Assembly: GCA_965198235.1 (NCBI GenBank) | Contig: OZ240248.1 | Coordinates: forward strand, 3,392,001-3,456,000 | Origin: Candidatus Poribacteria bacterium | GTDB taxonomy: Bacteria > Poribacteria > WGA-4E > WGA-3G | Direction of reading: 5' to 3' | DNA: 64,000 nt | Shown here: positions 1 to 64,000 of the stretch, piece after piece | Position numbering within the stretch: position 1 is the first letter of the stretch | Layout: every line of letters starts with the position of its first letter | The notes under the pieces: model-generated | The model's input: the letters and a program-made list of their open reading frames with translations, nothing else | Told to the model about the DNA's origin: nothing | Database searches by the model: none | Translations under genes and position numbers: made by a program

Positions 1-739
1 GTGCCAATTTGCGTTGTGTGATTTCTACGTATTGGGGATCCAAATCTATACCGATAACTTTTCTTCCTAATCTCGCGGCAGCCACGGCTGTTGTGCCGGT
101 TCCCATAAATGGATCTAAGACTATATCTCCCTCGTCCGTGCTCATCAAGATGAGACGTTCTAAAAGATGAACTGGGAGTTGGCAAGGGTGCGGATCCCTA
201 TGTTTATTATGACGGATGCGATGAATATCCGACCAGTTATCAGAAACAAGCGGTCCAAAGGGATGCAAAATCTTCTTTTTTCCGCCATAGTCTTTCAACA
301 AATATTCACACTTCCTGCACCGTCTATGTGGATAGCGAATTTCATAAAATTTGTTTTCCTGTTGATTCTTGGCATAAAACAGAATGCCATAATGGGATGG
401 TTGCAAAGTTTTGCCCATTGGAGAGGTTGGAGCATCCCATGCAATCCAGTGTCGAAAATCTGCGACTTCGTTTAGGAAACCGGCATAGTAGAGGAGCCAC
501 TTTGGAATGTTGTGGACAAAGATGGAGCCACTTGGTTTCGTAATCCTGACCATCTCGTGTATCCACTGCCTGCACCAATTGAGATAATCGTCTGTCTCTT
601 TTTTGTCTTTGTAAGTTCCGTACTTCTTTTTGAGATTGAAGGGTGGGTCGGCAAATGTAACGTCGATGCTGTCTGACGGTATGTCCTGCATGACCTCTAT
701 ACAATCACCGTGAATGATTTTATTGATATATTTTTCCAT
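1..739 (-). CDS. Site-specific DNA methyltransferase (N4-C/N6-A, beta class), 3' end runs off the window
   Basis: Translated by hand because it is absent from the ORF track: MEKYINKIIHGDCIEVMQ..TFADPPFN..HPCQLPVHLLERLILMSTDEGDIVLDPFMGTGTT. Catalytic DPPF precedes the SAM-binding FxGxG; GAGG RBS upstream. Confidence 0.92.
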   Translation of the reverse strand, partial: MEKYINKIIHGDCIEVMQDIPSDSIDVTFADPPFNLKKKYGTYKDKKETDDYLNWCRQWIHEMVRITKPSGSIFVHNIPKWLLYYAGFLNEVADFRHWIAWDAPTSPMGKTLQPSHYGILFYAKNQQENKFYEIRYPHRRCRKCEYLLKDYGGKKKILHPFGPLVSDNWSDIHRIRHNKHRDPHPCQLPVHLLERLILMSTDEGDIVLDPFMGTGTTAVAAARLGRKVIGIDLDPQYVEITQRKLA

Positions 740-778
740 AAGGCACCTCAAATGATTCCGGAATTTGTTAACACAGAC

Positions 779-1004
779 GTAGGTTGGGTTGAGCGGGAAA
801 AGACAAGGGAGCACGTTGTTTATGCAGAAGTTTCCGCTTTTCTATGCCCATCCATATAGATATAGCGAAACCCAACTCCCCAAACTATAGATGTAAGGAG
901 GTGTTGGGTTTCACTTGTATTCGGGTAATTTTAGATTTCTCTGCGAAGCGTGAAAGTTATTTTCTGTGTGCGGCTTTCATAGGTCCCCGTTCAACCCAAC
1001 CTAC
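779..1004. repeat. REP-doublet-like nested inverted repeat element
   Basis: Outer IR GTAGGTTGGGTTGAGCGGG / CCCGTTCAACCCAACCTAC and inner IR AGCGAAACCCAAC / GTTGGGTTTCACT. A half copy lies at 33710-33810. Confidence 0.8.
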
Positions 1005-1032
1005 ACACTACAGCAAATTGAATCCCCTAACC

Positions 1033-2322
1033 TTACCCAATCTGCGTCAGACCGCCCATATAGGATTGTAGCACCGCCGGAATACGGACTGTTCCGTCTG
1101 GATTCTGATACGTCTCAAGGAGTGCGATGACAACACGTGGTAATGCTGTACCAGACGCATTCAGCGTGTGAACAAACTCTGGTCTCGCACCGGCTTCACG
1201 GCGGAAGCGGATATTTGCACGACGTGCTTGAAATGCCTCAAAGTTGCTACAGGAGGAGACCTCTAAAAACCGCTGCCGTGCGGGTGCCCAAACCTCAATA
1301 TCGTAGCATTTCGCCGCGGCAAAAGAGAGTTCCACTGTGCAATGTTGCACGACACGATAAGGCAAACCGAGAGCCTGCAGAACGCTTTCGGCGTTCGCCA
1401 ATAGCGTCTTGTGTTCAGCGTACGAGTTTTCAGGCGTGGTAAACTTCACCATCTCCACCTTGTCAAATTGGTGGATACGTTGTAAACCGCGTGTGTCCTT
1501 GCCGTAAGCACCCGCCTCACGCCGGAAACAGGGTGTATAGGCGGTGTAGTAGATAGGCAGTTCATCACCAGAAAGGATCTCACCTGCGAAGATATTTGTC
1601 ATGGGGACCTCGGCAGTCGGAATCAGAAACAGATCGCTGTCCGGGTTCTCCGCATCCCTATCACATCGGTACATATCCGCCTCAAGTTTAGGAATTTGCC
1701 CTGTCCCTGTCATTGCAGGACGGTTGGCGAGGAATGGTGGTGAGATTTCGGTGTAGCCGTGTTGGGTTGTGTGCAAATCAAGCATGAACTGAATCAACGC
1801 ACGCTCCAACCGCGCCCCTAAACCTTTGAAAAGCACAAAATTGCTCCCTGCGACCTTAGTACCGCGTTGAAAATCGACAATATCCAACTCTTCCGCGATT
1901 TCCCAGTGCGGTTTCAACTCAAAATCGAAACTGGGCAATTCACCCCACGTTTTAATTTCGATGTTGTCATCTTCGCTGGTGCCGACGGGTGTGCTTGCCT
2001 CCGGCATATTCGGGATTGTCAACAGGATGGCATCTATCTCGGTTTTAGTGGTGTTGGCTTCGGCGGTGAGTTCCTTGATTTTTTGGGAAAGTTCCCGCAT
2101 CTCCGCGATAGTTTCTGTCGCGTCCTGTTTCGCCTTTTTACGTTCAGCGATTTGTTGTGAGACTTGGTTCTGGTGCGCTTTGAGGGATTGTGTATGTGTC
2201 AAATTCTCGCGCCAGCGTGTATCTAATTCTACCAACCTGTCCAAGTCGGCTTCCGTATGGCGATCTGTTAACATCTGGCGGACATCTTCGATATTTTCGC
2301 GAATAAACTTAAGATCAATCAC
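1033..2322 (-). CDS. serS: Serine--tRNA ligase
   Basis: N-terminal coiled coil MIDLKFIREN, LIPTAE, motif 2 FRREAG, EVSSCSN, HTLNASG. Confidence 0.98.
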   Translation of the reverse strand: MIDLKFIRENIEDVRQMLTDRHTEADLDRLVELDTRWRENLTHTQSLKAHQNQVSQQIAERKKAKQDATETIAEMRELSQKIKELTAEANTTKTEIDAILLTIPNMPEASTPVGTSEDDNIEIKTWGELPSFDFELKPHWEIAEELDIVDFQRGTKVAGSNFVLFKGLGARLERALIQFMLDLHTTQHGYTEISPPFLANRPAMTGTGQIPKLEADMYRCDRDAENPDSDLFLIPTAEVPMTNIFAGEILSGDELPIYYTAYTPCFRREAGAYGKDTRGLQRIHQFDKVEMVKFTTPENSYAEHKTLLANAESVLQALGLPYRVVQHCTVELSFAAAKCYDIEVWAPARQRFLEVSSCSNFEAFQARRANIRFRREAGARPEFVHTLNASGTALPRVVIALLETYQNPDGTVRIPAVLQSYMGGLTQIG

Positions 2323-2418
2323 GGCGGTGCCGCTCCTCTATTGTCGGTGTTGCTTGAATACCTATATTCAGAAGTGAGATTCGTAGATTGCTGCTATGTG
2401 GTGGATCGTCTTGTAACG

Positions 2419-2452
2419 AAAAAACCACAGCATTGTAAAACACAACCTGTGG
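2419..2452 (-). terminator. Intrinsic terminator after the tRNA pair
   Basis: Minus strand CCACAG-GTTGT..ACAAT-G-CTGTGG followed by TTTTTT. Confidence 0.65.
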
Positions 2453-2472
2453 CTAATTCAGCATAATAGAAA

Positions 2473-2547
2473 CGGGCCCGACGGGACTTGAACCCGCGAC
2501 CTCCTGCGTGACAGGCAGGCGCGCTAAACCAACTGCGCCACGAGCCC
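2473..2547 (-). tRNA. tRNA-Asp(GTC)
   Basis: Cloverleaf GGGCTCG..., anticodon arm CCTGC-CT-GTC-AC-GCAGG, T-loop GGTTCAAGTCC; CCA not encoded. Confidence 0.97.
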
Positions 2548-2612
2548 ATAGTATTTTCTGTCTTTCAACCTCGAAATCGAGAGACTTTTCATTTTAAGGC
2601 GGTCACGGCAGA

Positions 2613-2686
2613 TAGGCGGGACAGGACTTGAACCTGTGACCTACAGCTTGTAAGGCTGTCGCTCTAGCCACCTGAGCTACCCGCCC
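2613..2686 (-). tRNA. tRNA-Val(TAC)
   Basis: GGGCGGGTAGCTCAG..., anticodon arm ACAGC-CT-TAC-AA-GCTGT, T-loop GGTTCAAGTCC. Confidence 0.97.
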
Positions 2687-2751
2687 AGAATCTTTCAATT
2701 CCGCAATCGGAGAAACTTTTCAGCATCACCTCATCTCTAAGGACACTATTA

Positions 2752-2780
2752 AGTATACCACAGAGTTTGGTATTTGTCAA
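2752..2780 (-). promoter_or_regulatory. Sigma70 promoter of the tRNA operon
   Basis: TTGACA-N17-TATACT with a TG extension. Confidence 0.8.
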
Positions 2781-2895
2781 GAAAAAATTGTATTTTTTTG
2801 AAAAAAATGAAAAAGAATAACTTTTTTCAAAAAAATGGGTTTTCAGGCACTCATTTCGGATGAGTCCTATGCACTATAACCCAATTCCGGTAGAA

Positions 2896-3600
2896 TTATT
2901 CACGTGGCTTGTCATTTCCGCGGTAGGGTCGCTCGCCACGCACCAGCACTTTCTTTGGATTATCTTCCGATGCGAGTTCATCGGTGCTATGGTAACCGAG
3001 TGTCATACTCATCCGCGTGCTATCCGTTTGATTAATCCCAGCCGAATGGATTATCATGCTATCTATAGCGAGCAAACCCCCGGCTGGCATCGGTAACGGA
3101 ATCGCTTGGTTTGCAGCGATTTGCTGAATTGTTTCGTCCTTAACACTCGCGAACGCAGGTAGATGGTGTGAGCCAGGGACAATCCGTGTGCAACCATTCT
3201 CTAAGTTTGTGTCCTCCAGATAAATCAAGACAGTCGCAATTGTCCGGGACCAATGATGTACATCGCGATGCAACTCAAGCGAATGCGTTGAACCTGCGTC
3301 TCGGAGATAGACGTGATTGTGGCGATTCAACACAAATTCTATATTTGAACCCAATAATGATTCCAACGGGTTGAGGATTTCGTCGCAAGTAATCGTTTCT
3401 TGGAAGATGCCACCACGCTGCCAAACAGCAGAGATTCGGATAATTCTACCGTCTTGTCGGGCAACAGGTTCCACGCCTTCTTCCATGTCTTTCAGCGCGG
3501 CCGCTTTAAGTGCCTCCACATGATCCTTAGAGAGTTGCGTCGGAAACCTGATAAAGCCGTTGTGGCGAAACATCTGGATTTCTTGGGGAGTCAGTTCCAT
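2896..3600 (-). CDS. Phytanoyl-CoA dioxygenase (PhyH) family 2OG-Fe(II) oxygenase
   Basis: LHRD, ENGCTRIVPGSH and the distal His in HSAG. Confidence 0.9.
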   Translation of the reverse strand: MELTPQEIQMFRHNGFIRFPTQLSKDHVEALKAAALKDMEEGVEPVARQDGRIIRISAVWQRGGIFQETITCDEILNPLESLLGSNIEFVLNRHNHVYLRDAGSTHSLELHRDVHHWSRTIATVLIYLEDTNLENGCTRIVPGSHHLPAFASVKDETIQQIAANQAIPLPMPAGGLLAIDSMIIHSAGINQTDSTRMSMTLGYHSTDELASEDNPKKVLVRGERPYRGNDKPRE

Positions 3601-3829
3601 CGGTTCTCCTTACCTTGTTTTTAGAATCAATTATAGGATGTTAGTTTAACGTAAATTGATAAGGAAGTCAACAGAGAAATAAGGGAGGTGGGGTTTTCTG
3701 AGAAAGCGGAGACAATTACGCCTTGATAGCGCAATTTGGTAACGAAAGATGAGAATATTTCGTTTTGTTTTATAGGATATGAAATAAAAAATCGGAGAAA
3801 AACAACATCGTGCCAGAGGAGAAAGAATA

Positions 3830-5293
3830 ATGAAAATATGGTGTTCTTGCCTGCTAATCCTTTCTTTGGTAGTATTATCCGGATGTGTAAGCATGTCCGG
3901 TTATAGAGCGGCTTCATCGCGCCATCACGCATATGCCAGCGGACAAATACATGCGACTGCCGCTGAATGGCGTACGCTTATTTCAGAGTTTCAGGAAGTT
4001 ATTGATACAAATACGCAAGGTCCCGCGGCTGATGACGCACAATACGCGATCGCTTCCAGTTGGGTTTGGAGCATCAAAGCCGGTGACACTGAAGCACCTC
4101 AGCAGGCGATTGAGGCTTTCCAGAAACTGATTCGCAGCTATCCTAACTCACGGTATGTACCACGAGCACACTACTGGTTGGGACGTTGCTATACCTATAT
4201 CGGTGACGATTACCAAGCCATCACGCAGTATCAGATTGTGGAGAGTCGCTATGCGGGTTCTGAAATATCCGACCCCGCCCAATTAGAATTGGCACGCGTA
4301 TACATGAGGCAAGGTTACGTCACACGCGCCGAGACGCTCTATGCTAATCTTATCGAATCTTCAACAGATCGGGAAATTATTGTTGCTGCCACTGAGGAAC
4401 TACGACCTCTCAAAACTCAACCATTCAAAATACAACGAAAATCGGTAGTATCGTCTCCTGAAAGTTTAGTTCAAACACAAACGCAATCCAAACCTCAACC
4501 AGAGCCTGCATTACCTATTCCCGAAACGAAAAAACCTTTGGTTCCCGAATCACTGACACGTGAATTTGGATTAACCGCGAAGACGATTGTTATTGATCCT
4601 GGTCATGGAGGCAAAGACCCAGGAGCATTGGGCAGGGGGTCCTTACAAGAGAAAGCCATTGTTCTCAGCATCTCTGAAAAACTTCGTGAGGTATTAACGC
4701 AAAAAGGCTACACTGTCCTGATGACACGTGATACCAATCGTTTCATTCCGCTCAAGGAGCGTACTGCATTCGCAACGCAACGCAAAGCGGACCTCTTTCT
4801 GAGCATTCATGTTAACGGGAGTGAAAGTCCTAAAGCAAAAGGTATCGAAACCTACTATCTGAGCGTCACCAGTACAGACAAAGCCTCAGAAGATATTGCA
4901 TCGCGGGAAAATGCAGACTCAGGCTATAGTATTCAAGAACTGGAAGCACTGCTGAAGGAAATCATACAGGAGAGCAAAAGCGGAGATAGTAAGCGATTGG
5001 CAAGACACGTACAACAAGCATTGGTACAAGCTACAGGCGCGGTCGACCGTGGGGTCAAACACGCGCGGTTTGTCGTTTTGATCGGAACAAACGTACCTGC
5101 TGTCCTCATCGAGACCGGATTTGTATCGAATCCGACGGAAGGACAAAAACTCACAACACAGGCGTATCAACATAAAATCGCCACTGCTATCGCACAGGGC
5201 ATCGAGAAGTTTTTGGGGAAGACCGAGGGAGCACCTCTTGTCAAAGGTGGGAACCCAAAATTTGCCTCTACAAGTGTTGAGAGAAACAGGTAG
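3830..5293 (+). CDS. N-acetylmuramoyl-L-alanine amidase (Amidase_3) with lipoprotein signal and N-terminal TPR domain
   Basis: LSGC lipobox; TPR helices (YPNSRYVPRAHYWLG); IDPGHGGKDPG, FLSIHVN, PAVLIETGF. Confidence 0.92.
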   Translation: MKIWCSCLLILSLVVLSGCVSMSGYRAASSRHHAYASGQIHATAAEWRTLISEFQEVIDTNTQGPAADDAQYAIASSWVWSIKAGDTEAPQQAIEAFQKLIRSYPNSRYVPRAHYWLGRCYTYIGDDYQAITQYQIVESRYAGSEISDPAQLELARVYMRQGYVTRAETLYANLIESSTDREIIVAATEELRPLKTQPFKIQRKSVVSSPESLVQTQTQSKPQPEPALPIPETKKPLVPESLTREFGLTAKTIVIDPGHGGKDPGALGRGSLQEKAIVLSISEKLREVLTQKGYTVLMTRDTNRFIPLKERTAFATQRKADLFLSIHVNGSESPKAKGIETYYLSVTSTDKASEDIASRENADSGYSIQELEALLKEIIQESKSGDSKRLARHVQQALVQATGAVDRGVKHARFVVLIGTNVPAVLIETGFVSNPTEGQKLTTQAYQHKIATAIAQGIEKFLGKTEGAPLVKGGNPKFASTSVERNR

Positions 5294-5303
5294 GGTGTGG
5301 TCA

Positions 5304-7361
5304 ATGAAGTTTTTTCCAGCAAGTTCCCAAACCCAGTTGCACTCTTCGCGAAAACCTGCCCGAAACGAAGTGGAGGGCAGAGCGGATGTCCATAGTTTAA
5401 AAATCTTGCTCGTATGTGTGCTTTTCTGGTGCATCGGTGGACTCAACCCTGCCGTCCCACAGCAAGCACAGATTGCGATTGTCCTACCGACAGCCACATC
5501 CGGGGTATCAGAGGGAGACGTTCAATATGCTCGTTCTGTCGCTAAGCGATTCAGTCGCATGCTCGGCCTCATCGGGTTCACTGCCGACACTTTTGAAGAA
5601 TCATCGCTCTCTAAGGCTCAACTGAAATCCGTTAAGTTGATTGTTCTTCCATTGAACGCTGTCCTGTCAACACAGACGGCGAGCCTCTTGAAAAATTTCG
5701 TTGCGGGTGGTGGTAAACTTTTCGTAACCTATAACTTAGCGGACACGGTGGCACCGATCTTGGGTTTGCGGCAAACGGATTGGTTAAAAGAGGAATCACC
5801 TGGACAGTTTGCTTCAATTCAGCTGAGCGCGCCCGAAATACCTGATATGCCGGCATCTATTAGACAAGTATCGTGGAACATTACAGTCGCAGCACTGACA
5901 GCACCTCAGACGAAAGTTATCGGGTATTGGCACAATATGGCAGGAGAATCGACAAATTTGCCTGCTCTTTTTATGGGCGAAGCGGGTGTATTCTTCAGCC
6001 ACATTTTCCTTCCAGACGACATCCTAACCAAGACACGAATGCTTGCCGCACTTTTGGGACATCTCGTTCCAGAATTTCGGCAGACACTTGCCAAACGGGC
6101 TATAGAGACGATGACCACTGTGGGGCATACAGATGGTCTTGAGGTTTTGGCGATGTTTGTCCAGGAAAGTGGGGTGCCGGAAGCGATAGGTGCCTTGGAA
6201 ACAGGAAAACGTTTGATGGAGAAGGCGCGCGCCGAGTATAACAGTAGGGTTTATAGTCCTGCGATAACTACAGCACGTGCAAGCCGAGAGGCATTTTCAA
6301 AAGCCTATTTCTTGTCGCATATTAGCCTTGAAACCGAGGGGCGCGCCGTGTGGAATCATTCTGGTCTCGGTGCCTATCCCGGCGATTGGGACAGATCCGC
6401 CAAAGAATTGGCAGAGGCAGGCGTGAATATGATTCTCCCAAACATGGCATGGGCAGGGGTGGCGCATTATCCCAGTAAAGTCTTACCACAGAGCAAAACC
6501 TTTACGCAATATGGAGATCAGTTAGCACAGTGCGTTACGGCGGCACGCACGTACGGTTTAGAAGTGCATGTGTGGAAGATTACATGGAATTTGGAAGGTG
6601 CACCGAAAGGATTCGTTGAAAAGATGCGGGAAGATGGACGAACCCAAGTCTCCGCAACCGGAAAGCCACTCAATTGGCTCTGCCCATCACACCCGAAAAA
6701 CGTCCAGTTGGAATTAGAGAGCATACTGGAGATTGTAGCGAATTACGATGTAGATGGCATCCATCTGGATTATATCCGTTATCCCGGAAGCCATGCGTGT
6801 TACTGTGAGGAATGCCGTAAAAGATTCATGCTTGCGACGCGACAGCAGATTGACGAATGGCCCGCCTCGGTTTTGCCGAAGAGTGGGACTTATAGCGATA
6901 AATATATTGAGTGGCGGTCGCAACAAATCACCCGCTTGGTTCGCTTGCTACACAAACGGCTGCGAGAGGCGAACCCTGACATCAAACTTTCTACAGCCGT
7001 CTTCGGAGGTTACCCAGCGTGTGTCACTTCTATCGGACAGGACTGGATTGCATGGGCAAAGGCAGGTTATGTCGATTTCGTGTGCCCAATGAACTATACA
7101 GAGGATACGAACTATTTCACAGAGTTATTAGCCAATCAACTCGCTCTGATGCCGAAGGGGGTAGCCATTTATCCCGGTATTGGCGCGACTGCCACTAATT
7201 CGCTACTGACCTCAGATGCGGTGGTTGAGCAGATATACCGCTCGCGTTCCTTAGGGGCTTCAGGGTGGACAATTTTTGACTATTCCCTTGATATTTCTGA
7301 AACTGTGTTACCCGCACTCGGAATGGGTGTCGGGAAACACAAGGCAGACCCGCCACATTGA
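5304..7361 (+). CDS. Secreted glycoside hydrolase-like GHL10 (DUF187) protein
   Basis: C-terminal TIM barrel EGRAVW, GLEVHVW, WLCPSHP, YDVDGIHLDYIRYP, DFVCPMNY; start uncertain. Confidence 0.8.
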   Translation: MKFFPASSQTQLHSSRKPARNEVEGRADVHSLKILLVCVLFWCIGGLNPAVPQQAQIAIVLPTATSGVSEGDVQYARSVAKRFSRMLGLIGFTADTFEESSLSKAQLKSVKLIVLPLNAVLSTQTASLLKNFVAGGGKLFVTYNLADTVAPILGLRQTDWLKEESPGQFASIQLSAPEIPDMPASIRQVSWNITVAALTAPQTKVIGYWHNMAGESTNLPALFMGEAGVFFSHIFLPDDILTKTRMLAALLGHLVPEFRQTLAKRAIETMTTVGHTDGLEVLAMFVQESGVPEAIGALETGKRLMEKARAEYNSRVYSPAITTARASREAFSKAYFLSHISLETEGRAVWNHSGLGAYPGDWDRSAKELAEAGVNMILPNMAWAGVAHYPSKVLPQSKTFTQYGDQLAQCVTAARTYGLEVHVWKITWNLEGAPKGFVEKMREDGRTQVSATGKPLNWLCPSHPKNVQLELESILEIVANYDVDGIHLDYIRYPGSHACYCEECRKRFMLATRQQIDEWPASVLPKSGTYSDKYIEWRSQQITRLVRLLHKRLREANPDIKLSTAVFGGYPACVTSIGQDWIAWAKAGYVDFVCPMNYTEDTNYFTELLANQLALMPKGVAIYPGIGATATNSLLTSDAVVEQIYRSRSLGASGWTIFDYSLDISETVLPALGMGVGKHKADPPH

Positions 7362-7530
7362 CAAGTGTATTCGCTTTCGTTTCTGTATCAGAATTGTAAA
7401 ACATCTTTATTATTACCGCTCCCTAGTTGCGAAATAGAACCCAATTTTTTATGTATCTTACCCCCAGATTCTCCTTGCATACCGTTGATAAATCGTGTAA
7501 ACTAAATTGAAAGAAGAAAAAGGTGATACC

Positions 7531-7785
7531 ATGGCTCTCAATAAGGATAGACTTAAAATTGTCTATGACCGAGAGGCGGATGTGCTGTATGTAACAAAAG
7601 GCACCCCCGAGCACACCGACTACGTCGAATACACCGAGGATGTTATTCTGCGCTTCCATCCAGAGACGAAACAACTGGTAGGTTTTACGCTCATTGATTT
7701 TTCTGAGCACTTCGCCCAGAAGGACTCGGACATCGCGCTGCCTTTCGGTGTGGATTTTCATGTGCGCACTGTGCCGCGTGCCTAA
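7531..7785 (+). CDS. DUF2283 domain protein
   Basis: KIVYDREADVLYV..DVILRFHPETKQLVGFTLIDF; AGGTG RBS. Confidence 0.8.
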   Translation: MALNKDRLKIVYDREADVLYVTKGTPEHTDYVEYTEDVILRFHPETKQLVGFTLIDFSEHFAQKDSDIALPFGVDFHVRTVPRA

Positions 7786-7853
7786 AAATGTTCTAACTAC
7801 AGATTATAGAAGTTTCCTATCCTACGAAAAATTAAAGGAGGTTTTTTGAATTA

Positions 7854-9314
7854 ATGGCGCAAAAACCGAATATCCTATTTTTGATGAGCGATGAGCATAG
7901 TCCCCATGCTATAGGATGTGAGGGCAATGATATTGTCCAAACACCAAATCTTGACCGACTTGCGGGGTCTGGAACCTATTTTGAGAGTGCGTACTGCCAA
8001 GTACCGCTCTGCACTCCTTCCCGGATGTGTATGCTAACTGGGAAACACGCACACCGATGTTCAGCGTGGAATAACGGGTCTGTCCTGTTTCCTGAACATC
8101 TCACGATGCCTGCGCATTTTGCACAGCACGGTTATGCGACTGCACTCGTTGGGAAGATGCACTTTGGTGGGAAAGAGCAGAATAACGGTTTCCAATCTCG
8201 ACCTTACGGCGACCTACGCGGGTATGCCGGGCACCAAACAGATCCGTTGAAGACTCCATCTGGGACGCGACAGCGAACACGATTTGCTGGAGTCACTGAA
8301 ATCCCGACCAGCATGCTACAAGAACGGGTTATCAATACGGAAACACTTGAATACTTAAGATCACAACCCTCAGAACAGCCATGGTTTCTGCTGGCAAGTT
8401 ATAGTCGCCCACATTTCCCTCTCACAGCCCCCAAACGACTCTTTGATAAGTATTGGCCCGATACTGTGGATATGCCCAACGTTCCAGAGGGACACTTGGA
8501 GCAGACGCACCGCTTCGCGAAAGGTTTGCGGGACAACTTCAAAACGGATGAAATACCCATGGAAGAAGCTCGTAAAGCGCGAGCGGCGTACTACGCCTGT
8601 TGCGAATTCCTTGACGAGACCATCGGAGACCTGCTCACTCTTTTGGAGCGTGACGGTTTACTGGATAACACTATCATCGTTTATACAACCGATCATGGTG
8701 AAATGGCAGGAGAACATGGACAGTGGTGGAAATCAAGTTACTATGAAGCAGCCGCACGGGTGCCTTTAATTTTATGGGACAGACATCTGCCGCAGTCACA
8801 CGGAGAGCGAGTGACTGCACCTGTCGAGTTGAACGATCTCTTCCCAACACTATGTGCCAGAGCCGATATTCCTATCCCCGCAGATTTAGATGGCGCAGAT
8901 CTGACAAATCTTATGTCGGGTAACACTGAAGGTTGGCGTAACACCGCAATCACCGAATACTGGTCGAACCAGACCACGGGACCAATGCGTATGCTCCGAA
9001 CGCCTCGCTATAAATATGTCGCTTTCCCTGAAGATGAATCCATTCTCTTTGATTTAGAAACAGACCCAGGTGAATTTGAGAATCTCGCAGGTCAAGCAGC
9101 GTCCCAAGAACTTGAGGCATCTCTCCATGAACAACTTATGGATGGGTTCTCATGGGAGTCTGTTGAGGAACAGATGGCTATGGATAAAGAGCGGAGTCGA
9201 GATTTCAAAGAACCGTGGGGCGGAGGCACTCCGAATCAATACACACTACCTGATGGACGTGTTGTTGATGCGGAAACCTGTCTCTATCGTCCTTCAGTGA
9301 GAGACGAAGGCTGA
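7854..9314 (+). CDS. Sulfatase (choline-sulfatase-like)
   Basis: KPNILFLMSDEH, CTPSR formylglycine motif, GKMH, TDHGE. Confidence 0.93.
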   Translation: MAQKPNILFLMSDEHSPHAIGCEGNDIVQTPNLDRLAGSGTYFESAYCQVPLCTPSRMCMLTGKHAHRCSAWNNGSVLFPEHLTMPAHFAQHGYATALVGKMHFGGKEQNNGFQSRPYGDLRGYAGHQTDPLKTPSGTRQRTRFAGVTEIPTSMLQERVINTETLEYLRSQPSEQPWFLLASYSRPHFPLTAPKRLFDKYWPDTVDMPNVPEGHLEQTHRFAKGLRDNFKTDEIPMEEARKARAAYYACCEFLDETIGDLLTLLERDGLLDNTIIVYTTDHGEMAGEHGQWWKSSYYEAAARVPLILWDRHLPQSHGERVTAPVELNDLFPTLCARADIPIPADLDGADLTNLMSGNTEGWRNTAITEYWSNQTTGPMRMLRTPRYKYVAFPEDESILFDLETDPGEFENLAGQAASQELEASLHEQLMDGFSWESVEEQMAMDKERSRDFKEPWGGGTPNQYTLPDGRVVDAETCLYRPSVRDEG

Positions 9315-9379
9315 TAGTGCTTTAAGCGTTAAAAAATCATATTGCAAAGCGCAAAGTCGAGACACCATAATTACCCCCG

Positions 9380-11464
9380 ATGTTGCTAAATACGCGTCAA
9401 AAACCCGATTTTTTGACCATCAACTCGACTCCGATACAAAACGGAAAAGCACGAGTTGATGATCAAAACAGAAAAATCGGAGCGAAAACCCAAGCGTTAA
9501 AAAACCAAAAAATCCGACTCCCTGCTATTCTCGTAGGACTGCTTTTGATAGGGGCGATGTGTGCAATCACACCCTACAACAACTATTTCCTACAAAATAC
9601 TAAGATCGCAGGCAATCATCTCCCTGTTGGTTCAATCTTCGGGCTTCTCATTTTGGTGTTTCTCGTCAACGTGCCGTTGCGTAAGTTGATGCGAAATGGG
9701 CGTTTCGCCTTTTCCGCACTTGAGTTAACCGTTGTCTGGATGATGCTAATCGTTGCAGTCGGTATTCCGTCAATGGGTTTGTTGCAGTTTCTGCTTCCGT
9801 CTCTTGTTGCGCTGCAGTATTTTGCGACGACGGAAAATGATTGGGCAGAAACACTCCATCCGCACGTCCCAGAATGGCTCGTCGTCACGGAACCCGGCGC
9901 GGTAACAGACTTCTATGAAGGGATTTCTCCGGGTGAAAGTGTTCCATGGGTGATCTGGCTCAAGCCCTTACTCGTCTGGGGCCTTTTCGTCCTGGTCTTT
10001 TATTTTACGACGCTCTGTCTTTCCACAATTCTCCGAAAGCAATGGGTAGAACGCGAAAGGTTTTCGTTCCCTTTAATTCAGATTCCGATACAGCTCGCTG
10101 CTGAACCAGCGCGCGGCACACTGCTCAATACTTTTTTCAAAAGCAGGCTCCTTTGGGCAGGAATGGCACTACCAGTGGTGTTGCACCTTATCAACGGGTT
10201 GCATGCGCATTTCCCAAGGGTGCCGGAGATTCCACTTATTTATAACATCTACACCGTCTTCACCGAAAAACCGTGGTATACGCTTGGATGGTGGCCCGCG
10301 ATGCGGTTCGTCATCTATTTTTCGGTCATCGGGATAGCCTCTTTACTCACGCTTGAGGTGTCGTTTAGCCTCTGGTTCTTTTATCTTTTTTTCAAACTCC
10401 AATATATCATCATGAATGCGATCGGACTCAGCATCGGTCCATGGATTAGCTGTAGCCGTCAAGTGATGGGCGGCTATCTCATTTTTGTTCCCGCTGTTTT
10501 CTGGATAGGGCGTGAACACATCATCGCTGTTTTTAGAAAGACGTTTGGTCTCGGACACGCAAGAACGAGCCACGACACCGTAGGAGGTCAACCGATAGAC
10601 GATTCAAACGAACCGGTCTCGTATCGTGTGGCGCTGCTTGGATTTCTCTTAGGATTTGCCGTTCTTGTCGTGTTTTTGGTCGTCGCGGGTGTAACAACGT
10701 GGGTTGCGGTCGTAACGCTGCTCTCTATCTTTATCACATCAATTGTTTTGTCTTGGATGGTCGTTAACGGAGGGCTATTGCTGGTGCAGGCTCCTTTTTT
10801 CCCTTCGGAATACATTGATATTACTTTGGGTTCCAACGCATTAGGGCATAAGAGTCTTGCGATCCTGAGTTTTCAGCGCACCTTCTTGCGCGATTGGGGC
10901 GAGTTTATGATGCCAAACTTCCTTCATAGCTTCAAGGCAGCGGATGAGGTGAAACTTGCCCGTCGGCGTGTTATGCCGATCCTATGGGTTGCAATTGTCT
11001 TCGCACTCCTTGTGTCTGTTTATGCCTCGTTGACGCTAATTTATGGCAAGGGTGCCCTATTTTTACAGAGTTGGTCTTTCGTGGTCGCGCCGCGGAACTA
11101 TTTCCAACGGATGAGTAGCCTTATCCAATTCCCTATTGAAACGAAGTGGGACGAGGTGTACAGCATGATTGCTGGCGCAGGGTTTACTGGTTTCATGCTC
11201 TGGATGCGGCAGAACTTTGTCTGGTGGTCCCTACATCCGATCGGTTATCTGCTGGGGGCGACCTACCCACCCTTTCACCTCTGGTCGTCAATTTTAATCG
11301 GATGGTTCATTAAGTATATGGCACTTAAGTTTGGCGGTGCCTCGACGTATCGAAAGATTCGACCCGTCGCATTCGGCTTGATTTTCGGTGAATATGTGAT
11401 GGTGGGGCTGTGGATGATAGTTGGGTTCTTCACAGGAATCGGTTATTTTGCGTTGCCATCATGA
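9380..11464 (+). CDS. Polytopic membrane protein, DUF6785/DUF6784-type putative transporter
   Basis: Many TM segments; LRKQWVERERFSFP and WWSLHPIGY; paralogous to 22322-24271. Confidence 0.75.
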   Translation: MLLNTRQKPDFLTINSTPIQNGKARVDDQNRKIGAKTQALKNQKIRLPAILVGLLLIGAMCAITPYNNYFLQNTKIAGNHLPVGSIFGLLILVFLVNVPLRKLMRNGRFAFSALELTVVWMMLIVAVGIPSMGLLQFLLPSLVALQYFATTENDWAETLHPHVPEWLVVTEPGAVTDFYEGISPGESVPWVIWLKPLLVWGLFVLVFYFTTLCLSTILRKQWVERERFSFPLIQIPIQLAAEPARGTLLNTFFKSRLLWAGMALPVVLHLINGLHAHFPRVPEIPLIYNIYTVFTEKPWYTLGWWPAMRFVIYFSVIGIASLLTLEVSFSLWFFYLFFKLQYIIMNAIGLSIGPWISCSRQVMGGYLIFVPAVFWIGREHIIAVFRKTFGLGHARTSHDTVGGQPIDDSNEPVSYRVALLGFLLGFAVLVVFLVVAGVTTWVAVVTLLSIFITSIVLSWMVVNGGLLLVQAPFFPSEYIDITLGSNALGHKSLAILSFQRTFLRDWGEFMMPNFLHSFKAADEVKLARRRVMPILWVAIVFALLVSVYASLTLIYGKGALFLQSWSFVVAPRNYFQRMSSLIQFPIETKWDEVYSMIAGAGFTGFMLWMRQNFVWWSLHPIGYLLGATYPPFHLWSSILIGWFIKYMALKFGGASTYRKIRPVAFGLIFGEYVMVGLWMIVGFFTGIGYFALPS

Positions 11465-11678
11465 CCTATAGGTACGCTTGCAAACAGAAGTTGTGAATCA
11501 AACCAGACTTCATCTGAGTTATCAATGGCTCTTTAACGATTAGAATATTGTGAGGACAAAGTGTCCTCTTAAAATTGGTATAGAAAACCAAGCTTGAAAC
11601 GGAGTTTCAAGCGGAACCAAGGAAAAGCACGTCAAATCACAAACCCACGTGCCTTAACCGCAAGGGAAATTAGAAAAC

Positions 11679-12881
11679 ATGCAATCGAATCAATGTCCGC
11701 TCACTGAGACGTGGAAAACACGTGCGAAAACTCGGCATACTGTTGTTGGGATTCGGACGTGGCACGTCAACTTGAACCCTCGCGCCATGCCCAGTTTAGG
11801 GTTCGCCAAGGGTCAGTGGCAAAAATCCACTACTCAGACAGCACATGTCGATTGGCGCGGTCCCTTCGCTGCACAAGCCGGGGCGTTAATCGTAGAAATT
11901 ACCACCGATAAGGGTTTGAAAGGATACGGTCTTGGGGGTGGAGGGCTTGCTGGCGCGCTAATTATTGAAAAACACCTCCAGAACTTCGTCATCGGACGCG
12001 ATCCGCTTGATGTTGAGGAGATTTGGGAGCGTCTGTATCATATCACCTCAATTTATGGGCGACGCGGCTTGGTTATTTACGTCTTGAGCGGTATAGAACT
12101 CGCGCTTGTTGACCTGTGTGGGAAGATTGTGGACGCGCCTGTCTATAGTCTTATTACGGATACACCACGCTTTAAGATTCCTGCCTATGCTACTGGTGCC
12201 GATGTCGGCTATTACGCAGAAAACGGGTTTTCCGCTTGCAAGCTGCCGCTCCGCAATGGTCTTGCTGAGGGTGAGGATGGATTTGCGGAAAACGTCGAGC
12301 TGATACACGCTGCGCGAGACGCTGTCGGAGCAGAAACAGAATTGATGGCAGACATCTATCTCCGTTGGGATGTGGATTACACGCGCCGTTTCGCTGATGC
12401 CGCCACCGACGCGCGCCTCAAGTGGATCGAAGAACCTATCCCACTTGACGACTATGCAGGCATGGCACAATTAGTGCGTGAAGTTCAACCGGCTTGGATT
12501 GTCTCTGGTGAACATGAATTCACACGATACGGATTTCGTGAGTTGTTGCGTTGGAAGGCAGCGGATATGATTCAACCGGACATTAGTTGGGCGGGTGGGT
12601 TCACGGAATGCCTACGCATCGCATGTGAAGCCGCTGAACAGGATATCCCGACATGGCTCCACCAAGCGGGTACGCCATGGGGATTGCATCTCACTGCGTG
12701 TCTTCCGATACCGTGTATGGCAGAAACCTTCGGTCCCTCCCGCGACGGCGTTGAAAATGAACTGTATCGCCGCTTGCGTCCCGTGCCCCAGGATGGATTT
12801 TTCACTCTCAACGATGCTCCCGGTTTCGGTGTAGAACTTGACGAGGCATTATTAGAGGCATACACAGTTGATCGGCTATAG
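11679..12881 (+). CDS. Mandelate racemase/enolase superfamily (L-rhamnonate dehydratase-like)
   Basis: SGIELALVDLCGK, LMAD, WIEEP, SGEHE, QPD, PGFGVEL. Confidence 0.88.
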   Translation: MQSNQCPLTETWKTRAKTRHTVVGIRTWHVNLNPRAMPSLGFAKGQWQKSTTQTAHVDWRGPFAAQAGALIVEITTDKGLKGYGLGGGGLAGALIIEKHLQNFVIGRDPLDVEEIWERLYHITSIYGRRGLVIYVLSGIELALVDLCGKIVDAPVYSLITDTPRFKIPAYATGADVGYYAENGFSACKLPLRNGLAEGEDGFAENVELIHAARDAVGAETELMADIYLRWDVDYTRRFADAATDARLKWIEEPIPLDDYAGMAQLVREVQPAWIVSGEHEFTRYGFRELLRWKAADMIQPDISWAGGFTECLRIACEAAEQDIPTWLHQAGTPWGLHLTACLPIPCMAETFGPSRDGVENELYRRLRPVPQDGFFTLNDAPGFGVELDEALLEAYTVDRL

Positions 12882-13077
12882 GGCGGTCAACCTGTAGCGG
12901 CATGGTTTGACGCTGACCATGCTTTATATGATGCACACGCAACGCTTTGATACGCCCTTTCATTGCAATATCTTATAGGAACTGTCTCGTTCTGTGCTGC
13001 CGAATAGCCTTTTGCTGCGGTTAATCCTCACGGATTTAGATATTGCTGACATCTATCAAACAGCCTACACCCGTTAC

Positions 13078-13200
13078 TATTCACCCTTCCTCCGCTTCAC
13101 ATGCATCGGTTTGAACATAATGCCTGCTGCTTCAAGTGCCTTTTCACTGGCATAGTTGCAATAGGCTTTACCCGCATATACCACAGAACACTCACCGCTG
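13078..13200 (-). pseudogene. Short DDE transposase remnant (IS982-like)
   Basis: Translates SVVYAGKAYCNYASEKALEAAGIMFKPM, resembling the VYADKAY catalytic-Asp region; no start codon and no flanking ORF. Confidence 0.5.
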
Positions 13201-13383
13201 CCACCAGTCTACTGATGCTTGATTGCTGATTGCTGATGTCTGTTGGCGATAGGAGCGGTTTCCTTTGATTTTTCTATACCCTGGAAACGCTGCGGTTGCA
13301 ACAATTTATGAACCCCTTCCATCCTTAAATGTGTGTCATTTTTTAGATTTTGACATTTTTTTCGTGAATATGTGTTATTTTTC

Positions 13384-13412
13384 TTGACATTTTTTACCAA
13401 TTTTTGTATTCT
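13384..13412 (+). promoter_or_regulatory. Sigma70 promoter facing a deleted gene
   Basis: TTGACA-N17-TATTCT. Confidence 0.5.
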
Positions 13413-13437
13413 TCTAAGTGGCAGCCTTTTTTTAGAG

Positions 13438-13501
13438 GTGCGTCGACGGTGGTTGCAACACCAGCCGACGCGGCACTGCCATAATTCGACTATGACAGCA
13501 C
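13438..13501 (-). ncRNA. Candidate c4-antisense-like small RNA
   Basis: Two hairpins with G.U pairs only on the minus strand; extended -10 TGCTACAAT at 13509-13517. Confidence 0.5.
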
Positions 13502-13627
13502 TAACCTAATTGTAGCATGAAACCCATTTATTTTGTGAGACTTTTAGGTTAGCACCTTATACGCGAAAGGATTGCCCAAGAACGCACACCTTACCGTTTG
13601 CCTTCCCAAAGCAATTCCAAGGAAATC

Positions 13628-13791
13628 AGGACTTACGCAAATTGAACAGAGAAACGGTATATTTTGCTGAAAATGCCTCCCAGTGAGAGTATTTCGTTAT
13701 ATTTAACCCCCTAAAGAATCAACGGTATGAATGCCTTATGGCATTCCCCGCCCCTTATCAGGGGGACTTTAAGAGGAAATGCGTAAGTCCT
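13628..13791. mobile_element. MITE-like element
   Basis: Perfect 12-bp TIR AGGACTTACGCA / TGCGTAAGTCCT; internal palindrome CCCCTTATCAGGGG (related copy near 33946). Confidence 0.7.
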
Positions 13792-13792
13792 A

Positions 13793-13933
13793 ATGAATAT
13801 TGAAGCGTTTACATGGGATCGTGTGGTTCTCAGCGATTGGTTGCTTCCACCGAGTGAGTCGTCTGCACCGGGTGCCCCCTCGGCGATCCAGCGAAAACTC
13901 GTCACGACGTGGGGCGCGTTGAAAAAACAGTGA
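13793..13933 (+). pseudogene. Orphan C-terminal fragment of a secreted protein carrying the TWG motif
   Basis: MNIEAFTWDRVVLSDWLLPPSESSAPGAPSAIQRKLVTTWGALKKQ*, beginning immediately after the MITE. Confidence 0.7.
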
Positions 13934-14030
13934 TGTTATTTAGCAATGAAAACCTACACGCTGATGCAACCGGGGATACATGTTCTCCCATAGCAACTTC
14001 GCTGTTGCTGTGTTCTCGACCAAGAGGTAT

Positions 14031-14861
14031 TTAAACGGTTCCATCAGGATGTTTCTCTTTCATCCGTTTGACAGAATCCAATTTCGTCTGTTGCCAATCG
14101 GTCCAGTCTTTCTTTCCTTCATAGCGGACGACATCGTGAATCGTTGCGCGCGGTTGATAGGTAATATAGTTTCCCGTGTGCCAAGCGAGGTTCCGATACA
14201 CCATGAAATCTCCCGGTCCCAGATGCACTTGAACCGCACCCGGAAACTGTCTACAGTGCTCTAAACAGAATCTTTCAGCTTCAGCGTTAGATTGCCCTTC
14301 AGCAGGTTTCCGCAGCTTCGGATCGTTTGTTGATTGTTCTTCGCCGGGCATGTTCCATTGGCGTAGATGACTGCCGGGGACGAACCATGTACAGGAGTCG
14401 GCATAAATCGCGCAGTTGACCTGATTGAAATGGCGTAGGTCGTACCAGACTTCCGCTAACTTCGCGTTGACAATCTCGTCACGCGCCTCGGGAGGGACCT
14501 CGACAACGCCATCTCGGTGCCAACCGATATGCCATGGATGCTCAAGCGGCTCAACGAGGAGTCCCATGATGTCAACGTGTCCATGTGTATAATTGGCACC
14601 GAGCAATTTTTCGATAGCGTCTCGGAGTTCCGGTAACTCTGTGTAGTCGTAGAAGGGCTTCAGATCCAATTCATCGCCGTAATTGGATAGCGGTTGAATT
14701 CGTTGCGTTTGCGGTCCGTTGAGTTTATGTGCCAGATCGCGGGCTTTCTCTGCCTCTCGGCGCAGATCGCTGAGCAACGCTGGTGGAACAATCCCTCGAA
14801 AGATGAGATACCCTTCCGAGAGGTATTCATTGACCATAGAATCTTGAAATTGAAATGCCAT
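14031..14861 (-). CDS. PhyH family dioxygenase
   Basis: GWHRD, WFVPGSH, WHTG. Confidence 0.88.
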   Translation of the reverse strand: MAFQFQDSMVNEYLSEGYLIFRGIVPPALLSDLRREAEKARDLAHKLNGPQTQRIQPLSNYGDELDLKPFYDYTELPELRDAIEKLLGANYTHGHVDIMGLLVEPLEHPWHIGWHRDGVVEVPPEARDEIVNAKLAEVWYDLRHFNQVNCAIYADSCTWFVPGSHLRQWNMPGEEQSTNDPKLRKPAEGQSNAEAERFCLEHCRQFPGAVQVHLGPGDFMVYRNLAWHTGNYITYQPRATIHDVVRYEGKKDWTDWQQTKLDSVKRMKEKHPDGTV

Positions 14862-15001
14862 TGTCCTGCCCAATACAAGCAGAGTTTACGCGCTTGTTGT
14901 TATTTGCTACGTTTTGAAGTTTGGCTTCACAATAGATGCGATTTCTTCTGCACGTTCCCAAGATACTGTTACCTTCCGCTTCATTCTTCGCGATCCTCCG
15001 G

Positions 15002-15406
15002 TTAGACCGTCACGCCACGCCATTCATCCTTCGCGCATGTAATATCGACAACATTTCCATCCGGATCGGCAACCTTGAAGGAGCGTTCCGGTGGTTTATT
15101 ATCGTTGATATCATCTCCCTTTTTCACATTATCCATGATCAATTCAAAACCGCCATCTCGGAGAGTGTTGTAGATTTTCGCTAAATCCTCAACAATGATA
15201 CCGAAGTGGATAAACTCTGTTCCCTCCTCAAACGGTGGACGTTCCGCACCGTTGTATTGGAGAATCGTCATGTTCAGCGTGCCGTCCGAGAGATCTAACC
15301 CACCGCGTCCCCGGTATCCGACAAACTCAAAACCGATGGTTTCGTAAAAAAGGCGCGAGGATTCCATATCCTTTGTCCGAAGCGCGATGTGTCTCAAAAA
15401 TGCCAT
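15002..15406 (-). CDS. VOC/glyoxalase family protein
   Basis: LRHIALRTKD, IHFGIIVED, DPDGNVVDI. Confidence 0.9.
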   Translation of the reverse strand: MAFLRHIALRTKDMESSRLFYETIGFEFVGYRGRGGLDLSDGTLNMTILQYNGAERPPFEEGTEFIHFGIIVEDLAKIYNTLRDGGFELIMDNVKKGDDINDNKPPERSFKVADPDGNVVDITCAKDEWRGVTV

Positions 15407-15669
15407 TGTGGTTACTCCTTTTGGGTGAGATGAACTTAATCTATCAAAGACTTGTTGGAATTAGGCTTCATTTTACAATAAAAGCCGTTCAAATGTCAAT
15501 AGGAACATACAACTGAATCAGGGCTATTTAGTTTTCCCGTATCCACGGTAGGCGAGGTTTGTAACCTCGCCGATCATCAAGTGCACACTTAATTGTCGGT
15601 TTTAATATAAAATCCTTAATCATCACAAACCCGTACCTACTGAAAACTGAAAACTAAATAACCCTTCTC

Positions 15670-15697
15670 TTGACAAAAACCTATATCTGTTTATAAT
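15670..15697 (+). promoter_or_regulatory. Sigma70 promoter of the sulfatase gene
   Basis: TTGACA-N16-TATAAT. Confidence 0.7.
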
Positions 15698-15732
15698 GAA
15701 GGAAATCCAATGAAGTTCACGAGGGATTTTAG

Positions 15733-17190
15733 ATGCGTTCTCAGGGTCCCAATCTGCTCTATATCCATTCCGACCAGCATAACCCTTATGTGACCGGTTG
15801 CTACGGTGACCCATTGGTGCAGACCCCCAATCTCGATGGTCTCGCCGCCGAGGGGGTGGTGTTTGAAAACGTCTATTGTCCATCTCCGATCTGTGTGCCA
15901 TCCCGGATGTCGATGTTGAGTGGACGCTACCCTCATGAGAATGCAGTCTGGACCAATAGTCACATCCTCGATTCCAGTATTCCTACTTTTGCACATGCGA
16001 TGGGGGGCGCGGGCTATAAACCAGTACTTATCGGACGAATGCACGCACTCGGACCGGATCAACTGCACGGGTATGCTGAGCGTCTCGTCGGAGACCACGG
16101 TCCGAACTATCAGGGTGGACGTGGTGTTGATCATGGCGAATTGTCCGGCACAGCAGGACCGGCGCGTGTGAGTCTCCAAAAATCGGGGGCAGGGCAGAGC
16201 GCCTATCAGGTGCACGATGAGGATGTGACTGCTGCAACAGTTGATTACCTGAATCGACTCGGAGTCCAGAAACGGGCAGGGCTTTTAGACGCTCCATTTT
16301 CGATTTCCGTCGGGTTTATGCTGCCGCATCAACCTTTCGTTGCCCGTCAGGAGGATTATCGACTGTATGAAGCGCAGATGACGATGCCTCAAAATCTTGA
16401 ACCTTTCTCAGAGGCGTTGCATCCCTACTTTCGGTGGTGGCGTGAAAAATGTGGCGTTGTTGAAGTTTCCGATGCTGAGGTCCTTCGCGCACGCACGGCG
16501 TATTGGGCGTTGGTAACCCGAATGGACATGATGATTGGGCAGATCTTAACAGCACTCCGAGAAAACGGGTTGGATGAGGACACCCTCATCCTCTATAGTT
16601 CAGATCACGGCGAGCAGGTCGGTGAACATGGGCTCTGGTGGAAGCAGACGTTTTATGAACATTCCGTGAAAGTCCCCGCAATTTTATCGTGGCGCGGTGC
16701 TTTACCGGAAGGCGTACGGTGTGATCGGGTTGTTAGTTCGCTTGATTTGAATGCCACGATGCTTGAGGCACTCGGGACACCACCTTTACCACACTCTCGT
16801 GGACGGAGCACCTTACCGCTTCTCCGCGACTCGGGCGCGCCGTGGGAAGACCTCGCCTTCTCCGAATATTGTACCGATGATGGTTGCTATCATCGGATGG
16901 TCCGTGATGGCGAATGGAAGTTGAATTACTATCACGGTCAACCCACGCAGTTTTTCAACTTAAACGAAGACCCAAACGAATTGCAAGACCGAGCAGACGA
17001 TCCCGCATGCCAAGACATTTTGGCACATTTGACACAAAAGGTATTGGACGGTTGGGACCCGGATTCGGTTGCAGAGCAGATGGCAGCGAAGCGTGCAGAC
17101 ACACAAATCCTCGGCAGGTGGGGACGAAATACACAACCCGCAGACCAGTACCGTTGGAACTTGTTACCAGAAATGGATTATCTGGATTGA
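15733..17190 (+). CDS. Sulfatase (choline-sulfatase-like)
   Basis: PNLLYIHSDQH, CVPSR, SDHGE. Confidence 0.93.
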   Translation: MRSQGPNLLYIHSDQHNPYVTGCYGDPLVQTPNLDGLAAEGVVFENVYCPSPICVPSRMSMLSGRYPHENAVWTNSHILDSSIPTFAHAMGGAGYKPVLIGRMHALGPDQLHGYAERLVGDHGPNYQGGRGVDHGELSGTAGPARVSLQKSGAGQSAYQVHDEDVTAATVDYLNRLGVQKRAGLLDAPFSISVGFMLPHQPFVARQEDYRLYEAQMTMPQNLEPFSEALHPYFRWWREKCGVVEVSDAEVLRARTAYWALVTRMDMMIGQILTALRENGLDEDTLILYSSDHGEQVGEHGLWWKQTFYEHSVKVPAILSWRGALPEGVRCDRVVSSLDLNATMLEALGTPPLPHSRGRSTLPLLRDSGAPWEDLAFSEYCTDDGCYHRMVRDGEWKLNYYHGQPTQFFNLNEDPNELQDRADDPACQDILAHLTQKVLDGWDPDSVAEQMAAKRADTQILGRWGRNTQPADQYRWNLLPEMDYLD

Positions 17191-17251
17191 ATTGACAACA
17201 TGACACAGCCTTGGATAATAGGTTCAATTTTCACGTAGAAGGAGATACAAC

Positions 17252-18115
17252 ATGGCAAACAGTCCAATTCTCAAGGGTGAACCTTTTAGCGAAGAGAAAA
17301 CGGCACAGATTGCCGAACAGTTCTTCCGCGATGGGTTCGTTTACATTCCGGGTGTGTTGACTGAGGGAGAGGTCACCGCGCTACGAGAGAAATCAGATGA
17401 ACTTTTCACTGACCCACAACTTGCAGAGCGAACGAATCCCGACCTCGCGGATGTCAGATACATCCAGATGGGCGCGCACGCCGAATCTAAAGATCCGTTA
17501 CCGTTCATTTTACGGAACACGATTGAGATCGATCCAATCTTTCGGGATATGCTCCTCCGCGAACCGATTCTGAGTTTGGCAGAGGCGATCGTCGGCGAGA
17601 ACTGCAAATTTTGTGGGCAGAATGTCCTACGGAATCTCCCTGGACTCTCGATTGACCAGTGGCATGTTGACGGCTCGGTTCACTTTCCTGTCACCGAGGA
17701 AATGCCGCGCCACGATCTGCGCCTGCGGATGCCTGTGATGTGGTTCACCGTCCAGATGGCGTTGAGCGATATTGATACGCTTGAGGAGGGACCGACGCAA
17801 TACGTCCGTGGCAGTCATTACTCCGGCAGACATCCCAACGATCAGGAAGATCCTGAATTTGAGGGAAATAAGCCGACCTCTATTCTCTGCAAGGCGGGCG
17901 ACATCTACCTACAGGACCCGCAGTGTTGGCATCGCGGCGCACCGAACCTTTCTGGTAAAACACGCTATATCTTACAATCGCAGTACGCCGCCTACTGGGC
18001 CTATTGGCGGTTTAGTCTCTGCAACGGCGTGCCTGTTCCTGAAGACGTTCTGGAAAATGCAGATGATCGGTTGATGAGTCTTTTAGGACGCCCGCGTGTG
18101 AGTGACTTGAATTAA
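17252..18115 (+). CDS. PhyH family dioxygenase
   Basis: WHVD, GPTQYVRGSH, WHRG. Confidence 0.9.
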   Translation: MANSPILKGEPFSEEKTAQIAEQFFRDGFVYIPGVLTEGEVTALREKSDELFTDPQLAERTNPDLADVRYIQMGAHAESKDPLPFILRNTIEIDPIFRDMLLREPILSLAEAIVGENCKFCGQNVLRNLPGLSIDQWHVDGSVHFPVTEEMPRHDLRLRMPVMWFTVQMALSDIDTLEEGPTQYVRGSHYSGRHPNDQEDPEFEGNKPTSILCKAGDIYLQDPQCWHRGAPNLSGKTRYILQSQYAAYWAYWRFSLCNGVPVPEDVLENADDRLMSLLGRPRVSDLN

Positions 18116-18138
18116 GGGACCAGGAAACGAGGAAAAAT

Positions 18139-19539
18139 ATGGCTAAAACACCACTTCACTTCAGAACGATTACCGAGATCTCGGAAGCGATCGCCTCAAA
18201 ACAGGTGTCGCCTGTAGATATTACGACTGCAATGTTGCAGCGTATCCACGAGCTTGACGGTCGATTGAAGAGTTACGCCACAGTGATGGCGGATTCTGCA
18301 ATGGCTGCCGCACAGAAAGCGGAACGGGAAATTGACGCGGGAATGTCCCGGGGTCCCCTGCACGGTGTGCCGATTGCAGTAAAGGATCTCTGCTTCACGA
18401 AGGGGGTCCGCACAATGGGTGCCGCGAAAGTACTCGCGGATCACGTCCCATCGTTTGATGGTACGGTCATCGCAAAACTTGAAGCAGCGGGTGCCGTTCT
18501 GCTTGGCAAGCTCAACCTGACTGAAGGCGCGATGGGTGGCTACAATCCTGAATTCGACATCCCAAAAAACCCGTGGAATCCTGACCGGTGGACAGGTTCA
18601 TCGTCGAGCGGTTCTGGGGTCGCGACAGCCGCAGGATTATGTTTCGGTTCGCTCGGCAGCGACACAGGCGGTTCAATTCGCTTTCCTTCAGCGGCGTGTG
18701 GGCTTGTAGGTCTGAAGCCGACGTGGGGGAGAGTCAGTCGTTACGGTGTACTCGCGCTCGCCGAATCGATGGACCATGTCGGTCCAATGACGCGAAGTGT
18801 CGCTGATGCCGGGATTATGCTTGAGGTGATCGCTGGATTCGATCCGAACGATCCAACCTCTCTGCCAAATCCTGTACCGAATATGCTTGAGGGAATTGGG
18901 CAAGACATCCAAGAGGTCCGTATCGGGTTCGACGAGAACTATGCTACCAACGATATTGATACTGAACTCGCCGAAGCGGTTCGTGCTGGTGTAGAAGTCT
19001 TGGCAGACCAAGGGGCTGAAATTGTTGAAGTTCAAGTGCCCGATGTGGATGAATACGTCTCTGCATGGCCCACGCTGTGTTCAGCAGAGGCAGTGTTAGC
19101 ACACGCAGCCACCTATCCCTCCCAACGAGATGATTATGCTCCTTGGTTCCGGGGCTGGCTTGATATGGGCGCGAAGGTGACAGGCGCGGGATATGCGAAA
19201 GCGAACAATTTGAGAGCCGCCTGCACGGGACATTTCAGGAGTGTGTTTGAGGGGATTGATGTACTGGTGTGTCCGTCAATGTCTGCCCCACCGCATGTCG
19301 TCACGCCAGAGATGTTATACGGAGCGTACGGAGCCCGGGATCCGAAGTTCCAGCGGTTCACCGTGCCGTTTGACTACAACGGTGCCCCGACGCTATCTGT
19401 GCCGTGTGGCATGAACAGCGAAGGGCTACCGTTGAGCATTCAGTTTGTTGGAAAACACTTGTCAGAGCCGTTGTTATGTCAGGTTGGACACGCTTATGAG
19501 AGTGCTACACCGTGGCACAATCTTCATCCCGATGTATGA
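18139..19539 (+). CDS. Amidase signature family enzyme
   Basis: GPLHGVPIAVKD, GSSSSGS, GSDTGGSIRFPS, GLKPTWGRVS. Confidence 0.93.
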   Translation: MAKTPLHFRTITEISEAIASKQVSPVDITTAMLQRIHELDGRLKSYATVMADSAMAAAQKAEREIDAGMSRGPLHGVPIAVKDLCFTKGVRTMGAAKVLADHVPSFDGTVIAKLEAAGAVLLGKLNLTEGAMGGYNPEFDIPKNPWNPDRWTGSSSSGSGVATAAGLCFGSLGSDTGGSIRFPSAACGLVGLKPTWGRVSRYGVLALAESMDHVGPMTRSVADAGIMLEVIAGFDPNDPTSLPNPVPNMLEGIGQDIQEVRIGFDENYATNDIDTELAEAVRAGVEVLADQGAEIVEVQVPDVDEYVSAWPTLCSAEAVLAHAATYPSQRDDYAPWFRGWLDMGAKVTGAGYAKANNLRAACTGHFRSVFEGIDVLVCPSMSAPPHVVTPEMLYGAYGARDPKFQRFTVPFDYNGAPTLSVPCGMNSEGLPLSIQFVGKHLSEPLLCQVGHAYESATPWHNLHPDV

Positions 19540-19545
19540 GCGGAA

Positions 19546-19682
19546 TAGCGATCAGCGGTCAGGTGTTTTTGATAGGGTGTTTCCCCAGGTTGCTACGCAA
19601 CCCTTTCAGCAATCAGTGGAAGAGACGTTCGGTTAACCGAAGACCTCTTTACCAACTGCTGACTGCTGACTGCTGATAGCCA
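19546..19682. repeat. Heptamer tandem/inverted repeat element (CAGCNRT / CTGAYTG)
   Basis: ATAGCGATCAGCGGTCAG..CTGCTGACTGCTGACTGCTGATAGCCAT; similar elements at 46700-46798, 47330-47443, 13210-13240, 50799 and 56242. Confidence 0.75.
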
Positions 19683-20702
19683 TTAAAGGTGATACCCCTC
19701 TTTCATCGTTTGGATGCTGTAGAGGCAATTTTCTGCGGTTATATAGAGCGTCTTGCTTGTTTTGCCACGTCCGAAGGCGACGTTAGTGGGTTTATCAGGG
19801 GTCTTGACATAAGCCAGTTCCTCCCCTTCAGGCGAGTACACGCGAACTCCTGGTCGGGTTTCATCTCGCACCGCTACGAAGAGATTTCCTTCAGCATCAA
19901 CCACCATACCGTCTGGACCGTCTTGTGGGGCGTAGTCAACCAGCACTTTTCGGAAAGTCGCTGTGCCTTCCGGTGAGAGGTCATAGGCGAGTAGTGCCAT
20001 ACGTCCTTTACGCAGTGGTACATCATCAGGAAAACTATCCATCGCACCGTTGTCATGACTGATAACGTAAAGGGTTTGCTGATCAGGGGAAACGGCGACA
20101 CCATTCGGTTTGCCAGCATCCGTAACGACGAGATAAATAGAGCCATCTGGATCGATCCGGTAGACTCCAAAGATGGGTTGTTCAACGGGCTCATGCCCGG
20201 CGTACCGGGGGTCGGTAAAATAGATGCGTCCCTGCTCATCAATTGACAAATCGTTGGGCGAATTAAGGGGGCTTCCGTTATACAGACCCGCAATAATTTC
20301 GCTTTTACCCGTCGTTAGATCTGTCCGAGTAATCCTACGTCCCCCAAAATCCGCGCCTTCCGCGATAACCAAGCGACCCTGTGCATCAAACTTCGTACCA
20401 TTAGACATCCCACTCGGAGAACGGAAAACGGTTGTTTCTCCAGTTTCTGGATTGTGTTTCCAGATATGTCCAGCTTGCATATTCGTCTGATCGGTGAAGG
20501 TGATGTCGCTGAAATAGACCGTCCCGTCCGGCGCGACGGAAACGCCTTCCGTAAAATGTGCCCCGTTGAAGAGTTCCTTAAGTTCGGCATCCGGGGCAAA
20601 GATAGTATCATGGCTTGCAGCGTTTCCAATCAACATAGGTGCTAACGCGAAACCTGCCGCAATAGCAGATATGAGAGATTGTGACATATTTAGATTCGGC
20701 AT
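19683..20702 (-). CDS. SMP-30/gluconolactonase/LRE family protein
   Basis: FTEG, NSPND, KPNGVAVSPD, GPDGMVVDAEGN. Confidence 0.92.
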   Translation of the reverse strand: MPNLNMSQSLISAIAAGFALAPMLIGNAASHDTIFAPDAELKELFNGAHFTEGVSVAPDGTVYFSDITFTDQTNMQAGHIWKHNPETGETTVFRSPSGMSNGTKFDAQGRLVIAEGADFGGRRITRTDLTTGKSEIIAGLYNGSPLNSPNDLSIDEQGRIYFTDPRYAGHEPVEQPIFGVYRIDPDGSIYLVVTDAGKPNGVAVSPDQQTLYVISHDNGAMDSFPDDVPLRKGRMALLAYDLSPEGTATFRKVLVDYAPQDGPDGMVVDAEGNLFVAVRDETRPGVRVYSPEGEELAYVKTPDKPTNVAFGRGKTSKTLYITAENCLYSIQTMKEGYHL

Positions 20703-20886
20703 ATTTACTCTCCTTTGTTGTTAACTGTAAACAACGATCCCCGCGCGTATGCCAAAAAGTATACGTTATTTATGCCCCCTTGTCAACAGAAATTCTGTAA
20801 AAAAAATTGCATTTTAATCTAAGTATCACGTATAATATCCATAGAGTATTAACCATGATATAGTGATATGAAAGGAGACTTTGAAG

Positions 20887-21105
20887 ATGAAATTTAACGC
20901 AGTTTTCAAAAAAGTCCCAGAGGGTTACATCGGATTTGTCGAAGAATTGCCCGGTGCGAATACACAAGGTAAAACGCTTGAGGAAACGAGGGCGAATCTC
21001 CGAGAGGCAATCGAACTGACACTTGAGGCGAATCGCGCACTTGCTGAAGAAGACATCGCCGAGTTACAAGATGTCATTCGTGAGCCTATTTCTGTGCGTT
21101 TATGA
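20887..21105 (+). CDS. hicB: HicB family antitoxin
   Basis: EGYIGFVEELPGANTQGKTLEETRANLREAI; AAGGAG RBS. Confidence 0.88.
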   Translation: MKFNAVFKKVPEGYIGFVEELPGANTQGKTLEETRANLREAIELTLEANRALAEEDIAELQDVIREPISVRL

Positions 21106-21131
21106 AAAGACGCGAGTTCGTTCGCCATCTT
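21102..21131 (+). pseudogene. Truncated HicA toxin start
   Basis: ATGA-coupled MKRREFVRHL, after which similarity is lost and the frame runs into the convergent gene. Confidence 0.6.
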
Positions 21132-21162
21132 GACAGAATCCTACCACACATCAAAAACGGTA

Positions 21163-22179
21163 TTAACCCATTGGATGCGGACCGTGGGTGATCACTCCCT
21201 GACGGGCGTATGCGTAAACGGCATCTTGGATTTCAAGGATACGCACCGCATCTACAACTGTCGGCTCGAAGGTGCCACCGTCTCGGATTGCGTCGAATGC
21301 TTTTCCCATCACACCCTGTGTACGCGCACCGTGAGAGATGTCCTCGCTGAACTGGACCCCTTCGGTTGTATGTACTTCGATCAGAGGTTCACCGTTGCGA
21401 CCGTACTGTTCAAATACGGATGCCTTCGTTCCAATGAATCGAAAGAAATGATCGCCACCGCGTTTACCGGACGGATACGAATAACCGGATTCAATAATCC
21501 CAGTAGTGCCGTCTTCCGTTCGTAGGACACCAATACCACTGTCCTCTACGCCGCGGTTATGCATGGCGTTGGACATAACCCCACCGACGACTGTTATTTC
21601 TCGATTGCCGACAAATTGAAGAAATGTATCGATACCGTGTGCTGCCTCGACTGCCCAACAACCGCCACCCGATATACTCGGAGTGTTATGCCAAGCCGAA
21701 GGGGTCGGATCGTAGCGGGATGGGGGGCCGTTGTTCAACCGGCTGTTGTATAGGACGAGGTCCCCCAAGCTACCGTCAGCGACCATCTCTTTGACGACAC
21801 TCACGATTCGACTCGCACGATTGGGTAGTACAAGCGCGCTGAAGACACCGTGCTTTTCAGATGCCTCAGCGGCTGGACGCAACCGATCGGCACAATCCGC
21901 GAACGGTTTGTCCAAGAGGTAAGGGATACGCCGGTCTACGCATGCCTGCGCATGATCCGGCATCTCAATGTGCTTACCCGCAACGAGAGCCGCGTCCGGT
22001 TTGCTTGCATCAAGACATGCTGCTGCTGTCTCAAATCCGGGACATTGAAAATCGTCTGACAACTGTTGTCGAGGTTCCGCTTCGGCATCCATGACCCCTA
22101 CAATCTCGTGTTCGAGTCCATGCGCCGTGCGTGCCATACTGCGTCCGTGGTGACTATAGGAAAGAACAACCAATTTCAT
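21163..22179 (-). CDS. Gfo/Idh/MocA family oxidoreductase
   Basis: N-terminal Rossmann-like fold, LLDKP (EKP variant), SGGGCWAVEAAHGID. Confidence 0.85.
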   Translation of the reverse strand: MKLVVLSYSHHGRSMARTAHGLEHEIVGVMDAEAEPRQQLSDDFQCPGFETAAACLDASKPDAALVAGKHIEMPDHAQACVDRRIPYLLDKPFADCADRLRPAAEASEKHGVFSALVLPNRASRIVSVVKEMVADGSLGDLVLYNSRLNNGPPSRYDPTPSAWHNTPSISGGGCWAVEAAHGIDTFLQFVGNREITVVGGVMSNAMHNRGVEDSGIGVLRTEDGTTGIIESGYSYPSGKRGGDHFFRFIGTKASVFEQYGRNGEPLIEVHTTEGVQFSEDISHGARTQGVMGKAFDAIRDGGTFEPTVVDAVRILEIQDAVYAYARQGVITHGPHPMG

Positions 22180-22321
22180 TTTTTAATTATTCCTTGCGGT
22201 TCGGTAAGGGGAGTTAGGGATTTCACGTGCCCTTGCGTAGATCTGCCTGCACCGTTGTTGCAGGCTACGGCTCCGTTAAACCCATTTTCAATTATTCCTT
22301 AAAGCAATACATTAAAAACTT

Positions 22322-24271
22322 TCATCTATAAAATGAATACATCGGCATCCCTGTGAAGAGTCGAATCAGCACCCATACGCCACCTACCATGAATTCGCCG
22401 AGAATTAAACCTAAAAAGAGCGGATACGCTTTGCGATAAAGGCGAATTCCACCCACTTTCAGTAAGATTGTTTTGACCCCCCAACTGATGAGTATCGAAA
22501 ACCACAGCCGACCGATCGTCGATCTTTCGCCAGCGACCATATAACCGGCAGGATGGAGGGGCCAGAACGGAAACAGCGTTCGTAACCACCAAAAGAAACC
22601 GGTGAAAAGTGCGCCGATGCCTATAAAAATCACGGCAGGAATATCGGTATCAACGGGGTGGTAGATCCAACTTTGCAAAAGGTTATAACCACCAGTGCCA
22701 AGGTCACTCACAACACCGATTTTGTATCCAACGACGAAATATGCCCAAAACGATGCCAGGATCCCGATCACCGCGGCGAACATCATCGCTACAATTAATC
22801 TGCCGGAGCGCATGCCTGTCTCCTCGGCGAGTTTGAAACCTTCAAGTGTATGCGGCATCGGATGCGCGCGCGAGCCACGATTGAAGGTGAGATAGAGACG
22901 CATCATCGTTAAACTGCCATGCGAAATCAATCGGGTCCCAAAAATATCTGTGAGGATATCGTGAGGCGTTGCATAAGTGCGTATCGTCGGCGGTCCGACT
23001 TCAGCACGGATACGCGCCAGACTCATCGCTAACAGGTAATAGATTAAAAAGTAGAGCCCGATTGTCCAGAGTTCCATCCCACCGTGTCGTGAAAAGGCGA
23101 ACAGGAAAAACAAGCCGCAGACTAACCCAATTGCCGCCCAGCGATAGCGTATCGGTTCTTTGCTGTCGTCGATGTCGCCTGGTGACTTACGCCACCGAAA
23201 AATATACTTGAGAAGCCTAAGAAAGTAGCGGCGTCCGCCCCAAAGTGCGAGACAAGCAAGCACAAGGTAACCCCCCATAACTTGTTGCCAGTCGTAGGGG
23301 AACCCCGGCATAACGTCAAGTCCGAGTGCACTACCCAGTATCCGTTGTGCTTTCCAGAACCAGTAAAAAAACCAAATTGAAAATGACATTTCCAGTGGCA
23401 TCAGATAAGCGAGTCCAACGGCGAACGAACGGATATAAACCGGGGTCCAACCGATCGAATTCCACGGTTTCTGTGTGAAGTATTGACCAATTTCGGCGTG
23501 CCGCACCGGGATTTCAGGAATCTCTGGGAAAAGGACCTGGAGACCATTGATGAGGTTGATACCGCCTGCAATTGAAAACCCAAGCCACATCATCGGTGAT
23601 CGAAAAAGTCGTCCGTCGAGCCTTGTCATTTCCAACGGCAATTGCACAATAGGGTAGGTCAACCGTTCATGCTCGATCCACTGTTTTCGGAGAAAAACAT
23701 CCAAGCAGATCATCACCCAGATGAGGACGGTCAGAAAGATAGTCCACCAGAGAATCGGACGTAACCACCCCCGCAGATGCACCATCCTGTAAATAGTGCT
23801 CTCTCCGTCATAGAACGCCTGCAGGCTTGCCTCATCGTTGGATGTGAGCCATGGCGGGAGATACCGCCAGAACAGTTGTCTCCATTCATTTTCAGGGGTT
23901 GCGAACCAGTAACCGTCGGATATCGTTGGAATAACTGTTTGCATCATGTCGTGTCCCGCGATCGCCGATGAGAGTGATAATATCACGAAGACCGTCAGGA
24001 GTTCACCCTGTCTCAGAGCGAACCGGGGCAGAAACCGATTCAGCAAAAGGTTGAAGGGGATGAGCACCATCAACGTGATAATCACGTTATAGATGAGGGA
24101 CATCGTCGTCGGGAGGGTGCTCCAGAATTTGAGGTGGTTTGCCATGATGAAGTAGGTATTCGCTGGAATCAGTAGCAAACCGAGTATAATGGCACGAAAT
24201 GTTACGCCGGGATGGGAATTTTGATTGGCACAAGCCTTTATAGGCTTGTGGGACAATGTTGCGTTTGCCAT
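22322..24271 (-). CDS. Polytopic membrane protein, DUF6785/DUF6784-type
   Basis: LRKQWIEHERLTYP, RIRAEVG, WPLHPAGY, FLGLILGEF. Confidence 0.75.
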   Translation of the reverse strand: MANATLSHKPIKACANQNSHPGVTFRAIILGLLLIPANTYFIMANHLKFWSTLPTTMSLIYNVIITLMVLIPFNLLLNRFLPRFALRQGELLTVFVILSLSSAIAGHDMMQTVIPTISDGYWFATPENEWRQLFWRYLPPWLTSNDEASLQAFYDGESTIYRMVHLRGWLRPILWWTIFLTVLIWVMICLDVFLRKQWIEHERLTYPIVQLPLEMTRLDGRLFRSPMMWLGFSIAGGINLINGLQVLFPEIPEIPVRHAEIGQYFTQKPWNSIGWTPVYIRSFAVGLAYLMPLEMSFSIWFFYWFWKAQRILGSALGLDVMPGFPYDWQQVMGGYLVLACLALWGGRRYFLRLLKYIFRWRKSPGDIDDSKEPIRYRWAAIGLVCGLFFLFAFSRHGGMELWTIGLYFLIYYLLAMSLARIRAEVGPPTIRTYATPHDILTDIFGTRLISHGSLTMMRLYLTFNRGSRAHPMPHTLEGFKLAEETGMRSGRLIVAMMFAAVIGILASFWAYFVVGYKIGVVSDLGTGGYNLLQSWIYHPVDTDIPAVIFIGIGALFTGFFWWLRTLFPFWPLHPAGYMVAGERSTIGRLWFSILISWGVKTILLKVGGIRLYRKAYPLFLGLILGEFMVGGVWVLIRLFTGMPMYSFYR

Positions 24272-24333
24272 AAATGGACTGGACTTAGGGTTTGTAATGG
24301 AGCAATTTATTATTGATGATTATAGCACAATTC

Positions 24334-26109
24334 CTATTTTACATCTCCCACTTTTTTCAGTTTCCTTCTCGTATGCCAATACGCAAACTGCCGGAGATAG
24401 TAACCGACATTTTTGGGAATTTTCTCAAACTCTGGCACGAACGGACACACCCCACCGAGTACCACTAATTCCACCTTGGCACGCGTCATCGCGACATAGA
24501 AGACGCGACGCTCCTCTGCAAGTTTATTATCACGACGCGGGAAACGCCGCTCCAATGTGTTATGGATGAGAATAACCTTTTCCCATTCCCTACCTTTGGC
24601 TTTATGGATTGTCGTCACCTCAACAGAGTTCGCGTGTTTGGCAAGCATCTCTTGAATCTGGTCGGTTTCGTAGTTCGTGCGCGCCAAAACAGCGGTTTCC
24701 TGAGACGGTTTCAATTCACGGCGTAAGAGGGTTTCTATAGTTTGAGGGGTTGTCTCAACGATTTTTATCTCCTGCTGTAGCGGATTGTGAGCGCGAAGGT
24801 TTTTACGAATTCGTTGCTCGTTTCGCTCAATCAAGGCTCTTGCGTGTTCAACAATCGTTGATGTAGAGCGATAGTTACGCGTGATTTCGTATTTTGTGAC
24901 ATCCCGCTGATCGGTGAATGTTTGCATGATTTCGGAATCGCCACCACGAAATCCGTAAATGGCTTGATCGTCGTCGCCGACAGCAAAGAGGTTCTCTGAT
25001 AAGAGCGAAATCAGTCGGAAGTCGGCTGGTGCAATATCTTGGAATTCATCAACGAGCAGATACGGGTATGTGTCGCGGTAGGTTTGGCGGAGATCCGGAC
25101 ACGTCTCAAGCAAGTTCGCGGCATGGATAATCATATCCTCAAAATCGACAGCGTTTGCCTCGGTTTTGAGCGTTTCGTATTTTACAGCAAACGCTTGCGC
25201 TACGGGATCATCAAGCGTCGTTGGGTCGAACAATCCTGTGGTAACCTGTCGTTTCGCTCGCATGACGGTCTCTTTTATGTCGTTGAAGCGGTCCCGGAGG
25301 TTCTCAAAGTCGGGATCTCTATCGAGGTGTTCTTTGTATGGAATCTCAAAATGCTGGCAGAACATTTCGAGAATGAGTTGGTTGCTATACTGCACACGCA
25401 AGGGATCGGCACGATTAAACACGGCTGCACGCTTTCTGTAGAACGCAATCCAGTGTGCCTCGCGAAGATTCGCCTTTCTCCCTGGAACCCGTTCAAGCAC
25501 CTCAAAACTGAATTGTAACTCACCTTCAGATCGGATTGCTTGTCGAAGTCTATCGTTTGATGAGTGGTCGAAGTGCTCCTTCCGTCGCCGATCTGGGTTT
25601 ATGGTCTGTCCGATGTAACACCTGCCGGTCCTTTTGCTTTCTATTTTATAGATGGCGACTGAGGTGGTGGAGGCTTCCCACTCAATCTGTGTCTGTTCTT
25701 CTGCGATGATTTCGTCTATCTGTCCCGTCCAGATATCAGGCTCTTGATTAAATCCTGCGCGTTCATAGTTTTCAGTGATAATATCTTTACCGAAGGCATG
25801 AAGTGTCCGGATTTCAGGTTTTTTATATGTTTCAATTTTATTATAGGGTTTTGATAATGCGGGTTCGCGCGCTTCGGTCAAGTAAGATTTGGCTTGCAAG
25901 CTGCGCAAAATGCGCGTCTCCATCTCTTCGACTGCTTTTCTATTAAAGGCAATAGCGAGGATCTGTGAGGGTGGGATGTTGTGCGTCTGGATAAGGTTCA
26001 GAATCCGTGCCGTTACGACTGTCGTTTTACCGCTGCCGGGTCCTGCGATGACGATAGCGGGACCTGTAACGTGATTCACGGCTTTTTCTTGGTTTCTATC
26101 AAGTCTCAT
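24334..26109 (-). CDS. UvrD/Rep superfamily 1 helicase with an internal GIY-YIG nuclease domain
   Basis: AGPGSGKT, DEFQD, VGDDDQAIYGFRG, NYRS, TIHKAKGREW, YVAMTRAK; insert AIYKIESKRTGRCYIGQT..R..EH..E..FN. Confidence 0.9.
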   Translation of the reverse strand: MRLDRNQEKAVNHVTGPAIVIAGPGSGKTTVVTARILNLIQTHNIPPSQILAIAFNRKAVEEMETRILRSLQAKSYLTEAREPALSKPYNKIETYKKPEIRTLHAFGKDIITENYERAGFNQEPDIWTGQIDEIIAEEQTQIEWEASTTSVAIYKIESKRTGRCYIGQTINPDRRRKEHFDHSSNDRLRQAIRSEGELQFSFEVLERVPGRKANLREAHWIAFYRKRAAVFNRADPLRVQYSNQLILEMFCQHFEIPYKEHLDRDPDFENLRDRFNDIKETVMRAKRQVTTGLFDPTTLDDPVAQAFAVKYETLKTEANAVDFEDMIIHAANLLETCPDLRQTYRDTYPYLLVDEFQDIAPADFRLISLLSENLFAVGDDDQAIYGFRGGDSEIMQTFTDQRDVTKYEITRNYRSTSTIVEHARALIERNEQRIRKNLRAHNPLQQEIKIVETTPQTIETLLRRELKPSQETAVLARTNYETDQIQEMLAKHANSVEVTTIHKAKGREWEKVILIHNTLERRFPRRDNKLAEERRVFYVAMTRAKVELVVLGGVCPFVPEFEKIPKNVGYYLRQFAYWHTRRKLKKVGDVK

Positions 26110-26119
26110 ATAGTTAAAT

Positions 26120-26554
26120 TCACTTTGGCATGCGCCGTACCCATAACAGCAACGCTACATTCATCGCACCGATAAAGCCGAAAACATAGGATTGAATGCC
26201 TACCAATGTGTCAAGCGACCGGATGAGGATCGTACATAGGATTGGTAGACCGAGTGCCGAGCAGGTGTAAAAGGTCAGAAGTTTCGCACCTTTTGCTTCC
26301 CAGAAGGTTATCTGCCGCCTTAAAACCTGTAGATACGATTGATCCCACAGACGCGATGTCCACTTCCCCTGCATGAAACCCAAACCGATCCCTAAGCCGT
26401 AGCCGAAACTCGACCACCGGAGGTCAATCCGTACATCCTGTGAAACGACAACTATCCAAAGTAGTTGCCCCAACACCGAAAGAACGATGAATGCCCAAAA
26501 AACAGGCAATTTCATATAGAATGGAAGTAGATGTCGCGATAACTTGTTTTGCAT
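26120..26554 (-). CDS. Small hypothetical membrane protein (about 4 TM)
   Basis: 144-aa ORF filling the gap, with four hydrophobic stretches. Confidence 0.7.
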   Translation of the reverse strand: MQNKLSRHLLPFYMKLPVFWAFIVLSVLGQLLWIVVVSQDVRIDLRWSSFGYGLGIGLGFMQGKWTSRLWDQSYLQVLRRQITFWEAKGAKLLTFYTCSALGLPILCTILIRSLDTLVGIQSYVFGFIGAMNVALLLWVRRMPK

Positions 26555-26718
26555 TTTTTAATTTATTGCTCCTGGGCTGCTGCTGCATCGCAGTGAGATT
26601 TTGCTTCGCAGTGAGAATGCAGGTTTCCGGTTAATTCGCGACAGGGTTTGGGGATCGGTCGGTTCTTTAAATTAATGCTTATGGCTCAATGGGGTGTGGT
26701 CAGGCACAAGACTTGTCC

Positions 26719-27504
26719 CTACAAGAGGTTGGCTTTGACGTAATTAACCGCGTTTTTGAAAATCACCAATCCGTCGCCTTCTTCAGAACAGGTCTCTTGG
26801 GTTTTAGCAAGCCGTGTCCAACGTGGATGATTCCATTTTGTCAGGAACCGTTCTGGGTGGGGCATTAATCCGAAAATTTTGCCTGTTGCATCACAGATAC
26901 CCGCAATATTGCTATCGGAACCGTTCGGATTGTTAGGGTATCTACTCTCGGCGTACCGAAACACCACCTGATTGTTTGCTTCTAATTCTGACAGCACATT
27001 TGCTGGTGCAGTAAATCTACCTTCAGCGTGCGCAACGGGGAGATAAACACGCGCTTTGACCCCTTTTGTAAAGACACATGGACTCTCTTGTGTTTCCAGA
27101 TCCACCCACCGACACTCGAATTTCGCTGAGGTATTCATCGCTAACGTCGCGCGCTGCGCCATCTCTGAAGTACCGTTACCGGGCAATAAGCCTGTTCGCA
27201 CAAGCACCTGAAACCCATTGCAGATGCCGATTATTAACTTGTCATCTTCGACAAATTGATTCAGCGCATTCGCCAGTTTGTGTTTCATCTCGACCGCCAA
27301 CAGGATACCCGCCGCAATGTCATCGCCGTAAGAGAATCCACCGGGGATCGCGAGGATTTGATAGTCAGCAAGGTTAACTTTGTCTGATATGAGGTGTTGG
27401 ATATGGACTAACGCTGTCTCTGCACCGACGAGTTGGAACGCCATATCCGTTTCTGCATCGCAGTTAGTACCTGCAGTCCGTAAGATGAGTACCCTTGGTT
27501 TCAT
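26719..27504 (-). CDS. purQ: Phosphoribosylformylglycinamidine synthase I (glutaminase subunit)
   Basis: GTNCD, PGGFSYGD, GICNGFQ, AHAEG, MPHPER. Confidence 0.97.
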   Translation of the reverse strand: MKPRVLILRTAGTNCDAETDMAFQLVGAETALVHIQHLISDKVNLADYQILAIPGGFSYGDDIAAGILLAVEMKHKLANALNQFVEDDKLIIGICNGFQVLVRTGLLPGNGTSEMAQRATLAMNTSAKFECRWVDLETQESPCVFTKGVKARVYLPVAHAEGRFTAPANVLSELEANNQVVFRYAESRYPNNPNGSDSNIAGICDATGKIFGLMPHPERFLTKWNHPRWTRLAKTQETCSEEGDGLVIFKNAVNYVKANLL

Positions 27505-27602
27505 TTTTTTAATTTTCCTTGCGGTTCGGTTAGGATGGATATATCAAGAACATTCCTCTCCATATACCCAGCCCGCCCGTTAGTTGGGCTTACAAACTAT
27601 CG

Positions 27603-30023
27603 TTAATTAAACAGAAGGGGTGCTTGCCATGCAGATTTGAGAATATCAATTGACGCTTCAACTATCGAGTGTCCAGTCTTTCCTTTGATGACGAATTCTG
27701 ATGTGTCTGAAACGGTGCCAAGACAGCCAAGCGGTATTCCCGCCATGTGGTTTTCGTAGGCATGTTGGTGTTGCGGTTCAATCTCCACGAGAAAACGGCT
27801 ATTTGATTCTGAGAATAGGAGGAAGTCGTCAGCGCTGATCTCGTCGCCTGTAGGGATGTCGTCAAGACTCAGAGACATCCCGTACCCACCGGCAAATGAC
27901 ATTTCTGCTGCCGCTACACCGATACCGCCTTCAGAACAGTCATGACACGAGCGCACCAATCCGCTGTTGATGGCAGTACTGAGACGTTCCATTGTCAACT
28001 TGCCTTCACTTGGACGAACGACGGGGGCAGTGTTTCCGACAAAACCGTGGATGTTGAAGTAGTGCGAACCGCCTAATTCAGCGTAAGTGTTGCCGACAAC
28101 ATAAATGAAACTGCCAGGAGTTTTCACGTCCATTGTGACGGCGTGTTGAATGTCGGGCATAACACAGATGGCAGATATGAGGAGTGTTGATGGAATCGCA
28201 CGTTGTTCACCGGTTGTAGTGTCCCGGTATTCGTTGTAGAGGCTATCTTTACCGGAGATGAAAGGTGTGCCGTAAGCGGTTGCGATATCATAACATGCCC
28301 TCGCTGCCCGGACGAGTTCACCGAGTCGGTCGGGTTTGTCCGGATTTCCCCAACAGAAATTGTCCAGTAACGCGGTCTTTTCTAACGTTCCACCAACAGC
28401 GATGATATTCCGTAAAGCCTCATCAATCGCCGCTGCTGCGCTGAGATACGGATCCACGTCGCTATATCTCGGATTGATACCGTTCGCAACGATTACACCT
28501 GTTCGACTGCCTAAGACGGGAGTCGTTACGCATGCGTCGCTCGGTCCGTCGTTTTCCGTACCGACAAGCGGATTGATAACCATACCGCCTTGTACACCGT
28601 GATCGTATTGTCGGATAACCGATTCTTTACTCGCGATATTTGGACTTGCGAGAAGTCGCTCGAGGTCATTCGTGTAGGAGGGGTTTTCAACCCCGATTCC
28701 TCCATCTCGCGATGCCATATCCGGGTGCTTCGGCGGCTCCCAAACCGCCTCTTTCACAGGCATCGGTAGTCCGTTGTGGAGAAACTCCATCTCCAAGTCG
28801 GCAACCATTGTGCCTTCGTAGAAAACCTGTAACCTATGCGTATCTGTGAAAGTCCCGAGGACTGTGGCTTCAACGACTTCTGCCTCGCATATTTCCATGA
28901 GTTCATCCAGATTTTCAGGTGGCACAGCGATGACCATGCGCTCCTGTGCTTCGGAGAGCCAGATTTCCCACGGGGCGAGCCCTTCATATTTCAAAGAGAC
29001 GTGTTCCAGATGAACCTCTGCTCCTATATCTTCTCCCATCTCACCAACGGCAGACGAGAACCCTCCGGCACCGCAATCGGTTATGGAGCGATAAAGATTC
29101 CGATCCCGCGCCTGTAAAAGGGCATCGACAATCTTCTTTTCCATAATCGGGTTGCCGATCTGTACCACACTGCCAAGGCTTTCAGAAGTATCGTCCAATT
29201 CTGCAGAGGAGAAGGTCGCGCCGTGAATTCCATCGCGTCCGGTTTGTCCGCCGATTGCAACTACCAGATCACCGGGTTCAACGGATTTCTCGCATCTGTT
29301 TCTCGGTATTAAACCGACATTTCCACAGAAGACGAGTGGGTTTGCGGTATAGCGGGAGTCAAAAAGGATAGCACCGTTCGCCGTGGGAATACCCATTCGG
29401 TTGCCGTAATCACGCACACCAGCGACGACCCCTTTAAAGACACGTTTCGGGTGAAGGGTACCTTTCGGCAGCTGCGCGTAAGGCGTATCCGGCATCCCGA
29501 AACAGAATACGTCCGTGTTTAAAATCGGCTTTGCACCAAGCCCTGTACCGAGTGAGTCGCGAATTACACCGCCTATCCCAGTTCCGGCACCCCCATACGG
29601 TTCAATCGCTGATGGATGGTTATGTGTTTCGACTTTGAAAACGAGATTGAATTGCTCGTCAAATTCGATGATACCGGCGTTATCTGAAAAGACGGAGACA
29701 CACCACGGTTTCGCTATCTCCTCGGTTGCACGTTGAATGAAGGTTGGAAACAAGCCGTCAATCTGCTCTGGTGCTTTCCCTTCTTCGGAATAGAGGATAG
29801 TACTCTTAAAGGTCTTGTGAACACAATGCTCAGACCAAGTTTGGGCGATGGTCTCTATCTCTACATCGGTGGGATTGCGTCCGAGGGTTCCAAAGTGGGT
29901 CTGAATCGTCTGCATCTCGTTTAGATTCAGAGACAGTGTTCCTTCTCGGCTGATACGCATCAACTCGGTATCATCGGCAGTTAAAATCTCTATTTCTTTT
30001 TTTAAACTATTAAATCTGGTCAT
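27603..30023 (-). CDS. purL: Phosphoribosylformylglycinamidine synthase II
   Basis: WSEHCVHK, KVETHNHPSA, TGRDGIHGATFSS, DCGAGG, SEAQERM, SGKDS. Confidence 0.97.
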   Translation of the reverse strand: MTRFNSLKKEIEILTADDTELMRISREGTLSLNLNEMQTIQTHFGTLGRNPTDVEIETIAQTWSEHCVHKTFKSTILYSEEGKAPEQIDGLFPTFIQRATEEIAKPWCVSVFSDNAGIIEFDEQFNLVFKVETHNHPSAIEPYGGAGTGIGGVIRDSLGTGLGAKPILNTDVFCFGMPDTPYAQLPKGTLHPKRVFKGVVAGVRDYGNRMGIPTANGAILFDSRYTANPLVFCGNVGLIPRNRCEKSVEPGDLVVAIGGQTGRDGIHGATFSSAELDDTSESLGSVVQIGNPIMEKKIVDALLQARDRNLYRSITDCGAGGFSSAVGEMGEDIGAEVHLEHVSLKYEGLAPWEIWLSEAQERMVIAVPPENLDELMEICEAEVVEATVLGTFTDTHRLQVFYEGTMVADLEMEFLHNGLPMPVKEAVWEPPKHPDMASRDGGIGVENPSYTNDLERLLASPNIASKESVIRQYDHGVQGGMVINPLVGTENDGPSDACVTTPVLGSRTGVIVANGINPRYSDVDPYLSAAAAIDEALRNIIAVGGTLEKTALLDNFCWGNPDKPDRLGELVRAARACYDIATAYGTPFISGKDSLYNEYRDTTTGEQRAIPSTLLISAICVMPDIQHAVTMDVKTPGSFIYVVGNTYAELGGSHYFNIHGFVGNTAPVVRPSEGKLTMERLSTAINSGLVRSCHDCSEGGIGVAAAEMSFAGGYGMSLSLDDIPTGDEISADDFLLFSESNSRFLVEIEPQHQHAYENHMAGIPLGCLGTVSDTSEFVIKGKTGHSIVEASIDILKSAWQAPLLFN

Positions 30024-30153
30024 CGTTCCACTTCGTTTCACGATGTTTTTCGGTTAAGTCTGTGACGCTTGGAGATCGGTACGGTTTTCAGAAGAAGACT
30101 CAAATTTTATTAGAAAAACATTTTTGGTTAAGTCTAATGGCTTTAATTCTGAC

Positions 30154-30975
30154 CTATTCCTTAAAGGAAGCCGTTACCCGCGGCATACTTTCCTCACAGG
30201 CAAACCGTTCAATGCTGGAGGCGCCCACGAAGCCGACGGCATCTGTTTTCTCGTTGATAAACGCTGCCTCTGGTGCTTTCGAGATGGGACCGCCGTGTGC
30301 CAAGCAGATAACGTCTGGGTTCACGGTTCTCGCGGCATCGCAAATCTCCTGCACTCGCACCGCCGCACCTTCAAGCGTGAAAGCCGTTTCCGCGCCGATA
30401 GTGCCACCTATCGTTGTTCCCATGTGTGCGATGATAACGTCCGCGCCGACCTTCGCCATATTCTCGGACTCTTCTGGATTGAAGACATAGACGATGGTGA
30501 AAAGATCCATCTCGTGCGCGATACCGATCGTTTCAACCTCTTTATAGAAGCCCATCCCTGTCTCTTCAAGCGTTACCCGAAAAGTTCCATCAATCACGCC
30601 AACGGTCGGGAAGTTATTAACGCCGTCGAAACCGACATCGCGGACCTGCTTAAGGAAGTTGCTCATCCTGCGCGTTGGGTCTGTGCCGTTGACCCCAGCG
30701 ATAACGGGGGTCTCTTTGACAACGGGTAGGACTTCACGCTCCCCCATCTCCATGACGATAGCGTTCGCATCACCGTAAGCCAAAAGTCCTGCACAGGAGC
30801 CGAACCCCGACATCCGATAGCGACCGGAATTGTAAATCACAATCAGGTCGGCGCCACCCTGTTCAGCGAATTTCGCTGTGATACCTGTTCCCGCGCCCAC
30901 AGCGAGTAAGGGTTTGTCTCTATTCAATTCTGTCTTCAGTCGTTCTAAAACCTGATCTCGTCTATAATCTGGCAT
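30154..30975 (-). CDS. Phosphoenolpyruvate hydrolase-like TIM-barrel protein (Tm-1-like)
   Basis: GAGTGITAK, IYNSGRYRM, NFPTVG, HGGPI, GFVGASSIER. Confidence 0.88.
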   Translation of the reverse strand: MPDYRRDQVLERLKTELNRDKPLLAVGAGTGITAKFAEQGGADLIVIYNSGRYRMSGFGSCAGLLAYGDANAIVMEMGEREVLPVVKETPVIAGVNGTDPTRRMSNFLKQVRDVGFDGVNNFPTVGVIDGTFRVTLEETGMGFYKEVETIGIAHEMDLFTIVYVFNPEESENMAKVGADVIIAHMGTTIGGTIGAETAFTLEGAAVRVQEICDAARTVNPDVICLAHGGPISKAPEAAFINEKTDAVGFVGASSIERFACEESMPRVTASFKE

Positions 30976-31110
30976 TTTTTAATTATTCCTTGCGGTTAAA
31001 TAACGTGGGTGTTTTTGCTTGGGTGTTTCCCCAGAACTTTGACATGCCTTTCTTGAATCCGCTCTCCATTTCATTACGAGCTGCGTTTTTGGTGCTGTGA
31101 AGATCGGGGA

Positions 31111-32511
31111 TTACGCCTCGCGGGATTTCGCCTGTAAACGCGCCGCCTGACCCGGATTCCCGATGTGCATTGTATTGTATGCCTGCTCGGATGACTTGAA
31201 AGGGCCAACACCTTTGTGTCCGTGCCAATCGCCCTGTGCCATAATCGGATTCGTCAAGCCTGTCTCCTGTTCTCGCTGAAGAATCCAGCTCTTCATCCGT
31301 GTTTCGAGAACATTGACGATGTCGGGGTGTGTCTCAGCGAGATTGTTGTTCTCATCGGGATCTTGGATAAGGTTGTAGAGTTCGACAGGGGGTTTGAAGT
31401 GGAAATCCGGTTCAAGCGCGACGATGAGTTTCCATTCAGGGGTACGCCAACCGTGCTTCCGCATCCACGTGCATTCTGTGATATAGAACTCGCTGTCGTA
31501 GGAGGTTATCTCGCCGTTCATTAACGGGGTGAGGCTCTTTCCATCGAATGCGATGTCTGTCTCGATATCTGCTAATTCAAGGAGTGTCGGCACAAGATCT
31601 TTATGTTGATTGTATCCAGCAACCCGTTTTCCGGCAGGTACACGTCCTGGATAACGGATAATGAGCGGTACGTGTAAGGTGACATCGTAAAGTCCATGAT
31701 GGTCGAACCAGCATTCATGGTCGTAGAGGGTTTCGCCGTGGTCTCCGTTGATAACGATGATTGTTTCGTCCAACACGCCGCGCGTTTCAAGCGCATTAAA
31801 GAGCGTCTGGATACACGCGTCCATATAAGCGACTGCGCCATCGTATTGCGCGATGACGTAATCTTTATCGGTAATTCCTTGTGGCATCCATGAAGCGAAG
31901 TAATCGCGAAACGGTTTAAACGCCATCACGGGTTCCATAGAGGTGTTGCTCGGATCGCACTCATCACCGTGGTAAAACACCCGTTCATAAGGGGCAGGCG
32001 GTAGGTAGGGTGAGTGAGGGTCCATGTGGCGCAGGAATAGGAAAAACGGTTTTTCGTCGTTCTGATCGATCAGTCGATTCAGTTCTGGGATAGTTGTTTT
32101 ATTGAGGTTTTCCGCTTTCGGGCTACGTCCAGTGTCATCGGGACCCCATCCAGAGTAGTCGAGATAGGTATCGAACCCACGTGCACTTGGTCCACTGAAT
32201 CCGACACAGGTCGTATCGTAGCCTGCGTCCCGAAGGATTTCCGGCAGCGTCTTGACCTCTTCGCGGAGCGGTCCTTGGTGCCGCAACGCGACAACCTGTG
32301 TGCTGAACGTATCCAATCCGGTCAGCATGGATGCATAAGCACTCGTTGTCGGGATGTGCGCGCTATAGGTTTTCTCAAAAAGGGTGGCACCCTCCGCAAA
32401 GCGGTCAATGTGAGGGGTTGTCAGTAAGTGATACCCGTAACAGCTCATGTGTGTTGCGAGAAGCGAATCAACTCCCATCAGGACGATATTTGGTTGTTTT
32501 GCCATATCCAT
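31111..32511 (-). CDS. Sulfatase-fold protein lacking the CxPxR motif
   Basis: QPNIVLMGVDSL, PTTSAYASMLTG, MDPHSPY, GDHGE, HVPLIIR. Confidence 0.85.
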   Translation of the reverse strand: MDMAKQPNIVLMGVDSLLATHMSCYGYHLLTTPHIDRFAEGATLFEKTYSAHIPTTSAYASMLTGLDTFSTQVVALRHQGPLREEVKTLPEILRDAGYDTTCVGFSGPSARGFDTYLDYSGWGPDDTGRSPKAENLNKTTIPELNRLIDQNDEKPFFLFLRHMDPHSPYLPPAPYERVFYHGDECDPSNTSMEPVMAFKPFRDYFASWMPQGITDKDYVIAQYDGAVAYMDACIQTLFNALETRGVLDETIIVINGDHGETLYDHECWFDHHGLYDVTLHVPLIIRYPGRVPAGKRVAGYNQHKDLVPTLLELADIETDIAFDGKSLTPLMNGEITSYDSEFYITECTWMRKHGWRTPEWKLIVALEPDFHFKPPVELYNLIQDPDENNNLAETHPDIVNVLETRMKSWILQREQETGLTNPIMAQGDWHGHKGVGPFKSSEQAYNTMHIGNPGQAARLQAKSREA

Positions 32512-32782
32512 TTCTCCTCTTTTTCAGTTATTGAATCTGGTCACCGTTCCAAATGTAAAGCATTCTGCGCAAGCCTCTATAGGAAACCTGCGGGACACTG
32601 CGAAGCAAAATTATGCCATTTAAGGCATAATTTCGTTTCATCGAAGAAACACCCGAGCAAAAACCCCCTCCCCAGTAACGGGTGAGGACCCCGGTTTTCG
32701 GTTAATACCAACTATCTCTGAGTTATCAAAGACTTTTTAATAGTTGAAATACTGCAAGGACAACGGACGCAGCAGCTCAGAT

Positions 32783-33592
32783 TTAATCGTTTAAAAAATC
32801 CTTATGCCAAATGAGCGTATTCTGAATATCGTCGTTAAGCACGTCACCAATTTCCAGCGAGTTAAAGTAGGGCTCCGGTAGGATGTTTCGCTTTCCGTTG
32901 AAGGTGCATCCATCGGGCATGAAACCACACGTCATCGCTCTACGGTGATGGATCGTCATATTCGCACCGGCACCGTGGGCAACGAGACCGTTATGCCATG
33001 CAATAGAGCCTGCAGGACAAGGGGCACACTGCGGTTCAATCTGTTTCCATTCTGGGTATACGTTAAATAGTTCACCGATATTTATTCCAATGCCGACGTT
33101 ATCAAAGCGTGCGGTTTTATGGGTGCCGGGGAGATACCACATACATCCGTTCGCAAGTGTGGCATCGTCCAGCGCAACCCAGAAGGAGACAGCATCCGGT
33201 GAATCAAAGGACCAGTACGGGACATCGAGGTGCCATGCGGTCGGATTACCGTGAGGCGGTTTAATCAGAGCCTGATCGTGCCAAATTCGCATCCCGTCAA
33301 CCCCGGCTAACTCCGTTGCCATCTTGCCGAGTCTCGGATCATGCACCAGTTTCTGCATCCCAGGGTGCGTGTCTGATAAACGGAGGCACTGCGTGAAAAC
33401 GCGGGCGTAAAACTGCTTCGCGTCCATCTGGTTCGTCATAAATTCGACTGAATTTCCGAGGCGTTCCTCAACAGATTCATCGGTGCATCGTCGCCACTCC
33501 GCCAACTCCTCGGCATCAAAAAAGTTCTCAATGACAAGAAAACCGTTTTCCTGATAAAAATTAATTTGTGATTCGGTGAGTTCGTTCTGCAT
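32783..33592 (-). CDS. PhyH family dioxygenase
   Basis: DQALIKPP, WHLD, WVALDDATLANGC, AHGAG. Confidence 0.92.
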   Translation of the reverse strand: MQNELTESQINFYQENGFLVIENFFDAEELAEWRRCTDESVEERLGNSVEFMTNQMDAKQFYARVFTQCLRLSDTHPGMQKLVHDPRLGKMATELAGVDGMRIWHDQALIKPPHGNPTAWHLDVPYWSFDSPDAVSFWVALDDATLANGCMWYLPGTHKTARFDNVGIGINIGELFNVYPEWKQIEPQCAPCPAGSIAWHNGLVAHGAGANMTIHHRRAMTCGFMPDGCTFNGKRNILPEPYFNSLEIGDVLNDDIQNTLIWHKDFLND

Positions 33593-34139
33593 TCTCCACC
33601 TTCTCCTTCCAGTTCTTTGGGTTATGGGCTTGCGAGCGACCCATTACAAAATTGTATCACAGAAGCGATAAATAGACAAAAGAAAAAATATCAAACAAGT
33701 GTTTGGGATGTTGGGTTTCGCTATATCTTTGTAGAGGAATCGTTGATTGGGAATCAGAGTTTTCTGTGGAAACAAGAAGAGCTTTGGGTTCGCCGCTCAA
33801 CCCAACCTACGATTTTGTCGCCCCGCTGGTGAAAAAAACATTGACAAAAAAGACGCTCAAAATCCGCGCAATCTGCGTCATCCGCGTCATCCGCGATTCA
33901 GACGGAAACTTTAATAATCCTGAAAAGATCGAAGAGGTTTCCTGTCCCCTGATAAGGGGGAGTGAGGGGGTTATCCTGATTCAGACAACTTCCAATTTCT
34001 ATGCTTCACAACTTTTAATCACCGACGGAAACCGACCGCTGACCGCAACCTACACCTACTAACAACTCTCACTGTGAGGCAAATCGATAACTGACAACTA
34101 AATAACGCTGCCTAAATTCGCTTTAAATCTGGAATTGTC

Positions 34140-34169
34140 TTGAAGTGGAACGTCCAATTGTGATATAAT
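34140..34169 (+). promoter_or_regulatory. Sigma70 promoter with extended -10
   Basis: TTGAAG-N18-TATAAT with TG at the extension position. Confidence 0.65.
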
Positions 34170-34224
34170 TTTAAAAAGTGATAAAATAGAGTAATGTTTG
34201 AAGCTTATCCTGCGAGGAAATCAG

Positions 34225-34857
34225 ATGAATTGCGAAATGAGCGAAACCCGAATGCGAATCCTGCAACTGCTGAAAATGCGTGCCGGTATGACAGTGAGTC
34301 AGTTAAAAGATGCTTTGCATATCAGCCAAATGGGAATCCGTCAACACCTCACCATACTTGAAGCAGAGGGGTTAGTTGAGCACTACCAAGAAAAGCAGGG
34401 ACGTGGCCGTCCGCCTTATATCTATCAATTAACCGATGAGGCAAATAGTCTCTTCCCAACAACTTACGCTAACTTTGCTGTTGGTCTAATGCATGAAGTT
34501 GCCAAATTCAACGGACCCGGTTTCATCAACAAAGTCTTTCGAGGTCGGATGAAATCGCAGTTGCAGACGTATCAACTGCGGCTTCAAGGGAAAAACCTGC
34601 CCGAACGTGTCAAGGAACTTGCTCGTATTCGTGATGAAGAGGGGTACATGGCACGCTTTGACGAGAATGAAAACGACTACGTCTTAACCGAACATAACTG
34701 TCCTATCGCGTTGATCGCGCAAGAGTACCCGCACGTCTGCGAAATTGAAACGGCACTTTTCCGGCAATCCTTGGATGCGAAAGTTGTTCGAGTGGAGCAT
34801 CTCATGCAAGGAAACCATAAATGTTGCTACCGGATTCCTAAAGCCGACGAAGAGTAA
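34225..34857 (+). CDS. SufR-like winged-HTH (Fe-S-sensing) transcriptional regulator
   Basis: HTH with IRQHL..LE and GRGRP; C-terminal EHNCPI-x-C..C. Confidence 0.8.
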   Translation: MNCEMSETRMRILQLLKMRAGMTVSQLKDALHISQMGIRQHLTILEAEGLVEHYQEKQGRGRPPYIYQLTDEANSLFPTTYANFAVGLMHEVAKFNGPGFINKVFRGRMKSQLQTYQLRLQGKNLPERVKELARIRDEEGYMARFDENENDYVLTEHNCPIALIAQEYPHVCEIETALFRQSLDAKVVRVEHLMQGNHKCCYRIPKADEE

Positions 34858-34891
34858 GGCTCTGCACGAGAGCGGAGCATGACTTTCAGGG

Positions 34892-35494
34892 ATGGAACGT
34901 GAAATGGCTGATGAAACGGGGAGACGTGGCTTTTTCAAGGAAGCCTTGAACCAACTCATCCAACCGGTCGCTGAGTTTCTTGATGGCCAGGTAGTCGACC
35001 ATCTGATAGCTGAGGAGCCGAGTAACCGTCCGCTTTTCCGCCCTCCGGGGGCGTTGCCCGAAGCGGAATTCTTAGAAAAGTGTCATCGGTGTGGCAACTG
35101 CGTCAAGAACTGTCCCGCAAACGCTATTTTCCCGTTACAGACTACCCAACCCGATATCGCGAATACACCTTATATCGATCCTGAGGAACAGCCGTGCGTC
35201 ATCTGCGATTCATTGGCATGCATGTACGTTTGTCCGAGCGGTGCTTTGCAACCTGTTTATGCCGAAGATATTAAAATCGGTTTGGCAGTTTTCAGTGCTG
35301 AAACCTGTCTTCGGACAAAAGATGTGGATTGTACTTACTGTGTCGATACGTGTCCGATTGGCGAGGATGCGATTCACTTCACGTCAGATGGCGTTGTAGA
35401 GGTTATTGATGCTGGATGCACAGGATGTGGGGTATGTCAATACGCCTGTCCAACTTCACCAAAATCAATAGTTATTGAACCTCTCGCTGAGTGA
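34892..35494 (+). CDS. 4Fe-4S polyferredoxin, NapF/NapG/MauM-like
   Basis: RRGFF, RPPGA, four CxxCxxCxxxCP-type clusters. Confidence 0.88.
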   Translation: MEREMADETGRRGFFKEALNQLIQPVAEFLDGQVVDHLIAEEPSNRPLFRPPGALPEAEFLEKCHRCGNCVKNCPANAIFPLQTTQPDIANTPYIDPEEQPCVICDSLACMYVCPSGALQPVYAEDIKIGLAVFSAETCLRTKDVDCTYCVDTCPIGEDAIHFTSDGVVEVIDAGCTGCGVCQYACPTSPKSIVIEPLAE

Positions 35495-35553
35495 GATGTT
35501 ATATATGGGTTTCGGGTATATCCGATTGTATTTCGCACCTTTTCGAAAGAAAT

Positions 35554-36108
35554 ATGTCTGTACTTATACAAATACTTATGCAGCGTACTTTAGGAGGGCA
35601 AAACCTACGCGATATCAAACCACCCTTAGAGGTGCCGCAGAATTTGCTACCTTATTTCATCAGTGGTACAGTGATACTCGGCTTTGTAATTATATTGATA
35701 TGGTACTATCTTCAAAAACGCCGTCAACCGTTACCTGTCCCAGTAACAGATGAGAAGGACACACCGTTGGCGCATGAGGTAGCATACGAAAAACTGGCAG
35801 CAATTGAAGCCTCTGATTGGCTAAAGCGTGGCGACATGGAGACATATCATACCCAAATTGCGTATGTCCTCCGCCAATACATCGATGCACGTTATCATAT
35901 TCCAGCGTTGGAGTTGACAACGACAGGATTGCTGCAGGCGATGCTACGCGCTGAAATAGCCATGCCCTATGTTGAACGGGCGCAGCAATTACTCGCCAAT
36001 TGTGATATGGTGAAATTTGCAACCTATCAGCCGGAATTAACAGAGGCATCTGCACGGATAGCAGACGCTCGCTGGGTTGTTGACGAGACAAAGTCTCTTA
36101 TGCCATAA
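35554..36108 (+). CDS. Single-TM BatD/DUF4381-like protein
   Basis: LRDIKPP, one TM, LRQYI, ALELTT, DMVKFA; start uncertain. Confidence 0.7.
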   Translation: MSVLIQILMQRTLGGQNLRDIKPPLEVPQNLLPYFISGTVILGFVIILIWYYLQKRRQPLPVPVTDEKDTPLAHEVAYEKLAAIEASDWLKRGDMETYHTQIAYVLRQYIDARYHIPALELTTTGLLQAMLRAEIAMPYVERAQQLLANCDMVKFATYQPELTEASARIADARWVVDETKSLMP

Positions 36109-36131
36109 ACTACCGCTTAAGGTTCCCACCT

Positions 36132-36366
36132 CCGCTGGCGAGGTTTGATGAAGATTAAAAATTTAATTCGGTAATTTCCTAACAATATCCGGGGCGGTGT
36201 TTTTGCTTGGGGTTTTTGATAGGGCATTTCTGCGGATTTCCCTGCGGATTTCCCCTAGGAAACCGCACCTACCGGGCCTGGGAAAACATAGAATTACCGA
36301 AATATTTTCTGAAACTTCATGTAACCTCGCCCTACAATGTCCAAGTCGCTGTGGACTTTACTGTAG
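36132..36366. repeat. Nested REP/MITE composite
   Basis: A split GGCGAGGTTTG/TAACCTCGCC palindrome encloses TTCGGTAATT/AATTACCGAA IRs, which enclose a second split palindrome. Confidence 0.7.
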
Positions 36367-36570
36367 TCCCGTAAACCCCGATTCTGACAACTGATTGCGG
36401 AAAAACTGATTGCCTCTGATAAAAGTCTTGGCATAATTTCAAAAAATATAGTATTATGTTTAATTAAGTTTTTCATAAACCTTTAATTTACGGAAAATGC
36501 CAACTTAGGTGAACGAATTTTATACGCTACTTAATATAAACACAAGCCATAGCAAGGAGGGAAAATTAGC

Positions 36571-37002
36571 GTGTCAGTTGAACACAAAGTACTCCTCACT
36601 ATACCAATGTACCCTGATATGGAACTTGCCGCAGCGAAAACTGGCTCTGTCCTTGCTGAATTGAAGGACTTCAACGAGGAGGCAGTTGAAGAAATTCAAC
36701 TCGCTATCATCGAATCTTGTATCAACGCTTCTGAACATAGCCAAAGCGAGGATAAGGAAGTACATATTCAGTTTTTAGTTACGGACGATCAGTTGGAAGT
36801 CAAAATTACTGATCGAGGGGTTGGTATAACTGCAGATACACTGGACGGCACCCGCTTACTCGGTAGACCGGGTGTACACCCCGATTTACGTAAACGTGGA
36901 AGAGGCTTACAAATTATTAGAGCTTTAATGGATGAAGTGGTTATAGAAAGCAGCCCTAACGGGACTACTGTTAGTTTCACGAAAAAGAAGACCTCCAAAT
37001 AG
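36571..37002 (+). CDS. Anti-sigma factor Ser/Thr kinase (RsbW-like, HATPase_c_2)
   Basis: IQLAIIESCINASEH, TDRGVG, RGRGLQIIRALMDEV. Confidence 0.9.
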   Translation: MSVEHKVLLTIPMYPDMELAAAKTGSVLAELKDFNEEAVEEIQLAIIESCINASEHSQSEDKEVHIQFLVTDDQLEVKITDRGVGITADTLDGTRLLGRPGVHPDLRKRGRGLQIIRALMDEVVIESSPNGTTVSFTKKKTSK

Positions 37003-37201
37003 ATCGCTGTGTCGCTATTGCGCAAGCCTATAGAGGAAACCTGCGGGACAATATGTCTACAACACAATTTTGAACCTGTCGCAGATAATTGACAAAATTG
37101 TGTTCAAATGTGTTGTTAAACGACGCGTTTTTTTAATACATCACGTTTCTGTTTTGGGGCGGTTCACAAGTCCATATTAAGAACTTAGGGAGGTAAGCGA
37201 T

Positions 37202-37546
37202 TTGTTGGACAAATTCGATATTCAAATTCGAGAGGCGAAAGAGCACGCGGTGATTGAAACAACTGGATACCTGAATGATGCCCTCGGAGAACAACTCTCC
37301 GAGAAAGCACAGGGACTCATTCAGAATGGCTGTACGCAACTCGTAATTAACCTTGAAAAAACAACACTCATTAACAGCATCGGTATATCTATACTTATTG
37401 AGATTATAGAGGCACTTACTGAACACGAAGGCACCCTGAATTTCTGTGGGTTGTCTGCCACACAGGAGCGCACATTCCGCATGATGGCAATTGCCAAATA
37501 CGCAGGTATCTTTCCAGACGAAGAATCTGCTATTGCCAACCTATAA
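37202..37546 (+). CDS. STAS-domain anti-anti-sigma factor (RsbV-like)
   Basis: LVINLEKTTLINSIGI containing the phospho-acceptor Ser; GGAGG RBS with TTG start. Confidence 0.9.
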   Translation: MLDKFDIQIREAKEHAVIETTGYLNDALGEQLSEKAQGLIQNGCTQLVINLEKTTLINSIGISILIEIIEALTEHEGTLNFCGLSATQERTFRMMAIAKYAGIFPDEESAIANL

Positions 37547-37707
37547 CTTTTTTAGGCATAAATTTTGATCCGGAAATAAATCAAAAATTGTTTTGCTTTA
37601 CATTGGCGAAGGCCTTTTGGGTAGGACATGTTCCGGTGCCTTAGGTATATGCTTGTGGTAACAGATATAAGAAAAAATAAAGACTGACATTATTTGGATG
37701 CAATACT

Positions 37708-39675
37708 ATGAAAGATTCGAGCAAACCTATGTCAGGAGACAGTTTGCAAGCCCATAAAACACCAAATACCGCAGAGCAGACGATGGAGAGGCTTATCTTC
37801 AGCCTGTCCGAGTTGGAACATTTGGGCCAAACATTGATCTCTGGACACACCAACTTTAATCATTCAAGTAAAACCTATCTCCGGATCACCCTCGGCACTT
37901 TGCAAGTCACACGCGGAGCGATACTCCGTTACCACCCGACGCGGCAAAATCTTGAAGTCGTTGCATCATCCCCTGATGAAGTGTTTTCTCCAATCGCTGT
38001 TGAGCCAAACGAAATCGAGAGTTTACTACAGCAGTCATTCATTGAGAGGACCACTGTCCCAGAACACCTTGAACAATTCTTCGCTCGGAGTGCCAAGTTC
38101 GTCGAAACTATTGACATACGTCTTTGGGTGCCTCTGAAGATTCAAGATGAATTTCTCGGAATGATTGGTTTAGGAAGTTTCTTGGGCAGAGGGGCATTGG
38201 AAGCATGGGAGATGGAATTGTTAACAACTTTTGCTCACCAAATTTCAATCGCCATCGCTTATTCCCAAATGGTGGAGGGAGTTCAAAGCGAAAAATTTCG
38301 ATTGTTCATGCTTGCAGAAAGTGCGCCGCAAATCTGTCAACTTCTACAACCTGAAGCCGCCGCAGAACAGGTAGTGCACCAGGCTGTCTCACTCTTAGAC
38401 GCTAACGCTGGGGCACTCATGCTCACGCATCCGGAACGTCAGGAACTTGAGATGCACTACACCTTTCCGGAGACATTGATTGAAGGTCCCACAGCTGATT
38501 CCAGCCCTAACGGGACAGCGCAAGTCTCTATAGACTTGCGGGACAATGTTCCTTATGGTGAAGAGGCACCCGTCTCCTTGGAAACAACGTCCGTAGACAT
38601 GCTGAAATCTGTTGTTAAGGAAGGATTGCCCGGGCACTGTCCACCAAAATCCGACACGCTTTTCGGAGGAAAGAGTTTGATGGCAGTCCCTATTCCCGGA
38701 CGCGACGGTGACATTCTCGGAATCCTCGTTGTTGGTGATAAAGAGGAACGTGGTGGTAGGATCGCACCCTTTACCGATGAGGATGTTATCCTACTTGATT
38801 CTTTTGCGAAACAGGCAGGGGTCGCTATTGAAAACGCACACCTGCATCAGGAAGCGCTGGAGGCACGCCAGTTACAAGCGGAAATGGAGGAAGCTCGCAA
38901 GATACAGGTGAATCTCATTCCGGAGAAGCTACCTGACATTCCCGGATACGAAGTTGCCGGTCATTATGAGCCACGGGGTCCCGTTGGAGGCGACTATTAT
39001 GATTGTATCGCCTTGCCGACCGGACGTTGGGGACTCGCAATTGCAGATGTTTCTGGAAAGGGTATGCAAGCCGCACTGCTCATGGCAACACTACGCGCAG
39101 GACTCATCTCTGAATTGTCTCGTGGAAAAGGCACCGCAGCGGAAGATTCAGTACAAAATGACCTGAGCTCGGTTGCTTTGTACGCTGAACTTATCGATAT
39201 GGCTTTGACGCTGAACTCGCTCCTTTACGCCAGTGGTACAGAAGAGAAGTACGCGACTTTCTTCTACAGTCATCTTAACCCCGATACGGATGTCTTGACG
39301 ACGCTCAATGCAGGGCATAATCCACCGCTACTCGTTAGAAAGGATGGCACTTACAAGTGGTTGGGTGAAGAGGTTGGAGGTATTCCGCTCGGAATGTTTC
39401 CGAACGAAATGGTTCCGAACATCGCTGAGTATGAAGCCGAGAATGTCCAACTCGCAAGTGGTGATGTCGTCGTATATTATACGGACGGTGTTACAGAAAC
39501 CGTCAATGTTGAAGATGAGTATTATGAGGAAGATCGACTCGTAGAGGATTCCAAAGCCTGCAAGGATTCGGATGCTGAGGGTATCCGAAAATATCTTCAC
39601 GACGCAGTCATGGGATTTCAGGGGGAAGCCGATCAGTTTGACGATCTGACCCTACTTATTTTGAGGAAGCAGTAA
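37708..39675 (+). CDS. GAF-GAF-SpoIIE (PP2C) phosphatase, RsbU-like
   Basis: VGGDYYD, ADVSGKG, NAGHNPP, YTDGVTE, DDLT. Confidence 0.92.
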   Translation: MKDSSKPMSGDSLQAHKTPNTAEQTMERLIFSLSELEHLGQTLISGHTNFNHSSKTYLRITLGTLQVTRGAILRYHPTRQNLEVVASSPDEVFSPIAVEPNEIESLLQQSFIERTTVPEHLEQFFARSAKFVETIDIRLWVPLKIQDEFLGMIGLGSFLGRGALEAWEMELLTTFAHQISIAIAYSQMVEGVQSEKFRLFMLAESAPQICQLLQPEAAAEQVVHQAVSLLDANAGALMLTHPERQELEMHYTFPETLIEGPTADSSPNGTAQVSIDLRDNVPYGEEAPVSLETTSVDMLKSVVKEGLPGHCPPKSDTLFGGKSLMAVPIPGRDGDILGILVVGDKEERGGRIAPFTDEDVILLDSFAKQAGVAIENAHLHQEALEARQLQAEMEEARKIQVNLIPEKLPDIPGYEVAGHYEPRGPVGGDYYDCIALPTGRWGLAIADVSGKGMQAALLMATLRAGLISELSRGKGTAAEDSVQNDLSSVALYAELIDMALTLNSLLYASGTEEKYATFFYSHLNPDTDVLTTLNAGHNPPLLVRKDGTYKWLGEEVGGIPLGMFPNEMVPNIAEYEAENVQLASGDVVVYYTDGVTETVNVEDEYYEEDRLVEDSKACKDSDAEGIRKYLHDAVMGFQGEADQFDDLTLLILRKQ

Positions 39676-39708
39676 GCACGTTGGTACGTCTACAGTAAGA
39701 GAATACGC

Positions 39709-40686
39709 ATGCAACAAAGTCCAGCTATCGGACGCTCATTTTTAGATCCAGCAATCCTTGCTCGAATCGGGAATCTTGAATTGATTGCAAAATTCGTCGT
39801 TGAAGGCTTTATCTCCGGACTCCACAAAAGTCCGTATCATGGGTTCAGTGTCGAGTTCTCGCAATACAGACAATATATGCCCGGAGACGATACCAAACAT
39901 ATAGATTGGAAAGCCTACGCTCGCACTGACCGTTACTATATCAAGCAATTTGAGGAGGAAACTAATCTCAATTGCTACCTCCTTTTGGATGCAAGCGAGT
40001 CTATGTTGCATCCAAGAGATGAGGCGCAGGTGGAGGATCCGACTATAGAGGAGAGTGGAACAGGGCAAAAACTAACAAAGTTGCGATACGCAAGTTTCCT
40101 CATTGCATCCCTCGCCTATTTTATGGCGAAGCAGCGGGATGCTGTTGGGTTTGCGTACTTTGATGATACACTTCGCCAATACCTACCCGCTCGAAGTAGC
40201 ACATCGCACTTGCACTCGATCTTGCTCACGTTGGAGACGCTGCAAACCGCAAAAAGTACACGGATGGGGATGCCCTTGCATCAAATCGCAGAACGTCTAA
40301 CCAAGCGCGGCTTAGTCCTCTTCGTCTCCGACCTCTACGATGAAAATCAGGCAGAAGTTGTTGAGGGTTTAGAGCATCTCAGATATGAGGGACATGAGGT
40401 CATCGTCTTTCATGTTCTTGCACATCAGGAACTTGCATTTGCTGACTTTGAGGCAGGAAGGAGCGCAGAAGCACTTATCCGTTTTATTGATTCAGAAAAT
40501 GATGCTGAGATTATCACAACGCCGCAAGCGATTCAGGAGAGTTATTTGAATAATTTCAACGAATTTCTTGATACTTATAGGCTCGCGCTGCGGCAATCCG
40601 GTATTGATTATAACATGATAACAACAGCAACACCGATTGATTTAGCCCTGGCATCCTATCTCGCTAAGCGTCAAGGAGTCCTTTGA
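39709..40686 (+). CDS. DUF58 domain protein (MoxR-associated)
   Basis: GLHKSPYHGFSVEFSQYRQY, IDWKAYARTDRYYIKQFEEETN. Confidence 0.92.
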   Translation: MQQSPAIGRSFLDPAILARIGNLELIAKFVVEGFISGLHKSPYHGFSVEFSQYRQYMPGDDTKHIDWKAYARTDRYYIKQFEEETNLNCYLLLDASESMLHPRDEAQVEDPTIEESGTGQKLTKLRYASFLIASLAYFMAKQRDAVGFAYFDDTLRQYLPARSSTSHLHSILLTLETLQTAKSTRMGMPLHQIAERLTKRGLVLFVSDLYDENQAEVVEGLEHLRYEGHEVIVFHVLAHQELAFADFEAGRSAEALIRFIDSENDAEIITTPQAIQESYLNNFNEFLDTYRLALRQSGIDYNMITTATPIDLALASYLAKRQGVL

Positions 40687-40826
40687 TTTGCTAACGAGAA
40701 ATCGGATGGGTAAGGGCTTGCGGGCCGAAAACTCTTAGGAATTGCACAGGTCCTTGTCTCGGTTGGAATTAATCGAAAACCATCATGGAACGTAGTGGAA
40801 CGATGAGCATTTGCACATAATTAAAA

Positions 40827-42974
40827 ATGTTTGGATTAGGAATTTTAGCTCCTTTATTCGCGGTAGCAGGTATTATAGGTGCCTCAATTCCACTCATCTT
40901 GCATCTGTTGAACCGGGAACGTGCGAGGCGATTGGTGTTCGGCACCATCCGTTTCATCCAGATGTCGCATCAGACAAACGTGAGACGGCATAAGTTGAAA
41001 CGGTTACTGCTTCTGCTAATGCGTATTCTGATATTGGCACTGCTCGGCTTTGCATTTGCGCGACCATTCTTCGCCGAAGCCCCAGTCATTGCACAGAAAA
41101 CAGGTGGAAAACGAAACGCAATTGTTATTCTGGATACCTCCTATAGTATGCAGTATGAGAAGATATTCCAGAACGCAAAAAGGGAGGGTATCAAAATTCT
41201 TGATGGGCTTGATGCAACTGATGCCGCTTGTCTTATTCTTTCTTCGGACAATGCCCGTGTCGTTGCACCACTCGGTTCAGAGTTCTCACACATTAGGGCT
41301 GCTTTGAACGATGCGGAAGCCACTTACGAACCTACAGACTATTTGGATGCACTGCAAACCGCTGACGAAATACTTGAGTCTATTCCTATCGGTGAAAAAC
41401 AGATTTATGTGATTGCGGATATGCAAAAGCGGGGATGGGAAAACTTCATTGAAACAGACAAACTCAACCCTGATGTCCAAATTCAGTTTATTGATGTCCA
41501 TCCTGAGCAACCGCACAATTTCGCGATAACAGATCTCAATGTACCGCCTGTTGTCCTGAAGGAACAGGAAGCGTCATATCTGGTTGCACGCGTCCGTAAT
41601 TTCAGCGATGAGGCGGTTGAGAATCTACCAGTTCGTCTGTTCATAGATGGAAATATGATTCACACTATCCAGCTCGACATTGAGCCGGACGACCTCGCGG
41701 ATACTGTCTTCAGGGTCGACTTTCAAGACGAGGCGACGCATACAGGTTGGGTTGAGCTGCCTGAAGATGCACTTGGGGTTGACAACAAACGCTATTTCAC
41801 TTTACAAAGTCTGCGGTCAATCAAGGTTCATGCGGTCAGTGACAAACCACGGACGCGAAACCGCTATCAGACCATGGAAACGTTTTTCATGAAAATGGCA
41901 TTTACAGCAGGTAGTGATGCGGTGCCTATTGATTTTACGGAATCGAATTCGGTGCCGGGTGCGGCGACACTCAATCGCACTGATGTTCTGGTGCTTGCCG
42001 ATGTAGCACAACTCTCTTCCGACGAAGCTGGACGTGTGGCGGCTTATGTTGCTTCAGGCGGTGGATTGATTGTGACAGTGGGTGATAATATAGACACTGA
42101 TGTCTATGAACAGCGTCTTGGTGGTGAGATAGGTTTGATGCCTTGTAACTTCGTCCGACCCGCTGGCGACGCTTTTGATCGGCAGCAGTTCCGCGTCCTT
42201 GCGACAGTGAAGTACGAACATCCGATTTTCGCTCCGTTCAAGGAACCGAACCATGGCGATTTTGGTAAGGCGCGGTTTTATAGAATTTTTCAGGCGGTTC
42301 CAACGGCAAATGCGACCGTCATTGCTGCTTATGATGATGGCAGTCCTGCCCTCTTTGAAAAGCCTTACGGAAACCTCGGGCGTGTGCTTTGCTTTACCTC
42401 AACGATAGACCGAGAATGGAATGATTTACCGATTCGCGCCGTTTACCTGCCGTTCCTGCATGAATCTATTAAGTATCTTGCACTTAAAGACGTAGAAACC
42501 ATGCCCGATTACCGCGTCGGAGACTATATAGAACTGAAGGTTTCCGAAACTGAGAATGAGAACATAACGGCGAGCAGAGAGATCGCCATCTTCAATCCAA
42601 ACAACGTTGAGACGCGCTTGGGACGAAACAAAGATGTTACGCCTACAGCAGAGGATACTCCACAAAGCAGTGTCTTATATACAGACACGGCAATACCCGG
42701 TATCTATTCAGTTCATAGGTCTGGCACAGAAGTTACGGACTACTTTGTAGTCAACGTTGATACCACTGAGTCCGATCTTGCAGCGCGCGATGTTGAGGAA
42801 CTCGCAAGTATGCTGAAAGGCGCAGCGGATGAATTAGTCGAGGATAAAGCTACGGCTGAACTCGTGGCGCAATACAATGAAGATGTAGAGAGGAATCAAA
42901 ACGTATGGATCTATCTCATGTTAGTCGTTTTTGCTTTAGCAATAACTGAGATGTTCCTCGCTAACCGTGTTTAA
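40827..42974 (+). CDS. BatA/vWA domain membrane protein
   Basis: PLILHLL, FARP, MIDAS DTSYSM, DNKRY, ESDL, C-terminal TM. Confidence 0.88.
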   Translation: MFGLGILAPLFAVAGIIGASIPLILHLLNRERARRLVFGTIRFIQMSHQTNVRRHKLKRLLLLLMRILILALLGFAFARPFFAEAPVIAQKTGGKRNAIVILDTSYSMQYEKIFQNAKREGIKILDGLDATDAACLILSSDNARVVAPLGSEFSHIRAALNDAEATYEPTDYLDALQTADEILESIPIGEKQIYVIADMQKRGWENFIETDKLNPDVQIQFIDVHPEQPHNFAITDLNVPPVVLKEQEASYLVARVRNFSDEAVENLPVRLFIDGNMIHTIQLDIEPDDLADTVFRVDFQDEATHTGWVELPEDALGVDNKRYFTLQSLRSIKVHAVSDKPRTRNRYQTMETFFMKMAFTAGSDAVPIDFTESNSVPGAATLNRTDVLVLADVAQLSSDEAGRVAAYVASGGGLIVTVGDNIDTDVYEQRLGGEIGLMPCNFVRPAGDAFDRQQFRVLATVKYEHPIFAPFKEPNHGDFGKARFYRIFQAVPTANATVIAAYDDGSPALFEKPYGNLGRVLCFTSTIDREWNDLPIRAVYLPFLHESIKYLALKDVETMPDYRVGDYIELKVSETENENITASREIAIFNPNNVETRLGRNKDVTPTAEDTPQSSVLYTDTAIPGIYSVHRSGTEVTDYFVVNVDTTESDLAARDVEELASMLKGAADELVEDKATAELVAQYNEDVERNQNVWIYLMLVVFALAITEMFLANRV

Positions 42975-43058
42975 TCCCGACACACCGCTGGTGAGGTTTC
43001 CGAACCTCGCCAACAACGTGTTTAGATTTTTAATTGGTATGCTCCGCGATAAAGCATC

Positions 43059-43180
43059 GTTGCAGAAAGCCACCTTTAGTTCAGTGGATTGTGGAATCAA
43101 CAAAGGTTGCTTGCTTGGCAAGTCTGACACCTTCTCCGCCAGCAGACAATACCCTGCCTGCAGCACCTTTTCAAGTGATA
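43059..43180 (-). ncRNA. Candidate orphan structured RNA (IS110 non-coding-end-like)
   Basis: Promoter TTACCA-N17-TACAAT (43186-43214); closing stem TGCAG/CTGCA around two stem-loops with large loops. Confidence 0.45.
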
Positions 43181-43311
43181 TGAATATTGTAACACACATA
43201 CAAGAAAATGGTAAGTTTTTTCATACCGCAAACCGTAGCGCAAACTTTTAGTTTGCGGCACCGTATGGAAGCCCTTGAGCAAGCGATAACCAGGAGGCCA
43301 TAATTAGAAAA

Positions 43312-44229
43312 ATGAACTTTGAACCGAATGCACCGATTGAAGTGCCACAAATTGTGTCCGATGATCAAATCCAATTTTTTATCGACAATGGGTATCTTGT
43401 TGTCCCAGATTTGCTGTCTCTGGATGAGATAGAGGAGTTGCGGCAGGATACTGTTACGCTTGCCAAAGGTGGGCACCCGTGCGAGAGTCTCCAACCGCTT
43501 TCTGAGGATGTCAGCGATGACGAAGCCATTGGACGTATCCTTTGCATTCATCAACCGCATTTCGTCAGTCCTGTTATTGAGCAGTACGTCAAGCACCCGA
43601 AAATCTGTGGTATTCTGAGCCAGATAGCTGCTGCGCATCTTCCGCATTGGGATGGAAGCGTTAAGTGTATGCAGTCTATGCTCTTCATCAAACCGCCGAA
43701 TTTCCAAGGTCAAGCGTGGCATCAGGACGAGATTTACATTCCTACACGCGATCGTTCCTTGATTGGTGCTTGGATAGCGATGGACGACGCTACGGTTGAA
43801 AATGGGTGTTTGTGGATTCTACCGGGTTCGCATCGCCGAGGCTATCTCTATCCGCAGAGATCTCATGAAAATCCCGATGAGTTTGACTTTGCGGAGGAGA
43901 GTTACGGCTTTGATGACACAGGTGAGGTTCCGGTTGAAGTTAAAACTGGCGCGTTGGTTTTCTTCAACGGGTATCTGCTTCATCGGTCGCGTAAGAACCG
44001 TGGTGATACCTACCGCAGGGTTCTGGTGAACCATTACTGTAATGCTTGGTCGTTGTTGCCTTGGTCAGTTCAAGATGGAGAACGTCCCGCAAGTGCTGAT
44101 CGACGATGCATCATCCCTGTTTCTGGGGTCGATCCTTATGCGTGGAAAGGTTACGATGCACCGCCTAAGAATGTTTCCCTGCGAACTTGCCAAGCTGTTC
44201 GGCAAATGGAGGCATCGGATGCAGACTGA
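43312..44229 (+). CDS. PhyH family dioxygenase
   Basis: QSMLFIKPP, WHQD, ENGCLWILPGSH, LHRS. Confidence 0.92.
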   Translation: MNFEPNAPIEVPQIVSDDQIQFFIDNGYLVVPDLLSLDEIEELRQDTVTLAKGGHPCESLQPLSEDVSDDEAIGRILCIHQPHFVSPVIEQYVKHPKICGILSQIAAAHLPHWDGSVKCMQSMLFIKPPNFQGQAWHQDEIYIPTRDRSLIGAWIAMDDATVENGCLWILPGSHRRGYLYPQRSHENPDEFDFAEESYGFDDTGEVPVEVKTGALVFFNGYLLHRSRKNRGDTYRRVLVNHYCNAWSLLPWSVQDGERPASADRRCIIPVSGVDPYAWKGYDAPPKNVSLRTCQAVRQMEASDAD

Positions 44230-44431
44230 ACTTTTCTCCCAGCTCAGGCAAGCGTTAGAGACGATGCTATCGCGGATCAAGGCTGGCGAAGACATATTGG
44301 AACAGTTGGAACAAATTGACGCGTTGCATCAGGAACTCGCGCCGGCGGAAACCCCCAAAAACTTACTGCACTATCTTGAGCGGAAAAGTTACACAAAAGC
44401 GTTGGCGCTGCTCGAAACCTCTTCTAAATAA
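44219..44431 (+). CDS. Small helical hypothetical protein
   Basis: MQTELFSQL..LLHYLERKSYTKALALL; overlaps the PhyH stop and fills the gap. Confidence 0.65.
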   Translation: MQTELFSQLRQALETMLSRIKAGEDILEQLEQIDALHQELAPAETPKNLLHYLERKSYTKALALLETSSK

Positions 44432-44488
44432 TTGGTACTTGGAACTGCGCCCAGAGGCCACAATCCATAAAAAATAGGAAAGAGAAAT

Positions 44489-45250
44489 ATGGAAACCAGA
44501 GAGGATGGACGCGGACCAGATGAACTGCGCCCCGTCACAATCAAACGACACTATATCAAACACGCCGAAGGCTCTGTGCTCGTTGCGACAGGGGACACCC
44601 GCGTTATATGCACTGCTTCTGTGATTGACCAACAGCCGCGTTTCATGCGTACCCAGCGTATCAGAGGTAAGGGATGGGTAACGGCGGAGTACTCCATGTT
44701 ACCCCGCTCTACTTCTGAACGGATGCAACGTGAGGCAACCCGTGGTGGTGTCAGTGGGAGAACACAGGAGATCCAACGCCTTATCGGTCGTTCCTTGCGT
44801 GCCGCTGTAGATTTATATGTCTTGGAAGAGCGGACAGTTTGGGTTGATTGCGATGTCATTCAGGCTGATGGTGGGACACGCACCGCATCCATTACAGGTG
44901 CTTTTATTGCACTCTGGGATGCCTGTCAACAGCTCGTTAAAAGCAAGAGAATTAAAAATTTTCCCATTACCGACAACATTGCCGCTACAAGTGTCGGACT
45001 TATCAACGGTCAACCGATGTTAGACCTCTGCTACACGGAAGATTCGTCGGCGGATGTTGATATGAACATTGTTATGACAGGGAGCGGAGAATTTATAGAG
45101 ATACAAGGCACTGCAGAAGAAAAGCCCTTTTCGCGTGCCGACTATGACCAAATGCTGGACCTCGCCGTTGGAGGTATACAGCAACTCATCCGGCTCCAAA
45201 ATCGGATGATGTTGGAGAATTTAGATGAAGCTCGTATTGGCGACGCGTAA
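44489..45250 (+). CDS. rph: Ribonuclease PH
   Basis: [43 protein letters not shown]. Confidence 0.97.
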
Positions 45251-45821
45251 CCAAGGCAAGGTGAGAGAACTCACAAACATGCTCTACGGTGAAGCGAGTT
45301 CCAAGCAACAGATCGAAGTTATCTCTTTGGAAAATTATCCAGATGCCCCAGAGGTGGTTGAGGATGGGAAAACGTATATGGAGAATGCTATTAAGAAGGC
45401 ATCTATTATTGCTAAGTATACGTCCCATCTTACTCTTGCTGACGATGCCGGGTTGGAGGTCGATGCTCTCAACGGTGCACCAGGCATTAACTCCAAACGC
45501 TGGGCAGGTGAAGACGCAACGGATGATATTCGGATTGCGAAACTCCTTCAGGCACTTGAAGGTGTCGTCAATCGGCGGGCACGATTCATCGCTGCGATTG
45601 TGGTGGTACATCCAAATTCCAAACCTGAAGGAGTTCTTGGTGTTTGTGAAGGACACATCAGGCATGATCCTGTGGGAGAGAGCGGCTTCGGTTATGATCC
45701 CGTGTTTATGCCTGACGGCTATAATCAGACTTTCGCAGAATTAGGGGAAGAAATAAAAAACCGGATGAGTCACAGAGCAAAGGCATTGGAACAGGCAATT
45801 GCTTTTTTAAACTACTTTTAA
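45225..45821 (+). CDS. rdgB: Non-canonical purine NTP pyrophosphatase (Ham1)
   Basis: [23 protein letters not shown]. Confidence 0.96.
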
Positions 45822-45967
45822 TTTATTGGCACCTGGGCGTTGTTCCACTACGTTCCACAACGGTTCTCGGTTAATTCCGATCCCCTTTGAACAGTGAGAG
45901 GGCATTCAACTTTACCAAAACCACTACGAAATGTAATGGAGCACAGCCCAGGAGGCCATTTAAAAAA
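45816..45967. mobile_element. MITE-like element with long imperfect terminal arms
   Basis: Arms TTTTAA..TGG..CCTGGGC-hairpin-GGTT..GGTTAA in inverted orientation; related arms at 5345, 26555, 30000, 32520, 40768, 58255 and 58600. Confidence 0.65.
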
Positions 45968-46145
45968 TGGTTTCCGGTTAAGTCCAGCGGGAGTAGGAAG
46001 ATGAGTGATTATCAAGAGAAAAAAAAAGAAGTGATGGCAGCCTGCATTCTCACTGCGAAGCAGGCGCAGGCGGTTCTTCAGCGAAAACTGGTATGGAGCC
46101 AATCGCTGGATTTAACGCTTTGCGAATCATTTAAAAGAGGAGAAA

Positions 46146-46703
46146 ATGGCAGCACTTAACGATTTACGCAATGGGTTGGTTATCCGACTCAACGATGCGA
46201 TTTACACCATAGTTAACTGTGAGCATGTCAAGCCAGGGAAAGGTGGTGCCTTCGCACGAACCAAAATCAAACGTGTTTCCGACGGTGCCGTCTTGGATAG
46301 GACGTTTCGTTCCAACGAAAATGTCGAAACCGTCAGAGTCATGGACCACCAGATGCAGTATATGTACCGAGATGGTGAGGCGTTGTGGTTTATGGACAAT
46401 GAAACATTTGAACAACACACACTCCCTGTAGATCTCATTGGAGATGGCTTGAAGTTCCTAAAGGAAGGTGAAACTGTCACCGTCAAAATGGAAGGGGTAA
46501 TCCCACTTACTGTTGAACTTCCAAACTTCGTTGCGCTTCAGATTGTTGAGACCGACCCAGGATTACGGGGTGATACTGTCAGTGGCGGTTCGAAGCGCGC
46601 CACACTTGAAACGGGTGGTGTCGTTAATGTGCCTTTGTTTGTTCAGAACGAAACGCGTATCAAAGTTGACACGCGCACCGGAAAATATGTAGAAAGGATA
46701 TAG
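46146..46703 (+). CDS. efp: Elongation factor P
   Basis: HVKPGKGGAF, PGLRGDT, VPLFV, DTRTGKYVER. Confidence 0.98.
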   Translation: MAALNDLRNGLVIRLNDAIYTIVNCEHVKPGKGGAFARTKIKRVSDGAVLDRTFRSNENVETVRVMDHQMQYMYRDGEALWFMDNETFEQHTLPVDLIGDGLKFLKEGETVTVKMEGVIPLTVELPNFVALQIVETDPGLRGDTVSGGSKRATLETGGVVNVPLFVQNETRIKVDTRTGKYVERI

Positions 46704-46808
46704 TCGCCAGCGGTTATCGGCTATCGGCTTTTAGCAAGGGGCTTGAGCACATCAGAGTCCTTTTGCTGACGGCTGACGGCTGATTGCTAATAGCCACTAA
46801 AAAGAGAA

Positions 46809-47327
46809 ATGCGTCAAAACAGGTCCAAGGATAAATCTCAATCTGCTGAACAAAACTACAGTGATGTCTTAGAAATTGTTGAACAGTTGGCGGAAATTCT
46901 TGTCCGCACCGACCTTTCGGAAGTCCGCATCCGGGATAACGAGTTTGAAGTGCAGGTTTCCAGGCATCGTGGGAATCCCGATGGATATGAACAGACTCCA
47001 CTCCGACCGGCAGAGACGAACGTAGCAGTGGGTGCGCCGCAGCTTCCTGTAGAGAACCCTGATACCGAAGGTGGCTCGGAAGCGCATAATGCATTCATCA
47101 GTGCACCTATGCCCTCGCGCTTCTACCGTTCCCCCGCACCTGATGAACCGTCCTTTGTTAAAGTTGGGGATATAGTCGCAATGGGTGAACCCATTGCCGT
47201 CCTTGAAGTCATGAAAACTTACAATCCCGTGGAAGCACCGTTTAACTGTGAGATTTTAGAGATTCTCGCTGAAGATGGCGAAGCGGTTGAATATGCACAA
47301 CCGCTGTTCCGAGTGAGGCAGACATAG
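46809..47327 (+). CDS. accB: Acetyl-CoA carboxylase biotin carboxyl carrier protein
   Basis: FYRSPAPD, EVMK biotinylation site, VEYAQPLF. Confidence 0.92.
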   Translation: MRQNRSKDKSQSAEQNYSDVLEIVEQLAEILVRTDLSEVRIRDNEFEVQVSRHRGNPDGYEQTPLRPAETNVAVGAPQLPVENPDTEGGSEAHNAFISAPMPSRFYRSPAPDEPSFVKVGDIVAMGEPIAVLEVMKTYNPVEAPFNCEILEILAEDGEAVEYAQPLFRVRQT

Positions 47328-47451
47328 GGAATAGCAGTCAGTGGTCAGCAGTCAGCGGTCAGCAAGAGGGCATTGTGGCGGACAAAACGTCTGTAACTGC
47401 CACACGTTCTACTGACAGCCGACGGCTGATAGCCGATAGCCAATAAAGAAC

Positions 47452-48813
47452 ATGATAAAAAAAATACTGATAGCAAATCGCGGTGAAATCGCTGTCCGCA
47501 TCATCCGTGCCTGCAAAGATATGGGAATTAAAACGGTAGCGATCTATTCAACCGCTGATGAAGATGCACTACACGTTAAATACGCTGACGATGCCTATTG
47601 TATTGGTCCACCGCCTTCAACTGAGAGTTATCTCAAATACTCCAATATTATCACTGTTGCGGATTATGCGAATGTCAACGCAATCCATCCCGGAGCGGGT
47701 TTCCTTGCTGAGGACGCGCAATTTGCGGAAATTTGTGAGGCACATCAGATAAAGTTTATCGGACCCTCCGTCGCAAATATCGCCACGATGGGTGACAAAG
47801 TGAAGGCACGCGAAACTGTGGCAAAAGCGGGACTGAAACTCGTACCCGGCAGTCAGAGCGGTAGACGTAAAAATAGCAAAAAAGGAACAGTTGACACCGC
47901 CGAGGATGCCGCGCAGCTCGCTGAGAAAATCGGGTATCCTATCGGGATCAAAGCCGTGGCAGGTGGTGGCGGTCGCGGCATCCGAATCGCCGAAAATCAG
48001 CCGAGCCTACTTAATCTTTTTCACACTGCGAAGGCAGAGGGTGAGGCGGCTTTTGGTAATGGGGATGTCTACATTGAAAAATGGATTGAAGAAGCACGAC
48101 ATATTGAAGTCCAAATTCTTGGAGATACCCACGGCAACGTTGTTCATTTGGGGGAACGCGAGTGCTCTATCCAGCGGAAACAACAGAAACTCTTGGAAGA
48201 AGCACCTGCCGCCTCGATTCCATCTAAACTTCGCAACGAGATCTGTAAAGCCGCCGCAAAAGCCGCAAAAGCGATCGGCTACATAAATGCTGGGACCATT
48301 GAATTTGTAGTGGATAAAGATGAGAATTTCTATTTCTTAGAAATGAATACACGGATTCAAGTTGAGCATACTGTCACTGAGAGTATAACCGGCATTGATC
48401 TCATCAAAGAACAGATTCGACTCGCCATGGGGGATCAACTCGGATATAACCAATCTGATATTCAGATTCAAGGACATGCGATTGAATGCAGAATTAATGC
48501 CGAAGATCCAGCAAATCAGTTCATGCCTTCACCAGGGCTCGTCACAGTCTACCATCCTCCCGGCGGCATCGGTATTCGGATTGATGGGTATCTCTACACG
48601 GGGTATACTGTCCCCTCGCACTACGATTCACTCGTGGCGAAACTCATCGCGACTGGCAGGGATCGGGAAGAGGCGATTGCACGGTTGAAACGCGCATTGT
48701 CTGAATTCGAAATTGAAGGTATTAAGACCACGATTCCGCTCTTCCAGAATATCCTCAACGATGAACGCTTTCGCAACGGAACCATTTTTACCAATTTCTT
48801 AGAAACGTCATAG
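47452..48813 (+). CDS. accC: Biotin carboxylase
   Basis: ILIANRGEIA, GGGGRG, ERECSIQR, EMNTRIQVEH, ECRINAED. Confidence 0.97.
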   Translation: MIKKILIANRGEIAVRIIRACKDMGIKTVAIYSTADEDALHVKYADDAYCIGPPPSTESYLKYSNIITVADYANVNAIHPGAGFLAEDAQFAEICEAHQIKFIGPSVANIATMGDKVKARETVAKAGLKLVPGSQSGRRKNSKKGTVDTAEDAAQLAEKIGYPIGIKAVAGGGGRGIRIAENQPSLLNLFHTAKAEGEAAFGNGDVYIEKWIEEARHIEVQILGDTHGNVVHLGERECSIQRKQQKLLEEAPAASIPSKLRNEICKAAAKAAKAIGYINAGTIEFVVDKDENFYFLEMNTRIQVEHTVTESITGIDLIKEQIRLAMGDQLGYNQSDIQIQGHAIECRINAEDPANQFMPSPGLVTVYHPPGGIGIRIDGYLYTGYTVPSHYDSLVAKLIATGRDREEAIARLKRALSEFEIEGIKTTIPLFQNILNDERFRNGTIFTNFLETS

Positions 48814-49052
48814 TACCCAAACCCCAAAGGGTTGGGCTCGTGCTTCATCGCAGTCTGCCTTCCGAAGAAGGTCTTACGTCTGCTCCACAACGGGATACTA
48901 AGCAGCCCGCGCTCATAGAGAGCCTTACTATTTTTTCAGAGCGCGTTTTGTCGGATCGGGTGTTTTACTTCCTCGCATCCATTACACGCAAAGCACCCCT
49001 TCTGGACCCTACACTACACAGGTATTCTAACATTTTTGACACTTTTTGTTAA
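48807..49052 (-). ncRNA. Orphan TnpB omegaRNA/IS200-IS605 right-end-like locus with its own promoter
   Basis: TGTGGAG..GTAAGACC..GGC..CGATGAAGCACGAG-hairpin-TACTATGAC; cUUCGg tetraloop; promoter TTAACA-N17-TAGAAT. Confidence 0.65.
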
Positions 49053-50802
49053 GAAAAAGGAGGGCGGTCTACTGAAGGTTTCCGAAGGTTTCCGAAAGTT
49101 TCCGAAGGTTTCCGAAAGCCAATATCACGTGCATTCCATCATTATAACACTTGTAATCTTTATCCTAACGTCCACGGCTATAGAGGCAGTTACCTTTACT
49201 GATGTCACAAGGGAAGCCGGCATCCGTTTTCAGCATTCAAGCGGAACCCGTTCCAGCCTACTCCCAGAAGACATGGGTTCCGGGGCAGGCTTTGCCGATA
49301 TAGACAACGACGGAGACATCGACCTCTATATTGTTAATATCCCCGGTCCCTTTACACAAGATGGAAATATTGTCCCGCAAGCCTCTATAGGCTTGCGAAA
49401 GGGAAACGCCAATGTCCTCTATCGTAACAACGGGGATGGTACATTTACGGACATCACGCGTGCCGCAGGTGTTGGGCATCAAGGATACGGCATGGGGTGC
49501 GTCTTCGCAGATTATGACGGTGATGCCGACCTCGACCTTTATCTAACCAACTATGGTGAGAATGTTCTCTATCGTAACAACGGGAACGCCACCTTTACCA
49601 ATGTCACAGAAGTTGCCGGTGTCGATTGCGAATTGTGGAGCACAGGTGCCGCCTTCGCAGATGTAGACGGCGACACCGATTTGGACCTCTACGTTTGCAA
49701 CTATGTCACCTACGATTTAGAACAATTGGAACAGATGAAGGAAGAGTCCCTACAATCTGGAAAACCCGTGCCGAGTGCCCTGAATCCGCATGTCTTTGAA
49801 CCACAAGATAACGTCTTCTATCGTAACAACGGGGATGGCACTTTTACCGATGCAACCGATGAAACGGGAATCGCGGCAGTAGGGGGTAGAAGCATGCAAG
49901 CCCTCTTTAGCGACTTTGATAACGATAACGATCTGGATCTCTATGTCGCAAATGATACCTCCACGAACCATATCTATCGCAACGATGGCGGTGGAAGATT
50001 TACTGATGTCAGCACTGAGTCGTGGGCGGCAGATTTTCGCGGTTCTATGGGGCTCACCGCTGGCGATTACGACGCTGATGGTGATATCGATCTCTTTATG
50101 AGCCACTGGGTGGACGAAGAAAACGCCCTCTATAGAAATTTGCTTGAAGAGGATGGCGCAACTGAACAGATCAGGTTCGTAGATGAATCCTATACTGCCA
50201 TGCTTGCTGAAGAGAGCATCAAACAGATCGGATGGGGCACGACCCTCTTTGACTATGACAACGATGGTGATTTGGATATCTTTGTGACGAACGGCAGCAC
50301 CTTCCAGGAGCTTAGACGACCAGAGGTGCTTATCCCCCAGGCTGATATGTTGTTCCGAAACAATGGAGATGAGACATTCACCGATGTTAGTGAAAGTGCT
50401 GGAATTGCAGCACTCCCTATCCGAGTCGGTCGCGGTGCGACATTCGGGGACTATGACAACGATGGTGATGTCGATATTTTCATTGTCAATAACCATGCCC
50501 CACCGACATTGTTGCGTAATGAGGGCGGAAACCGCAGCAATTGGCTGCAGGTCAAACTCGTTGGAACGGACGCGAATCGAGATGCCATCGGCGCGAAAAT
50601 TCAAGTAAAAACGGCAGATCAGACGCAGATACGAGAAATTTACGCAGGTGATAGTTACATGTCTTTTAACAGTCTCATCGCAGAATTTGGCGTAGGGAAC
50701 GCCACACAGATTGAGACGCTACAGGTTACTTGGCAGAACGGCGAAACGCAGAAGCTTCATAATGTCCCAGCAAACCAGCGAATCCGTATAACGCGAGAAT
50801 AG
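49036..50802 (+). CDS. CRTAC1/ASPIC-UnbV family FG-GAP repeat protein
   Basis: Repeated DxDxDGDxDL and LYRNNGDGTFTDV; C-terminal NRDAIGA..FGVG; start uncertain (49036, 49072 or 49129). Confidence 0.9.
   Translation: MTLFVKKKEGGLLKVSEGFRKFPKVSESQYHVHSIIITLVIFILTSTAIEAVTFTDVTREAGIRFQHSSGTRSSLLPEDMGSGAGFADIDNDGDIDLYIVNIPGPFTQDGNIVPQASIGLRKGNANVLYRNNGDGTFTDITRAAGVGHQGYGMGCVFADYDGDADLDLYLTNYGENVLYRNNGNATFTNVTEVAGVDCELWSTGAAFADVDGDTDLDLYVCNYVTYDLEQLEQMKEESLQSGKPVPSALNPHVFEPQDNVFYRNNGDGTFTDATDETGIAAVGGRSMQALFSDFDNDNDLDLYVANDTSTNHIYRNDGGGRFTDVSTESWAADFRGSMGLTAGDYDADGDIDLFMSHWVDEENALYRNLLEEDGATEQIRFVDESYTAMLAEESIKQIGWGTTLFDYDNDGDLDIFVTNGSTFQELRRPEVLIPQADMLFRNNGDETFTDVSESAGIAALPIRVGRGATFGDYDNDGDVDIFIVNNHAPPTLLRNEGGNRSNWLQVKLVGTDANRDAIGAKIQVKTADQTQIREIYAGDSYMSFNSLIAEFGVGNATQIETLQVTWQNGETQKLHNVPANQRIRITRE
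49074..49118. repeat. 10-bp tandem repeat (GAARGTTTCC-type, 4.5 copies)
   Basis: gaaggtttcc gaaggtttcc gaaagtttcc gaaggtttcc gaaag. Confidence 0.9.
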
Positions 50803-50825
50803 CGATCAGCAAAGAGGTCTGAACT

Positions 50826-52298
50826 ATGATTGATGAGATTATCAGATGTGCCATGATTAGAGATCCGGTAATCATAGCAAATCTTAAAATCATAAAAATC
50901 CCGGTTCTGACTGCTTCCATAGTCTTAATCCTGCTCTCATGCGGTGGAGATCCCACCATCGAACGCGGCAAGGCGTTTCTGGCAACAGGCGACACTACGG
51001 CTGCCATTCAGCAGTTTCAGGCGGCACTTAAGCAGAATCCTTCCAATGCTGAGGCTTACTATCAGCTCGGTTTGGTGTATGAAGGATTCGTAGATGCTAC
51101 GCAAGCGATCGATGCCTTCAGAAATGCTGCAAGGTTGGCACCGAAACGTGCAGAGATAACACTCGCACTCGGGCGTGTCTATTGGCACAGCGGTAACCGT
51201 TCCCTTGCGCTCACCGAGTTTCAAAATCTGCTGAGCGGTTCCCCAAAAAAGGAAATTCTCCTTCAGTTAGCAGGCCTTACGGGGGATGCTTATCACGTCC
51301 GACGTATTCGCACCGAAGGCAGCGACGACTACGAGCAGACTTTCACTGAAAAAGGGAATATGATGACGTTTACTGCAAAGTATACTGACGATTATAGTCC
51401 CGCAATTTCACCCGATGGAAAATGGCTTGCCTTCGCCTCAAATCGTCTCCAGAACGCTGAGTTGTATCTCATGGATATCGCAACTCGCACCCTACAGCAG
51501 CTCACGCATACCGATGAACTCGACGAATACATGCCTGCTTTTTCACCCGATGGCACGTCTATCGCCTTCGTTTCAGAGCGCACCCGTGGGGGTATGATGC
51601 TCCCGCCTGTCCAAGCGAGTGGTTCTGACCCGAAGACTGCGACTATCTATCTCATGGATATCGACGGGAGAAACCAACGTCCGTTAATCGATATAGAGGG
51701 CGCGCAACGCGCCCCTGTCTTTTCGCCTGACGGGCAAAAAATCGCCTTTGAATCCAAAGTCCCTATGCAGAAAACCGAGAGCGGTATGGGCGAGGTTACC
51801 TCGCCCCTACAGAATAACGCCACATTAGAAATCTACGTCATTCATATTGATGGCACAAACAAGAGGCAACTGACACATAACGATGTAGACGACGGGCATC
51901 CAACGTGGGCACCCAATGGAAAGCAGATCGCCTTCACCGGAATGGTCGATGACATCTACCAAATTTTCAGCGTCAATGCAGGAGGAGGCACGGTAAAGCA
52001 GCTAACGTTTGCGGGTACAGGTTCCCACTACCATCCGACCTTCAGTCCGGATGGCAAACGGATTATCTATGTCTCGAACGCGCACAACCATTATACACTC
52101 TGGATGATGGATGCCAACGGCACAAACAAGACCCAACTCACGAACCACATCGGTGCACATTTTGAACCTAGCCTCTCAAGCGACGGAAAAACGCTTGTAT
52201 TTAGTTCTGACCGTTCGGATCACATGCGAATCTATCTCATGGATATGACAAAACCCCTCCAAAAAGCAGAATTGAAAGCAAGGCTGGCACGGGAATAG
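50826..52298 (+). CDS. TPR + TolB-like (PD40) beta-propeller lipoprotein
   Basis: LLSC lipobox, TPRs, repeated P.FSPDG..IAF.S. Confidence 0.88.
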   Translation: MIDEIIRCAMIRDPVIIANLKIIKIPVLTASIVLILLSCGGDPTIERGKAFLATGDTTAAIQQFQAALKQNPSNAEAYYQLGLVYEGFVDATQAIDAFRNAARLAPKRAEITLALGRVYWHSGNRSLALTEFQNLLSGSPKKEILLQLAGLTGDAYHVRRIRTEGSDDYEQTFTEKGNMMTFTAKYTDDYSPAISPDGKWLAFASNRLQNAELYLMDIATRTLQQLTHTDELDEYMPAFSPDGTSIAFVSERTRGGMMLPPVQASGSDPKTATIYLMDIDGRNQRPLIDIEGAQRAPVFSPDGQKIAFESKVPMQKTESGMGEVTSPLQNNATLEIYVIHIDGTNKRQLTHNDVDDGHPTWAPNGKQIAFTGMVDDIYQIFSVNAGGGTVKQLTFAGTGSHYHPTFSPDGKRIIYVSNAHNHYTLWMMDANGTNKTQLTNHIGAHFEPSLSSDGKTLVFSSDRSDHMRIYLMDMTKPLQKAELKARLARE

Positions 52299-52377
52299 AG
52301 GTCTACAAAAGACTGATGAGATTATCAGATGTGCCATGATTATCGGAGGGCCCATCATCAAGGAAAAAGTCTGAACT

Positions 52378-54813
52378 ATGATTTATCAGATTATCAGATT
52401 TACCATGATTGGGTGTGCTTGTAATCATGGTAAATCACATAAATCACAAAAATCTCGGTCAAAAATCCCGGTTCTGACTGCTTTCATCTTCCTCATTTTC
52501 CTCATTGGTATCGGTTGCAATACAGATGCACCCCGTAGGAGGAATTTGCAATCCCGAATTCCTTCTCCGCGATTCACGGCACATTATCAAAAAGGGGTGG
52601 ACGCGCTGGACATGAATAACTTCGCTGAAGCGGAAAAAGCGTTTCAGGCGTGTCTGCAGATTGATGCCAACGCCCACGATGCACGCATGTTGCTCGCACG
52701 CACCTATATCCGAGAGCAGAAATTTACTCGTGCCGAAGAGACGTTGCAAACACTAATAGAATTGGTTAAACAGGTCCCCGAAGAGAAAGATAAACTCTCA
52801 AGAGCCTACCTAACGTTAGCACAGGTTTTCAGTTATCAACAACGCTTTTCTGATTCTACCACTGCGCTCACCAATGCTTTGGAGGTAAACCCTGACGATA
52901 CCGAGGCACGCATTAGACTCGGCTATTTCTTAGGCGCGCCGCAACAGATGCTCGTCCCGGACCTCTCTGCATCCAAACGGCAGTTTGAAAAGGTACTGGA
53001 ACTCGAACCGAATAATCTTGAGGCGATGCTCCAACTCGGTTTAGCCGAATTCCGACTCGGTGAAGCCGACAAAGCCGCTGAACGGTTTAAAAGTATTATC
53101 CAAAATTACCGTCGTCATTCGGGGGCGTACTATTATCTCGGCGTTTATCATCTCCGACACGGCGCGCCTGAAAAAGCCGTCGAAAATTTCAAAGAATCGC
53201 TCCGTCTCAAACCTCGCGACCCCGAAACCTTGTGGAACTTGTGGACGGCTTATGCAAAACTCGGTGGCTATCCAGAGGAAGTGCCAGCGGAATTTAAAAT
53301 CCAGCCGTGGGAGGGGTTTGTAACCCCGAATTCTGTAGGGCAGGATTCTCTATTTATTGATGTGGCATCTGACTTAAAAATGGACAAAGTCGATGGCGGG
53401 CGCGGCAGTGCCTGGGGCGACTACGATAATGACGGAGATCTGGACATCGTTGCTGTTGGCACGTATCAACCACACGCGCTTTTCCGTAATAACGGCGATG
53501 GCACCTTTACGAACACCGCAGATCAAGCAGGTATCGCTGATCCGAGAGGCGGTTGGGGGTCACTCTTCGCCGATTACGATAACGATGGTTATTTGGATCT
53601 CTACATCACCCGTGGGGGTTGGTCTGGCGCAGCGGAGAACACGCTCTATCATAACAACGGTGATGGCACATTCACCGATGTCACACACACTGCAGGTGTC
53701 GCAGATCCACAGAGCAGTTTCTGTGCCGCGTGGGCGGATTATGACAGCGATGGCCACCTCGATCTCTACATTGCGGACGGAGTTATCGGCGATGGTGCGG
53801 CGAATGTCTTATATCATAACAATGGCGATGGCACTTTCACGAATACAGCGGCGGCAGCCGGTGTCGCGGATACTGGCAACTCTCTCGGAACCGCTTGGGG
53901 TGATTACGATAAGGACGGGTATATCGACTTGCATGTCGTCAATTACGGACAGTCCAATGTGCTTTACCGCAACAACGGCGATGGCACTTTTACAGACGTC
54001 ACCCTGTCAACTGGCATGAATCTCCCCGTTACGGATGCTTTTGTCACCTTCTTTTTAGATGTAGACAACGATGCAGATCTGGACATCTTCATCTCAAACT
54101 CAGGCTCTTTTCAAGCCTTCATCGCCGGTCAAATCACAGGTAGTGCCCCACACGACGGCGATCGGCAGGTACTTTATCGGAATAATGGCGACGGCACTTT
54201 TACGGATGTCACCCGTGAATCGGGACTCTACCACGCTTTCGGCGCGATGGGGGCGAACTTCGGAGACATCAATAGCGACGGTTACCTCGACATCTATCTC
54301 GCCACCGGGGCACCACAGATGGGACGACTCGAACGCGACGCACTCTTCCGCAACAATGGCGATGGCACTTTTACCGATGCGACGGCTGCTCTGGGTTTAG
54401 GGAACATCGGGAAAGGACACGGCGTAACCTTCGGTGATGTCGATACGGATGGTGATGTTGATATCTATGTCCCTGTCGGCGGAGCGTTTATCGGCGACCA
54501 GTGGCACAATCTTTTCTACCGCAACGGTGGAACTGGAAACAACTATCTCACCCTAAAACTGGTCGGGGTCAAAAGTAATCGAGACGGCATCGGTGCCAAA
54601 GTAACCTTGCACATGGGGGATAACATAATTTACCGAGAGGTCAGCGGTGGATGTGGGTTTGGATCGACCAACAGTCTATCGCTTGAAATCGGGCTTGGGA
54701 CACACGCAAAAGTCGATACACTTGAGATCATCTGGCCCTCTGGTCAGGTGGATACGCATCGAAACCTGTCTGTCAATCAGAAACTTGTTGTTACTGAAGG
54801 AGAAGGTCTATGA
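52378..54813 (+). CDS. TPR + FG-GAP/CRTAC1 family lipoprotein
   Basis: GIGC lipobox-like, TPRs, WGDYDNDG and NNGDGTF repeats, SNRDGIGA. Confidence 0.9.
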   Translation: MIYQIIRFTMIGCACNHGKSHKSQKSRSKIPVLTAFIFLIFLIGIGCNTDAPRRRNLQSRIPSPRFTAHYQKGVDALDMNNFAEAEKAFQACLQIDANAHDARMLLARTYIREQKFTRAEETLQTLIELVKQVPEEKDKLSRAYLTLAQVFSYQQRFSDSTTALTNALEVNPDDTEARIRLGYFLGAPQQMLVPDLSASKRQFEKVLELEPNNLEAMLQLGLAEFRLGEADKAAERFKSIIQNYRRHSGAYYYLGVYHLRHGAPEKAVENFKESLRLKPRDPETLWNLWTAYAKLGGYPEEVPAEFKIQPWEGFVTPNSVGQDSLFIDVASDLKMDKVDGGRGSAWGDYDNDGDLDIVAVGTYQPHALFRNNGDGTFTNTADQAGIADPRGGWGSLFADYDNDGYLDLYITRGGWSGAAENTLYHNNGDGTFTDVTHTAGVADPQSSFCAAWADYDSDGHLDLYIADGVIGDGAANVLYHNNGDGTFTNTAAAAGVADTGNSLGTAWGDYDKDGYIDLHVVNYGQSNVLYRNNGDGTFTDVTLSTGMNLPVTDAFVTFFLDVDNDADLDIFISNSGSFQAFIAGQITGSAPHDGDRQVLYRNNGDGTFTDVTRESGLYHAFGAMGANFGDINSDGYLDIYLATGAPQMGRLERDALFRNNGDGTFTDATAALGLGNIGKGHGVTFGDVDTDGDVDIYVPVGGAFIGDQWHNLFYRNGGTGNNYLTLKLVGVKSNRDGIGAKVTLHMGDNIIYREVSGGCGFGSTNSLSLEIGLGTHAKVDTLEIIWPSGQVDTHRNLSVNQKLVVTEGEGL

Positions 54814-56195
54814 GTGAGAGTATATACAATTCCCCCAGGTCTGCTCTGCTCATAGAAGATGAGATGGCTCTCTTCGTTGATTATTATCAACTCACGATGG
54901 GTCAAGCAGATTTCAATGTTCAGAACGACAAGATTATCACGGCAAACTACTATGTCCGAGAAGTTCCGCAAGGACAGTATCTCATAACGGCTGGATTGGA
55001 ACAGGTTATCCATTACGTCTTAAATTTACGCTTCACTGATGCCGCACTTGACTGGTTGGCACAACGGGGTGACCTAAGCTCTGACTACCTTGCCTCCCTT
55101 AAGGACTTCCGCTTTGATGGCTCCATTTTCGCCGTTCCCGAAGGCACGCTTGTTTTTCCCAATGAACCGATTATCAATGTCACGGGTCGCTCCAGGGATG
55201 TACAACTTTTTGAGACCTATCTGCTCTGCGTCATGAACTTCCAGACGCTGATTGCCACGAAAGCCTCACGAATTGTAGAAGCCGCGCAAGGCAGCCCCGT
55301 ATTTGACTTCGGTGCGAGGCGGGCACACGGCAGAGATGCCGGAATCCTCGCCGCTCGTGCCTCCTTCATCGGTGGTGTGAGTGGGACATCGTTAGTGCTT
55401 GCCGGACACTATTTCGATATTCCTTACGTTGGCACGATGGCGCATAAGTTCATCTCCGAACGTCCTACCGAGTTAGAGGCTTTCCGCGACTATGCGATAG
55501 CCTTTCCGAACAATACCATTCTCCTGATTGATACGTACGATACACTTCAGGGGGCGCGAAATGCTTGCATCGTTGCGAAGGAGATGGAGGCACGCGGTGC
55601 GCGATTACGCGCAGTCCGATTGGACAGCGGCAACCTCTTAATCCTCAGCAAGGAGGTGCGTTGTATCCTTGATGCTGAAGGGCTCAATTATGTCAAAATT
55701 ATCGCAAGTCATGAACTTGATGAATTCCAGATAGACGCTTTGCTCCAAAACGGTGCACCGATCGATAGTTTCGGAGTCGGCACGCGGCTCGCTACAGGTG
55801 CGAACTTCGATTCAATCACCGGTGAGGGTGGTACCTCTGCCCTCGGTGGTGTTTACAAGTTAGTAGAGAGCGATGGCAAACCTGTTGGGAAACGGTCGCT
55901 GGATGAACCGTCTAAAGCGACGATACCGGGCAAAAAGCAAATCTATCGCGTCGCTGACGCAGACGGGAATTATGTCAAGGACTGCGTGACACTCTGGGGT
56001 GAAGTGATCTCCGAGGGGCAGCCTCTCCTAATTCCGATTATCCAAGACGGGGAGTTGGTATATGATTTTCCGGATCTGCATGACATCCAGACACAGACAG
56101 CTGCAGAACTCAAAAGATTACCGGATTCACATAAAAGTTTGACAGAAGCGGAACCTTATCTTGTAGAGTTACATCCGACGTTAAGGAATTTATAG
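54810..56195 (+). CDS. pncB: Nicotinate phosphoribosyltransferase
   Basis: DYYQLTM, DFGARRAH, GTMAH, LIDTYDT, VRLDSG, FGVGT, GGVYKL. Confidence 0.96.
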   Translation: MSESIYNSPRSALLIEDEMALFVDYYQLTMGQADFNVQNDKIITANYYVREVPQGQYLITAGLEQVIHYVLNLRFTDAALDWLAQRGDLSSDYLASLKDFRFDGSIFAVPEGTLVFPNEPIINVTGRSRDVQLFETYLLCVMNFQTLIATKASRIVEAAQGSPVFDFGARRAHGRDAGILAARASFIGGVSGTSLVLAGHYFDIPYVGTMAHKFISERPTELEAFRDYAIAFPNNTILLIDTYDTLQGARNACIVAKEMEARGARLRAVRLDSGNLLILSKEVRCILDAEGLNYVKIIASHELDEFQIDALLQNGAPIDSFGVGTRLATGANFDSITGEGGTSALGGVYKLVESDGKPVGKRSLDEPSKATIPGKKQIYRVADADGNYVKDCVTLWGEVISEGQPLLIPIIQDGELVYDFPDLHDIQTQTAAELKRLPDSHKSLTEAEPYLVELHPTLRNL

Positions 56196-56261
56196 GACCA
56201 TAAGTTGGATTGAACGCAGGGTCTGCGATTCCCGACTTTTTCTGACTGCTGATCGCTGACA

Positions 56262-58253
56262 CTATTGGTTGGATTCTGCTTTTTCTCTGCTAAGACGTTT
56301 TCGATTTTCTTTGATGAACCGCATAACTGTATCTGAATCAGCAGCTTGTAGATTTCCGAGGGTGCTCGCTTCTTCGATGAGCATCGTCATTTGCATAGAG
56401 TTGTCCGTAAGTAGACTTTCCGCCCTTTTATAATAATAGGCTGCCTGTGCGGTTTCACGCTGATTTTCACAGATGGCGGCGAGATAGACGTAAGCAGCAG
56501 CGAGACGTGGTGACTGCGTCCGGTTTTGAATAAACTCCTCAAAAGCGAAACGAGCCTCGTTGTAACGTCTGTCATCGTAATGAACACGTCCAATCCGAAA
56601 CTGTGCCCTATCGGCGAAACTGTCCTTATAGCCCCCCGCGAGGTACCGGTCCCGTTCTGGGTATCCAATCGTCGTTTCGTAGGCTTGCAGTGCCTCATTG
56701 TAACGATGAAGTTTTCTGTAGAGTTCGCCCAACTGAAAATTTGCCATCATCGCTTGCAGGGTGTTCGGATGCGTTTCAATAACCTTTTTGTAGGCTTGAA
56801 TCGCTTCGTTAGGCGTGGAAAGTTGCTCAGCGTAGATGAGTCCGCTGCGGTAGAGTGCTTCGGCGGAATGCGTCAAATCGGCGTGATGCTCCGATACCTC
56901 TTGATATGCCTCAATTGCCTTTGGATAGTCCTGTAACGGTTTCCGTTCGTAGATGGTCCCGATTTGCAACCGCGCACGTGCTACCTCTATAGGTGCCAAG
57001 TTTTGGTCTTGGAGTTTCTCACGCAGGTTTTCGATGGCTGTAAGTTGCTGAAGTGTTGGAAGTCGTTCCGCTGCCTGCTCTGCTTGAGGGGTATGGGGTG
57101 CCCTGGCGATGAGATGTCGGGCGATACTTAATGCTTCAGAAAAGTCTCGATCTGTACTCGCTTTATTCAACCGTTCTAATTCCACTGTTGACATCTGTTC
57201 TGCGAGTTCCTCAATTTTCTTACCAATTTGTGCCTTCACCTCAGACACGCTTTTGTCATGCATTGAGATCTGTCCTAAGTACCCCGGATCGAGTTGTGGC
57301 AAATAGGCATGAAGGAACGTTTCAAAAGCCCCTATCGCTTTCGGATAGTTCAAGGTTTGTTCATAGCAAACGCCTGTCCAATAGAGAACAGCATGCATAT
57401 TCCAGAAGTTCGGGTATCTCTGTTTCAGTTTCTCAAAGATAGGGATTGCTAATGAGTACTTCTCGGCTGTGCGATGGATATTTGCCATTTGAAAGAGTGC
57501 CTCCGCAGCGAAATTGCTGGTCGGGTAATCTTCAATGACTTTTCTGTACGTTGCCATTGCTAAAGCCGATTGATTCAGAATGGTATGCCGTAAATGTGCG
57601 ATGCGCCATCTCGCTTCTGGTGCCATAATCGCATCAGGGTGTGCCTCGAGAAGCGACGTATACTCCTCAATTGCCTTTTCAGGCTGGTTGAGTTGGGAGT
57701 GATTCCGATAGAGTTCAGCGATCTGAAATTGAGCGATGGCGGCAAAGGGTGTCCCTTTATACTGGATCGCAATACGCTGCTGTTCCCTTAGATCAGAGAG
57801 TGCGCTGTTAATATCACGCATCTTCTGCAAGCCAGTTTTATGCACGAAATGCGAGACAGGAGCGAGTTTAATTAATCTGTCGTAAGTTTGGATAGCATCG
57901 TGGTAATTGCCCATACGGCTATGGACATCACCTTTTTTGATAATGGCGAGGAAGAGCTCCTCAGCGGCAAGCCCATTTTTCTCAAGTTTTAGAATTTTGT
58001 CGTAAGCCTCCATCGCTCTGGTGTACTGGTGCGTATAGTTATAGTGGATCTCGCCAATCTGGTAGTAGCACCAACTTTTCACAGCAATGTCTTTGGCAGA
58101 TTCCGCAAGTGCCTCCAGTTTATTATTGGCTTCCGTGTAGCGTCCTGCCTGAATTAAGACGTGGACCTCTTCAAAGTGAGCATAAGCAAACGGGCAGAGG
58201 AGAAAAATCAGCAGCACGTATGAGAGAAGTATAAGTCTACTTCGCGTTTCCAT
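56262..58253 (-). CDS. Secreted multi-TPR (BamD/CpoB-like repeats) protein
   Basis: Signal peptide ending AYA; many YP.S..A.EAL TPR pairs. Confidence 0.88.
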   Translation of the reverse strand: METRSRLILLSYVLLIFLLCPFAYAHFEEVHVLIQAGRYTEANNKLEALAESAKDIAVKSWCYYQIGEIHYNYTHQYTRAMEAYDKILKLEKNGLAAEELFLAIIKKGDVHSRMGNYHDAIQTYDRLIKLAPVSHFVHKTGLQKMRDINSALSDLREQQRIAIQYKGTPFAAIAQFQIAELYRNHSQLNQPEKAIEEYTSLLEAHPDAIMAPEARWRIAHLRHTILNQSALAMATYRKVIEDYPTSNFAAEALFQMANIHRTAEKYSLAIPIFEKLKQRYPNFWNMHAVLYWTGVCYEQTLNYPKAIGAFETFLHAYLPQLDPGYLGQISMHDKSVSEVKAQIGKKIEELAEQMSTVELERLNKASTDRDFSEALSIARHLIARAPHTPQAEQAAERLPTLQQLTAIENLREKLQDQNLAPIEVARARLQIGTIYERKPLQDYPKAIEAYQEVSEHHADLTHSAEALYRSGLIYAEQLSTPNEAIQAYKKVIETHPNTLQAMMANFQLGELYRKLHRYNEALQAYETTIGYPERDRYLAGGYKDSFADRAQFRIGRVHYDDRRYNEARFAFEEFIQNRTQSPRLAAAYVYLAAICENQRETAQAAYYYKRAESLLTDNSMQMTMLIEEASTLGNLQAADSDTVMRFIKENRKRLSREKAESNQ

Positions 58254-58648
58254 CTTTTTAACTATGGGGCCTCTGAGCCGCTCTCCATTTCATTACGAGC
58301 GGGTTTCCGGTCAATTCGCGACTGGGATTGAGGATTTGTACCTGGCTTCTTTTGGTTAATATCGCACGCCTCCGCTGAATCCGACGCATTATAATTTTAG
58401 CCACCGCCGCAACGGCGCAGGCGATCCTTAAGCGAAGATCCTTATTAGACCAATTGCCTGATTTAACGCTTTGCGAATCGTTAAAAAGGAGCGGTGCCCA
58501 GGTGTTAATCATTTTTTTACTTATGGTGCCTCCGCGCATCGTTCCACGATGGTTTCTGATTTGAGAGAAGTTGCCTCTGTTGTAAACACTTTGTTTGAAC
58601 ATATCGGAACCCACCGCGTAATGAAATGGAGCGGTGCCCAGGTGTTAA

Positions 58649-59296
58649 TCATTTAAAAATGCTCTTGCTGTTCCGCTGTGGCGTGTTTAAGGTTCCAGAG
58701 TGAAGGTTCTGAAGATGGTCGTCCGCAACCTTCGTCCAATTCGTTCCATGCGCGTGCTCCTTCATTCGATGGAGCCGGCTTTCTGTTTCCCACGCATCGT
58801 TTCGGAGATGATGTGTGATGAGTGCCTCCTCTAAATTGCGTTGGATGTGCTGCTGACGATATTGTTCGATCCGGGCATCAGCGGATTGCATTTCGGTCAA
58901 TCGCAGCACCGGTTCGGGTTGAAACGGATTTCCCATGAGGAGGGCGATCGTAATTAAAGCGATGGCGACAGTACTCGCAGCAGCGGTTCTTTGCCACCGG
59001 AAGAGAGAGCCGAAGTTAACAAGGTACGCACGGACCCGCGAAAGCAGTGTTTGCTCGTGTGCCGCGGCGAGACGTTTGTACACATTCATTTCAATATCTT
59101 GTAAAGCGAGTTCGGGCACGCGCAATTCTGCTTGTGCCTTGTCTGTCAACTGTAGGACAGTGCTAAAAGATTGGACTGCTTCGGTACAATCCGGACAGTT
59201 CTTAAGGTGTTCTTTGAAGGGTTCCTCTTCTTCTGGCGACAGAAGTTTGGAAGCATAATCAATCGCTTGCCCTTCGGATTTTATACATTTAGGCAT
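58649..59296 (-). CDS. Zinc-binding (zf-HC2/ZAS) transmembrane anti-sigma factor
   Basis: HLKNCPDC, one TM, directly downstream of the ECF sigma. Confidence 0.85.
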   Translation of the reverse strand: MPKCIKSEGQAIDYASKLLSPEEEEPFKEHLKNCPDCTEAVQSFSTVLQLTDKAQAELRVPELALQDIEMNVYKRLAAAHEQTLLSRVRAYLVNFGSLFRWQRTAAASTVAIALITIALLMGNPFQPEPVLRLTEMQSADARIEQYRQQHIQRNLEEALITHHLRNDAWETESRLHRMKEHAHGTNWTKVADDHLQNLHSGTLNTPQRNSKSIFK

Positions 59297-59313
59297 AAAC
59301 TCTTCTCCTTTCT

Positions 59314-59895
59314 TTAGATTTCATTATTTTCCCAGAGGGGGCGCAACAACGTTTGCAGACGTTTTACCGCACGGTGAAGGTGAATTTTCACGGTCCCTTC
59401 CGCCATATCCAGCGTTTTAGCGACCTCTTTAAGTTGTAAACCTTCATATCGACTTAACATAAAGACTGCTTTCTGTTTCGGGGAGAGCTGATCGACCGCC
59501 TCACGGATGATACGTCCGCGTTCCTGCTCTTCTACTTGCTGTACGGGGTCGCTGTGAAGATCGGTGGCGACGAGGTTCGCTTCAGGGATTTCCATGTCCT
59601 CTAAGGCATAGACAGGATGCCGCCCTTTCGTACGGTGATAATCAATAGCGAGATTGGACGCGATCTTGTAGAGCCATGTTGAAAACTTGGCTTTCGGTTG
59701 CCAATTCTCAAGGGCGCGGTACGCCTTAAAAAAAACTTCGATGGTGATATCCTCAGCATCCTCATAATTTCTGACAGAACGCAGAAGGTACGAGAAAATC
59801 TTGGCTTTGTAGCGTTTCATCAACTCATCAAAAGCATTTTGGCGACCGGATTGAAACTGAGCAACTAACATTTCATCGTCAATCAATTTGTCCAT
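59314..59895 (-). CDS. ECF RNA polymerase sigma factor
   Basis: DEMLV, DAEDIT.EVFFKA, FSTWLYKIASN, GTVKIHLHRA; ATG at 59895 preferred over the repeat-derived extension. Confidence 0.95.
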   Translation of the reverse strand: MDKLIDDEMLVAQFQSGRQNAFDELMKRYKAKIFSYLLRSVRNYEDAEDITIEVFFKAYRALENWQPKAKFSTWLYKIASNLAIDYHRTKGRHPVYALEDMEIPEANLVATDLHSDPVQQVEEQERGRIIREAVDQLSPKQKAVFMLSRYEGLQLKEVAKTLDMAEGTVKIHLHRAVKRLQTLLRPLWENNEI

Positions 59896-59919
59896 AATTC
59901 CCGCTATACACATGCTGAA

Positions 59920-60033
59920 GAAATCCGCAGAAATCCGCAGAAATCCGCAGAAACACCCTATCAAAAACCCCTATCAAAAACCCCAAGCAATACGCAAAAA
60001 TGCCCAAGCAAAAACACCCCAAGCAAAAACACC
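59920..60033. repeat. Tandem GAAATCCGCA and CCC(TAT/AAG)CAAAAAC module array
   Basis: The same modules occur at 19563, 31009, 32647, 36197, 60238 and 60280. Confidence 0.85.
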
Positions 60034-60105
60034 CGCTGGGGCTAAAATACGTCCAAACCTACACCACTATTCTCCCCGACTTTTTAAACGAAAGCCATTA
60101 AAATA

Positions 60106-60134
60106 AGTTTACAAAATTTGTAATCGATTGTCAA
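60106..60134 (-). promoter_or_regulatory. Sigma70 promoter of the ECF operon with a palindromic operator candidate
   Basis: TTGACA-N17-TAAACT; palindrome TTACAAA-A-TTTGTAA at 60109-60123. Confidence 0.6.
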
Positions 60135-60192
60135 GAATCTTTGGTTTTGCTACAGAGGTATTCAATTTTCCTGAAACATTTACGCCTCAATT

Positions 60193-60376
60193 TATAGTAA
60201 AGCCCGAAAATATGTAGACAGTTGTTCAGTGAACGAGGGAAACACCCTATCAAAAACCCCACCACCACCGCTGGCGAGGGTGTTTTTGATAGGGGTTTTT
60301 GCTTGGGTATTTCTGCGGATTTCCCCTAGTATCCTCGCCTCCTCGTAATGTCTAAGTAATTGTGGATTTTACTATA
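60193..60376. mobile_element. MITE-like element with TATAGTAAA..TAGACA termini
   Basis: Imperfect 28-bp TIR TATAGTAAAGCCCGAAAATATGTAGACA / TGTCTAAGTAATTGTGGATTTTACTATA enclosing a split GGCGAGG/CCTCGCC palindrome. Confidence 0.7.
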
Positions 60377-60599
60377 AGTAAGAAAGGGCGTGTTGAGTTT
60401 CGTTGCAATATCGGGATTTCAAGCAAAATACAACACCGAGAACCTGTCCCGATCTTCGGAATCTAAAGCTTTACTATAAAACACTTGATTTTCGCGCGCA
60501 GTTGGTTTAAAATAGATGCTTCGTAAGGCAAACTGAATTAAATTGATTCGTAGGACGTGGGCTGCGTACCGCTGTCCTATGCTAATGGAGGTATTTTTT

Positions 60600-61631
60600 G
60601 TGGCACACACACATACCCATCCCGAACAAAAGCCTTTGTTTATTCCTGCTTCGGCGACAGCGGAACAGATGGCACAAGCGGCAGGGAACTTTCTGGATAC
60701 ATTAACGCCGGCGTTACATCAAAAGGCAGCACTTCCATTTGATGGAAATGAACGGCTCCGGTGGCACTACATTCCAATCGAAATGTGGGAGCGGGAAGGC
60801 GTTTCTCTCAACGAACTGAATACAAAGCAGCAAGAAACAGCGTTCGCTCTCATGGAAAGTGGCTTGAGTGTGAAGGGTTATCAGAAAGCGCGCGCAATTA
60901 TTAATTTGGAGACAACGCTTGGCGAGATTGAAAAATCCGCTGGGGAAGCAAGATTGGTGCGCGACCCTGGACTCTATTTTTTCACCGTTTTCGGCGATCC
61001 GACCGGCAATGGTGCCTGGGGATGGCGTGCTGAAGGACATCATGTTTCCCTCAATTTTACTGTCGTTAATCGTGAACTCATTTCGCCAAACCCGTCTTTT
61101 TTCGGTTCAAACCCAGCAGAGGTGCCGCAAGGTGAGAAAAAAGGATTAAGAGTTCTCTCTGCCGAGGAAGATATGGCGCGTCAACTCCTTACAAGCCTGA
61201 ACGCCATGCAGAAGCGTGAGACAATCATCAATGCGGATGCACCGTCCGATATTTTGACACGCGACGTACCTAAAGTTGAGTTTGAGGCTGTTGAAGGGTT
61301 AGCCGCAGAATCTATGGAAACATCCCAACGTGAACTCCTGATGAACCTCGTCCATGAATACATTGATCGACTGCCTGACGAGGTCGCCCAAATCGAACTC
61401 CGAAAACTACGCGAAGGGAGCGTCAACGATATCCATTTCGCTTGGGCGGGAGGAGAAACTCCGAAAACACCCCACTACTATAGGCTTCACGGTCCATTTT
61501 TCTTTGTGGAGTATGATAACACGCAGAATAATGCGAACCACATCCACTCCGTGTGGCGGCACATCGCAGACGATTTTGGTGTCGATCTGCTTCGGTTACA
61601 CTATCACAAATCCGACCATCACGATCATTAG
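60600..61631 (+). CDS. DUF3500 domain protein
   Basis: R..WHYIP, YFFTVFGDP, WGWRAEGHHVSLN, EYDNTQNNANHIHSVWR; GGAGG RBS with GTG start. Confidence 0.88.
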   Translation: MAHTHTHPEQKPLFIPASATAEQMAQAAGNFLDTLTPALHQKAALPFDGNERLRWHYIPIEMWEREGVSLNELNTKQQETAFALMESGLSVKGYQKARAIINLETTLGEIEKSAGEARLVRDPGLYFFTVFGDPTGNGAWGWRAEGHHVSLNFTVVNRELISPNPSFFGSNPAEVPQGEKKGLRVLSAEEDMARQLLTSLNAMQKRETIINADAPSDILTRDVPKVEFEAVEGLAAESMETSQRELLMNLVHEYIDRLPDEVAQIELRKLREGSVNDIHFAWAGGETPKTPHYYRLHGPFFFVEYDNTQNNANHIHSVWRHIADDFGVDLLRLHYHKSDHHDH

Positions 61632-61646
61632 ATGTATCAAGTCCAC

Positions 61647-61674
61647 AAAAAAGCCGCCAACCTTGGCGGCTTTT
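61647..61674. terminator. Bidirectional intrinsic terminator
   Basis: AAAAAAGCCGCCAA-CC-TTGGCGGCTTTT between convergent genes. Confidence 0.88.
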
Positions 61675-61696
61675 CCTGTTTTTTTACGGGGTCTCT

Positions 61697-62539
61697 TTAT
61701 CGAACGGATTTTAGAGTGCCCCATATTGTGGCTAACTTATGAGAGGGTTCAACGGCAAGTTGTTCACTGGTAAGGACGACTAAACCCGTATGCTCCGAGT
61801 TCTTTCCGAAAACAATAGAATGGGTATACCAGCCACTCCACCCCTTCTGTCCCTCTTGTCCTGCTTCTCTGTCACCGTCATTGACACAGATACCGAGTCC
61901 GAATTTAAACCCTTCGCTGAATTTCTTGCCTTTTACTTGCAACTCTTCGGCGGTGAATCTGAGTTCATAGTAGGTTTCCTTTTCAGCCTCGTTTCGGACA
62001 ATCGCGATATCTTCATCGGGGGCGATACCTTTACCACCCGGATTCTCGTTGAGTGCCCCTGGAAGAATGTCCTTTGCTTTATCATCTAAACCTACATTGT
62101 AGAGCCACATCGGTAACCCAGCACTCCGTCTGCCGCTCATTTCAAAAGCAAGTTGCGCGCCATCGCCATTCCACGCAGCGGCAGCGGCATGTTCATGTTC
62201 GTCATCATCGACGGCGATCACAATATAGATTGCCTCAGGATCCCAGAGAATCGCGAAACAGGTTTGATGGTCATTGGCTCCTTTCCATTTTCCACCATTG
62301 TGCTCTTGAAACACATTTCCAGCATATTCGACCCCACAAAAAATAGTTCCGTCGGTTCCTTTAACTGTTTCAAAGACCCCTTCCCAGTACTCACTGAAAT
62401 CACCTATCTTAATGTCAACACCCGGCGGGATTGTGAATGCATTGTAAACGTCATGGGTTTTACTACGCCATTGCGCAGATACCATCGTATTTGTGACGAA
62501 AACGAGCAGTGCTATTGCGGTTAAAACATGCTTTTTCAT
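61697..62539 (-). CDS. Secreted CBM9/DOMON-like sugar-binding protein with C-terminal TWG motif
   Basis: Signal peptide; LWDPEAIYI..V.DD, WNGD, YE..F, VNDGD; ends AVEPSHKLATIWGTLKSVR. Confidence 0.78.
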   Translation of the reverse strand: MKKHVLTAIALLVFVTNTMVSAQWRSKTHDVYNAFTIPPGVDIKIGDFSEYWEGVFETVKGTDGTIFCGVEYAGNVFQEHNGGKWKGANDHQTCFAILWDPEAIYIVIAVDDDEHEHAAAAAWNGDGAQLAFEMSGRRSAGLPMWLYNVGLDDKAKDILPGALNENPGGKGIAPDEDIAIVRNEAEKETYYELRFTAEELQVKGKKFSEGFKFGLGICVNDGDREAGQEGQKGWSGWYTHSIVFGKNSEHTGLVVLTSEQLAVEPSHKLATIWGTLKSVR

Positions 62540-62554
62540 TTTTCTTTTCCTCAA

Positions 62555-64000
62555 TTATCTATTACCAATAATTTTACCAACGTCATCGCCACCCAAGCAG
62601 AAAATGTATCGGTCGCTGGAGCCGATGTAAAGCAATTCGTTGGCAATCGCGGGTGATGAATACAATTCTATGTTCCGGTTAATAATTCTCGTATCAAATT
62701 CCCACTGCACCTTCCCATCACCAGAAGAAAGCGCGTAGATGTACCCGTTTTTCGTTGCCGCATAGACGGTATCCATCGTTACAGCCGGTGAAGAAACAAC
62801 CGGTCCACCGAGGTCGGTTTTCCAGTTGAGCGTTCCATCTGTTGACTGGAGAGAATAGACGGACCCATCGCGCGAACCGAAGGTAACGTAACCGTTCTGA
62901 ACGGCGATTGCAGTTAGGACGGCATCTTCTGCCTCATATTCCCATACGATGTCGCCAGTTTCCGCGTCAAGCGCGACAACTTTACCAGCGGGTATCGGAT
63001 CACTATCGGAAAAATTACCCCTTCCAAGCCCAAAATAGACAATATTTTCTTCTGCGCTGGGGCTTCCCCACACCGGATACTGCATCTGTTTCGACCATGC
63101 CTCAGCACCTGTTTGGGCATCGACAGCGTAAATCCGATAATCCCCATAACCTGTACCGAAGTAAACCTTGTCATTATGAACGACTGGCGACATGTCAGCG
63201 TGGACATCTTCATAGTGCCAAATTTGTTGCCCCTCTAACGCATCAATACAGTAGACTCCATCAGCACCTGCTGTAAAATAGAGTTTTCCCTGACTGATGA
63301 ATGGGGTTGATTCAACATGGCTCGCTGTTTGGAATGACCAGATGGATTCACCCGTGTGTGCGTCAAGGCACCGCAGGTGACAATCGCTATCGTGATGATA
63401 ACCTTCACCAATGTAAACCCTGCCGCCGGCAACCGCGGGCGATGAAAATATTGGGATCGGAGAAGTATACTGCCAGAGAATCTTCTGCGATTCCGTATCA
63501 ATACAGTAAGTTGCACCGCCTAACGAAAAGATCGAGCCATGTGCAGAACCGATATAAAGTCGATTCCCAACAACCGCTGGAGACGAGGAGAAATCAACCG
63601 CCATCGGCTCTTCATCTTTGAAAACCCATGTGGGTGTTCCGCTTATTGGTCCTGGGAGGGTATCTACATGTCCCGTTCGACTTTTTCCACCTCGGAAACT
63701 TGACCACGGCTCGCTCGTATGTGTATTCCGTATTCCTGTTCCCTGAACCGTTGCTTCAGGCGATGAGATCATCGGATTTAGCGTCGTCCGAATCAGGGTA
63801 TAGGTCCCCCATCCGAATCCCACAAGAATAATGACACTCAGAATAGAGGTAGAAACCTTATGGACAGCCGCGAAGTCGCGGAACTTGTAGAAGAGCATTC
63901 TGGTCGTGTCCCGTGCAAACACAAGCCCAGTTATCAGGGCAACGCCGACAAAGGCAAGGATCTGTGGAACGATGCTTAGCAATGCCGTGAGCGGTCCCAG
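62555..64000 (-). CDS. Membrane-anchored PQQ-like (BamB-type) beta-propeller protein, 5' partial
   Basis: Repeated SSPAV, GS.DG.VY and G...W motifs; the frame is open to the window edge. Confidence 0.88.
   Translation of the reverse strand: MGPLTALLSIVPQILAFVGVALITGLVFARDTTRMLFYKFRDFAAVHKVSTSILSVIILVGFGWGTYTLIRTTLNPMISSPEATVQGTGIRNTHTSEPWSSFRGGKSRTGHVDTLPGPISGTPTWVFKDEEPMAVDFSSSPAVVGNRLYIGSAHGSIFSLGGATYCIDTESQKILWQYTSPIPIFSSPAVAGGRVYIGEGYHHDSDCHLRCLDAHTGESIWSFQTASHVESTPFISQGKLYFTAGADGVYCIDALEGQQIWHYEDVHADMSPVVHNDKVYFGTGYGDYRIYAVDAQTGAEAWSKQMQYPVWGSPSAEENIVYFGLGRGNFSDSDPIPAGKVVALDAETGDIVWEYEAEDAVLTAIAVQNGYVTFGSRDGSVYSLQSTDGTLNWKTDLGGPVVSSPAVTMDTVYAATKNGYIYALSSGDGKVQWEFDTRIINRNIELYSSPAIANELLYIGSSDRYIFCLGGDDVGKIIGNR

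Follow-up and report, generated by a model that had tools for sequence, protein, structure and literature searches.

The window analysed here, a 64,000-nt stretch of a poribacterial genome, carries at the 3' end of accC a 261-nt non-coding element (49067-48807, minus strand; Table 1) that lies between this gene and a divergently placed FG-GAP/ASPIC-UnbV gene starting near 49135 (Pfam). The element resembles a complete omegaRNA unit of the TnpB type, with a promoter-like site at one end and, at the position of the guide, sequence antisense to the last accC codons, and there is no coding room for tnpB between the two flanking genes. The question is why a TnpB-type RNA should stand alone at the end of accC. 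The locus could be a protein-less derivative of an insertion sequence (IS) that has kept its omegaRNA. It could instead be a domesticated, fixed guide-RNA gene that is under selection and programs TnpB or a nuclease-dead TnpB, either to regulate accC or another locus or to eliminate recombinants with uninterrupted accC. Finally, it could be a silent fossil with a dead promoter, in which case the 3' end and 3' UTR of accC would simply be made up of transposon DNA in decay.

Table 1. Features of the accC-proximal locus, in window coordinates
Feature	Position	Strand	Basis or remark
accC, biotin carboxylase, 453 aa	47452..48813	+	Pfam
Guide position GTTTCTAAGAAATTGG	48791..48806	-	Flanking DNA antisense to last accC codons
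185-nt omegaRNA-type scaffold, eight helices, ends ...TATGAC	48807..48991	-	Covariance model R1, covariation, shared 3' boundary
Short leader (~25 nt), from predicted start (~49017) to scaffold	48992..49017	-	Sibling alignments
Predicted sigma-70-type promoter TTAACA, 17-nt spacer, TGn-TAGAAT	49024..49052	-	10/12 hexamer matches, TG present
Left-end remnant CCGCCCTCCTTTTTC	49053..49067	-	Sibling alignment begins matching here
10-nt tandem repeat, 4.3 copies	49074..49116	.	Hypervariable intergenic stretch

The scaffold is shared with tnpB-bearing insertion sequences

Comparison of positions 49080-48780 with the genome of origin (BLASTN) gives ten places at E <= 0.001. The non-self matches stop at query position 274, corresponding to 48807 in the window, except for one that runs 4 nt further, and four of the ten places are located directly after a match to the TnpB zinc-ribbon domain (PF07282), of which this genome contains 35, along with 6 matches to Y1 transposases. 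A covariance model, R1, was built from an alignment of the 185-nt scaffold in 11 protein-less copies, four of them from this genome and seven from three related genomes. On the genome of origin, R1 detects 29 places, 15 of which end 89-160 nt after a PF07282 (TNB) match on the same strand, with the remaining 14 unlinked to PF07282. The nearest linked TnpB is a protein of 400 amino acids (G000:C1:2163465-2164667) with OrfB_IS605 and TNB domains that matches solved TnpB chains at E = 1.2e-40. Among 41 tnpB loci from public genomes that encode relatives of this protein (39 titled Poribacteria and 2 ‘uncultured bacterium'), an R1 match directly follows tnpB in 40, and the contig of the 41st ends 2 nt past the gene. 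The original prediction had described the locus as TnpB omegaRNA-like, with the layout of an IS200/IS605 right end, and would have been refuted by a lack of tnpB-associated homologs of the scaffold; such homologs are common, and the scaffold follows tnpB genes and ends at the transposon boundary.

The absence of tnpA and tnpB, also part of that prediction, holds for this copy: tblastn searches with the translations of the 35 TnpB ORFs of this genome gave no match in the 700 nt upstream of any of its six unlinked copies, and no TnpB similarity was detected in eight ~3.6-kb loci of relatives, ~2.5 kb of each being upstream of the scaffold. A decayed tnpB pseudogene upstream was considered and rejected, given the blank tblastn result and the insufficient space between the flanking genes. 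The lack of a tnpB-like gene nearby speaks against a domesticated guide gene, and so does the state of the TnpBs encoded elsewhere: when the 25 full-length proteins of this genome are aligned, D, E and D occupy the RuvC positions in 22 of them, and the three cognates with the most similar scaffolds are among these 22. We take these residues to be catalytic, as in ISDra2.

The RNA structure of the family appears to be kept by compensatory changes across species. The consensus derived from the 11-copy alignment comprises 50 pairs in eight helices; 97.3% of the cells are paired, compared with 88.2% in shuffles, and 19 of the 50 pairs show changes on both sides, compared with 7.7 in shuffles, with none of the 500 shuffles reaching either observed value. 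Controls in which the partners were slid gave 2-5 pairs with both-side change. In the 12-copy alignment, the arms of the hairpins co-vary (for example, CCCAACCC/GGGTTTGGG vs CCCCACGC/GCGTGTGGG), the last ~100 nt are conserved, and the 3' block TGTGGAGCAGACGTAAGACCTTC...CCCAACCCTTTGGGGTTTGGGTACTATGAC, present at the locus, is conserved in all 12 copies. A single-sequence fold is no better than shuffles (z = -1.32 for the minus strand and -1.30 for the plus strand). Rfam 15 contains no family that matches at gathering scores, and its E-value mode returns two chance-level snoRNA matches alone (E = 4.7 and E = 9). The sequence strings on which the original prediction was built are all found on the minus strand where it had placed them, but the stems that it drew, GGGTG/CACCC and GCGCTC/GAGCGC, although they can form in this copy, are not pairings backed by the covariation in the family.

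The window scaffold scores 187.8 bits with R1, compared with 182.8-197.7 bits in three full sibling copies, and thus appears to be intact. This lack of decay relative to mobile siblings argues against a silent fossil and would also be expected of a domesticated guide gene. The right-end hairpin is present in the window copy, the helix 1 of which, unlike that in other copies, contains one non-pairing position and one wobble. Copies linked to tnpB score about 105 bits, in contrast to about 190 bits for the protein-less long form. Helices 1-3, which make up the 5' half of the scaffold, are compact and non-coding, show covariation of their own and match the position of the 3' coding part of tnpB in the linked copies; the two are only weakly alignable, so that an origin of this half by simple internal deletion of a tnpB-bearing copy is plausible but not proven.

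A protein-less family with defined ends

Complete protein-less copies are present at three loci of the same genome (S401, S632 and S2520), with seven more in the relatives. In the 5' to 3' direction, a complete copy consists of TCAT, the left end, a T-run, the promoter, the leader and the 185-nt scaffold, which ends in ...TGAC. The left end starts with C and includes a nested imperfect hairpin of 14 pairs that, in the siblings, is 77.6% paired, compared with 64.5% in shuffles, with compensatory changes in 8 pairs, a moderate level of covariation support for a pairing that was drawn by eye from one sequence. RNAalifold applied to the left ends did not recover this hairpin, and the S401 left end (L002:1296-1375), folded as a single DNA sequence, was not better than shuffles. 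The leader of the siblings is ~100 nt long and comes in two variants.

Both boundaries are sharp. The left ends of 12 copies are preceded by TCAT in nine cases and by TAAT, TTAT and CTAT in one case each. On the other side, all 12 aligned copies end in ...GAC or ...CAC and then diverge fully, as the 11 long-form copies also do; in the window, the 3' block ends in ...GGGTACTATGAC at 48807. Unrelated 3' flanks and a common TAM, here T[C/T/A]AT, were among the checks proposed with the original prediction, and both are observed. R1 was run on 41 genomes of the genus, among them G000; strong matches (E <= 1e-30) are present in 17, and their number ranges from 0 to 5 per genome, a patchy distribution that fits a mobile element. 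Taken by its sequence features, the family is a palindrome-associated transposable element (PATE) that carries an omegaRNA.

Insertion into the end of accC

In all nine related genomes that carry it, the orthologous end of accC is free of the element and reads T[C/T]AT followed by GT[T/C]TC[T/C]AAGAAATT. The motif is TCAT in six of these relatives, CTAT in two and TTAT in one, and the hexamer that opens the flank is near-identical but not identical among them (GTTTCT in five, GTTTCC and GTCTCT in two each). On the coding strand, accC of the relatives ends with GAA ACA and TGA, TAG or TAA, compared with GAA ACG TCA TAG in the window, which places the insertion between the second and third bases of the last sense codon. 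As predicted, the element overlaps the end of accC: the third base of the Thr codon (48807), a Ser codon (48808-48810) and the TAG stop codon (48811-48813) are all derived from it. The insertion adds one residue to the protein, changing its end from ET-stop to ETS-stop, and the Biotin_carb_C match reaches residue 451 of 453. At the sequence level, the comparison of the occupied site with the empty ones shows that the element entered 3' of T[C/T]AT, a motif sharing bases with the stop codon of accC.

This site has the properties of PATE insertions: it lies 3' of the TAM, the target is not duplicated and the relatives show a clean empty site. A comparable readout was obtained for S401, where the genome of origin has TCAT, then the element (C...GAC), then GTTTGCTTGACTCC; the empty site, as read in four of the five matching relatives, is [C/G]CAT followed by G[A/T]T(T)GCTTGACTCC, with GTTTGC in two and GATTGC and GTTGC in one each.

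The empty sites in nine of nine relatives imply that the insertion at accC is canonical and specific to this species. There is, therefore, no conservation that would argue for selection, a point against a domesticated guide gene. The same result weakens the case for a silent fossil because a young, species-specific insertion has had little time to accumulate silencing mutations.

Partial decay of the window copy, and its predicted promoter

The similarity of the window copy to the family starts at the left-end remnant, just before the -35 box. Unlike the complete siblings, it has neither the TAM nor any of the left-end hairpin, and its leader is ~85-100 nt shorter than theirs; the DNA upstream of the remnant resembles the ancestral intergenic DNA of an element-free relative. 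Having lost the TAM, the left-end hairpin and ~85 nt of the leader, the window copy is probably immobile. It encodes neither a transposase nor TnpB, as is the rule for PATEs, but a PATE has two palindromic ends and the left palindrome is absent here, so that this copy is a PATE by descent only. The leader deletion could affect the processing of the window RNA.

The 10-nt tandem repeat at 49074-49116 is probably located outside the element, as part of a hypervariable intergenic stretch. The alternative, that it is a rearranged left end, was rejected because an element-free relative has the start of the same stretch. Other short repeats occupy the spacer downstream of accC in relatives.

The promoter proposed originally, TTAACA-N17-TAGAAT with TG, is the sole promoter-like site in the 48600-49300 interval, where 0.7 such sites are expected in shuffles, so that the count taken alone is not significant. 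A terminator scan of the same interval found none. The family context is more informative: a promoter is kept at the same position in 10 of the 11 aligned protein-less copies, the eleventh being S632, where the spacing differs, and the consensus in the siblings is TTGA[C/A]A-N17-TA[G/A/C]AAT. A homologous left-end promoter is found upstream of tnpB in the linked copies; because the tnpB-bearing copies share both the left end and the promoter, the latter has been inherited from the IS and, where no protein is encoded, appears to drive the RNA directly. In the window copy, transcription is predicted to start at ~49017, as judged from the position of the -10 box.

The state of this promoter is pertinent to both alternatives to a protein-less IS derivative. 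In favour of a silent fossil, the -35 box has drifted to TTAACA from the TTGACA or TTGAAA typical of the family, deletions have removed the left end and the leader, and the number of promoter-like sites does not exceed the chance expectation; nevertheless, 10 of the 12 hexamer positions and the TGn of the extended -10 box remain. That the promoter was kept although the adjoining left-end hairpin was deleted would be compatible with a domesticated guide gene.

Guide targets and cover by RNA libraries

A guide length of 16 nt was assumed by analogy with characterised TnpB systems. For each of the four long-form copies, exact matches to the guide in the same genome are confined to the copy's own flank. 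The window guide has, in addition, 12 off-site near-matches with at most two mismatches in this genome, none of them preceded by T[C/T/A]AT, and at its own locus the guide sequence is preceded on the 5' side by the right end of the element, TATGAC, rather than by a TAM. The guides of the other three long-form copies have one off-site near-match each. At the near-match for S401 (C1:144581), the 4 nt directly upstream are GAAT, and the 8-nt flank includes TGAT offset by 3-4 nt. With no second TAM-flanked target, a role of the window RNA as a regulator in trans is unsupported, a point that also speaks against a domesticated guide gene.

Metatranscriptome contigs match the window exactly across 48652-48980, 48549-48980 and 48745-48980. 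Contigs from unstranded RNA libraries bridge 48807 in four of four runs of a single study (labelled sponge metagenome); they could come from read-through of the accC 3' end or from DNA and are perhaps not independent of the source of the assembly. This cover of the element and its junction is the kind of evidence that would favour a domesticated guide gene, and the unstranded nature of the same contigs leaves room for a silent fossil. Two of the four runs lack cover in the bins immediately upstream of the promoter, an observation on contig cover that cannot show a transcription start. In the X1 run, one bridging contig has a depth of 114, compared with 24-28 in its neighbours, which can show neither strand nor level.

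Comparison with known systems

The closest described counterparts are PATEs. According to the accessible sections of the respective articles, PATEs arise from IS605-type elements by deletion of the core (PMC3119063) and often encode omegaRNAs that depend on the action, in trans, of TnpB encoded by other IS elements; furthermore, the TnpB of the IS605 family, together with its omegaRNA, cuts the rejoined empty donor site, whereby the transposon is restored (PMC10055086). As far as these sections go, the present family resembles PATEs in having no protein gene, in its ends, which are related to those of tnpB-bearing IS copies of the same genome, in the choice of a site 3' of a short target motif, without duplication of the target upon insertion, and in its apparent origin by core deletion, with an omegaRNA that would rely on TnpB and TnpA supplied in trans. 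Three differences stand out: neither the left-end palindrome nor the TAM remains in the window copy, the family has a conserved sigma-70-type promoter at the left end that is placed to drive the omegaRNA directly, and the 5' half of the scaffold is compact, non-coding and supported by covariation. The accessible text of PMC10055086 and PMC3119063 contains no mention of these three features, and the supplements may show promoter-driven PATEs; likewise, stand-alone omegaRNAs are not mentioned in the accessible text of 10.1101/2023.11.20.567912.

The omegaRNA of ISDra2 TnpB from Deinococcus radiodurans (solved structures 8exa and 8h1j) is likewise structured; encoded at the 3' end of tnpB, it stops precisely at the boundary of the right end and takes its guide from flanking DNA. 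In ISDra2, as in this family, a short T-rich TAM is located 5' of the left end. Unlike the ISDra2 RNA, the window RNA stands alone, with its own promoter and with no overlap with a tnpB reading frame, and its scaffold matches no Rfam family. The TAM also differs, being T[C/T/A]AT here and TTGAT in ISDra2.

The guide RNAs of TldR, which likewise combine a TnpB-type scaffold with a fixed guide and are no longer part of a mobile element, would be the natural precedent for a domesticated guide gene. These guides, as described in the accessible part of PMC10705468, adjoin a tldR gene and are directed at a conserved promoter that has a TAM. At accC, by contrast, there is no adjacent gene of this kind, no TAM-flanked target and no cross-species conservation, the respective counts being zero tnpB-like neighbours, zero TAM-flanked second matches and an insertion in zero of nine relatives.

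Origin and possible roles of the element

Collectively, these observations indicate, with a probability of about 85%, that the locus is a protein-less, PATE-type deletion derivative of an IS200/IS605 insertion sequence (tnpB-only, IS1341-type) in which the omegaRNA is kept. What it has kept appears to be the promoter of the left end, all of the TnpB omegaRNA scaffold and the right end. The original prediction had offered a choice between a non-autonomous element that kept only its RNA and promoter and a guide for a trans-acting TnpB or a dead-TnpB regulator; the former description stands, and the dead-TnpB regulator is unsupported, given the lack of a second TAM-flanked target, the absence of the insertion from all nine relatives and the D-E-D residues in the closest cognates.

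The history and operation of such a derivative can be outlined as follows. The element inserted canonically 3' of T[C/T]AT, and its right end now supplies the last codon and the stop codon of accC; subsequently, this copy lost the TAM, the left-end hairpin and ~85 nt of the leader, which would make excision by TnpA impossible. A promoter firing at ~49017 would produce an RNA in which a ~25-nt leader is followed by the 185-nt scaffold and then by a guide derived from the accC flank, with antisense transcription into the 3' end of accC as a by-product. TnpB encoded by a cognate IS copy elsewhere in the genome could then bind the window RNA in trans, and the complex would recognise T[C/T]AT followed by GTTTCTAAGAAATTGG, that is, the uninterrupted accC allele. 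Such recognition would correspond to the role in homing and retention that has been demonstrated by experiment for the TnpB of the IS605 family. Because the target is absent from the genome and the copy would no longer be excised, the window RNA is now most probably a stranded guide that lacks a target in this genome.

The two alternatives fare poorly against this protein-less derivative. Complete silencing of the copy is improbable, considering that the case for it, drawn from the drifted -35 box, the deletions and the unstranded contigs, is opposed by the preserved scaffold, the largely preserved promoter and the youth of the insertion. Domestication as a selected guide-RNA gene is about equally improbable because the intact scaffold, the retained promoter and the RNA cover are outweighed by the restriction of the insertion to one species, the lack of a TAM next to the matches on and off site, the lack of a tnpB-like neighbour and the catalytically intact appearance of the cognate TnpBs.

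More speculatively, the stranded guide produced by this protein-less derivative might be at an early stage of domestication: although no longer mobile, the copy would have a working promoter and an intact scaffold, such that the resident TnpB would be permanently programmed against the uninterrupted accC allele and antisense transcription would tune accC. This is an unlikely scenario, but if true, the locus would serve for allele exclusion, or as a drive, among recombining symbionts, cutting incoming DNA that lacks the insertion.

The element belongs to a kind that is already described and reveals no new kind of system. What the analysis does explain, for the purpose of annotation, is the odd 3' end of accC, with its extra residue and borrowed stop codon, together with a set of unannotated repeats. 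It also supplies a natural example of a TnpB-type RNA that exists apart from the protein, under its own promoter, and supports the published idea of omegaRNA and TnpB as separable modules that function in trans. The compact 185-nt scaffold, the defined motif T[C/T/A]AT and cognate TnpBs that look intact make the family a candidate two-part editor.

S401 and its surroundings

S401, a complete protein-less sibling of the element in the window, inserted next to a promoter (TTGACT-N17-TATAAT), immediately 5' of the promoter's -35 box; the S401 guide position therefore covers the TTGACT box. The ORF behind this promoter was identified by eye, from its translation, as similar to PduO-type cob(I)alamin adenosyltransferases. 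Just past the TATAAT box, the source genome carries a second insertion of ∼240 nt that is bordered by a 9-nt direct repeat (TATATAATA) and is absent in the four relatives compared; part of it has an 86% match elsewhere in G024.

Features of the window

A hypervariable spacer separates accC from the FG-GAP gene. Like the orthologous spacers of relatives (L028-L036), it consists of short tandem repeats, with units that differ from species to species. The unit in the window is GAAGGTTTCC, repeated 4.3 times; the relatives have heptamers (TGCTGAC or TGGCTGA) or other units. Across the whole window, the only Rfam matches at the gathering score are two tRNA genes.

Coordinates of the features (C1, contig of the source genome G000)
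Feature	Location	Strand
S401 downstream flank	L002:1687-1930 (G000:C1 about 401238-401480)	
accC/FG-GAP spacer	window 49068-49134	
tRNA gene	window 2473-2547	minus
tRNA gene	window 2613-2686	minus
Full-length TnpB ORF 1	G000:C1:159893-161134	
Full-length TnpB ORF 2	G000:C1:4380243-4381475	
Full-length TnpB ORF 3	G000:C1:4791539-4792771	
Unlinked scaffold matches	G000:C1:1300585-1300748, 1962845-1963026, 1410012, 3783875, 858014; five weaker places	

TnpB variants and additional scaffold matches

In the alignment, the second RuvC column holds G rather than E for three full-length TnpB ORFs, which also have YHRDGVGA in place of DRDxNAA; Y1 tnpA genes adjoin ORFs 2 and 3. This trio could be a divergent subfamily or reflect an alignment shift. 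Ten more unlinked matches to the omegaRNA scaffold model (22-70 bits), with no tnpB nearby, were detected in the source genome; they probably represent solo right ends or protein-less copies in a more advanced state of decay.
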